A stretch of DNA of 64,000 nt from the human T2T-CHM13v2.0 reference genome, Homo sapiens, in the NCBI RefSeq assembly GCF_009914755.1, contig NC_060933.1; one strand, given 5' to 3'. The first letter of the stretch is position 1; each line of letters opens with the position of its first letter. Both the position numbers and the translations under genes were made by a program. Under the pieces are notes generated by a model. The model saw only the letters and a list, made by a program, of their open reading frames with translations. It ran no database searches and was not told the DNA's origin. This document shows positions 1 through 64,000 of the stretch, one piece after another.

Positions 1-1194
1 TCATGTTGAAGGTGATATGGTGGTAAGTAGTTGGAACACTGTGTGAAATACTGCACATTTTATTTCAGGCAAGTCCATATCCTTCATGTTTATGCACGTC
101 AATTTAGATAGCAAGTGCTACTGTAAAATGTATTTGAATACTTTTAGGTATTATTTCACTCATATGATACTACTCAGTTTCTAAATAATAGCTTGGTACA
201 TAGAGGTCTGTGGTTCTAATCACACAGAGTGCTCAACATTGGTCAAGTCAATCACTTTTCCTTTACCAGAGTTCCTTACCTGCCAAATGAAGGCATTTGC
301 ATCAACTAATCCACAAGGCTTATTACTCCTTATGGGTCCAACAGCATGCATGAACAACAGGAAACAGCAAAAACAGAAATACCCATAACTGCTACCGAGG
401 TAATTTTCTACACATACAAAGCAGTTAAGATAATTGCCTATCTTGCCACCAAAAGAACAAATGTTTTGTCTCTGAAGACAGAAAAATAAAGATTTTAATC
501 AAAGATTTTAATCTGAACTGGGTTCCATTAAAGCTTGCAAGCTTTCTTACCTGTTAGAGGCTCACATACCACAAGACAAAAGGGAAATAATCTGGGTTCT
601 ACTCCAAAAAGTCTGACTCTGACCATGCTTTAGTCAGGATACATGCTTTCGTCTTTTTCACTCACTTACCTAGAAACAGATAACTCATCTTTCCATCTTA
701 TTCTGTGACGATGAAAGAAGCTAAACCCTAACCCCTAACCCCTTATTCCATTAGGGAATATGTATCTTTCAGAATTACGAAAATTAGTAATCAGGTCATG
801 GTCTACATTCAGCAAAGGAAAGCAATAATGACAAGACAGTTTTATATAAGAGTCTGATACTAAGTCAGAGAAATATCTGCCCAAGTACACCCAAGAACTC
901 CACATGCATGTAACCTCCTGATATTGTTGTATGTCTCTTAGGATTTGGCTTTTGGTGAATAAGTGGCATTAGTCAAGCTATCAACTCTAAGTAGAGGATA
1001 TTCTACTACTAATAGTAAATTCAAGCAGGTCAGGTTACCTTTTGGCTATTAACACCATAATATTACCATCAAAAAGAGGAAAGTTATGAAGTCTTGTATT
1101 TATAAGTGTACGCTAAATACCACTCACCTGGTCTCTTAAGAAATAGAACATCAGACATTTCAACGTTTCTTTACATTCGTCTGATTTTTCTGAT

Positions 1195-1225
1195 ACACAC
1201 ACACACACACACACACAGAGAGAGA

Positions 1226-1260
<35 letters not shown>
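1195..1260. repeat. Compound (CA)n-(GA)n-(CA)n microsatellite
   Basis: Read directly from the sequence. Confidence 0.97.
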
Positions 1261-1262
<2 letters not shown>

Positions 1263-1989
1263 CAGACACAGGACCAGTTTATATATTGTCCAAGATGGAA
1301 GACGTTATAATTAACTGTTTATATCACTAACTTTATATAAGAAACATTCACACTTACAAGATGTTCTTATCCAAGGAGAACAGAAACAACACACAACAAA
1401 GTTTACTGAGTGTGTACACTTGCACTTTCTTTTGAAACATAGTAATTCCTTTTCCCTACTTTTCCTGGAGTCACTGTTTTATAATTTAGGCATTATTTTC
1501 AACCCTGACACACCCTCGAAACAAGCAAATCCAAAATGTAAAAAGAAAACAAACCAAAAAAAACCAAAACCAAAAAACAAAAAACCCACAACGAATATTA
1601 TCAGCACTAATATTTTGATAGAGAAAATAACATTTTAGAATGAGCCAGGCCTCACACCCTAACTGTGAGTAGGTAATAACTCCTCAGACTTCACTCTCCC
1701 CTTTTATGTATCCTGCATGCATTCTGAGTGCTCACAATGCTCAAGGAACTGTGGTGGATACAGAGGAAAAGAAACACCAAGCTGACCTGCAGGAAAGGTA
1801 CTACTCTAAGGGATTTTCCAGTCTAGGAAGCTAAAACATGAGCTAAGTTATGTATGTATTATAGACTTCCCCTCACACAAAAAGCCCAGCTAGGCTTTTT
1901 TCCAGGTGATGTATTTCAGCAGTAAAACCAAACCACCTCACTTAAGGGTAAAATGTTTCTATCAAGGCCACCTACTATTAACCATTACA

Positions 1990-2200
1990 GTATACTGTGT
2001 TAAGACTGCAGGTTTTGAAGTCACACGAGTTGCAGATCTAGCTTAACAATTTGCTAATTACAGTCCTTGGACGAGTTTTTAAACCTCTTTCAGTCTCATC
2101 TTATTCCTCTGTCAAATTGGATTAGAGTATCTCTCTCATAATGTTAAGCGAGATAATGCACAGAAAATACTTAGCATGGTGCTTGACTCAAATCATTTCG
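1990..2200 (+). mobile_element. MIR SINE, degenerate
   Basis: Core-like sequence ccttggacgagtttttaaacctct...ctgtcaaattgg...gagataatgca...cttagcatggtgcttgac. Confidence 0.55.
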
Positions 2201-3759
2201 TCAAATATAAGTTTTCTGGGTGTCAACTAGTATAGAAATAGACAACCACAGGGTTCCTGGACCCTGAAGAGAACACAACAGAGGAGGAGGAGGAACGAGC
2301 AGAGCAAGAACACCTCAGATTTCCTATACCCTTTCCAGCTAACTCCAACCACTAATGTGTCTCTGCCTTGGCTGAAAAAGCCCTGTCTGTTATAAAGGCT
2401 GTCTGGGATTTACCCTAGAGCCACTGAATCAGAATCCAGTTGTGTCTGAAGCATCTGTATTAATAAGTTCCAAAGGTGAGTTACCATGCATACCTAAGTT
2501 TGAGAGCCACAGTGCAAGATAAAATGCTTTACAAGTGTTTCAATATTTGTTGCGACATGATTCAACTAAGATCTGATGTTTTACTCTGAGCCCAATACAG
2601 CTGTCTACAGTCTTCAAAATCTCAGGATCACTGTCCAAAATGTCACTCAGAAATCTTCCTAATGGAATTCTTCCTGATTTACCTCCACTCCTTGCCCAGG
2701 GCTCCTGCCCATTGTGTGGGAAAGAAGAGCATGACACAGAGGTGCCCTCACTGATCCATCTTGCTCTGAGGTCTGGTCAACCCATCTATCCTCACTCACA
2801 GCTCCACATCCTTCTCATCTCACTTTTCCATATCTCTAATGGGTCCTTAACTAATTTATTCAAGATGATGTTACCACATTGCTTTCAAACACTGAGTATT
2901 AAAATCAAGTCTGAGTATTAAAAAACATTGTCTAATAGACACACTCCAATTCTAATGATTTTGGTGCCCTAGTATATATTGGCTTGGTTTCCAAACAGAT
3001 AAAATATAAATTGTCTTAAAGAAACAAAAAAATCCATCAACAATTCACACTACGATAATTATTTAATCTTCATTAGAAGGAAAAAGGGAAGAAAGTCTTG
3101 CATTTGCTGAAATTTGCATGTGGTCAATTCAAAACACAAATACTGTAGGAGACTACAGAATTATTTAAAAATCGTTATCCAGAGAAAGATAAAAAATATT
3201 TACAGAAAAAGTTTCATTAAAATTACTAGATAAATTACCAGATAAAATATACCAGCATTTATACCTCTCCAATTGTATGAAAATTTCTATTACAGGGAGG
3301 TGTGATTAAAGAACTACACTACTTGACTTAGTAATAGATCTAAGCTGGCTACTCAAACAGATTGCCATCTGGTCAATCAATTGCCATTTGAAAAGCTGCT
3401 CTAAAAATATCTTCATATAAGTGCGTAAATCTCATCAAAATGTAATGACTTCTAATTAATTTATGCTAGCTAGCAGGAAACAAAATTTCAATGTACACTT
3501 GAGATTCCCACTTATAATACAATTACCAAAACCCTCCAAGATTCCCAAATTATTTCCCCAAAAAGAGACACGGTTAACATCTCCTGATTCCACTTACTAT
3601 GAAGCCACTATAAACTAGTCCTACAATTAGGGCAATCTCTACCAGCCTTTTAAATGTAGGGGAGTCCATCAATTTGCTTTAGCTACAGAATACACAAAAT
3701 ACGCATTTTCTTATTTCCACAAAATGGCAACAGTACACAAAAGTAAGCGGGTGCTGCTA

Positions 3760-3868
3760 TTTACCAACTCTAAGATTATGTACACTTCTGTAAAATGGGA
3801 ACAATACAGAATTCTCTGCCTCACAGGTTGTGAGAATCAGAGAGAAAATGTATGTAAAAGCATACTGT
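3760..3868 (+). mobile_element. MIR fragment interrupted by the NOP56 retrocopy (short remainder ~4782-4815)
   Basis: ctgtaaaatggg...tgcctcacaggttgtgagaatc.gag.aaatgtatgtaaaagc is the MIR 3' half. Confidence 0.6.
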
Positions 3869-4781
3869 TTCCCAGGGCCTAGCAAAAGGACCAAGTCTCC
3901 AGAGCCCTGATGACAAAGGGTAATACACCAAAATATGGACTCGTTTTCCACTCCACCTTCACTGGCCAAGCAGCTGCCAGGAATAAAGGTCGCATCTCCC
4001 AATACCTGGCAAACAAATGCAGTATTGCCTCGCAAATCGACTGCTTCGCTGAGGTGCTCATGAGCATATTTGGGGAGAAGCTTCAAGAACAAGTTGAAGA
4101 GAGACTGTCTTTCTATGAGACTGGAGAGATCCTATCAAAGAAAATGGATGTCATGAAAACAGAAATGGTTCAGGCAGAGAAAACGGCTGCTGAGATTATT
4201 AGGAAGCTGGAGAAACAGGAGTAGAAACACTTAAACAAGGAAAAGAAATGCTAGCTGCACTTGCCGTCCCATCTTTGGAAAACAGAACTCCAGAGGAGTG
4301 TGCAAAGACAAGTGTAAAACCCAAAAAGAAGAAAAAGCAAAAGCCCCAGGAGGCTCCTCAGGAGAATGGAATCAAAGACCCATCTAACTCTTTCTCCAAA
4401 CCTAATAAAAGGAAATCTTTTTCCAAGGAGAAATTGGTTAGCAGCCATCGAGAAGAGACCGCTGGCAGCATCAGTCTTCCCAACAGGAAGACGTCTTCAC
4501 CCAAGGAGGAAGCAGTTAATGATCCCAAAGAGGCAGGCAACAGGAGTGTCACTAAGAAAAAAACAGGAAATTCCCCTTCAAAGAGGAAGGAGCTGGTCAG
4601 CAGTGGACCTGAAGAGGCTGCTGGCAGCAAGAGCAGCTCCAAGAAGAAGAAAAAGTTACATAAAGTACCCCAGGAAGATGAGAGTGCAAACGGACGTCCC
4701 CCGTCAGGCGGGGCACATCCTACCCCAAGGCGACATTTCCCATTCCGTGTCCTACACCCCAATAAAAAATTCTCACACACG
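3869..4781 (+). pseudogene. NOP56: NOP56 processed pseudogene, 5'-truncated (C-terminal Nop domain, lysine-rich tail and 3'UTR)
   Basis: ORFs 3910..4224 and 4248..4811 resemble the NOP56 C-terminus ([37 protein letters not shown] ... KKKKK.HK..QED). It is intronless, with a premature TAG at 4222-4224, a frameshift near 4249, the native stop lost, AATAAA at 4761 and TSD AAGCATACTGT (3858-3868) / AAGCATATTGT (4782-4792). The symbol names the parent gene. Confidence 0.95.
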
Positions 4782-6437
4782 AAGCATATTGTGAATCCTA
4801 AGGCAGTATGATTATGGATATGCACAGAAATATACACTCCTTCACCAAAATGATATTCACAGGCAGAAGTACAGACACTAGAAAAATACTGAAACAACTC
4901 CTTCATTTGAGCTGCTGTTTCTGAAGTGTCAGCCATTAAACTGGAGCCAAGATTCTCTAAGAAGATACTCTTTCCAAAAGACATAAATCAATGGGCACCA
5001 GATTGTATCTGTGAATCTCTCTCATGCGTGCACATGCAGATTATCTCACAAAAGCTCCAACAAGTCCAAAGCAGCAAACAAGAAGTAAACACAAAAGGAA
5101 AAATTCCTGAGAAAACAGCATAATGTTTTGAGATGAGTCACATCCAGGTTTGCATGGGGAGGATTCAGGAAAAGGAACAGTACATGCTCTTTCTGCACAT
5201 GCAGCCACAGCCATCCTGGCTTGCACAAAACAGCAAGGTGTTTAAGTGACTCTGATCAACACAGCATGCTGATGATCCCATTGTACATTTGATTTGGCTC
5301 AGGATCGCCCAATCGAATTTGCTAACACAGTAGACTCCAGAAGAATCACCCATTAACAACAATCCAAATACAGCCTCTAAATGTGCATAAGGCCTTTTGT
5401 GATCTCCACTGGAGCTTATAGTATCTAACAGCTGCAACTGTGACTGTTCTAGCTAATTGCTCTCAGCAACAAAAATAAACAATCGCTTCAGGAAGGAGAC
5501 TGTATCCACCAAATATTAATGAATTTTTAAAATCAGAAATCTCAAATCTTGGTTTAAAAATCTTGCTACTGCTAAAAAGTCTGAAACAGAGTTAAGGAGG
5601 CCCTGAAAGTCCTTATTTTGTAGTTAATTCGCCCCTCCCACCCACCTAACCCCCTCCCCCACAGTTAAAAAAAAAAAAAAAGGAAAAAGGAATGTGGCTT
5701 GGGTTTGGAAGAATTTAAGCAATCTGAGATATTTTAACTCATGTATAACTTTTTAACATATGGGGGAAAAGAGTCGCACTGATTGGAGCTATTTTTAAAG
5801 TGCAGCTCTACCATAAAAATAGACATTTACTCATAAGGATGCTTGAATAGAGAACAAGCCCAATCTACGTCTCATTGTTAAGAAAGGGGTGAAAAAAGGC
5901 TGTCGTGCTTTCTGGAGAGCCGTTTATGGTCCGCCTGTGATGTCATGGCAGGATCCAGGTGCACTCTAACGAGCAGCTTTCAGTCTCATCAATTCCTTTA
6001 AAAGTGCTCTTCTACCATCAGCTAGTTCTCTGAGCACAAGCAATAAGGAGCCAGTATTTACCCAGACCCTTGCAAGACAGAACATCACCGCAATCACAGA
6101 CCCAGGAAGGAGGAGGAAAAATTACTCACACACAATTGGGTTCATCGTCGTCCTCTCCTCCTGTCCCCATTAGGGATGGAAGCATTTTCTTTTGCTAAGA
6201 AAAGAAGGACAGAAGTAGTTATCAGTACCCTATGACATCTACTCACCCTCTGTCCGTAGAGAGAAAAAGTAGCTTCATACTTCTCTCCCTATCCATGACC
6301 CTACTGCATAGCTGATGCTTGCGACCAAATTACCCACCGAACACAGTAGCAAGTAGTCATTTAGGCATCACTACCCTAAACTGAGGTTTGGAGAGATCAT
6401 CTTAGCGTCTGGACTTCATCTGTCTTTAGCCTTTTTA

Positions 6438-6750
<313 letters not shown>

Positions 6751-9700
6751 AGCCTGGAGAAATACAGTTGTAATAGGAAACCACATAGAACTCCTGATTT
6801 TTACACCTCCCTGACATAATGTCAGCAACAATCAATGTAACAAAAAACAGACAACAGCTTTGACATGTCTTAAAAATCAGAAATACGTTATTTTATCTCA
6901 AAAAATATTATTCATATACGCATAGAACACAATTAAAAAAGCAAAAAAACTTTATTAAAAAAGCAAATCTGAACGTTTAAAAATGTTGTAGAAAGGATTA
7001 AAAATAAAGAGGCAGCGACAAAATGTACTAAAAAATGTTTTCTTTCCATGAAAGGACTGAGTAAATTTTGACCTGAATTTTTTTGTACTTTATGCATTTT
7101 CGACAGTGACTATACTATTATTGACTGAAATTATTCTTAAGGGAGGTAAACGATATTGAGCACATCAAAAAATACTATATGCACTTACCTATGTTCAACT
7201 TCTAGATGCCATACATATCCTGAAGGATTTCAAAAATCTGACATCCTAAAAGGACACAGCTTATTAAAGTTAATTCAGCTTGTGTTTTAGTACTTTGATG
7301 GTAGGAAGGACAGAGCTCCAAGAGTGGGGGAGGGCTGGGTTTCAGTGCCAGGTCTCAGGTTAGCAAAAAATCTTGGAGAACCTTAATCTCTCTGGGTCTG
7401 GCTCATACATCTGCAAAATAAGGTGTGCTGAACAAGACCACTGAAGTGTCTTCCAACTCAAAACCAGACTGAGAAATAGAACATAGATTAAGTCTTCAGC
7501 CTAAATCTTACAGCATAGTGACTGGTACAGCGTAGATGCTTGATGTACACTTAGTGAAAGAAAGGAAATTTTAAAAAAGTAAACTATTTAAATCAGAGCT
7601 TCCCACACATAAGCCCTGGTGTGCTGCTTGGCCTAGAAGTGGTTGTACGTGTGTGGAGATAAAGGTTCCCCCTCAGGACAGGCACTCATGACATAAACGA
7701 GCTTGGGAAGCACAACTTTTAAAATGTACTACTATTTCAGCAAAAAATAAAATAAATTTTCATTATTAGGATGAGGATAAGTTTCAGACTAAATTTATGA
7801 AAAGTTCTTACCACCCTTTATGTAGGAAAGACCGAATGCTTGGCTTATCATCTGGTCCTCAGGCCATCTTAAGACAGAAAACATAAGTAGCAGTTTACTT
7901 AAGCAAAGAGGACTTCTTTATGCAATGTATGAATAGAACACAGGTACTTCTTTAAGAGTAACCCCTGAAAAACAGAATACATTCAACATATAGTTCTCTA
8001 CATACAGAAAACACACTGCAGCAACCATTCTCAAGAGATGAAATTTCTACTAAAGAACATTTCATAAAGTAACAACTGCAATTTCTGCTTCAGCATTTCT
8101 AGTAATATCTGCTTAACCTTTCTGATAGTAACCCAGGTTTTTTTTTTCTTGGTGTGAAAATCTGCATTATTTCTTATAATTACTACTACCTAAGGCATAA
8201 CAAAACATTTTTAAAGAAATAGATGATCTACAACATGGATGTAAAAGTACGGGGATTTTCTTTCAACAAGGTGCTCAATGGTACTTCCTGATGGGCTGCT
8301 TTTTTTCTTCAAGGTCCAAGGAATGAAGCACTGCATCTTTTGGATGCCTACATCGATTTATGGGTCATGACCTCCCTCCCCCATTCTCATGGCCAGCTGC
8401 TGCACCTTTGCCACACTGCAATTAAAAACCCGCAATCCAGATAACAAAACTACCTTGCCAACTGTGTTTCATTCCAAAGAGTGAGTCACCCTGAGAATGG
8501 CTGCTGGTCTCATCATGTCTGCAAGAAAATCCGCAGATGGGCGGGTTGTTTCTGAAGCATGCATTCAACAGGACGAGGAGCATTCTCAAAAGGAGTACAC
8601 CATGAAAATCAGCATTAGAGGTAGCATGTGGCTATCAACAACCTGTAGGTCAAAGGGCCTTACAGGATTAAAAAAACCCAGCAAGGTTCATCATTGAAAT
8701 GGTTATTGAGTTTCCAAACACCAAAAAAAAAAAAAAAAAAAAGGGCAACCTATCAAACTAAAACCTCATCTTGCATATATCTGAGAAGTATTTGAATTTT
8801 ATAATTTTTCCCTCACCTTCGATGAAGGTGATGCTTGAGTGATACAGGTAAGAAGAGTGTAAAATTCATATCCAAGAAAGGAATGAATCAGGTACTGTAA
8901 CACTAGAAATAGTATAAACCCTAAAAAATGATAACTTTTATCATCTGAACAATAGAGTTTTTTAGGTATAATAGTGGGAGAAAAAGATCAGTATTCTGTT
9001 GCTGGAGAGATTCTATTTTTGTTTGATCTTTTCACATACACTGACTGCCTGACACACCCCAAATAAATGTCTCTTTTAAAAGAGAGGAATGTCCCTAGCA
9101 AGTTCTACGGAACTCCCCAAACCACACATAACCTATCATGGCAAGTAATTTTTAGTGTTGCAGTAGAAATGGGCAAGAAAAAAAGTTTTGCTGTTTAGGT
9201 ATTTTTTAGACTTAACTAGTCATGGGCACAAACTCCTAAGTCTAGACTGAATATGACTTATTAATTCTCCAGAAATAATAGAGGTAGAGGCTTGCCTATG
9301 TCTTTGATCCCAGGGATGTCTTCTTGAATTGCCTCCCCGGGTATCTTTTAAAATCCCACCTACCCTTACTGATGCAGCTCAACTGCTGCCACTTCTGTGT
9401 GGCTCAGCATTCCCATCCCAGGAACAACCTTCTCCACGACTACATGCAACATTAGAAGTCTCCCCACTTCCTCCTCTTTTAATGCACTTTGTGTACAACA
9501 CTTTACTGTAGTTACTTACAGATGTAATCTTCTAGAGCATGACAGGCTCCAGGAGAGCAGAAAGGCGTATGTCTTCCACACATTTATGTCTGCAGAAATA
9601 GACTGTTTTCTTGTATTTATAAGGTTGCTATAAGGTATTTATTTGAAAAAACACCTATGAGTGATTTTGAGGCTGAGTATTAACGTAGTCTTCACCTATA

Positions 9701-12079
9701 TCTTTAGTTACTTAAACCAAAAGTAATGTTAATACTAAGTTTAAGATCCTAAGATAGTGGTGAGTCTTAAGGTAGGGTAAAACCCATCAAGCATACTTAT
9801 AATATCCAGGGTACTTTACTATATTAGTACATTCAAAATCGTCACTCCATAGTTTATGTTTAGAGAGAGCAAGACTATCCAGCCAGATACCTCACGCCAT
9901 CCAGTTATTCAGATCGACAGTGTCTTATCGTTTATTAGTAGCTTTGCGTTTTTTAAAGAGAGGATCTGGACAACTTGAGCATGAGAGCGTTCAAAGATTT
10001 GCAAAACTAAGTGATACCACTGTCAGACTGAAAATTAAACAATCAGCCAACAATTAGTCCAAGAAAGGAAAAGAAGCATCTGTAAGAGGAGTAGAACAGG
10101 TTTTACTTTTGTGAGTTGTAACTGCATTTATAAAAACTACAGCAAAGTAGCTTGACAGCTGCTCCTGGGCTCTCATAGCACTTAGGAAGTTGCAGTCGTA
10201 ACCTGCTGGCTTGTTGGTCCTCCCTTCCAGGTGGTATCCAAGAAGGTAAGAGCAGTATTTTGCTCACTTTTATAGACCCAGGGCACAGTATGGTAGATAG
10301 TTAACTATGTGCTGACCAACCAAAAAATCTTTATTTTTATGAGCCAGAATTCTAGAAAGGTTAATTTCAATAAGGTCCATCCTATATCCACAGGATGCCT
10401 GTAATAGTGGTGTAAATATTCAATCTTTGCAACTTGAAGGGAGATGGGCCTACTTTTGGAAATTTTCAGAGGAGGAGTGTGACTACTACTAGAAGTAGAA
10501 AAATATGGGCTATTAACTGCAATGACAGACTATAAATGCTCTTCATCCAATAATAATAAACTGTCACGATTTTATCAGTATTTGTTTGGTCCCACTGTTT
10601 GAGGTTCCACTATAATAGAGGCATAAAAAAGCTAAATGCCCCTCTTTTTTTCTTCTACCCAATAAAAGGTATATGGCCTATTGCTCCATAAGTAGGTTAA
10701 TAGGCCTAGGTACTACAATTTCAACAAACTTATTAAAAAACACATTTTCTTTGTTCTAGGTAACGCTGTAAGCAAGCAGTTGTCAGTTTCCACTACAATT
10801 CATTTGTAAACCTCTTATAAAGAGTAGAAATCTTGCAATCTGTTTATCTTAAAAAAACAGAATGGTTAAATTGCTAACATTTTTTTCTCAGATTATAATA
10901 ATGTAAAATGATGTTAACATTAAGAATTTCACGTAGGCCGCTCTAAAACTGAATTTCAATATTGTTCAGATAATTTCCAAGCACAGGTTAAAAAAAAAAA
11001 AAAAAAGGGAGAAAGACGAAATTTCTCCTCAAATATACCAGTAGTTACTATACCAACTTCCTTTGCTGAGAATTTTTCCACTATCTGCTCAATTATAAAA
11101 GAACTGCTGACATGCAAACCAATCAAAATACCGATAAAACATGCAAGAGGAGAGAGGTGAGGGGAGGATGTTCCAACATCACAAAATTAGAGTATTAAAT
11201 TCATATAATAAGAAGAGGGAGTATGGAGATTTAAGACTAATTGCATGTTGAAAAAAGGAAGTGTCTTGTCACTCAACTACGCTCTTGACTAGTAGGTTGT
11301 GAATTCAAGACAATTACTTTTAGAATGGCTTTTACCAAAAAAGCCGACAGATACAATAAAATTAAAATAAGTCATTTAGTATACTTTGTTTAAAAAAAAA
11401 GTGTTTCATTATTATACTCATTTGTCTGAAGTTCTATAGAAGTAGAATCCTTTCACAAAAGATCAGCAGGAAATCCTTTTAACCTTCACAGATCTGTTAA
11501 GGGTGTATACAAGAACTGAACTTCTATGCGAAATACGGGGTTGGCAGAGTTCATGGTTTGTAACGTGTGTGACACACAACAACACTAACTTAACAGAAAC
11601 TGAATTTCTGATTTTAGGGAACAATCTCTTGACAATCTAGCATTTGTGCAAAAAAGTAACTTTCACACAGCAACACTTAATCCCATGAGGGAATTAAAGA
11701 TTGCCAGTGGAAGCCGAGTAAGCTACTTTCCTCCTGTTTGGTTTTTAACTGACGTGTAAGGGTGATTATCTGTGCAAAAAGCTGAAGGTTGAATCCCAGC
11801 CATAAAATGGTGTCGATATCCGATTTCCCAAACTTTACAACTAGCAGATGAGAGTATGTTCTCCTGTGAGAATTACTCATTTAGCAGTATTTGAAAACTA
11901 ATCAGAAGGTGTCATTCAGTCCAAAAATTTTCTGCACGTTCTACTTCAATTAACTTGCCTTTTGGAATTCTAAGAGGTAACACTGCTTTCCACTAAAACT
12001 CTCAGGGAACTTCTTTTAATTCAAGAAAGCAAGTCTGCTTATTAGACTGAGCACAGGTGCCCCCGAATTGTGTATAAAG

Positions 12080-12121
12080 ACCTACTCACCACACTGTTCT
12101 TTCCCTTCAACTTTGTTTATT
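12080..12121 (-). terminator. Distal polyadenylation site: AATAAA at 12116-12121, likely cleavage ~12095-12100, GU-rich downstream element
   Basis: Sense strand reads AATAAA-CAAAGTTGAAGGGAAAGAACA-GTGTGGTGAGTAGGTCTTT; upstream UGUA motifs. Confidence 0.75.
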
Positions 12122-14552
12122 GATGTACTGAACATGAAAAAGTACAAAGAATCCAAACACAAAAGAAAACATGTACAGCCTCTTAAATACTCAACAGAAT
12201 ATATTTTCTATTCCAACAGATGTGAATTAAGTCATACTGTACAACTTCAAATAAATACCAGCCTTACATTTTATTAAGTGCTCTGATAAAACACTGTAAA
12301 GTGAAGCACAATTTGCATGCCCTCTCATCAATGCCTTGGTTTGCTACAGTAGTATAGGAAAGAAGCATGTAGCTGCTGTTTTCCCTTGAGGGAAACCTTA
12401 TTATTTTTTTTTAAGTATATACATGTATTTTATTTTTTAGTGTTTTTCTTTTTTTAAACGCAGAAGGTTAACTCTGGCAATCTAAATGCACCTAAGGATA
12501 TGAGAAAGTGCTAAGCCAATTGATTTCTGAATAGCATTGAGTGGGTCAGCATGAAAACTCGCTTATTCACTTTAGCACGCGCCTCACAGTATATGTACTG
12601 TACTATACTGAAAAATTTTATAACTACAATTTTAAATAATAAAAAATAAAACTCAAAGCAACCGCAAAGATAATGTACAACTATGTTATGCATAGCACAT
12701 TGCCTGTTCTAAGGGGAAGCATGTGAGCATCTCAGTTTATACAAAAAGCAGGACGTAACTATATAGTTCTCAGTGCATCCTGATGAAGGCATTTTTGCCT
12801 TCAGCTTTTTTGAAAATTTATTATAAGCTAGATGCTAATCAGAAAATATTTTGTATTTTTTAAAATTTCTTTCATACATGGTAAAGACTTATTTTATTAT
12901 TTCCCCAAATAGTGGTTTTTAAGCATCATACAAAGTTAAATTTCAATAGCATACAGATATTTATGATTTTTGTATGAAAAATGTAAGGAAATTTGTTCAA
13001 AACCTATGGTTATACTCATTTTTTTATACCACAAACATATTTATAAACGAAAATGTAGCATCACCATAAACAGCTGAAGCTAGACTATCTACAGACAAAA
13101 TTTGCAACAAATCTGATGCACTGTAAATTCAAGTCCTCAGGACAACAAAAGTGATTAAGCAAGACCTCAAGTAACAATGTTAATGCCATTTACAAAGGAA
13201 AAAACTGATACAAAAACATTCAAAACCTGAACATCACTTGGCATGTAAGGGAAAAAAAATTAAATTAGCTGAAAGGTTCAAAAACACAAGGTCTTATTTA
13301 CATTACACAAAGCTCAGGTGTTAGCCTTGAACGTAACTTTCAAAATACCTTCAAATATATCCAACTCAGATCACTTTTGCTGATTTGCTGCAGTACAAAT
13401 CATGTGCAACGTCTTTTTTCCTTAAGACAAAACAATTCTTCAAACAATACTGCAAGTACATCACTAAACACCATGAGCTCTATCTGAAGGGATTTCTTTA
13501 GGAAGAACAGATTTTTTCCCCCATCTCTCGGTAATTTAAATTTCTTGCCTGCTCTTATATATTCTTTTGTAAATTTTTTTTATTTGTTTCAAAATCACAA
13601 ATCAATGTGAGCCACCTATCACATAATAACCAGGATGATCAGACGCTCCACTGGTGATTACAAAAATGAAACCAGCAGTGTTTCCCCCCATTGATTCTAC
13701 TCCTTTCATACAAAGATCTCAAAAGTATTTTCTACACCATAAATCTTTCTAAATTTTCCAACCGCTGCAAATTTCCTGGTAAATTTTAAAAGCTCACTAG
13801 GTGTCATATGAAGAGATTTCTCAAAGTATTCAAGTCAAAATATTTGTTCCAGGACCAGTAAAAAGTTTCTCCAAATTTTCTTTTTTATAAAAATAGATGC
13901 TTTTTTTAAACCCACATCAAAGAGGCTCTTATCTCTTTGGCAAGGTACTGCTTTACGAAAAGTTCTCCAGTATTCTTACAATAAGCGTTTATAATGTAGC
14001 CCCCCCTTCCCCAACCCAAATCATAATTACAAAATAAATACTGTTTTAAACTTCATAAATAAAAATGTAAACTTCAAAATACTTTTCTTAAACAGACATA
14101 ACAGCAATGCTTTAAATGTAAACCAAACACAAAGCTAATCAGAAAAAGGAAAAAAAGGGGGGAAAAAAAAGACACAACCAACTGAAGAATTACAACACAA
14201 AGCCTCAATATTTACTCACAGGTTCAAGGCAGTTATGTAAAAAGAAAAGAAATGTCTTCCCTTAGCTGAAACACTTTAAAAGGTCCACCTTCTTCAAAGA
14301 AGGCAATAGAATGCAATGTGACAGGTAAAAACCCTGTACCTCTTGTCCATATTCAAACATAAAAGATATTTAAGAAGTTTTAATTCAAATACTAGCAATA
14401 AAAAATCTCACATATTTCTTAGGATGCTAAGTAGTCATTTTATCCCCATCTCAACACTGACTTACAAAGACATTTACTAATGTATAAAGTTTCTCTTAAC
14501 TTGCCTTTGTTGTATAGTTTTCATATATAAATGGACTGAGGACAAGAGCTCA
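12096..14552 (-). promoter_or_regulatory. ELAVL2: ELAVL2 3'UTR (~2.45 kb): U/AU-rich, no recognisable transposons, several poly(A) hexamers
   Basis: U-rich on the sense strand; AATAAA (tttatt on +) at 13579, 12893, 12817, 12429, 12270 and 12116. Confidence 0.85.
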
Positions 14553-15074
<522 letters not shown>

Positions 15075-15443
15075 TTAATAAGTTATGAAATGACCATTAT
15101 TCACTGTACTGATTATCATCCACAATAGCAAAGAAATATATTTAGAACTGGCTTCATGAATTAAGCAGGATTGGCAGGGGAAGGGATCAACACATACGTA
15201 AACATGCTGTAACGTCGTAACGCAATACGAAACAAATGATGGGTTTTTAAAAGACCAGGTGGCATCCGGTGGTATAAAAATTTCTTGAGTCAATTGTGCT
15301 TCAAAGAGCAGCTTTTCATTAGGTTGCACATGCAAAATAAAACCCAACAAAAACTTATGAGGGGTGTGAATAGCACTCCCAAAATCAAAGAAACCAATCA
15401 ACTGTGGAAAGGGATTATGAGTATCATGAACCTCTATCATTAC

Positions 15444-15482
15444 CTCTTTACTCCATAAGCCATATTGAGCAGATTGTCCAAC
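15444..15482 (-). CDS. ELAVL2: ELAVL2 39-nt alternatively spliced hinge cassette exon: (R)LDNLLNMAYGVK(R)
   Basis: Acceptor gtgtgttttgcag|GTTG and donor GAG|gtaatg; symmetric phase 2-2; matches the known 13-aa difference between Hel-N1 and Hel-N2. Confidence 0.93.
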
Positions 15483-16837
15483 CTGCAAAACACACATTTA
15501 GCAAACTTCAGTTTTTAATTTTTCCCCTTGATGTTCAAGAAAGTTGGGCTCATTACTGCCATCTTCCGAGGGGATATCTGTACACTGATTATATGTGAAG
15601 ACTCAGAATGCTGGGTCTTTTTACGTTTTTAAGCTAATGGGCACCGACTGCCACAGGACAGTTCTTCCAATGAATGGTTTCTCTCTACAAGGGTCAGTAC
15701 ATGGGACACAGTGACGGTCATCTGAGGATACCTTTCAGAGAGGAAGTGCGAAAGCTCTGGGATAGTTAACTTTAGGGTTCTCATCAGGTAGCTTCAAAGT
15801 GATCAATGTATAGCTACATGTTCTTTATACTACTTTTGATTTTCACAACTCTGTTGGTGCCTGCAGATACCTAAGGCACACAGGGTTTAAGTGGCTTGCT
15901 CAAGACCACAGGGCTAGTAAATTATGGCATTGATACTCAAACTCTGCAGGTTACAGAATTCTATACATTTTCCTTTCATTTCCCAACTTTGAAGGGCTTT
16001 CATCTTTTAGAATCAAGGAGGTATAATTACAGGTAGAAAAAACCTTATGGACAACCCAAGCTAACCCTCCCATTTCTCAAATGTGCTCAGCTGAGGTCTA
16101 GAGAAGGAAAAAAGAAAAATCCATCACTCCAGTGTGCAACAAAGCCAAGAGTTCAGATCCTGATCTGGATGCTGTATTCAAATTATGCTACAGGAAGTGT
16201 CGTCCTACTCAGTTTTCAAAGGCCAGGTAGGAAACAAAACAAGCCAATCTGAGCCTCACTTAAAATGTTTATAGAAAGTAAATAGGGGTGGGGGTGGAGG
16301 TGTAAGTACTCTTTAAAACCTTCTACCTTTTTCCTATATCAAATATTAGTTTTACAGCATTTGACTCTTCTTTATCAGTTTCAAAACACCACTCTAATGT
16401 CCCAAATTTCCACAGTGCTTACCAACTAATTATGTGTTCTGAGGAGGAGGCATAACTTAATACATAGTCCACAACCACCCTCAACTGCTACAATGCTCAA
16501 CACTCTCCAAAGACATCCCAGGGTTTTCCCTCTGGGACTGGGGGTGGGGGTGAGAATTTTTTCTTTAACACCCGTGAAAGGTAAGTTTGAAAAGTCTCAG
16601 CCTTATCACCTAACCTGTGGCATCAAGTCACGCTAAAGTATACATGCAAAAGCCAACACCTTTTAGTTTTGTAAAAGCCAAAACACATCTCATCTGGTCT
16701 TTCAGAATGGGGAAATATATAGCCTCCCACATCCCTGCCCTCAGTCTCCACTGAAAATTCTGTTTTGTAAAGATGAGAAGAACTGAGCTTATGCAAAGTG
16801 TAAGGAAACAGAACAGATCACAATGACAAAAGATCTT

Positions 16838-16886
16838 CGTGTGTGAGTGTGTCTCTGTGTGCGTGGTGCGTGTGTGTGTGTGCGTG
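16838..16886. repeat. Imperfect (GT)n microsatellite
   Basis: Read directly from the sequence. Confidence 0.8.
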
Positions 16887-17493
16887 CCTTGACCCACCAC
16901 CCTCTCATTGCACCACTGAGCACAAGCCAGGGTCACTGATAGTTTATAATAAATATGTGATGACCAAATAAAGACAATGAGGTTACCAAAATTATGGTCA
17001 ACTTAGTCCAGAATGAAAACTAGTAAGAGGATTGGTTGGATGACCTTGTCTGCACATAAGTAAAAAGATGTGGGGTTTTATTTTTTGCAGAGGTGAGTAC
17101 AGTCAAAGATGCCATGCCTTTATAGTCAAGAATAAGGATCACAACTACCAGCAATAAAGACAAACACATATTAGCATCACCAATCATAAAGTAACAATAC
17201 AACTTTATCAAATTGCTGGAATGATCAACACAGAATGCATTTGGCATATGCTACCTGTAGAAGAGAACCGCATATTGAGGTCTCCAACCAAAGTGCTAGA
17301 AGACCCAGAATGCAGAGGCACCTTATCAATTCACTCAAAAGTTACATCATCTATGCCCATTAATTGCATCCATGTAGGGACAGGTCATGCTTTGCTACCA
17401 CCCACTCAGGACACCAAGCATACGCCCAGAGACAGATGAGTTTTCAGAATTTTCAAACAGGGTAGAAACCAAATCTGCCCCTGAAGTGAATTA

Positions 17494-17870
17494 CCGTCAG
17501 GCCTTTTTTAACAATGGGGATATGTTCTGAAAATGTGTCACTAGGTGATCTCGTTGTTGTACGATCATAGAATGCACTTATACAAACCTAGATGGTAATA
17601 GCCTACCACACACCTAGTTATATGGTATGGGCTATGGCTCCCAGTCTACAAACCTGTATAACATGTCACTGTACTGAATACTGTAGGTAATTCTAACACA
17701 ATGCTAAGTATTGTGTATTTAACCATATCTAAACATAGAAAAGGTAATGCATTGCACAATATTAGGATGACTATGATATCACTAGACAATAGGAATTTTT
17801 TGCAGTCTACTATATTATGGTACCACGGTCGTACATGTGATTAACTGAAACGTTATGTGATGCATGACTG
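17494..17870. mobile_element. Tigger3-family (TcMar) non-autonomous DNA transposon
   Basis: TA flanks, terminal ...gcatgactg, internal cacttatacaaacctagatgg..tagcctac.acacacctag. Confidence 0.75.
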
Positions 17871-18242
17871 TACATGCAGTGAGGGAGAAACATTTCGTTT
17901 TCCATCCTCCATCTCCCTCACTTCCATCTCTGGCATCCCCAGACAGGAGGTTTCGAATTTTTTATAACAGGATCTCCGAGGACCCTCCAAATTATGATAG
18001 GGCATCTTTTTTACCCTATCTGTGAAGTTTTACATGATACCATGATCTTCACTGATTCCTTCACTTCTCTCTCATTTTAGAAAAAAATTGGTCCTTTGGA
18101 ACTAAGCCAAGTTATCCACTCTAATCTTTCTTCTCCTCCATCACCAACGAGTGTAGGGAGAAGCATGGAACCTAGAAAACAGTGCCCAGGCACTGCTGAA
18201 GCCCCCTGACTGTATGCATCTGAGCCCAGAAGTATTTCCTAG

Positions 18243-18765
<523 letters not shown>

Positions 18766-21700
18766 ATCTTTTATTTATGGTCATTTATAAATGGAAGTCA
18801 ATTTTTAAATGGAGAGCAAGCTAGCTGCCTCCAGAATATCTCAGGGAGGGGTGTGGATGATAACGTAGTACATATGGAAGGTAAATATTAAAGTATCCAT
18901 TAAATATATATTTAAAATAAAATATAAAATAAATATGTATTTAAAATAAAGTATTTTTTACTTATATTTAATAGATGCACTGAACCCAGTACCTTCTCAG
19001 TCCTGTGTATCACCTGCCTCCCTGGGGGAAGACTGAGCAATCATCGAAGGGGAGAGGCGGCGAGTGGCACTCTCTCCTGCTCTTTAGCCTGAACAAAATC
19101 CATTTTACAAATAACACAGCAAGCAGATATGGAGGATTAGACTGGATAACCTGCTTTAATTAAAATGACCTCCATTTAAAGAAAAAGTAACTTAAAAAAA
19201 GATTACTACAAATGTAAATCAGAGTAAAGAATGGTACCAGTAAGGGAAATACAAGTAAATAAGGAAAGGGAGAGCCGATTATTTCTCCTACTCTTAGTAC
19301 AAGCTACATTATAAGGTTAGACACAAGATAATCCAACATGCATCACATGAAGTCAGATGAGATATCTGAAATTATTTTATGGTCTTGCTTTAAAAGACAT
19401 TTATTAAGATATTAGGTACATGGAAAATGAAGCCAACCAGTATAGTAATTAGCAAGACATTTAATACAGATTGTCTCATCTTTATCCTTTTTTATGTTTG
19501 ATTAGAGTTTATAATTTAATGAATAGCACACGCCCATGTACATATGTAATTTATGAAAAAGGCACATAGGAGAGAGATGTGTATAAACATTTTTCTATCA
19601 ACAGGACCAAAGCTCCAATTATAACCTGTCAAAATTTTGAACAGAACCATGTATCAGATCATTCCTATTTTAAAGCTAGGTGTTCATAAGTAGAAAATAA
19701 AAATAAAGTACCTGCCTAATTTCTAAAAAAATTAGCTGATGGACTATGGGAAGGCCTACATGTAAGTAAGGGGAAATGTGAACCCGATTAAAGTCAGAAA
19801 TAAAAATAGGAAGATAAGTTATTGATGGGTAAGAAAATATACTCGGAATCCCACAAATAATGATTATCAAAATCTCTCCAAAGCGCCAACCGAGAACTGC
19901 TTGGAAATTATCTACAACAAGATCATCTTCTTACTGCCTTACTGCCTTATTCAATTAGATGGTATCATCTGTCCTCTAAGAAAGAGGAAAAGTATTCAAG
20001 GGGATTGATACCGGTTTCTTCCAAAAGGAAATTGTGATAATGCAACCAGTACGTCATGCCTTAAAGGCAACTCAAGTGCTCATTTAAAAGGCTTTTTAAA
20101 AAATGCATAAAGGCTCATAGAAGCAGGCACACAGGTCATTACACTAGATCATATTCAATAAAATTATAGCTGTTTCACAGAAAAGAACATGAAAAAATTT
20201 GGCTTAAAGTTTAATTCTGATATCATGTCCCAAGAATATACTTAAGGGGCTTGAATTACACCATCCATCCAAATAAATAAGGCTTGTCCTATTTTGAAAA
20301 CTGCAGTCAATTAAATAAGCGTATTAGACCAGCAGTGCTCATATTACAACAATTCTCTGATTATTCATAGGTTGACTAAGCCATAAACCTCACAAACCCA
20401 CCTTTAAACTTAACCCTTATTACATGGATTTTTAAGCTTTTTGACCATAAAAGATATGGCTCATACTTTATGATTATTAAAAGTATTCTTGACCATAATA
20501 CATATAACTTATATTGCTCAATCTCTCTCAACTCCCAAGGTACTATGAGAACATAAAAATACAGTGAGAAATTTTCTACATGTCTGCTGAAAGGTGACAA
20601 AAACTCAAGGCAAGAGCATTAAAACACAAATATCAGGGACAAAATAGATCTGTGTGATGATTTAGACTCGAACTACAGAAAACAGCAAAAATACCAACAA
20701 AACAAGCAAGCCCTTAATTCAAGTTTCTTTATCAGGTGAAAGAAGAAGGGGGAGTGGGGCGGAAATCAAGATAATGACAACCAGGTTCAATATACTGTAT
20801 TAAAGAAAAGCATCAAACATCAGGTTAAACCTGAAATCTGATTTCTTCCAACACACCCAATCTAGATCAAACACTATCTCTGAGCACACTAACTCGTTCA
20901 TATTTTATTATCTGGACAGGGATCATGGGAGGAATGAGAAATGGGGTGAATGGGACAACAGTTAAAAATCTGAAGAGAGAATAACAATTTCTCCCATTTT
21001 CTGAAACCAAGTTTCCCTTACAACTGACAATCTCTTATTCTCTTCTTCCAAAATGTCTTTCTATAGGAGTGAAGGAAAAAGAATTTTCAAGTTAATGATA
21101 ACATATGGTACTAAAAGATAAAAACACAGAATGGGCCAGAAAAAGATAATTAAATTTGACCATAAGAACATCCTGTAAAGCTTTACTCAACCAAAAATAA
21201 AAAGCACAGAGCCTGCAGGGATGGAGGCTAGGTAAACCTAAGGGCTGACACCCATCAACAACCTAGCACCTGAGTCACCTACAAGCCTTGCCATTTCAAT
21301 AATCAGGCACTCTCCCAAATCCTGTCTTCTCAATCTTCCTAAGAATTCAATCTTGATTCCAAGAACTTTGTTTTACTTAATAACTATCAAACAAAATCAT
21401 TGCTTCAATCTGGAAAAAAAAAGTAGCTAATATAGCTTTCCACTAACAGCAAACATTTTATAACTTCACAATGTTAAAAATCAACCAATACATTATGAAG
21501 AACTTTGTTCTATCTAAACTCGAGATCATTTTCAAGGCCCCAAAGAGCTCTGAAATTAACTGGACAAGCTGCCTAGGAAATACCTGTAAAATTCCTTCAG
21601 GCTTGTTCATCCTACGTTTGCAATTTAAAAAAGTATATTTATACATATATTATTCACTTAAGATGTCACAGAGGAAACCTATGTGCAGAGCTGAAAAAGG

Positions 21701-21804
21701 GCTTTCTTTGTGAGACTTCTTTCTCCACAAAGGCAAGCATCAGGCAGCCCCACGCATCTCCCACACTAGTCTGATCACCACTACCATGGGAAGTCAAAGG
21801 TGGC

Positions 21805-21809
<5 letters not shown>

Positions 21810-21857
<48 letters not shown>
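21810..21857. repeat. Pure T48 homopolymer (A48 on ELAVL2 sense strand)
   Basis: Counted from the sequence. Confidence 0.97.
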
Positions 21858-21861
<4 letters not shown>

Positions 21862-22528
21862 CCAATGCCTTTTCCTCACAGCAGAGCATGAAGTACAAGG
21901 CTCAATGCTTTTGACAGTACCACCTCTTCTCCCACGGCAAAGGCCAACTTAAGTTGAAATTTAATGTGGCATTCATAACAAATTTCCTTCTCATATCTCA
22001 AGCAACATAATTTAGTATTTTTTTAAAAGGAGCTATTTTTAACTGATTTTATCTCCACTCTCTTCAGCACTGCAAATATTCCAATGAAAAAAATAAATGC
22101 ATAGATTTAAGCTAGAAAACATAACTCCTGATCTTATTAGGTTATATTTGTGATTATATTTTTGGTAATTAACTATTCTGTCCCATGAATGAAATAAATA
22201 AAATTGATATGCACTTGGAAATAATTTTTAAAAATCAGTGTGGGGTTAGATAGCATTCTGGGTATAGTGTACCATATGGCCAAAAAGGATATTTAAAAAT
22301 GTCCTGGAAAATAAAAACTGCATGACTTGCTTATGAAACCAAAAACTCTCTGCTCTGCTTAACTTCTTAAAGTCACTGTTCTTCTCACATGCAGATTAGA
22401 GATTTTTTGAATGACTCCTGGTTTGTTATCCCAGGATCAGAATAAAACTTAAACAGTTAGCATATGTACACCTGTCAGTGAGATAGAGTGTCTTCTTTGG
22501 GCTAAAGCCACGGTCATTCTATGAACTA

Positions 22529-22731
22529 CAGAGAGGTCAGTAAATTACAACCGACAGGCCAAATGGAGACTGCCTCCCACCTGTTGCTGTATGGGCTATA
22601 AGCTAAGAATGGCTTTTACATTTTTAACAGGTTGTTTAAAAACAAAAACAAGACAGATGCAACAGTGACCATAACCCATAAAGTTAAATATTTACTATCT
22701 GGTACTGTACAGAGAAAGTCTGCCAACCTGT
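22529..22731. mobile_element. MER58-like hAT-Charlie relic
   Basis: gctaagaatggcttttacatttt...aaatatttactatctgg...acagagaaagtctgccaacc. Confidence 0.55.
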
Positions 22732-22945
22732 TTGTAAACAATTTTGAAAAGGAAGAGAGGAACTCATTTGTAGAAACTTCACGTAGTCACATAGGTTATA
22801 TACCCTTAATGGTGCACATACTATAAAGTGAAGTAACAGAAACAGCTTGACCTAAAAATTGACACATGAGAATAAAATCCTTTAAGAAAAAAAAAAAAGG
22901 AAATCTGAAGCCCTGGAAACAATTCAGATAACCCCAGAAAGCTAC

Positions 22946-23161
22946 AGATTAGAATTTCTCAACCACAGCATTATTGGTGCTTTGGACCAGGTAACTTCTG
23001 GTTGCTGGGGCTATGCTGTACACTGTAGGAGCTTAGCAGCATCCCCGACCTCTAGCATTACATGCTAGTAGCACCCCCACAGGTTGTGCCAACATGAATA
23101 CCTCTAGACATTGCCAAATGTTCCCTGGGAGGCAAAAATCACCCTTGGTTAAGAATCACTG
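22946..23161. mobile_element. MER20 hAT-Charlie element
   Basis: ttctcaacc...tagcagcatcccc...ctagacattgccaaatgttccctggg.ggcaaaaatcaccc.tggttaagaatcactg. Confidence 0.75.
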
Positions 23162-23382
23162 CTGTAGGTTACTGTCCTTTGGTCCCCACCTTCAATATTA
23201 GCAAAAGACACTATTCCTCAAGTAGATTCTCTCTGTGCCCATGGAGATGAAAAATTAATAGTAATAAAACCAACAACACTGACAAAAGCAAACCAGAGAT
23301 CCTGTCAATAAAAGTACTGGACAGTAAACCTGAGTATTCTCTTTCAGTTTAGTAGCTGGGCACAAGAACCAAACCAGACTTA

Positions 23383-23682
<300 letters not shown>

Positions 23683-25009
23683 TTAATTTTTCCTTCTCAA
23701 GAACATGTTTTCACCTACATATAACATTTCCCACAAAATCACACCAGGAGGAAACTTTCCCCTTTACTTACTAGCCATTCAGTTTAGAATCACAATTTTG
23801 CATTTTTAGAAAAATTCGTGTCACTTACATAATCTGAGTACCCATTATCACATGCATTCCAATCAGCTAAGACAAGAAAACACAAGCATGTCCATGTTTT
23901 CTCTCTCTCCCACCTCCCTCCCGTACACTCTTTTAATGTCAATAGTGTACCGGAGTTCCATTTTTCAATTTGTGCTATTGGATAAGCAGCTCAGAAATGA
24001 GGGACACAGTAGTTCCTGTCCTTGAAACAAGGAGAACAGAAAGAAGAATTTGCTAAAAATGCTACAAAGCTATGCTAAAAATACATACACTGTGGTAGAA
24101 AGACATTTCGGTTGAAATTTTAAATAATATATTCAGCTTAATAATATTGCATAGGATATAGGTCCTTTAGGAAAAAAATGCCTGAAAATGCTCTTCCAGT
24201 TCTCTGAAGCTCTCTTGTGCTTCTGACTAGCTATATTTTATTACAGAAAAATATTATATGGAGAAAAAGAAAAGACGTAGATTTTTAAAAATAAATAAAT
24301 TTCTAGAAGTAAAGCATCAAAGCTTTCTGACCTCAGCAGCATCACTCCTGACTACAGAAGATCACTCCCTGCCCCACATTCTCCCCAGTGTGAAAGACAC
24401 AAATGGGAAAGGATAGCCAAGAACCTTTCCAGGTTATGAAAAATTGTAGAGGGAAACCCAGCTTATTCCATTTAATTAGCGTGAACAGGCTAGTGGGGTG
24501 ACCACAGCTGGTCATCATGAGATAAGCAGTGGCAGGGAAATTTTTTTTGGCAACTAAATGAGCACTGGACCATCATACTTGGAGGAGCTTAAAAAAAAAA
24601 AAAGAAAGAAGGTCTACTTGCTTTAAAATTAATACTGTGTAAGGTCAATGACTAAGAATTTTCTAATGTAGACAAAGCATTTTTTCCACATATGCGTATC
24701 TAAGACAGCCCCTATCACTTTACCTTTTCTATTTAAAGAGCATGCATTGCACATTATTACCACCTGATGGCTGAATAAGAAAATTGCAGGGTTTCATTTT
24801 TCATTTCAGGTAAATTGAGTAAGTTCACTTTGAAAGCCTTAAGTATGAAGAATAAATAGTGAAATGATAGCAAATCCTTTCACTTATCTACTAGCGCCTA
24901 TTAAGAATTAATAACCTCTAGAATTTAGCTGTTCCATTAGAAAAGCATCAGATTAGCAAAAAAAAAAAAAAAAAAAAAAAAACAGCCTCTACACAGCTAG
25001 AGTCACCTA

Positions 25010-25171
25010 AATCGGTGGTCCTCCTACTTAAGCATACCTAAGAACAACCTGTGGCTCACCCTCAGAGATTTATTCAGTAGGTTCTGAATGAAGCCCAATA
25101 ATTTGCATTTTTAGCAGGGTTCCAGAAGACTGCTGATACTGCAGGTGCGGGACATACTTGAGAACCGCTGA
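25010..25171. mobile_element. MER5A-like hAT element
   Basis: ctcagagatttattcagtaggt...aatttgcatttttagcagg...ttgagaaccgctg. Confidence 0.55.
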
Positions 25172-25920
25172 CTAAAACAAGCTAGGTCCACCTGTGATGG
25201 ACTAGCAGGTAAAAGATGAGACGCACTTTGTGTCATAGGTGAAACCTACTCTCAATTCACAAGATCTCAGAATGAATGAATTAGAAAGCACAAATGAAAT
25301 AAAAAATATTTTTGTTGCTTTGAACAAATTCATCTTTATTTCTAGGCCTGGATTTCTATTTAACACCATTATTAGTCTATGTGATAACAACACAGGGTGG
25401 CAATGTATAAGTATTATGAATTAACTAACACAATTAAGGAGGCTGTATTTTATATACTCTCACTTGACTAAATAGTCTCATGACAGCAAAATCTGTAGGC
25501 TATTCTCCCAGGCATGCATGTAGTGCTAGCTCTCTCTACTCAGAACTCTAAAGGTGGTGCTTCCTATGAAGCCAATTAACAACACAGAGGCAGGTAATAT
25601 GGGCTCCTCTGATTAGATTCAGATCAACTAAATGGATCTTCACTTGATGAATGAAAAATCTGGCTCAATTTTCTTCTGAAGTCACTGCTTTAAAAGAATT
25701 AGACATTGTAATATACAACATGCCTCCAAGGTATTATTATTATACGGGTGGCGGGGAGAGAAACAAACAGTGAGGAGAAAAGCTACCTTAAAAAAACAAA
25801 CAAAAACAACCTCACAAATCTTCATGTGGCTGCTTCAGTCTATGGTACTACAGCTAATATTTCCTCCTCACAATGTTTCTCTATTTTTTAACTGTTTCCT
25901 AAAGAACAAGTATTGCTTTC

Positions 25921-26232
25921 ATTTTATTTTTTACTTATTTTTTGAAATGGAGTTTTGCTCTTGTTGCCCATTGCCCAGGCTGGAGTGCAATGGCATGATC
26001 TCAGCTCACCATGACCTCCGCCTCTGGGGTTCAAGTGATTCTCCTGCCTCAGCCTCCTGAGTACCTGGGATTACAGGCATGCGCCATCACACCCAGCTAA
26101 TTTTGTATTTTTAGTAGAGATGGGGCTTCTCTATGTTGGTCACGCTGGTCTTGAACTCCCAACCTCAGGTGATCCGCCCTCCTTGGCCTCCCAAAGTGCT
26201 TGGATTATAGGCATGAGCCACTGTGCCTGGCC
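25921..26232 (-). mobile_element. AluS (Sp/Sq-like) element
   Basis: Full-length reverse Alu; TSD caagtattgcttt on both sides. Confidence 0.95.
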
Positions 26233-26913
26233 AAGTATTGCTTTTATAATAGAAAATTGTATCTGTATTTTATTTTTAAAATTCATAATCAAATCTATAT
26301 TGCTATAGCTTTGTTAACTAAGATTTGGCAGAACAACTCCCTTACATTCAAGAGTTTTAATGAACATTTTAGTCTTCCCATTTCAGTTGGGCTAACAGTG
26401 ATATTAGGAATAAAATAAATTTTTAACATTCAAAATTTCAAACTCTTACATATGCCCATACAGCACAGCATGAACCTGGAAAACAGCCTGAACAGCAATT
26501 ACCAGTGTGGATGTAGTGTAATCCTCCCTTGGAGAACTAGCTGCATACCGCTGCATTAAACTTCGCTTTTTGACAAAAGAAAGGTTGTTTATTAGTACTC
26601 TATAAGCAGGATGGGGGCTTTTATCACACAGTGGCTTGGAAATGAAGATTATAGCATCTATAAATTTATTACAAGCCATGAAACAGGCTTCAATCCTGCA
26701 CCTTCAGGGTGGAAATGACTCAAGCACGCTCACTATACTCCACAATCTATTTTTATCCATGCATATTTATGAACAATTCCAGCAGAAAATTGCATTTTCT
26801 GGCCCACATATACCTTTGATATGTTCTAGAAGCAAGACTGCTACATGGAAAGACAGAATATTTCACAATCTGCTAGTCAGAGACAGGGAAAGACTGTCCG
26901 GAGTGGCTGTCTA

Positions 26914-27135
<222 letters not shown>

Positions 27136-27291
27136 TCAAAAACTGCCTCGGTAACTTTCCCATGAACAGCATAGAACACTGAAGTTCAAGCAAGTCAGGT
27201 GCTAACTGCTTTATTCATTTCCAGGAAAATTCTAGACAAATGGGTAGTAGTATTCCCATTCCCTCTCCCCTAGGTGGACAGGGAAGAGTAT

Positions 27292-27460
27292 CTGTAATAT
27301 GCTGGACTAGCCTACTGCAAGGGACAGAAATTTCACAATATATCCCATCCTCCAGATTATTACTAAAAATGGTCAATGGGTCTGGGATCAATTTGCGGAG
27401 GTATAGTGATTCAACAACTGCCTGCTCATTTTATCATTTGTACCCACCTTTAGTCCAGTT
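27292..27460 (+). repeat. Copy 1 of a ~170-bp direct duplication
   Basis: Aligns colinearly with 28570-28735. Confidence 0.92.
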
Positions 27461-27563
27461 TTAATTCACTAAAATTTAAAGTTCTTAAAACAGACCAGTG
27501 GTGCATACAGCACAGTACTGTTCACAATAATAGGCTGTCTTCTGTGGGGCCAATCCCCTAGAG

Positions 27564-27861
27564 CAGTGGTCCCCAACCTTTTTGGTACCAGGGACTGGTT
27601 TTGTGGAAGACAATTTTTCCATGGACCATGGTGGGGGATGCATTAGATTCTCATAAAAACTGCACAATCTAGATTCCTTGCATGTGCAGTTCAAAATAGG
27701 GTTTGTGCCCTGATGAGAATCTAATGCTGCAGCTAATCGGACAGGAGGTGGAGCTTGGGCAATAATGCTGGCTCACCTGCTGCTCACCTCTGGCTGTGTG
27801 CACTGGTTCCTAACAGGCCACGGACTGGTATGGGTCCATGGCCAGGGGTTGGGAACACCTG
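27564..27861. mobile_element. MER1B hAT-Charlie element
   Basis: Termini cagtggtccccaacctttttgg ... ggggttgggaacacctg; 8-bp TSD-like ccctagag / ctctagaa. Confidence 0.8.
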
Positions 27862-28569
27862 CTCTAGAATAGGGATTTAGGCCCAATCATTCTAAGCTTA
27901 AAGATTCCAAATTCATGGAACATTTTTGTTTTCTAGCCTCTCACATCTGTGTGGGTGGTAGTGCTACATTTCTAAAAAAAAATTCACCCTTATCAGTAAG
28001 TATGCTCTTTTGATATATGCTGTATGATTGTCCATAAATTCCCAGAAATTTGAATGTGTGAACAAGCCCTCATTATCCTTTGTCTGTTGTCTTCTCATCC
28101 ACAGGTCTTTTTAACCTTGATTTTCAAAAGGTCTTAAGTCCCTATAATTAACTTTGCCTGCCACTGTATGTACTTTCAAAAAGTTTCATGTCTTTGAGAT
28201 ACGGTATACCAAATCCCACAAGGACGAAAGACAAAATAGGTCTGCATGTATTTGTTTATAATCATCATTCCTCATGTAAACTCTGTGAGGGAAGAAACCA
28301 CATCATTCTTGGTCATCACTGTATCCTCAATGCCTAGTGAGTGCCTGACACGTGATAGATGCTAACACATTTGGTGAGTAAAGCCCATCCAATAATACCC
28401 CATTGATCATGCAGATCCACAACGGCTTACTGAACCAGAGCATTTAAGGGTCAGTTCAAGTCATCCAGATCTCCTGCCCCAATTGTAATTGATGACTCTC
28501 TGCCTATAACCTATCTTTGCCAACATTTAGTCTCATGAGCTATTCCTGATCGCATTCCCTTTGGTTTAG

Positions 28570-28735
28570 CTGTAATATTCTGGACTAGCCTACTTCAAGG
28601 GACAGAAATTTCACAATATACGCCATCCTCAGATTATTACTAAAAATGGTCAATGTGTCTGGGATTGATTTGCTGAGGTAAAGTGATAACTACTGCCTGC
28701 TCATTTTATTATTGGTACCCACCTTTAATCCAGTT
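28570..28735 (+). repeat. Copy 2 of a ~170-bp direct duplication
   Basis: Aligns colinearly with 27292-27460. Confidence 0.92.
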
Positions 28736-30269
28736 AACAACAAACTTTCCCAATTTACACTAATACTTAAATAACTTTTAGTATGAAGCACCAAACATTT
28801 TCCCCATAATTTGAATTGTGCCCACAGCTCTCTGTTGCCACTTTTTCTTGGCTTTCCAGAAAAAAATATAAGCCACATTTTATACTACTTTATAAAGACC
28901 TCGTTATCTTTCACACCCCTGCCCCAATGGTGTTAACATTTAATACTCTTCTTTATTCAAACCGTTTGCTCATTAACAAGTGAAAATATACCTGTTGTTC
29001 CAAAGGCTATGTTTGGAAGTTATATTAGCACTGTCCTGTTCTACAGAAGAAACAAGGAATTTGGAATAGTGGTGGAGAAAACATACATAACTATTCATAC
29101 GCTATTTGTTTTCTCTATGCCTAAATACTTAAGAACAATGAAGACTGGGGAACTTAAATGTAAGTGAAGAACAAGTGGCCAATTTCAAGTGATTAATGTA
29201 ACTTAGATGGAATCAAATCTTGGGATTGCTATAAACTGATGAAACAAGGCCAATGAATTATATATGCATTCAGTAATATGAATCAATGAAAACTTAATTT
29301 CTTTTCTCGTGTAAGATTCTCAATTATCCAGAAAAGGTGAAACCTCACCAGCTGGGACGTGCATCCCTATCTAGGATTCTATGGCTTTTTTTTCCACAGG
29401 AGGGAGCACCCAACAAGTCAGCTGTTACTCTGTTCCAGATCATGTGACTGAAGTACTCCCATTATGAACAGCCATGTCCCATGGGCTCCAGGGCAGGCAT
29501 CTACACATTCTCCAAGGAGGCTAACTTCCAATGACTGATCAAGCAACCAGCAGCAGGTGACAGGCTCTGCATGAGATCAAGTGTCACAGGAGGCAGTGGA
29601 AATGTGGTTAAAGGTAACAGCTAATCGGTGTGCCTGGGCTCAAAACTAGGTTTAATTCATAACCAGTTCTGTGAACTTAGAACTAAGTTCTTCAAGCCTA
29701 TTACCACAATTCTACCTTCTTTATATGGCTATTAGGAATAATTAAATAATTTCTAATCCACATGAAAAGCTTCAGAGCCTAATCTATGTGACATTATAAA
29801 TATTATTTACCTCTACATGCATCTGAAAATTTAGGTAAATGCCCAGCCCCTTAAAGTAGAGAGAAACCTGGGTCCATTACAGTGTTCTAGAACAATTTAC
29901 TCATGCAGTGACATTCACTGCTTTGTGCAATTCAGATGAGTGTAGGTGGTGTGTCTTAAAAGTCATCCTAAAATATATTTAGGAAAATGGGTTTATATTT
30001 AATGCTTATATAAAGGCTTTGAAAACATACCTAGGTCAGTTATGTGATTTTTTTTTTCCCCAATGTCCACTCTTCAGTTTATATTGTATCTTTAGTTCCC
30101 AGCCACATTAAAAAGGCTCCAAGACAAACCTTCTCAAAAACAGTATCTTTCAGTGACATTGTCAAAGAACCATTTTCCACTACCACAGGCAGGACAGGAG
30201 TGATTAGATTATATATAAACTTACGTCGGTAACAATGTTTAATGTTAAACTTACATTTAGGGCATTATG

Positions 30270-30460
30270 AGACTTCACCATTTACAAGGCATTTTCACAA
30301 ACTACAATATTTTGTCTGTGCCTCACAACCACCCCATGAGGTAGGCAGCATACATATTAGTATTTTATAGCTGGGGAAACAGGCACAGACAAGGTAAATA
30401 ACATGCCTAAGGTTATACACAACTAGTGTTGAATTCTGGGTTCAAACTCTGATCTTTCTC
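30270..30460 (-). mobile_element. MIR SINE
   Basis: cctcacaaccaccccatgaggtagg...attttatagctggggaaacaggcacagac.aggtaaataacatgcctaaggt. Confidence 0.6.
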
Positions 30461-30625
30461 TTTCTGTGTCCTGGTCTCCTCATCCAGTTTTCCTTCAATA
30501 ATACTATGGTAAGTGAGTGTTTCAGTTCACTTGTTCTGAGTTGGGAAAAATTAAATGAATCCTGGCTGTTTCTTAAAGGCATACACAGAGAAACTGGCCA
30601 CAGACAGAAAACAGGATGTTGCTAG

Positions 30626-30942
<317 letters not shown>

Positions 30943-31339
30943 TAATATTTTTAAGAGTAATTTTTTCTAAGAAAAGAGAAGTGGCCACTAATTACAATTA
31001 ACCAAAGAAACTACACATCATCATTAGAATTTTTAAATTAATTTTTGTTACTTTCTAATTCTCAGGAGTAAGCAATGCCATTTTCGTTCACTTTCAGGAA
31101 ATAAAGGTGTAAGAAAGGGTAATTGCCTTCTCCTTCCTCCCAGACCAAGGCTCAAGGTCCTACCCCTATCCCTTTATTTACTGTTCTTGGAATTAAAACA
31201 GCTTCCTTTCCCTTCCACTATCAAGGATATCGCTGTCATCAAAATCCTCCCTTCCTGGAAAACATTTCTTCTTTCATCTAAAAAGATTATAAATAAAAAA
31301 TGTATTTAGACCTAAGTGGGAAGAAGGCTGATAGTGGGA

Positions 31340-31404
31340 TAAGGACTCACACTCTGGAGATCAGTTACCTAAGGACTCACACTCTGGAGATCAAATCAGT
31401 TACC
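31340..31404 (+). repeat. Tandem duplication of a ~30-bp unit (taaggactcacactctggagatcagttacc)
   Basis: Two adjacent copies; the second has a 4-nt insertion. Confidence 0.9.
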
Positions 31405-34400
31405 AAACTAAATTTTGTATCTGACCATTACCAGCAACCTTCTCCATTCCGATTTTTTTTTTTTCCTGTGGATTTAGATCTTACAGGTGCCTTCATATGC
31501 ACCTACAGAATCATACAGGGGCTATTTTCAGAAAGTGTTAAGTATCTTTTTGGTTCTACAAGACTAAACTCCCTTGAAGGCCCAAAAGAGTTCGCTTTAA
31601 ATGACAAATTCTATTTAGAAATGCTTCAAAACAATGGACTTCCAGCATATGTCCTACTGAGGTCAAAATAGCCTCTTTCTCCACTGCAATCTGTTCTCCA
31701 TTTTCCATTTGCTGGATTAATATATGAGTTTGGATTTTAAATTTTCACTGCCACTTAAACAGGTGAATATTTAATGCATGAGAAGCAAGGTTATGAAATG
31801 TCAAAACTACTAAGTGAAGGATCTAATTTAAGAGGCAGCCAGAGAGTCTGCAATTTAAATATTTAAAGATGATACAGGGAGTACAACACTGAACACCAAT
31901 CTACTCCAAAGATAGCAATTTAAAACTCAGGTTTATTCTGGAATTTCTCACAAAAGCTACGAGTGATATAATAAACAAAGACAAGCAATACTGAGATTAT
32001 ATGAGGGAAGGGGAGGGACGGGGAGGCAGTAAGTACTTGCTACTACAGGTAAGTAAATGGCCCATGGCTTCTCAAACTGTTCTTCACAAACAAGACTAGA
32101 CTAGACAAAATAAAGATAGAATATATTTATTGAATTATGTCTTGAAAATGGAACCGTTTGAAATATAGTGTATTACTTGTAATTAAAAGCTCATTTCTTC
32201 ATCAGCAGCTAAAACTAATGATACATTAAACATACAAAGATGAGTAACACATACACTAAGAGTGGGCTATCAAACACAAGTTGATCAAAATTATACAAAG
32301 AAACAAAACCATCTTATGAATTAGTACTTTATTAAATGTACATAGCAATGTTTAAAATCCCAGTGCATCACTATCAGAAGTCCCTCTAAATGCTTTCGTC
32401 CAAACACACAACTGCTCTCGTTTCTCTGATTCATCAATGGAAAGATCAGTGACAGTGGACATTAATACCAATAGATTAAAGTGATAAGGTCTATAAATGA
32501 ACAAAGAAGTTCCCTCTTTTTTAAACTAAAAACATTTGAGAAGTCACCCACTGCTAAGATCACCACTGAACAACTTTTATCACTTGTCAATTACTGACCC
32601 AGGACTACAAACATTAAACCTGAAAATTAGACACTTGCCACTTTAGACTTTTTTCAAAAAGCTCCATTCAATCTCTCCAGCTGAAAGGTCACAGTTATGC
32701 CTATTTAAACGGACAGTTAATTGCTGTTCATATTTTTTAAAGATGGAGTCTTCGTGGGACTATCTGAAAAATGACACTATAACTCAATAAAAGTTAGCTC
32801 TAGGCTCTAAGTAAGCAGTAGCAAAGGTCTTGTGACAGCATCATGGATATTTGGACAGGTGGCTACATCGGACCTTCCAAAATGAGCTCAGAAGTATAGT
32901 ACACAGAAGAAGGGGGATCTCTAACCACAACTCAGGCCAGAGACCTCAAAATTCACCCAAAAGGAAGATGTGTACTTTGATCTGCTTCTAAATTCAAACT
33001 CCTACCAGGAACAAGTCTCAAACACACATCAAGGCATACATGTATCACAGTCCAATATTAAGTTTTCAATAAGGAAGGGCATATTTCACAATGGGTTGAA
33101 AATGAATAAGCCTAAGATAACAATAAGAAATTAAGTATTAGCTCCAGCAAAGTTAGAGCTAAAAGAAATAATCACATCCAAACAGGAAATTTTATAAAAG
33201 GTATTAAAGGTTAGGGCAGTTATCTTTAACGGATATTCCAAAATATAGGATTTAGAAAACTATCAGTGGAAAATACACACAGAACCTTAAATTTTATCGT
33301 GACTGGATTTGTTGAATGTTTTAAGACTAAACAATTGCTTTAATTCAAGTGAGAAGTTCAGAGATACCACGGAATATATTTGATAATGTCATCCTCAACT
33401 TAAATTACCTAAAGGGCTCCCTAAGACTTTCAGATAAATTTTAGAATTCTTATTCCTTTATGGTCAGAGCACTGGCTACCTCTTCCATACAAGTATACAA
33501 AACCTTCGGTAGTATTCCAAGCTTCCTGCTCTCACTTCTCTGTGTTAAAAATAAGCTGCCCTCCTTCCAATCAGCTAAATTTCAGTCATTTCAGACACCT
33601 CATGGGTATCACCTAGTCCCTAAAGTCAACACTAATCAGTCCTCTCCACTACAGTCTGAGTTGGGTGCCTCTTACCTGCACCCACACTGCATTATATGCC
33701 TTGTTTTCTTAAATACTGACTTAACCAAAATGTACTTATCTCTTAACCCTTTCTTGTGACTGACTTAACCCCTTGAAATAAGAAACCTTGTCATCATCCT
33801 ACTTTGTACATCCTGGTAACTACCACACACTCACTGTAATGAAGATGATTTATAATCACATATTAAATTGAGAGTTTATTTCTGAAATACTGTTTAAAAG
33901 CTAACAGAAGCCACAATCTTTGTCATATACCCAACATTATACGCATTGGTACTTTGTGTACAGACTACAATGAAAATTCTATTAATCATTTCAAAAATGA
34001 AATTTCATTTCTCAAATTGGGGATTCAAGTCCCCAGAGGCGACACAATCTTCAACAAAGTAATATGGTGCTGATAGGAGGCTGTGGGGCGGGGGGAGTCT
34101 TAATTTTGGAGCAAAAAGAAAATACAGTGATCATTTAGTCCAATTTCTTTGTATCTGGGAAATAGGAAGACTGAGGCACAGAAAGGTGAAGCAACTTTTC
34201 CAAAGACACAAAGAAAAAGAGTTGGGTGTAGGACTCGCGGTCTTAGCTCTTCATCACGGGATTTTCCATTACATCATTAGCTGCAACACAGTCTTCAAAA
34301 TCATAAAATCTTCCTGTGAAATGACAGTGACTGGGACAATAATCAGACATTTCCAAGGAGACATCAGAAGAGCTATTCCTAGAAAATAAGAACCTTAGCT

Positions 34401-35849
34401 TTGCTACATAGAATATTTTCTTGTATACACATAAGGAAATAATAAAACACATCAAAAAAACTGTCTTAGGACAGTTATTATAATTCTTCTACTAGTAATG
34501 CCTGAGAATTATTTAGGAGATGTTGGAGAAAAAAATCTAATTATTTGGGAGTTGAAGAGAAAAATCAAACTAAGAATCCTGAGACTAGTACTTTCCACCA
34601 ATTAAAACGTACCAACCTACAATAGCTAGAATCTTTTTGATAGTGTCTCTCCCTTTTATAAGATTACAAACCAATTAACAGGAAAACAGAATGGCAACTG
34701 GCTGTTTACACTAGGGGAGATTCTCATTTTCATAGAATTTTCAAGTTTTAGTGCAACATCATTAAATATTAGTCAAGGCAGTTGATCTTAGCTTCAACTT
34801 AAAGGCGACCTAGGAATAAATAAGTAATGTCATAAAAATAAGTGATCCTATGACATTGTTAAAGACAATAATAAATCTACTGAATAGCCACAGAAAAATA
34901 AAAAGTGTTTTGGCTGTAAGAACTGTATATCAAGCAACTGATCATCAACTACAGACTTCACAAATTAGACCACCTTTTTCACACATCTTAAACAGCCTCT
35001 GACAAACTACACTGCACTGAGTGTGGTTTATTAAATGCTACCCAAACAGTTGCATCCATGTGTATCAAAGAGGGTCTAAATAGGCTGCCCTGACAGGCAT
35101 CTCGTTTTTAGTAAAGTACAACTGGTAGATAACTTCTGCCCTTTTATTGTTGTTTCTCCTTGGTTCTAGTATGAAGTTGGTTCAACAAGGACATCTCATA
35201 CTGGTAAAGGCAAATGGGATACATGGTAAAGATATTCTTGAAATGCAACTTAGGCCATAAATACCTTACCATTTCTTAAATTTTTTGCCTGCAGAGATAC
35301 TTAACAGAAAATAAAACAATTGAGCAATGGTAGTGGATATGGCATCTGAGGTGGAGGCAGTGAAATCAAATTCACTATGGTAGTGGCAGTAGGCTAGCCA
35401 TTCCAAGTCTAAGCAGGAACTTGTCAATCAAAATGTTCCATGTTCCATTTCCAATCCTGTATATTTCACTTAGCCTTTTCAGACTTTAGAAGGTGATTAC
35501 ACTAAAGTAGTATAAAAAATAGATGGGAGTTTTAGCGTAACCACCAAAGAGTCTATTCCTACCGGTAGCTCTCTGCATTAGAAAATTGTCAGTAGTGGTT
35601 AAGAATGCTAACTCCCTTACTTTTAACTTCAGAAATGAGCCTGCATTTATTTAGCCACATAATATTTATAAATACTAAGTAATGTGAATAGGCTGCAACT
35701 GAGGCAAGCACGTGTTAGCTTAGCACCAGGTTCAAAAATATATTATACAAAGCAGAAGAGAATACACTGTAACTGGTAAAGTTCTGGCCACTACACAGCA
35801 TACTATGAAACTAGAGGTTAGGATGGAATGTTTGGACCAGAACCCTCCC

Positions 35850-36240
35850 ATGTTAAGGAGTAAAAACATATGGTATGGAGTCACACAGAGCTAGGTCCAG
35901 GTCTTGGCTCTGTTACTTACCAGTTAATCATTTCCTTAGGTCTTCTATCTCTTTATTTGTAATTTGATGTTAATCACAGTACTTACCTCATGGAAACCTT
36001 ACAAGTATTAAATGCAACAATAAAACTATTAGCAAAGAGCAGAGGAACCATAAATGTTTTAATCATAACATCATTTTATATACATACATAGGAAACAATT
36101 CAGATAATGATAGCTCCTAACACTTATTGTTTACCATGTGCCAGACACTGTTCTGGATATGTAACATATGTTAATTCAATTGCTCCTCCCAATAAGTTTA
36201 TGCAGCATCATCATCCCCAATTTATGGAACAAAAACTCAA
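35850..36240. mobile_element. Two tail-to-tail MIR fragments
   Basis: ggctctgttacttaccag...acttacctcatgg (+) and cacttattg...atgtgccagacactgttct...ccccaatttatgga (-). Confidence 0.5.
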
Positions 36241-36951
36241 GGAATACTATTATCTTTGAGGTCAGGAAAGATGACACAGAGGAGGAGACGTGGCACAAGA
36301 ACAATGTATGCACTCTAACACAGAAACAGTTCAAAAATCACATATATAAATGAGGCTTCTTCCAAATCCATGGTGATAATTATTAAAGTTAATTCCTGAA
36401 TATTCCAAATATTTTGTAAGATGACAGCAGATGAGTGTGCTGGGAAGCCTGCAGCCTGGATGGAGGGAACATAAGGAAGGAGCTGTCTTACTGACATACA
36501 GAGAGCAAACATTCAACATCTATAAATGGGCCAACAGTTAAGGCCCCAAAATTTTATTTCTCCCATCAAGCTGTTACATATTAAACCTCTCACTACCTCA
36601 ATTCTCTTTTGTAGAGACCTGTTGAACCTAAGCCAGTAAAACGTAAAATGAGCGATTCTTTTGGATAGACAGTAGTAGAAATATAAATGAACTTCATGGA
36701 ATAACTTCTATCTTGAGATGAAGGTTATGGGTATGTTTCTGCATGTGAAATGTGTTACAAGCTACCATGCAATCGGCCACCTGATGATTCAATATGATTT
36801 CCCAGTTAAAAAAAAAATACTGAAGAGGCTACACTCTCAAGTACCACTATAAAACTTTCACTTTAGACATTTTCATTAAATATACTATGAATACATTCGA
36901 GAGACTAAAAGAAAAATCTCAGTACTCACTAGTCAGTACTCAGTATTTTGA

Positions 36952-37448
<497 letters not shown>

Positions 37449-38078
37449 AGGAGGTTGTTCTGAAGTACCTCTCAAGCAAGATGATTAGAAGTTGTGGCAT
37501 TTGCCCAAATAACTTGGCTTTTGCTGCTTCACTGAAAACAACGCAGGCTAAATTGGCTTGCAGAAAATCAGATATATTCATTCAATTGTTAGAAGCCCAT
37601 TCTCCAGCAATGGCTTCAGTATTCTTTCAAGATTCTGAAACTTGACCCAATGACATCTCCAACAGATGCCAATACTATCAAGATAACCATGGCAACTTTA
37701 TCTCCAAAAATGTACTTAAGATATAATTTGTGTAGTATCTGAATGTCTAGTATGCCTAAGACACTGTCAACAGATTAAAATGCTGAGTTAGAATGTTAAA
37801 CTAAAGAAGGACTACACACTGGCTGGCATAAATAAACTGCAGGTGTCTTAGAATAAAAAACAACCAGTACCGGTTGGTAATGTGAAAAAAGAAAAAAGGT
37901 TCTCATCAAGCCAATTTTGGTGAATTAAACATCCTAGGACTTTCATACACTTCTTCATCCATGATCTGACAGAGAGAAGTACACGAAAAGGAGAAGTGGA
38001 TAAGACAAGAGACGGGTAGGTGGACATTATGTAGAAAATCTCACATAACGGGATACCTTTACTTAAAACTTTGTTTTT

Positions 38079-38337
38079 CACCACATGTTCTCACTCATAG
38101 GTGGGAAGTGAACAATGAGAACACTTGGACACAGGGTGGGGAACATCACACACCGGGGCCTGTTGTGGGGTTGGGGGAGGGGGGAGGGATAGCATTAGGA
38201 GATATACCTAATGTAAATGATGAGTTAATGGGTGCAGCACACCAACATGGCACATGTATACATATATAACAAACCTGCACGTTGTGCACATGTACCCTAG
38301 AACTTAAAGTATAATTTTAAAAATATGTATATATAAA
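38079..38337 (+). mobile_element. L1PA 3' end fragment, heavily 5'-truncated
   Basis: End of ORF2 and L1 3'UTR with G-rich tract; 14-bp TSD aaaactttgttttt (38065-38078 / 38338-38351). Confidence 0.93.
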
Positions 38338-41300
38338 AAAACTTTGTTTTTGTATGAAACAAAAAAGCTGTTAAGTCCTTTACATATCCTTCATCCGACC
38401 ACATCTTCAATGTATAGTGACACCTACCAACAAGTTTTGAAAAACACACCCAAAGTTAAAAATGGCATTAAAACAAAAACAAAACAAAACGAAAAACCTC
38501 CAAGAATCTCAACTTTTAATTTCACTTAAACTGTGACTTTTTTCGTCTTTGAGCACACAGAGCAGGTCTTCACTGTCTCTTATAAGCAATAGACAGAAGC
38601 TTCCTCATGCAGAGGTTATAAATAAAAACATTCTGCAAGCTGCTCTCCAAAGACAAAAATCCCGTTGCCCTCAGAGAGCAGACCACCAAATAGATGAGAA
38701 AGGAAATGTATAGTGAAGAAATTTTTATCCACTTTATTAATTTATTTTATGGCCAAATAAAACTTTATCAATGACAGGGTTAGAGGGCCATGTAGGCAGA
38801 GAATAATCCAAGGCAATGGAGAATTAGGCTTCCATACTGAATGATGAAGAGCCCAGCTGAGCCAGAATAAAGATTTCTGTAGGACACTGACAACACTAGA
38901 ACAGTGAGTTGAGGGCAGAGTCTAGAGACCTTGAATGTCAGGGCAAAACTTTTATGAGCAGAGGAATGACAATCTAAATGTTGGTAAGTATTATCAGACA
39001 GAAATGTATGGAAGGAGAATACAGAGACAGTTTCCCATCATAACGCAGGTGAGGAGAACAGTCAAAATCAGTGTGGTAGTAAAGTTAAATGTAAATGCCA
39101 TCTACAGTTAAGTTTCCCTTTGTACTATAACTAGAAGAAAAACTGCTTTGCAACAATGTTCAGAAACCCAAGTCTTCTTTGACCTACTTCATATAGTAAT
39201 GAAAATATAATGATCCTTTCCTCTGTGTGTACACTAAATACTGCTTAGAGAAACTTCATCTTGATACCATTTGTAAATACTTAAATGAGTCCCATGGGTC
39301 TCCACGGATCTTTGCAGAGCAAGGCAAATATGTTTCTACGAGCAAATTACTTGATCCACCCAAAATTCATTCCTATTGTTTCTCTTATAAATTAGGTCCT
39401 CACTAAAGGGGGATAAATGTAAAGTACAGGGCTAGGTTTAATCAAATTTTCCTGCCAATCATTTTTGTAGAAGGTTATTACTTGATAGAATAAGTATACT
39501 TTATGGTGTTCAGATGTAAGCTTCTCCTAAAAGGTACACATCACGTGAAGGCCTCTGTGCTTTTGAATGAGACATTCCCTTATGTGTAATACATTTCTTC
39601 TTTTTCCGCCCAATAAAACCTAGCTTGTAAAACACCATCAACTCTGAAATCAACACAGAGGCCTCTAGACAGCAAGTGGCATATCCATTTTCATTGTATT
39701 CTGCACTTACTCATCATATATCCAAATAATGGTCATATAAACTAAGTGCTGTCTCCCTTACTACACAATGACATCAAGGACAAGGCTACCTCTTGTCTTA
39801 TTTTAATGCTGTTCAAACATTTAGCAAAGCTAACTAGCCCACATTAAGCACTCAAAATGTTTATAAAATATTTAATTACAGATACTCCCTGTCCAACACT
39901 GTATAGCCAAGATTACATGGTCTCAGTAAAACAAAAAAACAACTTGCAATTAAATACTTCTCAAAAACTTTTACATTTGCTTATCCTGGCCCTTTGTTTT
40001 GTGGGCAAGGTGAGCACCATGCACATCTTTTAAAGCTACTGACCTTTCCTACAAACTTGGAGACAGGCCTATTAGTCTTGTTATGGTTCCATATAATATA
40101 ATAAAGCCCTAAGGGGTGGGAAGTCTTGAACATAAAGTAACTACTTCTACTAAATCTTTAACGTATTTTAAAAATAGGATTCCTCAAACACCCAGAGAAA
40201 AATTCCTAACAAATAATCTTCCTCTTAAAGGATGTTTTATGTCAACAATCCCCATTTAAACACCTGTTTTAAATTTAAAACACAATCTGCAAGCCCTATC
40301 TACATTACAAGTAAACCATACGCTATCCAAGATTTAGTGTTTTGGGCCCTGATTTGACACAATTATCAGGGATCTAATGTATGTATACAGGTATACATAC
40401 ACAAAGAAGTTAGGAAGCCAGCTCACTTTCTTTCAAGGGCAGCCTGTCTTTGGTAATCCTCAATCAGTAGAAACTGTACCAGTTTTTTAAAAATTTAAAA
40501 AGCAGTAACAGCAAACACTGCATATTGCTTATGGCATTTAACAGGCAGAGATGGAAATTTGTGTAAGGCACGTATGATAAAGGAGAAAGCAAGGAAAAAG
40601 AATAACAGAAATGTTATTAAAAGCCCTCCCCACAGAGCCAAAGGAAGTTTTACCTACACATATTTTGTGGGGCTGACATAAGTTATGCAACTATGAAAAA
40701 TTTATTCAATACATAAGGGGATAACCCCTGAAACATTAGTGAGTGTTGTTTTATGACTTTAAGTCTACCAAGATATTTCTCTCACAACATGATTAGACAT
40801 TAGAGAATAACCATAGGGAAAGCTTTTTTTAAATGAACTGATTTGCAAGACTAATAGTCTCATTCAAAGACAATCCTTCATTCTCCAAGTATCTATTAGA
40901 CACCTGAGCTGTATATTCCCCCTAACAGCTTTAACAAAAAATAATTACTGTATTCCCAAAACCCTTTGTGTGACAGTTGTGAAGATTTTAAAAGAAAGAG
41001 TTTTTAAGGAAAACATGGACAACCTTCACTGTACGCAATAAAGAGACCATATCATTGCCATCTATGCAACACCTGCAGAAATTTAAAGAGGGGCAGCGAG
41101 GAGGGGAACTACCACCTTTATCTTTGTTCTAAGACAAAGTGTTCTCCTGCTTCAGATCTCCAGAAGCACCTTGAGAATCCCGTCCTGAGATATTTAATTA
41201 CACTGAATGATTTGGTACCAGGCCCTTTCCCTGGGTCTTGCTGACTGATAGCATCAATAACACTCACTGGCTGTAATTAAACCGCCAAATAGTATCCCCT

Positions 41301-41794
41301 TTGCCACTTGGCAGATAAATGTTCTTTAATACTCCAAAGAACAAAGTACAAAGGTGAGAGGGGTGTTTTTACCCCTCACCTTCACAGTTCATCTGACTTT
41401 GTGCACCAGGATATACATATACTGTAGACAATGCATATTTTACAATTCCCCTCAGACATTGCTTAATGAAGAACATGAAGAAAAATCCTTGGTTTCTTAT
41501 TAATTCATTTTTGCAACTCTGAGCAGGGGGAAAACACTGTAAGCCTTTTGGCAAGAGTATGCACTGCTTTCACATAGCTTTGGGGCAACATTTGGTTTAC
41601 AGGTCAAAAGGGTTTCTAAATTAAGTTTGCATATAGCAAAAAATTTTTTCCTTTAAAAAATTATAGCATAAAATGTGTGGAAGCTCTTATAATAGAGCAA
41701 ATTCCCATTTATTGAGGCCCTGGCTAGAAAGCTCAAATATCAAGACACTGGGTAGGGAAGGAAGAGGGGTTTGGTTGGCAGGCTATAAAAATAA

Positions 41795-42127
<333 letters not shown>

Positions 42128-42180
42128 CAAAAGCCACTTTCAAAACTTAACTCCCAATCTCTATAAGACACCCTTTCACC

Positions 42181-42467
42181 TTTTTTTTTTGAGACAGAAT
42201 CTCCCTCTATCCACCCAGGCTAGGGTGCAGTGGTGTAATCTCGGCTCACAGCAACCTCCGCCTCCCAAGTTCAAGTAATTCTCCCTGCCTCAGCCTCCGG
42301 AGTAGCTGGGATCACAGGCACCCGCCACCATGTTCGGCTAATTTTTGTACTTTTTAGTAGAGATGGGGTTTCGTCATGTTGGCGGCCAAGCTGATCCTGA
42401 ACTTCTGACTGCCCACCTCAGCCTCCCAAAGTGCTGGGATTACAGGTATGAACCACTGTGCCTGGCC
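42181..42467 (-). mobile_element. AluS element with small internal deletion
   Basis: Reverse Alu; TSD-like aagacaccc. Confidence 0.93.
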
Positions 42468-42799
42468 AAGACACCCATTTTAAATGGATAGGCCCTAAAG
42501 AACCATACTGAAAATTCTCCAAATACCCTCAGAAGCAAATAAATTATGCTAGCATAATTGTAATGTTGAAGTATTTAATGACACACAAATGCCCTGAAAA
42601 TGAGCAAATTGTGTGTGAGAACGTGCATTATTTCTTAGGTAAATCCAGCACTATATTCATTAAAAACACATTAGTGAATCCCAGCCATTCAACATATCTT
42701 GATGTAACCGACAAATGAAAATCCTATTTTTTACAAGTAGACTTGTTTTAAAATAAGCACCACAGACCTACCCAAGTGCAAATCATTAAGATCCACTGA

Positions 42800-42985
42800 A
42801 CAGTGTTTCTCAGGTCAGGCCACCATCTGCTTAAGAATCACCTGTGGTGGCTGTTGAAATACAATTTCCTCAGTCTCTCTCTGCAGATAATCAGATTCAG
42901 TAAGTCCTGGTTGGGGTGTAGAAATCTGCATTTTTAATCAACCACCCCACCCCACTGATCCTGATAAACATTAAAGTGTTGGCAG
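42800..42985. mobile_element. MER5-family hAT relic
   Basis: cagtgtttctca...agaatcacctg...gattcagtaagtc...aatctgcatttttaa. Confidence 0.55.
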
Positions 42986-43619
42986 TCTCTTGTGTAAAGG
43001 CATTTGAAATAATCCTCAAAACTCTGGGCATATTAGGGTTTCCTAGATAGCTCATAACAACCACGGATGCCAAGCCCTTTTCCTTGCCATCCACTGATCG
43101 TTAGTTTCTAAATAAGACAAATGCCAGGTAGCTTGAAAGCAAAGCATTTAGGAATATAAATCACCTGCAAATGCAAAAATGCAGACGTAAAATAAAGCCC
43201 ATGAAACTCATCCAAAGATATTTCCAAGAACCCAGACTGGCTGGATGTGGCTCAACTGGGTTAGCCTCTTCAAAAAGGCCACTGTGCTTGATTCTATGAA
43301 GTTAGGAGCTTCTCTCAATGACTCTTTCTAGGAATATGAATATGGTTATTTGGTTAAGGCAAGCACAAATTTCTAGATAGACATTTAACAACCAAAACTA
43401 GAAACTGAAACTTTTTCTGAATTATTAGTTTCCAGGACTACATGCTTGTTCTATTTTTCCTTGCCCTTCCTGCAGCTCACCTGATCAAGAAACCAAGAAC
43501 AGAACACAAATCCAAGACTTACACCTCCAAGTCCTATTGCAGCATTCAAAAGAGTTCTTCACAGAAGGAAGGGAGAGGAGGCAGGCAAGTATCAGATTTC
43601 CTGTACTGTTTTCAAAATA

Positions 43620-44017
43620 CAGATGACCCTGGAACAATATGGGTTTGAACTGTGTGGGTGCACTTAATATGGGATTTTAGACCAACCCCTCCCTCTTCCT
43701 CTGCCTACTCAACATAAACATGACAAGGGGGAAGGATCCTTATGATGATCCACTTCCACTTAATGAACAGTAAATATATTTTGTCTACCTTATGATTCTC
43801 TTAACCTTTTCTTTTCTCTAGCTTACTTTATATTGTAATAACACATAATATGTAATACATGAAACATACAAAATATGTGATAACTGTTTATGTTATCAGT
43901 AAGGCTTCTAGTCAACAGTAGGCTACTAGTAGTTAGGTTTTTGAGGAGTCAAAAGTTAGACTTTTTGCTATATGGGGGCTGCTACCCATAGCCCCCGAAT
44001 TGTTCAAGTGTCAACTG
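43620..44017. mobile_element. Tigger2a-like TcMar DNA transposon
   Basis: TA flanks; TIRs cagatgaccctggaacaa / ttgttcaagtgtcaactg; internal ttatgatgatccacttccacttaatgaa. Confidence 0.8.
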
Positions 44018-45081
44018 TACAGCTCTGTCTCATTGCCCAAAAGCAGCATGTCAAGACACTTCTGGAAATAAAACATCCACAAGTAATTCTAATGTAGTAC
44101 ATGCGGGTGAGAACACACACTAAAAGTAATGATAGGAATGGCTGGCAGAAGTGAAAATAAAAGAAAATGCACCATCCATGCTTTTTTAAAGAGTCTACGC
44201 AAATTTAAAGAGAGACCAATGTTAACACACATTTCTGTAACCTTTAAACTAGCATCTACGACTTACATGAACCTACCAGAAAAACATTGTCGAAGAATGC
44301 GTAGCTGCCTAAAAAATAATTTCAGGAAGTTACTACTATAATAATAATTTTACTGTTCATTACAACTGAAATAACTGAATCAATGTTAACTCACTTATCT
44401 GCTAAGTATGACCTCCAGATCCAGTTTTCTTCTCAAACTGTACGTCTGGCTGTCTCAAGTGCTCACTCTGCAAGAGGGCAGAGTTCTTCACTCCTAGGCA
44501 AAGACAGCTCCACTCTCTGGCACCTAAGAGATCTGGTCCAGAAAGTCTCAAGACAAAGACACTCAAAGGCCCAAATTAAGGCCTCTCTCAGTTGGTTTAT
44601 TTAGAGTGGTATCTGAGCAAAACAGTTTAACATCAATAATGTGAAATGGAAAGAAAACAACAAAAGCTACGGCATCAGCCAACATGATACTACATTTCTG
44701 ATGCTTATTAGCTATTTCATTTTGAACAAATCCCTTTTAACCTGAGCTTTATTTCATCAAAGGGATTAAGTATTTGCCTACCAGAGACTACTGCTGTTTC
44801 TGCACGAATTCAAAACAGTAAAAAGATAATAGTCCTATGAAATTTGTTTCAAAAGTAGATACAGCAAAGAATTAAGGGCTCCTTCTTGGGAAGTTAACAC
44901 AATCATCTTAACTTCACAAGCCAGGTATGTGGTAGAACAGACTGAAGCCAAACTGACCTAGCACCACTTTTCCCAGGTGATAAATGAAAGAAAAGCCCTA
45001 CCCCACATTCCCCTTAAAAAGCAGTGGGAAAGTAAAGCAACAAGGGCTAGCAGTGTGATGTTCAGGTAGAAAAGATTTTTG

Positions 45082-45584
45082 TTTTCTTCTTGTAAATTTG
45101 TTTGAGTTCATTGTAGATTCTGGTATGTTTATTGCGGCACTATTCACAATAGCAAAGACTTGGAACCAACCCAAATGTCCAACAATGATAGACTGGATTA
45201 AGAAAATGTGGCACATATACACCATGGAATACTATGCAGCCATAAAAAATGATGAGTTCATGTCCTTTGTAGGGACATGGATGAAATTGGAAATCATCAT
45301 TCTCAGTAAACTATCACAAGGACAAAAAACCAAACACCGCATGTTCTCACTCATAGGTGGGAACTGAACAATGAGAACACACGGACACAGGAAGGGGAAC
45401 AACACACCCTGGGGACTGTTGTGGGGACGGGGGAGGGATAGCATTAGGAGATATACCTAATGCTGAATGACCAGTTAATGGGTGCAGCACACCAGCATGG
45501 CACATGTATACATATGTAACTGACCTGCACATTGTGCACATGTACCCTAAAACTTAAAGCATAATAATAATTTAAAAAAAAAAA
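45082..45584 (+). mobile_element. L1PA (PA3/PA4-like) 5'-inverted, truncated insertion
   Basis: 45082-45123 is antisense L1; ~45124-45584 is sense ORF2 C-terminus (MFIAALFTIAKTWNQPKCP...) plus 3'UTR and poly(A); 14-bp TSD agaaaagatttttg (45068-45081 / 45585-45598). Confidence 0.93.
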
Positions 45585-48500
45585 AGAAAAGATTTTTGGC
45601 CATCCAGATCAGTTTCAATTTATCTTATCTCACTGTTATCTTAGAAATCAAACTCAAACACATTTGAACATGTGGTTCAACTATTTTCAGTGTCTTCTAT
45701 CATGATGCACATGGTTTGCTTGAATCTCTTCCTCAGCCTCCTTATTATTCGGAAACCAATTTTGCACTTAACATTCTAGACCTGTGAGCTGTTATAAGGG
45801 TTCTGCCTCAATGACTCAAATTTCTGATAAACAGTAAGTTTCAGTGACATCCCCACCACATGCCCCTTTCAATTCCACACGTGCACACACACACAGACAG
45901 CAACAATTTCCTAAACCTATACAAGTTATTACTTCTGTGGCTTTCCCCCTACCTTACACAGAAGCAATACTCACAAGGAGGCAGTTACTCTTTTAATTCC
46001 AATGGAGGTCTTCATAAAACCTGACATTCTCCATGCTGGTTACAGAAATGAAATAGCCAGGCTTTTCTGGTATAGACCATACTTTGCATAAGTTTAAGCA
46101 TCTGCCATGAGGGGCTATGATACCCCTGTGGAGCATGCTTAGGTAACAAAATGATCCATCAATTCCAATAAAGATGGGTTCAGTCAACTGTTGAGACTCT
46201 TCTACCATCACTATCCACTGTGTGGCTGACAGGCAGGAAGTAAGCAGGGGACACTGCCACCAAGAACCCTGTTCCTCATCCTTCCCTCTTTGTAGGCTCT
46301 GCCTCTGCTCCAACAACTGTGGGAAAATCTAAAGGAAATCCATTGGAAGAATGCCTAGTTATTGCCCTTTGAGAATTCCAATTAACTCTCACTTTGGAGT
46401 TGGCTAAAAGGAACAGAAGTAACACAAGAGGCCTGAGGACAGGACATTCAAGCTCTGGACCTTACTTGGGCTACCTACCCACATTCCCTAGACCACATTA
46501 GATGAGTAAGAAATTTCTGGGCTTTTTGTATGAAAAAAATTAAAGCTGACAAGAGAGCATTCTACAAAACACATGAAGGGCATTATACAAATAACAATAA
46601 AAAAGTCATCTGTGACTTCTCACTTCAAATAAGGACTATGTAAATGGGACTCAATATAGATAGAAGCATTTTATTTAAATGTATTGAAGAGGTGCTGATA
46701 ATCAGATGTAATATACTGTTAAAACTTGACATGTGGCTGTGGAAATTTCCAGAATACAAGTTAACAATGAAGTTAGGAAAACATGTACTCGGTCAGTCTG
46801 TATTTTTTAAAAGGCAGAGGAACAATTTACTCAACGTTTCAATTTTTACCCCACTCCTGGCATATACTTTTTCAATTTTTTTTTTGTCTGGATAAATAAC
46901 AGTTATTAGGCTAACATCTCATAAGTAGGTCAGTTAATTTGAGGCCTGTTCTTCCAACTATTACTTCTAAATTTTCCAAATCTGCTCAAGGTAAAGGTTT
47001 TTAAATGAGGGGTACTTTGTAGACGATGATTTATAAATTTCTACCCTTTGTACCATCACAGGAAATAACAAACTACACAAGCCAGAAAAACACTAGGGTG
47101 GGTTGAAATGCTGAGAAAGATGTGGCGTTTAAATACAAAACAAACCTTCCTCTCCGAATAAATACTCAAGGTCAATCCCAACACTACTCTGCTCAAAACC
47201 CTCCGGTGCCCCTTCCTCACCTAGAGAACAAAACATCAGCGCCTTCACATACATGCGCACCCAGAACACACTTCTATAACGCATAACTCAGGCTCATTTC
47301 CCACACTCGCCTCCCATCCTGCTTTCTTTTTGGGCAAATTCTATATGGTTCCCCTATCAACTGCTTTAAAACTTCCATGCCCTACTAAAGTCATGAACTC
47401 CCAGCATTATGGCTATTAGAGCCACTCGTCTCAAACACAGAACTGTGCTGCAGGTATTTTAACAGAGGACCTACTGGGTGGCAAGCCCTTAGCGTAGCTT
47501 TACTTACATTCCTGCCTGCATACCCTCTCCTCCTTCTTTACAGTGGGGGCTGGTTTACACAGCATCTAAGAATATTTCCTTCTGGCCAGTATTAACTTTT
47601 ATAAAAGAACAAATTATAATGATAAAGAAAAACCAACCCAATCCCAATAATCCTGTCGCAAAAGGAGGTTGAACTAGAAACTCAAATCCCCATATAAAGT
47701 TTACAGTGGCTATTAAACTTTCAAGAGTGAAAGAAGAAGGCAATTAAAATTATTCTCTCTTCAGGAGAGGTTGCTGCTTTTCATCAAATCATTTTATGCA
47801 ATAAACATGAATTTGTTTAAAAAGTTAACATTTCTTCTTAATATGCAACTTAGCAGACCATGAAAAGCTTTTTTTCCTCTCCTAAAAAGCAGGTAATGAA
47901 AATTCTCAGTGATGAATAAATTATTTTAACGATATAAATGGAAACTTAAATGGTTAAAAGCTCTGTCCAAGATTAAGCAGCCAGTTAAATCATTTTAGTA
48001 AGGTAATTTAGACAGAGTAAGATTTCAGAAATGTAGTTCTATATTCCTATGTTAAGGGTCAAGCTCATGCTGAACAGAAAAAAAAAAGTATAAATATGAC
48101 ATTTACTAATGAGGAAAGGATAAGCTAGTTAGAAAAAGGTATAAATTTAACAAAAAGTTAATGGCAATACAGTAGCTTAGAATACAGGTTTCTTAGGTTT
48201 GCTTAATCACTCTCAAACTGAACACAAAAAATAGATAATACTATTTATAATATTCTCATTTTTATAATAGAATTTTCCAAATGTGGTTAAATTGTGGTTT
48301 ATTTCAGTATAAGAAATTTCATGATTGTATACCAATTAATAACTTTTAAGCAAAGGTAAATTTTAGCCTGGTCTATAGCTGAATGATTAAGGAAAATATT
48401 TCTTTAATCAAGACCAAAATCGGGCAGTTTTTCTATGGTAGTTAATTCTAGACAGAATTTTTTTTTCTTTTGAGGGGTCAGAACTTACCAATAACAATAA

Positions 48501-49547
48501 AACATTCTATTCCCTGAGATAACAGCTCCTTCTTTCCAGATAAATCAACCCCAGTTTCAGGAAAAATAAAGCATCCTAGGCCCATTGTAGAGGAGGGAAA
48601 AGCTGAGAGAGATGCTGGGAGCCACGTATCCATTTCACTGTGTTATGTGATAATCACCTATCCAGAGTTCTTTATGCAGAGGAGGGAGGAAGTCTACACA
48701 TATTCTTGGAAATGAATGATTTTAGTTTGCTAATCATGAATTTAAGTCTGACACCGTTAACCTAACAAGTCAAAAGTATTGGCTTTAAGCCATAAAAATT
48801 CCACATACTATTTAGATTTTTTCAATACTTAAGACCCCTAAAAATAAAATGAGTAGAGAAAGAGCATGAAGACTGAACACAGTAGGTACAACCACTCACT
48901 TCATGAATAACTCACCAAAGGAAGGATTCCTTTAGGGACCTGAAGGATCTTGGAGAAAAACCTCTCTTCTTCTCACCAGCATACAACTTGACACTTCCAT
49001 GAGATTACTCCCCCACCCCCATGCCTGAACTGTACACATATCACCTTTTCACTACCTTCCCTAATGAGAATCTTAAAACATTTTTGTAATATTCACACTT
49101 TATTTACCATGTCAACACTGGGGATACTGTGGGCAGGCTTAACCCAAAATAGCTGCCTCCCATGCAGTACAGGGATGATGTCATTTCACCAGCAAGGTAT
49201 GCCTCTGGGACATCTCCTTAACCAGGAAAAAAAGTGACCTTTAGGACAAGAGAACAAGTATCTCGAGACTTTAACCTGTATCTGCTACTACTTAAACAAA
49301 CAGCATCCTACTATGAGACGGATACGTTGTTTTCAATTTCTATGCCATGTTTTTTTATAAGCAAAGGCTGGTGAACCACGTTGAACTCTGAATGCTAAAC
49401 GATCGCCCAGCATGCTCAAGAAAAAACATTAATATTTTGGTTAACAGAATGAACCACAGGAGGATTATTAAGGTAAAATGCTAGAAGACAAACTGAACTT
49501 TGCACACACAAATACCAAATGTATAGAGAACCGCCAAACATCTTTGG

Positions 49548-49731
49548 TGATTCCCAAGTGCTAGGCCTTAGACTTGCTGTCATAAATTACCTGGGAAGCA
49601 TAATAAAAAACAGAACCCGGAATCTCACCTGTGGACAGGGATCGAGTAGATCTACAGTGGATCCCAGAAACTGTATTTCTAACTCACTTCCCTTGGGATT
49701 AAGATGCAACCAAAGTTTGGGAACAAATGCT
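49548..49731. mobile_element. MER5-family hAT relic
   Basis: tgattcccaag...aattacctgggaagc...gaaactgtatttctaac...aagtttgggaacaaatg. Confidence 0.45.
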
Positions 49732-52399
49732 TTAGGTCCTCACAGAGCCTGAGGGACTTCACTTCACTCACCATGGAAATACTGAACATCTGTCATTTAT
49801 TCAACACACCAACTACTGCACAAAACCCTACTGAGCTAATGCTATTAGGGAGCCCCAGGAGAAACTGCTAAATAAACCACCTTTCACAGCACTTGATTCA
49901 CTGTTTCAATATCCCAATAACCAGGAATTTTACCAAACGCATACTAAATTCTAAGTGGCTTGGAGTACACAAACACTTGTATATACTAACCAATCTTCTG
50001 TACCTTTCTAAAGTAAAGCACAGTGTCCTGGCAAGAGTTTTGATATAACGATCAGAAGACAAGGATTTGTTTGAGTCGCAGCTCTTTCTTCAACTGCCTG
50101 GTCTTGGCTAAATTGTATGACCACCAAGATCTCCACTCTGACTGTGGACAGAGAACAGTGCTTAAGCCTAAATTACATATGGGTCCCCCTGTAATTCCAA
50201 AACTTCTGTGGTTCCTCAAGGGTAAAGAATATAGACTTCAAAGAAGGGGGAACTCAGCAGGAGCTGGAACAACCTGGAAAGACAGAAGCTGAAGGACAGA
50301 ATTCCTTTAGATGGGCTCCAAAAGATGAGATGACCACAGTTAAACTAAAAATGAGTGTGAAAGGGTATACCAAAAAGTCGGAGCTGCAAAAGCATATGCA
50401 TGGACGCTGGGAATAAGATCAGCTTACAAGTAAAGAGCCAGTCTGAGAACAGTGGAGAACGGCAATAGCACTGGCATCACTCCTACAAAACTCAGCCAGA
50501 TGATAGGGTAAAACAGTAGAGAAACACCATAGAGTTTTGAGTGAGCAGTAACACGAGTAAAGTGGTGCTGTGTAAGAAAGTGGTGCTGACAGCCATCACC
50601 AGTATAGATTAGACGAGGGAAAAAGACTTATTTATGGAATAGTATCCCAGGAAATGAAAAGGCTTAACTCAACTTCCAAAACATTCTTAAAGCTGTGAAT
50701 ACTAGAAAAACTTGGCTCAAGACATTGTACAAGAGCACAAAATCTGTCTAATGGAAATAAATAAACATAGAAAGAACAAACAGGCAAAGGGGGTGCTATA
50801 TACTTGTGGGAAATGGTCTGCTTTGCCTCTTAGACAAATGTGGGCCAAATTGAGGATGCCAGCTGTTATCTGATATTTTTACAGGAACCAAATAGGGGCG
50901 GGGAAAGAAGTAGCCTGCTATTTGCCCATTACCCTGACCCACATCTCAGAAAATCAGAAACTGATGTCACACTATAAAAGCCACAAAGCTTTACTGTGCT
51001 TTCTTCCACATATTCAGCCCAAGCAGCTGGGCCCTAAAGAGAAAAGGCTGGATGATGAACAGTAAGGAAGCAGCTGTCATCAACTGTCTCCTTGAAGGCC
51101 ACGGGCATTTCTCCTGTGGAGACCTATTTCCCCTGCATTTCTACCTTCTTCTGGATCTTCGTGCAGGAGGATATTTAGTAAAAGAACTGACACACTAGAA
51201 TGAAATAAGGGTAATTATTTCTAGAATGGAGAAAAGGATAGTTCCTGGGACAAGCCATCTTGACCACCTATTCCATTTTCTTCCCAACTACAACTCAGGA
51301 CCTCAGAACTAGGACAAATTAGCAGCAACGCTGGAAATCAATATAAATTGAGGAAAAGAAACCTGCAAAAATCTGCTGTAGGATAAAGAGCACACGGTCT
51401 GACGGTAACTGAACACTGGATGTCTTTTTAAAGAACACTTATTGTTACTTAATAGTACTAGTAAAAGATCTCTGACACAGAAAGTATGCAGAGAAATATA
51501 GATAACGAGAAAAAGCAGTTCAGACTGAAAAAACTTCAAAACAAACTTGTCTTACACTTTATTGGAAATCTCATTTTTCCCTTCACATTTTGATAATATA
51601 CAGTAACCAGTTCATTTTCTGATTGGTGAATCTTTTCATAGAACAGTTTCTTGCTCAAGAAGTATCTAGAATTCTTGGACCTCTCATACCCTAGTATATT
51701 TGGGAACCACTATATACTTTCATTTAGATAAGACAGGGCTGGTAGGCATTTTTCTTAGGGGCCAATAAATATAAAGACTGATGTGTCAAAACCACTCAGG
51801 GCTAATAAATTACCTTAACTGGTAATTCTAAGAAAAGCAACTTTAAAGCACAAAAATGACACTTCATTTCCAGATACCTGAAAAAAATGAGCAAAAATCT
51901 TTTACACAAGTCTCTAAGCAAGATGGATACTACAGTCAGCCTTGACTAACTTCCCCTCACCACTTCAGGCTATAGTCTGAGCTGGTTTCTTAAATCAAGG
52001 GTGGAAAATAGGTTCAAACTTGAGTCAATTGATAGAAGTTGTCTGGAACACTATTTTGAAAAAAATATTTGGGAGCCACATCTAGACTCTGTGAGAAAGA
52101 GTGCCATGATTGACTGGCAATGTCTGCACTGGGCAGGAGAGGGCAAATTGATGGTACAGCTAACTAAGAATTTGCTAGAGGCGACATCCCTCTTATTTTC
52201 TAAAGGAAAAGAAATCTATGCTGTGAATTAGATTAGCTCCCTCTCAAGAGAGAATCTACATAAGAATTTCAAAGATTCACAAAAGCAGCAAAGTATGTAC
52301 AAAGTTATTTACTGTACGTCTTAAAAAGAAAAACAACAGAAAAAATAACCTGTGTCATGTAAGTTCCTCCAGTCAGTCTCCTCAAAGCAAGCTGAATTA

Positions 52400-52710
52400 G
52401 CTAGAGCAAACTACAACTCAAGCACCACATCTAGCCTGCCACCTTTTTGTATAACCCATGAGCTAAGAATGGTTTTTACATTTTTTAACTTGGAAAAAAT
52501 AAAAAGAATATTTGTAATACATAAACATCTTATCAATCTCAAGTTTCATTGCCCATAAATAAAGTTTTATTGGATAACGGCTGCATCCATTTGTTTATGT
52601 AGTGGCTATTACTGCTTTCATACTATAAAGGCAGAGTTGAGAAGTTGTGACAGAATGCATGGCTCGCAAAACCTTGCTTATTCACTACCCAGACCTTTAT
52701 AGAAGAACAA
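52400..52710. mobile_element. MER58B-like hAT-Charlie element
   Basis: gagctaagaatggtttttacattttt...cataaataaagttttattgga...ggcagagttgag.agttgtgacaga. Confidence 0.7.
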
Positions 52711-52750
52711 GTCTAAGGTTTCCTCAAGTTATAGGGCAAGTAATTCTCTA

Positions 52751-53152
<402 letters not shown>

Positions 53153-55122
53153 TTAGTTCTATACTGTTGACAGAGATCAACTTTCATTTTGGCATATGGT
53201 CTTGTCATTAACACCAGCATATTTCCTCAACAGTAAAAAGAACTCTCTATTAATTCTAGAAATATACATGAAGTCTTTATGTCTCCTGTCTACTACATTT
53301 TCAAGTTTTAGAACTCAGCAAGCAGTGCTGTTTAGGAAAAAAAAAACACACATCCCCAAAGGATTCCACCATCCATGCCCTGCCTGAGCCAGAGTATACC
53401 ATCAGCAAGACAAGGTCAGCTTCATAAACTGTGGGGATAAATCTCTGTGCTATGGAGAGGGCTTAACAGGCAATACCTTTTCAGCTTCAGTTTCCTTAGC
53501 CATAAAAATGGGAAGACAGAAAACATCAACCAAGAATCTGTCAGTGTTCAGTAAATTGTACCCTGACATATTTACAGCCTTTACCAAGTACAATAATGTC
53601 GGAGTCTAAAATGGTGAAGAACCATGTGTGGGCGTGTATACATGTAAGTTTATTTTAGACGAGGGCTTATCTTCAAATACACTCAATCAAATTTCTCCAA
53701 AGAGGGTTTTATGATCTAGATAAGAACAGGAAAATATGAACACAAAAGACTTACAGGGATGACATCGAAGACAATGAGAACATATAGGAAAAGAAGAAAT
53801 AGAACATAAACAAAAATAACAGGAGAAAAAAAGTCTAGAGTAAAAGTTGCTTCTAAGTGTTTGTTGTTGTTGCCACCCTCCCCCCATCATCTGAGCCCTC
53901 TCACTCCTGGTTCACTGATGCCCTAGATCTCAGACAATGGGAGCTATCAAAAGCAGTTGCATCAATGGAATGCAAAGATAACTAAAGTCAATCGCAATGG
54001 TCTCAACTTTTCAATGAAGCAAGTTTCTCAGTTTGAAATGGCAAGAAACATTATACAGGTGACAAAAATGGCATAAGAAAAGTTTAGTCTACAAAAGTCA
54101 AAACAAACTAAATGACGATTTCCCAGATGCCCAAGGACGGTCCAAATGCTTTTACTAAGTACTACTGTTGCATCAATTTCATAGGGAAGTGAGGTATTTT
54201 TTCTTGATGGGGCACCGTAGGTGCAAGTGGTTATCAATGTGGGTTTTTAGGACAGCTACTCTGGTTATCCTAATGTGGATACTTGTTACCACATAAACGA
54301 AAAGAGAAGGCTAAATACAGTGCCCAATATGAAAACTAGTGATTATATTTTGGGACCACAATCAGAATTTTGGATAATCACTGCTAATATATGTCCTCTA
54401 TCAAAATGTATTTTTTCCTTTTTAAAAAAGAGAAAGGAATAGAGAGCTAAAAACTAATTAGGTTAATTTCATCTCACACTAAAATTGAGGTTTTATTTTA
54501 CAGTTCTAGTAAAGAGTCACATGTGAAGCCACTGTATTTTTAAGCATTCAGCTTTTCATTAATTCAAAATTTATCATGTGTTTACTGCATGCATTGTGCC
54601 CCTCTTATGAAAATGTGTTGCAGTCCTATTGTCATTGAGTAGAATTAAATTGGCTGAATGTAACAAAATCTGCTCAAGGAACCAGCTTATAGTGGAAAGA
54701 CAGACTTCCAATACCGGCTCTGGTGTTTACTGGCTCGCAGTTAGCTGTGCAACTTTGAAGAAGCTACTTAACACCTCTCTGAACCACAGCTTCCTTCTCT
54801 CTAAAACGAGGGTAATTCCTACCCAACTAGGTTGCTGATGCAATGATGAAAATATTCATTAATGATGAAAGTGGATCGTCACCCTAGTCAAAAGATAACA
54901 TGAGAAAAAATAACATGCTTACTGTTAAAGATTTTAAGTATATTCATTTAAAGTTAAATAAAAAAGATGCCACAAATATAACAGAAAAAGAAAAGGGCAA
55001 TACAAATATAGTTTTGTCATACTGCTATTCTATGACAAAATAAATCAATTGTATCAGCATAGTCTAATTGCCCTTTCTACTGATAGATACTCCTCCTCCT
55101 GCATCTTAGCAGCTTCTAACCC

Positions 55123-55448
55123 CAGTGCATTCTCAAACTTGACTGCAATGGAATCATCTAGAAAGCTTAAAAAAAAAAAAAAAAAAAACTAAAACAAAAA
55201 AACCTGATCCCCGAATCCCACTCCCAAAAATAGATAGATATATATACATATATGTGTGTTTGTGTCTGTATATATATGTGTATATGAGATGAGATCTCAC
55301 TACATTGGCTGGGCCATGCTTGAACTCCTGGACTCAAGCGATCCTCCCACCTTGGGCTCTGATTTTATCAGTCTGTCATGAAGCATTGGTACTAGCTTTT
55401 TAAAATCCTGGTGACTAACGTACAACCACCATGTTGAGAAATCACTGC
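55123..55448. mobile_element. MER5A-like relic interrupted by an A-run, (TA/TG)n and a minus-strand Alu monomer fragment (~55286-55355)
   Basis: cagtgcattctcaaacttgactgca..ggaatca ... ttgagaaatcactg flanking gagatgagatctcactacattg...tgaactcctggactcaagcgatcctcccaccttgg. Confidence 0.6.
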
Positions 55449-57100
55449 CTTAATGGTGAGAACCTAGCTGGGGCTACAACGGGGCTGCTGGGAGGTCTAA
55501 GAAAGGTCTTGCAGGGATGACTGCTGTTTCACAGTTGCGTTGTTTAGGTACACGTGGATGTGTTTCTTCTAAAATCTTCAAGTTACCTATTACTTCAAAG
55601 AAACAGTTTATTGGCCTCCTGAGGTCTGTCTGGGGCACAAGAGTGCCTACTGAGATTAGATCACTGGGTAAAGTGAAAAGCCTGTCTTGCTTACTTCCTA
55701 CTTAGCTGTTTCCCACTCTAGCCTCTGAACCCTTACTCCTGGCCTGCTGTAGGCATGGAAACATTTGCTAAATGAAAGAATGAGAAACTTACTGATGTTA
55801 TTTATTTAACCAAAGGTATTATCATCATCACCACCACCACCATCAGAAGACCCAACCATCAAATGGGTCTTCCACCTGATACCCTCAAGCAATCATGACT
55901 AGCTATATGAGTCAGTCAAATATCTAGTATCTGTTAAGTTGTTTATACTCAGAAATATTTATCCCCAAATGACTTTGCCTCCTTATAAAAAGTTTCTTAT
56001 TTGCCTAGTGGCATTATTAGGATGAGTGCCACTCAGAATATGTTTGAGGTAAGCAAAACTGTATTATTATCCTAAGCAAAATAATATGAAAGGGGGTATC
56101 TGCTATTAAAAGACTGCATTCCTAAACCTACCATCGTTGGTGTATTAAAATGTTGGCACTATAACAAAAGGGAGTTAGAACTTTAAATTACTTTACAGTG
56201 AAAATCTGTAATCAAGGCAGCAAATATTTATTGGATGTTTAAAATATATTAAGGGTATCGCAGATGATACCAAGATAGGCAAGCCTCCCCATTCTCACCT
56301 TTTAGCTACATGGTATTTTACTGTTTAATTGTAGCTTCACATTAACCATGTTCGGTATTCAGATTCTTCTCCTACAAGGTAGAAATGATATCTGAAGCTT
56401 GGCAAGGTCAATCAGCTTCTACAAATCAAAAAGGCAGGGAGGAAGTAGTAAAGTCAGGACTTGAAGTCAGGACTTTCAAATGCTGTGCTCTACTCCACTC
56501 AATTAACTAGTTTATACCTGAACTGAGACTTCAGGCATATTGCGTATAAGCCCAGGACTAGTTTGTACCCAATATGCCTGAATAATAACGTAACCAGGCA
56601 CTTCTGACACTTTTACCGCAAAAGTTGTTTCTTGTTTGATTACTATCTCAAACTTCTGTACCTTTTATACAAATATCAGTTTTACTATATATGAATTTCA
56701 GTGCCATTATTCATTCCTATGACAACATAAATTGCATCTTATTTATATAGTGCATATTTCTGGTTATAAATGAGCGCACAGTTTTTAAAAATAAAAGCAG
56801 TAGCAAGGCAAACATTACAAAAAAAAATACCTTACCTACCCTTTTCCCACTCTTATATTCATCAGTAAGTCATGGGCCACCAGGGAAGGCTTGGAAACCA
56901 AGCATCACTTATCCATATCATCCAAACCTATTTTTCAAGTCTCTCTGAATTTAGAATGTGCATACTGATAATCCCCAAACTAAGATTCATTTCTTTAAAA
57001 AGTTTTATAAGATGCTACATTTAAATTCCAAGTACAACCATTATGGAAACCAACATGATTAAAAGACTATTCTGACCAAAATGACAAAGCTAAGGCTCTT

Positions 57101-57101
<1 letters not shown>

Positions 57102-57148
<47 letters not shown>
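57102..57148. repeat. Pure A47 homopolymer (U47 on ELAVL2 pre-mRNA)
   Basis: Counted from the sequence. Confidence 0.97.
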
Positions 57149-57149
<1 letters not shown>

Positions 57150-57301
57150 CCCTTAAGAAAAACAAATCCTGTCTTTAAATGCCAAAAAATTTGCCTGGTA
57201 ACTGAACATAAAGAAGAGGCTCAATGCCACGTGTCCTCAGCTATTCTCAGAAGCTACCTGTGGTCAAGTGTTCTAAGAATTTTCAAACCATTAATTCAAA
57301 T

Positions 57302-57599
57302 CTTTCTTCTTTTGAGGCAAGGTCTCTCTCTCTGTCATCCAGACTGGATGGCAGTGGGCATGATCTCGGATCACTGCAACTTCCACCTCCTGGGTTCAAG
57401 CGATTCTTCTGCCTCGGCCTCCCAAGTAGCTGGGATTACAGGCATGCATCACCACACCCAGCTATTTTTTTGTATTTTTAGTAGAGACAGGGTTTCGCCA
57501 CGTTGGCCAGGCTCGTCTCGAACTCCTGGCTTCAACTGATCTGCCAACCTCGGCCTCCCAATGTGCTGGGATTACAGGCGTGAGCCACCGTACCTGGCC
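57302..57599 (-). mobile_element. AluS/J element
   Basis: Full-length reverse Alu. Confidence 0.94.
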
Positions 57600-58334
57600 C
57601 AAAGTCTTGATTTTAATGGCCTTGGTAGGGATTCTAGAACTTTTGCTATATTCTGTGCTGCACTGTTGTGTATGAATGCCTTTTGTTTCACACGCTTCTT
57701 TTTAATCTAACATACATGCCACAGAAAAGAAACCCTTCTTCACAAGAGATAGAAAAATAGTTTATAAGATGCTCCTGGCACAAGGAGAACAGTTATAAAC
57801 AGGCTGGTAGAAATCATGGTCAAGGGATCTATACCACAGAGCTGAAGCACTCCAGAGGCCTCTGAAGAGGACCAAAGACTACTGAGAGCAGGGTTCAGAG
57901 CAAGGAGAGGAAAACAGGAAGAAAACCCGTTTAGTGGCAAAGTGCTACTGTGGGAAACACAGTAAATGGCAATATATCCCAAACTGTGTGTAATTCAAAG
58001 CATCAGCTATTCCCCTGCCACCTACATTGTTTTAATACCCTACTTTAATTAAAATTTTAATTGCATATTTTAATTAAAAATACACAATCTTCTGGACCTG
58101 TTTCATTCAAAGGTCACTTTATTTAGTCTTTTCTATTTTAAATTACTACCAATGTTCAGAAAAATCAAATTACCCCCTCAGGTTTAAAGGTAAAGGCAAT
58201 AGACTACCGTAATTCTTGATTAAAAGTATATTAACTTTATCCAACCAATATTAAACAAGACCCTCAACACAAAATTGTGGAAAATAAAATTTTGTATTTA
58301 AAAAAAACAAGAGTCACCCTACAAATTTCTCATC

Positions 58335-59240
58335 TACAATAAGCATTCAATAACTATGGGAACCATACTTTTTGCTAGGCCCTGAGAATGCAAAGGAGAA
58401 AAAGATCTTTCTCATAAAGCCTGTATTCTGACAGGAACACATTCTACAGGGTATTAGAAGAAAATAGAGCTAAGGAGAAAAAAGCAGCAGGGGGTGAGAG
58501 TGGGGAGGGGAGGAGCAGGGCTGCTGTTTAAATACAATGGTCAGAGCAGGCCCTATCCTGCAGGTAACATTTGATCCAAGGCTTGAAGGAACTAGCTCAA
58601 GTCTAACAGTGAAGATGTGCAAGACGTTCCAGCCCAAGTTCTGCCATACCCGCATCACGTTCTGCCAGTCCTACCAGCTAAATCGGCCCCTTGTCTGCGT
58701 TAGCATTGGTTCTCTATTATTCTGGCCCTGATCACTGCTACACTATCCTAATAGGACAACCCTTGCTTAGACTCCCATTAATTCCAAAAACAGCCATCCT
58801 CCACCAAAACATTGTCCAGGAGAACTTCTTAAAACACAAATCTAACCATACTCTGGTTTCCAGTCACTGTCAGTTTTTTGCTCACTTCTACTTTCGCTCA
58901 TCTTCCACCACTCCTACACATACACCCTAAAATGCACATTCAGTTCTCTATGTCTGGAACACAGCTCTCCAACTAGCCAACTCCCATGTATCCTTTGAGA
59001 CTCTCTGAAGTCATTTCCTGCCACAACTTGCCCCATCCCCAGTGCACACTGTACAGTGCTCCTCTCGACTAGTCCTCCCACAGCTTCTTATATTATTCCG
59101 TTATCTTTGTTATGTGTGTCTGGGGTCCATTTGGATGCTCCCTCACTAGACTGCTGAGCAAGGGCAAGCAGAACATAGTTCCTGACAAGGAGGACCCTAA
59201 GACAGATCATTAAATGTTCTGTGAATGACTGAATGAAAAA
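58335..59240. mobile_element. Degenerate L2 fragments in both orientations
   Basis: aagcatt...ctatgg...tgctaggccctgagaatgca (antisense L2-like) and ...cactagactgctgagcaagggc...taaatgttctgtgaatgactgaatgaa (L2 3' tail). Confidence 0.5.
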
Positions 59241-62200
59241 CAAATGAAGGAGCAGCAGCATCTGCCTTCCAGGAGCCTGTGGTTTAGGAGATAGTTGCCC
59301 TTATAAACATGTTCCTCATGTCCCTACATTGTACCAGATGGATTACAGAACTTGTGGAGACAAGATGCTCAAATGTTATAGTAATTCTGCCTTCATAAGG
59401 AAGTCATACGAGTTTTAAATAGTTCATGTAAAATTGTTCATACGAAAAATTTCTACAAATACCATTAAGATGAAGTCTCAATTTTAAAAAGTGTCATCTA
59501 GAGTAATTTGATAGATTTACATAAATCTGTTCCACAAATCGGTAAGTATGAATTATGGGATGTCAGCATATAATTTTGTTGAAAGTACTTTTTCACTAAT
59601 ATAATTAAGTCTGCTGAGACTATTCATGTACAAGTCAAATAAAATGCAGGGTGAATTCTGTAAAAACCTGGTAGTTGAATCAACAATAAAAGGTGACTAC
59701 ACTGATTGATGTGTATCTATTATTCCATTTACAGCAGTAGTAATGTTTTATGAAATAAAAGAATAAAAGCCGTGTGAATCTTTTTCAAATCCCACAGTTA
59801 GCAGAAACAGGTCACTATGGTCCTCTCTGTCAAGGAAGACTTGCAACCTGAGGTTTAATAATGCAATACTTTTAAAAAGCAAAATGGAAAGATTCGCTTC
59901 CTCCAAACACAGCTCTTGCATAAAACTGCATGCCTTAACGACAAAAAAAAGCAAATAATTTGATTTGCAAAAACAAGTTTTCGTTACAAAGGGGGAAAAT
60001 TTTTGTTTTTAATAAAGACCCTGTTGCCTCCTGATATCCTTCTCTCTCCTCCCTCAAACACACAATAAAGTTGCAAATATATTGTATTTCTTCAGATGGA
60101 CTTACTGTTCTTGGGCACTCATTATGTGTGTCTGTTCAGACAGGCTGTGCACTGCAACTCTGGCACCAAAGCAACTCGCACCAGACTTCACAAAGGAGCT
60201 TTCTTAATATCTCAGATCTGATACACAGCAAAACCATGTGGGTACCACACAGCAGGGAAAAGGTTTGAGAGAATCTCAGAACAGAGGGATGCAGTTCTCT
60301 CTAGTCACGTTTTTCTCCACATTTTAATTCCTGACTTAGCCTGAGTCTCCTCAAATGTAGCATGCCAGATGCAGCAGGTCCTTCCATTTAAACACTCAAG
60401 TTAAGGTGGGTCAAGTTAAACAGGTCTTCCTTGCTGCCCTCTAATGAGTAAGATCAAATTGTGAGATGGAGGACTGGTGAGATCCTATTACTACAGTCCA
60501 AGCCAGCCTTCCTGAAAGCTGGGAGCATTTCTACCAGCTTCCCAAAGGACATTACCAGGGATTATCACAAGGATGGAGAATTCAACCTAGACACTCACAT
60601 AATACAGAAAACAGATGGCTCACTCGAAGACTCATCTTCCACCCAAATGCTAATAAAGCTGGCCTGAGACTGAAAGGCCCCAAAGTTTCTAAATGATTTT
60701 CAGGACTTTACAGATACATGGAGCTAATATAGAAGAGTTTAAATCATAACTTTTCTGCTGAAATCAAAGCTGCAAATAGTGATCATTTGGTAAATATTAC
60801 CTAAGCAGCCTAATTCTAGAGAGAGCGGTTAATGTCCTCAGCACCAGGGCATTTTCCCTTCAAGTTAATTTTAATAGCCATATCTGTCCCCTGATTATGC
60901 AACTGGTAGAGCTCTATTTTCCTGTAGTTCCAGTCCCAGTAATTATGAATCTGCTGGCAATGCGGCATGACCCTGCTTAAGTTGGCGATACTGTGGGTTC
61001 TTAATATATCACATTTTCAGACAACATTAAGAACTCCCACACAATTCAGTCTTAGACTATTGAGAACAGAAACAGCATATTAAATCCTCTAAATTCTTGC
61101 CAAGTATTACACCGGGTACACAAAGATATCTTGCATCCAAGACCAGGAAGATGAGGAAAAATTATGTGCAGTAGGAAAATAAACCAATTCCTCTACAACC
61201 CACAGGATGAGACTCTACCTGAAAGCAGGTTCTCCAGCCTGAAAGAAAGTGACTGAGATAGTGTAGCACGCTCAGCACCACAATGAAAACAAAAGGCGGT
61301 TCTCATCACTTATTGATATAGGTAGTTTCTCTAAAAGATAGGTCAGCAGTTCTACCTTCAAACACTGGAGCTGCCACCAGGATAGAGCAAATGCCAAAAT
61401 ACCTTCAGATAGCCTGAAAGTCATACCTGACAGTTCAAAAAAGGTTAGGACATTAACAACTCTAGGCTAGTCCAATCTACTTTCAATTAAAAGTTTGGGT
61501 ATGCTGCAACTTTCTCATTTCTTTGTTAATTATAATTAATTCTACACAGATCCGCCACCGCCCCTACCCCCACCCCCACACACACTAACAGTCTTATATT
61601 ATCTGCTTTATCTTGTGTTTACTTAAAAGACAATGGAGTTGTTCAAGTATATACCATTTGGGATGAAGGCAAAGGAACTGTATTCCTCAAAATAGTATTG
61701 TGGTAGAGGAAAACAAGTTAACTGTGGTAGTAAAAAGGGCATCTGCTGTTGCTTGTGCGACCAGCTGGTGTCAATCTTCACAAACATGCACTCTTGCCTG
61801 TGCCTGCACACACACACGCACACACCCCCCCCACTAAGCAGTCCATCAGGAGGCAGTACAGCTTCTTAATGTGTTTTTCTCTCTGTACAAGATCATTTTT
61901 TAACTCAGATACCACAAGAAACAAAAAATTTAAAGGCCCTGTTTTGAAACTATGTCAGAGTCCCTGCAAACCACCATGGAGAGCTCCCCATTTTGTCAAG
62001 AACGGGAAACTATAAAATTAGACTCTAACAAACTCACCAAGTCCATGTGAAACAAAAATTCTCGTTAGAGATAAATTTTCTTCTTGAACACATTTTTCTT
62101 AAAAAAATCACTCTCTCACCCAAAAGTTAAAGGTTCACCAGCCCAAACCTTCCAGTATGAAAAAGTCAGTAAGTTTGTCGGGGAAAAATGCCCATTCCCA

Positions 62201-62284
62201 CTGCCCCATAAATGCTATGTCTACCTGTCTGGCAGTCAACAGTACCACTGCCAAACTAAACTATCAAGCAACTAGGATCCTTAC

Positions 62285-62480
62285 ATTACATATATCACAT
62301 TTAATTCTCACCACAAGGCTACATGTAAATACATCTGTATCCATTTTACGGACATAAAGTTGGAGGTTCAAAGATGCTAAGTTAACTTGCTCAAGGGCAC
62401 ACACAGCTAGCTCAAAGGAGCAGCTGGGTTTCCACACTACAATCAACCTTTCCAAACTCAGTCTTTCAAAAGTGTACACT
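62285..62480 (-). mobile_element. MIR SINE
   Basis: catttaattctcac...ccattttacgga...gaggttcaaagatgctaagttaacttgctcaagggcacacacagctag. Confidence 0.6.
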
Positions 62481-63467
62481 TTGTTGCCTTTGGCCATGTG
62501 TGGAAATTACTTTGTGGCAGAATCCTGTACATCCAAAGTTTACAACTTTCCAATCAGAATATTTATAATCTCCAAATACATCTGTATTTTTTTCTTGTTC
62601 TTTGTCATGAAATAAATTGACTGGAACTTCAATTCTTTCTTAATCCATCCAAGAGACTATCTGTGAAAGAAAAAAAAAATGACCTGAAAGAAAAGGAAGG
62701 ACATCCTGCAGGTGCACAAACCACTTAAGCCCCCAAAACAAATCCATCATTACAAAACAGATAGATGAGAGGTATCTGCATTATAAAAAGATCCATTTAA
62801 AATGGGCCTTGATTTACATACTCCTTTTCCAAACTCAGAAAGCAGTTCTTATGGCTAAAGCCAAACATGTTTGCTACTGCCAAAACGGTCTCCCACACAA
62901 GACATTTCTCTCCTCAGCAGATTGCATTAAAATGCTTTCATACGCATAGCATGATTTCATAGCGGTGGAAAAAAGATGGGATCAATACCACATGGTCTCT
63001 GCCCTCTAAGATGCTCAAAAATTTTAAGCCCAACACAGTAAACAAGGGAGAGAGGCAGGCACCTAATGAACATGAAATACATAAAGTGCATCGCAGGGGT
63101 TTCAGGCTTAACCAGGACCAGCTTGAAAAAGAGAACTCTTTAGTGTGTCAAAACAGAGAAGATGAAATTCAGGTGTTTCCTGACAAACAAATTAAGGTAA
63201 TAGGAACATGGAGAAGAACAAATTTGTAAAGAAGTATAAAAGAGACAAGCCAAAAGCATACTACGCTGAACGTAAGGCATCTATGTAGAGGTAAGCAAAC
63301 CGACCCCCCATCCTGGAAGCAAGACTGGCCCATGTGAAGGTTTACAGCAGACAAACTGCAGGATGCACCAAGCACTGAGGCACAATGAGGAAGGAGGCAC
63401 ACGAGGGACCCAGGGACAGTCACCTTAGTGGCCTGGTATAATCACTGAGCAGATGCAGATGTAAGAC

Positions 63468-63974
63468 TGTAACTAGGGACCTCAGTGTTAGAAATCACCC
63501 ACATTCTTTTTCCTTCTTCCCTCCCCTCTCAACTCTTTATTCCTTCCCTCTCTAGACACTCCCCCTTAGGCAATCCATGCTTATCTACTTAGGCTCTTAA
63601 GAAATCCCACAGGCTAATCTTGAAACAAACCAGGAACAGAGTCCCCACTGCAAAATCCTCATGATTAGGAGGAGTCATAATTAGTCCACCACCACTGAGC
63701 CAAAGTCAAGATAATGCCAATTAGACCTTCAGACACCTGAGAGAGCCACTGAACAAGACACACAGATCCTGCACCACTTCTGCACGTCTCCCATACCTTT
63801 CTCCCTTTGAAAGCCCTACGGTAAATTTTTAAATTGAAGATGGTACTTTAGAATACTAGTTTGCCATCTTCTCAGTTTGCTGGCTCCCATTAAAAATGCT
63901 TTTCCTTCCACCAATCCTTGCCTCTTGTGTTCTGGCTTTCAAGTGGCAAGCAGCTGAACCTGGGTTCGGTTACA
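63468..63974 (+). mobile_element. ERV1-class solo LTR (MER39-like)
   Basis: TGTAAC...GTTACA inverted termini; attaaa poly(A)-like signal near 63888; 3' end ggcaagcagctgaacctgggttcggttaca. Confidence 0.7.
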
Positions 63975-64000
63975 GGCCTTCTAGAGTAATGGCCAGGATT

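What the first reader, a model, noticed from the sequence alone, without database searches (positions are those of the whole stretch)
3858..3920. NOP56 retrocopy appears to derive from the SNORD86-regulated NMD isoform, not the coding mRNA
Seen: the TSD puts the insertion start at 3869, but NOP56 protein similarity starts only at ~3901 (R-A-L). The 34 nt in between (TTCCCAGGGCCTAGCAAAAGGACCAAGTCTCCAG) read ...*QKDQVS in frame, not the expected exon-8 GAEKALF, and end in CAG at the exon-9 start (AGCCCTG, 3903). Established: NOP56 intron 8 hosts SNORD86, which acts in cis to switch exon 8 to a downstream 5' splice donor, giving an NMD substrate and a snoRNA-capped polyadenylated RNA (snoRD86 cSPA). 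Recalled and unverified: the intron-8 sequence between SNORD86 and that donor is TTCCCAGGGCCCAGCAAAGGGACCAAGTTTCCAG|gt, 31/34 identical to the window. Inference: this pseudogene fossilises the non-coding autoregulatory isoform, implying that it existed in the germline of a primate ancestor and was an L1 substrate.
Basis: partly seen in the sequence, partly recalled or inferred. Interest (0 to 1): 0.85.

Follow-up and report, generated by a model that had tools for sequence, protein, structure and literature searches.

The report
NOP56 pseudogene copied from regulatory isoform
This old, dead copy of the NOP56 gene was made from the gene's alternatively spliced, non-coding "off-switch" RNA rather than from its normal messenger, a neat but not unprecedented molecular fossil.

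Summary
Window 3869-3902 (34 nt) matches the NOP56 gene on chr20 at one place only. That place is the last 2 nt of SNORD86 plus the 32 intronic nt after it (31/34 identical; 0 of 1000 shuffles reach 31; BLAST E 7e-9). In the parent this stretch is followed at once by GT. In the window it is joined exactly to exon 9, and exons 9 to 12 follow with exact junctions. An 11-nt target-site duplication (10/11) brackets 3869-4781.

NOP56P2 is therefore a 5'-truncated L1-type retrocopy of an RNA spliced from the downstream "exon 8b" donor. Published work links that splice to the SNORD86-controlled NMD substrate and to its stable snoRNA-capped product, the cSPA. The copy cannot tell these two RNAs apart.

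Its 5' end sits at the 3' edge of SNORD86, and none of the 7 NOP56 retrocopies I found holds exons 1-8. Both facts lean towards the cSPA as template, but weakly.

The copy's own branch length (0.114 substitutions per site) suggests an age of roughly 50-95 My. I could not check orthologous sites.

Weber (2006) described the same anatomy as Type-3 snoRNA retroposons, including one copy spliced from a cryptic donor just after the snoRNA. This is a new member of a known kind, of moderate interest.

The parts
3858..3868 (+). 5' copy of the target-site duplication (AAGCATACTGT). Upstream the top strand reads T|AAAA at 3855|3856, which fits the L1 endonuclease site.
   Evidence: family D11, 10/11 identical to 4782-4792
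3869..3870 (+). First 2 nt of the insert, TT. They equal the last 2 nt of SNORD86 (L001 4056-4057). With the imperfect TG-T overlap at 3866-3868, homology could reach the last 5 nt of the snoRNA.
3871..3902 (+). The 32 nt of NOP56 intron 8 directly downstream of SNORD86, i.e. the 3' end of 'exon 8b' (L001 4058-4089). It has 3 transitions against the parent, one of which makes a TAG at 3880-3882. In the parent it ends at the alternative donor CAG|GT.
   Evidence: ex8b riboprobe in PMC8233366 Methods
3903..4051 (+). NOP56 exon 9 (L001 4276-4424), 149 nt, 89.9% identical, no gaps.
   Evidence: Pfam Nop domain hit at window 3889-4110
4052..4173 (+). NOP56 exon 10 (L001 4649-4770), 122 nt, 85.2% identical. 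Intron 9, which holds SNORD56, is absent.
4174..4304 (+). NOP56 exon 11 (L001 4956-5093), 87.8% identical. It has a first in-frame stop TAG at 4222-4224, a 1-nt deletion and a 6-nt deletion. Intron 10, which holds SNORD57, is absent.
4305..4781 (+). NOP56 exon 12 (L001 5804-6268), including the 3' UTR and AATAAA at 4761-4766; 82.8% identical. It ends near the parent's annotated 3' end. No A-run remains before the 3' copy of the duplication.
4782..4792 (+). 3' copy of the target-site duplication (AAGCATATTGT).

Best explanation
NOP56P2 (insert 3869-4781) is a dead, 5'-truncated, L1-mediated retrocopy of a polyadenylated NOP56 RNA. In that RNA, intron 8 had been spliced from the downstream donor that lies 32 nt after SNORD86 ('exon 8b'), not from the canonical exon-8 donor. 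That splice defines the SNORD86-controlled unproductive isoform: the NMD substrate mRNA, and the stable SNORD86-capped polyadenylated cSPA RNA that NMD cleavage makes from it.

Shown: the 34-nt exon-8b tail, its exact join to exon 9, the removal of introns 9-11, and the flanking target-site duplication.

Inferred: reverse transcription began at the poly(A) end and stopped at the 3' edge of SNORD86, either by arrest or by ordinary truncation. The template was present in germline or early-embryo cells roughly 50-95 million years ago. The copy has no function now.
For: - Split alignment: window 3866-3902 matches L001 4053-4089 (33/37, E 7e-9), and 3896/3903 onward matches exon 9.
- The 34-mer is 31/34 identical to one place only. 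The next-best match is 19/34, and 0 of 1000 shuffles reach 31.
- In the parent the matched stretch is followed by GT, and exon 9 is preceded by AG.
- Global alignment to the parent segments ex8b tail + exons 9-12 shows all 4 junctions exact, 85.3% identity and K2P 0.165.
- SNORD86 ends at L001 4057 by Rfam and by RefSeq.
- The target-site duplication sits at both ends of the homology, and T|AAAA lies at its 5' edge.
- Passages in reviews PMC11028025 and PMC7038934 and in PMC8233366 describe the upstream/downstream donor switch, the PTC, SMG6 cleavage and the snoRD86-protected stable product. They say this product forms the bulk of NOP56 transcripts.
- Reading through the canonical donor gives a TGA after 3 codons, as those papers require.
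- The published 'ex8b' probe is, by eye, antisense to L001 3934-4087.
- Precedent: Type-3 snoRNA retroposons, including a rat U69/Rpl39 copy spliced from a cryptic donor 41 bp after the snoRNA, and truncated versions that the author ascribes to arrest of the reverse transcriptase.
- Age: terminal ML branch 0.114. In the polarised count, 61 of 87 differences at 621 sites with an outgroup fall on the copy's own branch.
Against: - No poly(A) tail is left. At most 'GAA' lies between the parent's 3' end and the 3' copy of the duplication.
- The duplication is short (11 nt, one mismatch), and 12 other short direct-repeat families occur in the same 1.1 kb.
- The copy holds only 2-5 nt of SNORD86 and none of the region with the PTC. 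It therefore cannot show that the template carried the snoRNA or was an NMD target; that rests on the published link between this donor and those RNAs.
- This is one copy only. The other 6 NOP56 retrocopies stop short of exon 9.
- The primary paper (Mol Cell 2018) was not held, so I saw the exact published donor position only indirectly, through the ex8b probe.
- The substitution rates used for dating are recalled, not computed here.
Confidence: 0.9

Rival explanations
1. The template was specifically the snoRD86 cSPA RNA (snoRNP-capped at the 5' end, cytoplasmic, polyadenylated). L1 reverse transcriptase ran off or was arrested at the 3' edge of the bound snoRNP. This is a sharper version of the best explanation.
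For: - The insert begins 2 nt (at most 5) inside the 3' end of SNORD86. If the 5' end fell anywhere with equal chance along a cSPA of about 992 nt, a 5-nt target would be hit about 0.5% of the time. This arithmetic is my own and post hoc.
- None of the 7 NOP56 retrocopy loci holds exons 1-8. DNA searches with L001 480-1520 and 1850-3915 found only the parent and SNORA51 copies. Pfam Nop positions 1-154 and NOP5NT hit no retrocopy.
- Review and paper passages say the cSPA is the predominant, long-lived, cytoplasmic NOP56 RNA.
- SNORD86 alone does not fold better than shuffles (z -0.57). Bare RNA structure is therefore not an obvious cause of arrest.
Against: - Strong 5' truncation is ordinary for L1-made copies, so 7 of 7 short copies is weak evidence.
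- In Weber's Type-3 snoRTs the reverse transcriptase usually copies the snoRNA: 18 of 30 U70 copies hold it whole. A bound snoRNP is therefore not a firm block.
- The coincidence was noticed after the fact.
- The copy carries no snoRNA sequence that could prove a snoRNA-capped template.
Confidence: 0.45
2. The template was the full-length exon-8b NMD-substrate mRNA, and the 5' end at SNORD86 is a chance truncation point, possibly helped by the 1-2 nt of microhomology with the target.
For: - The same splice is present in this RNA.
- TG/T similarity between the target end (3866-3868) and the parent's TGA before TT.
- 5' ends of the other copies are scattered: L001 4724, 4748, 4957, 5065, 5802 and about 6043.
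Against: The NMD substrate is short-lived and, according to the passages read, far less abundant than its cleavage product. No retrocopy with upstream exons was found.
Confidence: 0.4
3. This is an ordinary retrocopy of the coding NOP56 mRNA, and 3869-3902 is unrelated: target-site DNA, filler, exon 8 or acceptor-side intron.
For: RefSeq annotates the locus simply as a NOP56 pseudogene. The last 6-7 nt (CTCCAG) also resemble the intron-8 acceptor TCTCAG, so BLAST extends the exon-9 hit back to 3896.
Against: - 31/34 identity to the post-SNORD86 stretch, against 11/34 to the exon 8a end and 8/34 to the intron 3' end; 0 of 1000 shuffles reach 31.
- The stretch lies inside the target-site duplication.
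Confidence: 0.02
4. The copy came from an intron-8-retaining RNA or from genomic DNA, and a later deletion in the pseudogene removed L001 4090-4275.
For: Weber notes Type-3 snoRTs with intron losses that no cryptic splice site explains.
Against: The missing 186 nt begin with GT and end with AG exactly, at a donor that published work names as functional. Introns 9-11 are also removed cleanly.
Confidence: 0.03

Closest known systems
Type-3 snoRNA retroposons (snoRTs), Weber 2006, PLoS Genet, PMC1687206 (sections 8 and 13 read)
   Same: L1-type insert with a target-site duplication. [quoted passage not shown] Such copies were often annotated as plain processed pseudogenes, with the intronic part overlooked. 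One rat U69/Rpl39 example keeps only 41 bp after the snoRNA, spliced from a cryptic donor. Truncated versions are ascribed to arrest of the reverse transcriptase. The proposed template (host pre-mRNA cut, trimmed to the snoRNA, with the 3' part spliced and polyadenylated) is what was later named SPA/cSPA.
   Different: Here only 2-5 nt of the snoRNA survive, so this is not a snoRNA retroposon in the working sense. The donor is not cryptic: it is the regulated exon-8b donor of an autoregulatory circuit. SNORD86 is C/D box, whereas most of Weber's Type-3 examples are H/ACA. NOP56/SNORD86 was not among the examples in the passages I read. His supplementary figures were not available to me.
snoRD86 cSPA and the NOP56 NMD-substrate mRNA (Lykke-Andersen et al. 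2018, Mol Cell; seen only through passages of PMC11028025, PMC7038934, PMC8233366 and PMC12152556)
   Same: Same downstream donor after SNORD86, same downstream exons 9-12, same poly(A) site.
   Different: The window holds a DNA fossil of that RNA, lacking SNORD86 itself and the PTC region. It carries 14.7% mismatches, stops and frameshifts. I found nothing to suggest it takes part in the regulation.
Processed pseudogenes as fossils of splice variants (Shemesh et al. 2006, PNAS; seen only as an entry in a reference list; paper not held; content recalled)
   Same: A retrocopy preserving an alternative splice form of its parent.
   Different: That work is a general survey. I could not check whether NOP56 is in it.

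Membership tests
L1-mediated processed pseudogene (retrocopy) | Introns removed at the parent's exact splice junctions | tested here: met
   4 of 4 junctions are exact (ex8b|9, 9|10, 10|11, 11|12) in the alignment.
L1-mediated processed pseudogene (retrocopy) | Target-site duplication flanking the insert | tested here: met
   11 nt, 10/11, at 3858-3868 and 4782-4792, abutting both ends of the homology. It is short and imperfect.
L1-mediated processed pseudogene (retrocopy) | Poly(A) tail after the parent's polyadenylation site | tested here: inconclusive
   AATAAA is at 4761-4766 and the copy ends near the parent's 3' end, but no A-run remains before the 3' copy of the duplication. Loss in an old copy is possible; I cannot show that a tail ever existed.
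L1-mediated processed pseudogene (retrocopy) | Insertion at an L1 endonuclease-like site (TTTT/A on the bottom strand) | tested here: met
   The top strand reads GT|AAAAGC at 3854-3861, directly at the 5' edge of the duplication. The consensus itself is quoted in PMC1687206 section 13.
Type-3 snoRNA retroposon (Weber 2006) | [quoted passage not shown] | tested here: inconclusive
   Only the last 2 (at most 5) nt of SNORD86 are present. This fits the 'truncated' variant only at its extreme limit.
Type-3 snoRNA retroposon (Weber 2006) | Holds intron sequence downstream of the snoRNA, then the processed 3' exons and the poly(A) site | tested here: met
   32 nt of downstream intron, then exons 9-12. 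The intron is not entire but spliced from a donor, as in the published rat U69/Rpl39 case.
Product of the SNORD86-regulated exon-8b splice (NMD substrate / cSPA) | Use of the 5' donor downstream of SNORD86, joined to exon 9 | tested here: met
   The ex8b probe in PMC8233366 covers this stretch up to 2 nt before the donor, judged by eye.
Product of the SNORD86-regulated exon-8b splice (NMD substrate / cSPA) | Carries SNORD86, at the 5' end for the cSPA or internally with an upstream PTC for the NMD substrate | not testable with these tools
   The retrocopy is truncated at the 3' edge of the snoRNA, so the discriminating part is absent.

The most novel reading that the evidence does not exclude
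All NOP56 retrocopies in the human genome, this one included, were copied from the snoRNP-capped cSPA and not from NOP56 mRNA. On this reading, the 5' end of NOP56P2 marks where L1 reverse transcriptase was halted by the assembled box C/D snoRNP. The 5' ends of retrocopies would then be a genome-wide fossil record of snoRNA-capped polyadenylated RNAs and of their protein caps. NOP56P2 would show that the autoregulatory loop was already running in the germline 50-95 million years ago.
Probability: 0.3. Interest if true: 0.55.

Novelty: new member of a known kind. Interest (0 to 1): 0.38.

Why it matters
The copy gives direct sequence evidence that the downstream exon-8b donor of NOP56 was in use, and that its product was present in heritable cells, tens of millions of years ago. 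That rests on the splice itself rather than on conservation. It agrees with the reported eutherian conservation of the SNORD86 region (passages) but adds little to it.

It also links two lines of work that the passages I read do not connect: Weber's Type-3 snoRNA retroposons (2006) and the later SPA/cSPA RNAs. This suggests a cheap genome-wide screen, asking whether retrocopies whose 5' ends carry post-snoRNA intron sequence can serve as markers of snoRNA-capped RNAs.

On the practical side, the RefSeq span of NOP56P2 (3884-4775) starts inside the exon-8b tail, 15 nt after the true start of the insert.

Tried and rejected
Alternative sources for 3869-3902. The end of exon 8a (11/34) and the 3' end of intron 8 (8/34) were rejected. 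Pre-existing target DNA was rejected because the stretch lies inside the target-site duplication. For MIR I could only note that no masked repeat of 100 bases or more lies between window 2000 and 6444; no MIR consensus was available.

A second copy carrying the exon-8b tail. A genome search with L001 3930-4130 found only the parent. At that sensitivity even the window's own 37-nt match is not reported, so this blank says little.

Retrocopies with 5' exons.
- The first search, with L001 480-3915, was swamped by an intronic Alu: 6077 candidates, 40 scored. I discarded it.
- I repeated the search on either side of the Alu and with Pfam NOP5NT and Nop. No retrocopy with exons 1-8 turned up.
- The NOP5NT search also missed NOP58, so its sensitivity is limited. 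Matches in closed regions of the reference are not shown.

RNA structure as the cause of arrest. Exon 8b gives z -0.79 and SNORD86 alone z -0.57, so neither folds better than shuffles. I dropped this as an argument either way.

SNORD56 copies. Seven dispersed annotated SNORD56 copies were checked for attached NOP56 exons. None has any; one runs 26 nt past the snoRNA.

Literature.
- Mol Cell 2018 and PNAS 2006 are not held.
- PMC4233243 does not mention NOP56.
- 'NOP56P2' occurs in 0 papers.
- Searches for retrocopies of NMD isoforms or of snoRNA-capped RNAs turned up no report of this case in the listings I read. PMC13122676 mentions NOP56 only as the name of a protein complex.
- Supplementary files, for example Weber's Figure S3 and tables, were not opened and may list NOP56-derived copies.

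Orthologous-site dating could not be tried. No primate or other mammalian genome is reachable with these tools.

Full report
What is there. I read window 3600-5100 and compared it with the parent gene NOP56, fetched from the same reference as L001 = chr20:2682593-2689360. BLAST of window 3700-4900 against L001 gave five collinear hits:

- window 3866-3902 to L001 4053-4089 (33/37, E 7e-9)
- window 3896-4051 to exon 9
- window 4051-4174 to exon 10
- window 4171-4302 to exon 11
- window 4311-4768 to exon 12

Rfam places SNORD86 at L001 3972-4057 (108 bits), the same span as RefSeq. The first hit therefore covers the last 5 nt of SNORD86 and the 32 nt after it. In the parent those 32 nt end in CAG and are followed by GTCAGC. 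Exon 9 is preceded by TCTCAG.

Parent anatomy. From the splice sites printed, in L001 coordinates:

- exon 8a: 3809-3909
- canonical donor GT: 3910-3911
- SNORD86: 3972-4057
- alternative donor: after 4089
- exon 9: 4276-4424
- exon 10: 4649-4770
- exon 11: 4956-5093
- exon 12: 5804-6268

The exon-8b extension is 180 nt. Reading through the canonical donor gives ...GAEKALFRYQ and then a stop at 3917-3919. That stop is the premature termination codon upstream of the snoRNA which the published model requires.

Strength of the match. The 34-mer at window 3869-3902 is 31/34 identical, ungapped, to L001 4056-4089. The next-best place in the gene, on either strand, is 19/34. Of 1000 shuffles, none reaches 31 and the highest is 22. 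The end of exon 8a gives 11/34 and the 3' end of intron 8 gives 8/34. A global alignment of the insert to the parent pieces (ex8b tail + exons 9-12) shows all four junctions exact. Identity is 91.2% in the tail, 89.9% in exon 9, 85.2% in exon 10, 87.8% in exon 11 and 82.8% in exon 12, or 85.3% overall, with K2P 0.165. In the NOP56 frame the copy reads PRA*QKDQVS, then [14 protein letters not shown].... The first stop after that is at 4222-4224, and frame-breaking deletions follow.

How it got there. An 11-nt direct repeat (10/11) lies at 3858-3868 and 4782-4792, exactly at the two ends of parent homology. The top strand reads T|AAAA at its 5' edge, which fits the L1 endonuclease site quoted in Weber 2006. 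The copy ends near the parent's annotated 3' end, 15 nt after AATAAA. No A-run is left, and that is the one missing hallmark. The duplication is short, and the same 1.1 kb holds 12 other short repeat families, so only its position carries weight. The clean removal of four introns leaves no real doubt that an RNA was the intermediate.

Which RNA. I read passages of two reviews (PMC11028025, PMC7038934) and of a research paper (PMC8233366). They describe the following.

- When snoRNP proteins are plentiful, SNORD86 in the pre-mRNA takes its snoRNP form.
- The upstream donor is then shut and the downstream donor is used.
- The resulting mRNA carries a premature stop and is cut by SMG6.
- 5'-3' decay halts at the snoRNP, leaving a stable, cytoplasmic, polyadenylated RNA capped by snoRD86 (the cSPA). 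This RNA makes up most NOP56 transcripts.

The Methods of PMC8233366 give an 'ex8b' riboprobe which, by eye, is antisense to L001 3934-4087. That confirms the window's 32 nt belong to what the field calls exon 8b. The primary paper was not held. The retrocopy therefore stems from the exon-8b splice. It lacks the snoRNA and the stop-codon region, so it cannot distinguish the NMD substrate from the cSPA.

Hints towards the cSPA, with their limits. The insert starts with the last 2 nt of SNORD86, or at most 5 if the imperfect TG-T overlap with the target is counted. Seven NOP56-derived retrocopy loci were found in the reference: chr9 (this one), chr12, chr6, chr16, chr13, chr1 and chrX. None reaches beyond exon 10 except this one, and none holds exons 1-8. 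Two kinds of search support that.

- DNA searches on either side of an intronic Alu returned only the parent and dispersed SNORA51 copies.
- Pfam Nop and NOP5NT searches of the genome hit NOP56, NOP58, PRPF31 and this pseudogene only.

These facts fit a template no longer than the cSPA, with reverse transcription halted at the snoRNP. Four things speak against leaning on them.

- Heavy 5' truncation is normal for L1-made copies.
- The coincidence was seen after the fact.
- In Weber's U70/RPL10 set the snoRNA is copied whole in 18 of 30 cases.
- The searches have stated blind spots: closed regions, scoring of best candidates only, and the NOP5NT search missing NOP58.

Neither exon 8b nor SNORD86 folds better than shuffles (z -0.79 and -0.57), so RNA structure gives no argument either way.

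Age. I used the other retrocopies to polarise the differences. At 621 sites with an outgroup, 61 of 87 differences fall on this copy's own branch, 23 on the parent lineage, and 3 are ambiguous. A further 26 differences had no outgroup and were left out. An ML tree of exons 10-12 (HKY+G, 8 sequences, 725 columns) gives these terminal branches:

- chr6: 0.021
- chr12: 0.044
- this copy: 0.114
- chr13: 0.128
- chr16: 0.132
- chr1: 0.183
- chrX: 0.261

The order among the older copies is poorly supported (19-41%). With neutral rates of 1.2 to 2.2 x 10^-9 per site per year, which are recalled values and not computed here, 0.114 corresponds to about 50-95 My. That span covers the base of primates and earlier, so 'a primate ancestor' is plausible but untested. 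No other mammalian genome could be reached.

What is known. Weber 2006 (PMC1687206; sections 8 and 13 read) defined Type-3 snoRNA retroposons. They consist of the snoRNA, the downstream intron, the processed 3' exons, an A-tail and a target-site duplication, and they are made by the L1 machinery. The proposed template is a host pre-mRNA that was cut, trimmed to the snoRNA, then spliced and polyadenylated. [quoted passage not shown] He also describes a rat U69/Rpl39 copy that keeps only 41 bp after the snoRNA, spliced from a cryptic donor. NOP56P2 has the same anatomy, taken to the extreme of losing the snoRNA, and here the donor is a regulated one. The general idea that retrocopies preserve splice variants is also older (Shemesh et al. 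2006; seen only in a reference list; content recalled). 'NOP56P2' occurs in no paper of the searched library, and two further searches found no report of this case. Supplementary files were not open to me.

Verdict. The case is a new, well-resolved member of a known kind. It is worth a line in a paper on NOP56 autoregulation or on snoRNA-linked retrocopies, but it is not a surprise to a specialist, because the template is the most abundant stable polyadenylated NOP56 RNA. The boldest reading my evidence does not exclude is that NOP56 retrocopies in general are fossils of the cSPA, and that their 5' ends record the snoRNP cap. That reading would need the cross-species and genome-wide surveys listed under next steps.

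Noticed in passing
L006 (G000:C16:70321474-70324808), minus strand; join near L006 2366-2371: An unannotated NOP56 retrocopy on chr16 joins the end of exon 10 directly to the start of exon 12. Exon 11 (138 nt, a multiple of three) is absent, which suggests an exon-11-skipped template or a later exact deletion.
   Followed up: partly
L013 (G000:C1:20517770-20520930), minus strand, L013 about 2154-2280: An old NOP56 retrocopy on chr1 carries a piece of NOP56 intron 11 between exon 11 and exon 12 (L001 about 5247-5370). In the parent that piece is flanked by AG and GT, so it looks like a cassette exon. The copy also has a short tandem duplication and two Alu insertions.
   Followed up: partly
L007 (G000:C13:92736388-92739674), L007 1199-1790: The chr13 NOP56 retrocopy is in two abutting halves of opposite orientation: the rest of exon 12 on the minus strand, then exon 11 plus the start of exon 12 on the plus strand. 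This pattern is usually ascribed to twin priming; that name is recalled.
   Followed up: no
window 3884-4775 (RefSeq NOP56P2 span): The annotated pseudogene starts 15 nt inside the insert, within the exon-8b tail and 19 nt before exon 9. It ends 6 nt short of the insert's 3' end as set by the target-site duplication (finding's annotation).
   Followed up: yes
whole genome G000; L015-L021 and matches: NOP56's intronic snoRNAs are widely dispersed on their own. Seven annotated SNORD56 copies carry no NOP56 exons; one on chr11 runs 26 nt past the snoRNA. SNORA51 gave 13 dispersed matches, two of them adjacent on chrX. By contrast, SNORD86 has no second copy at that sensitivity.
   Followed up: partly
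L001 1530-1830 (NOP56 intron, chr20:2684122-2684422): An Alu in a NOP56 intron swamped the first genome search: 6077 candidates, 40 scored. It matters only as a caution for searches with genomic NOP56 DNA.
   Followed up: no
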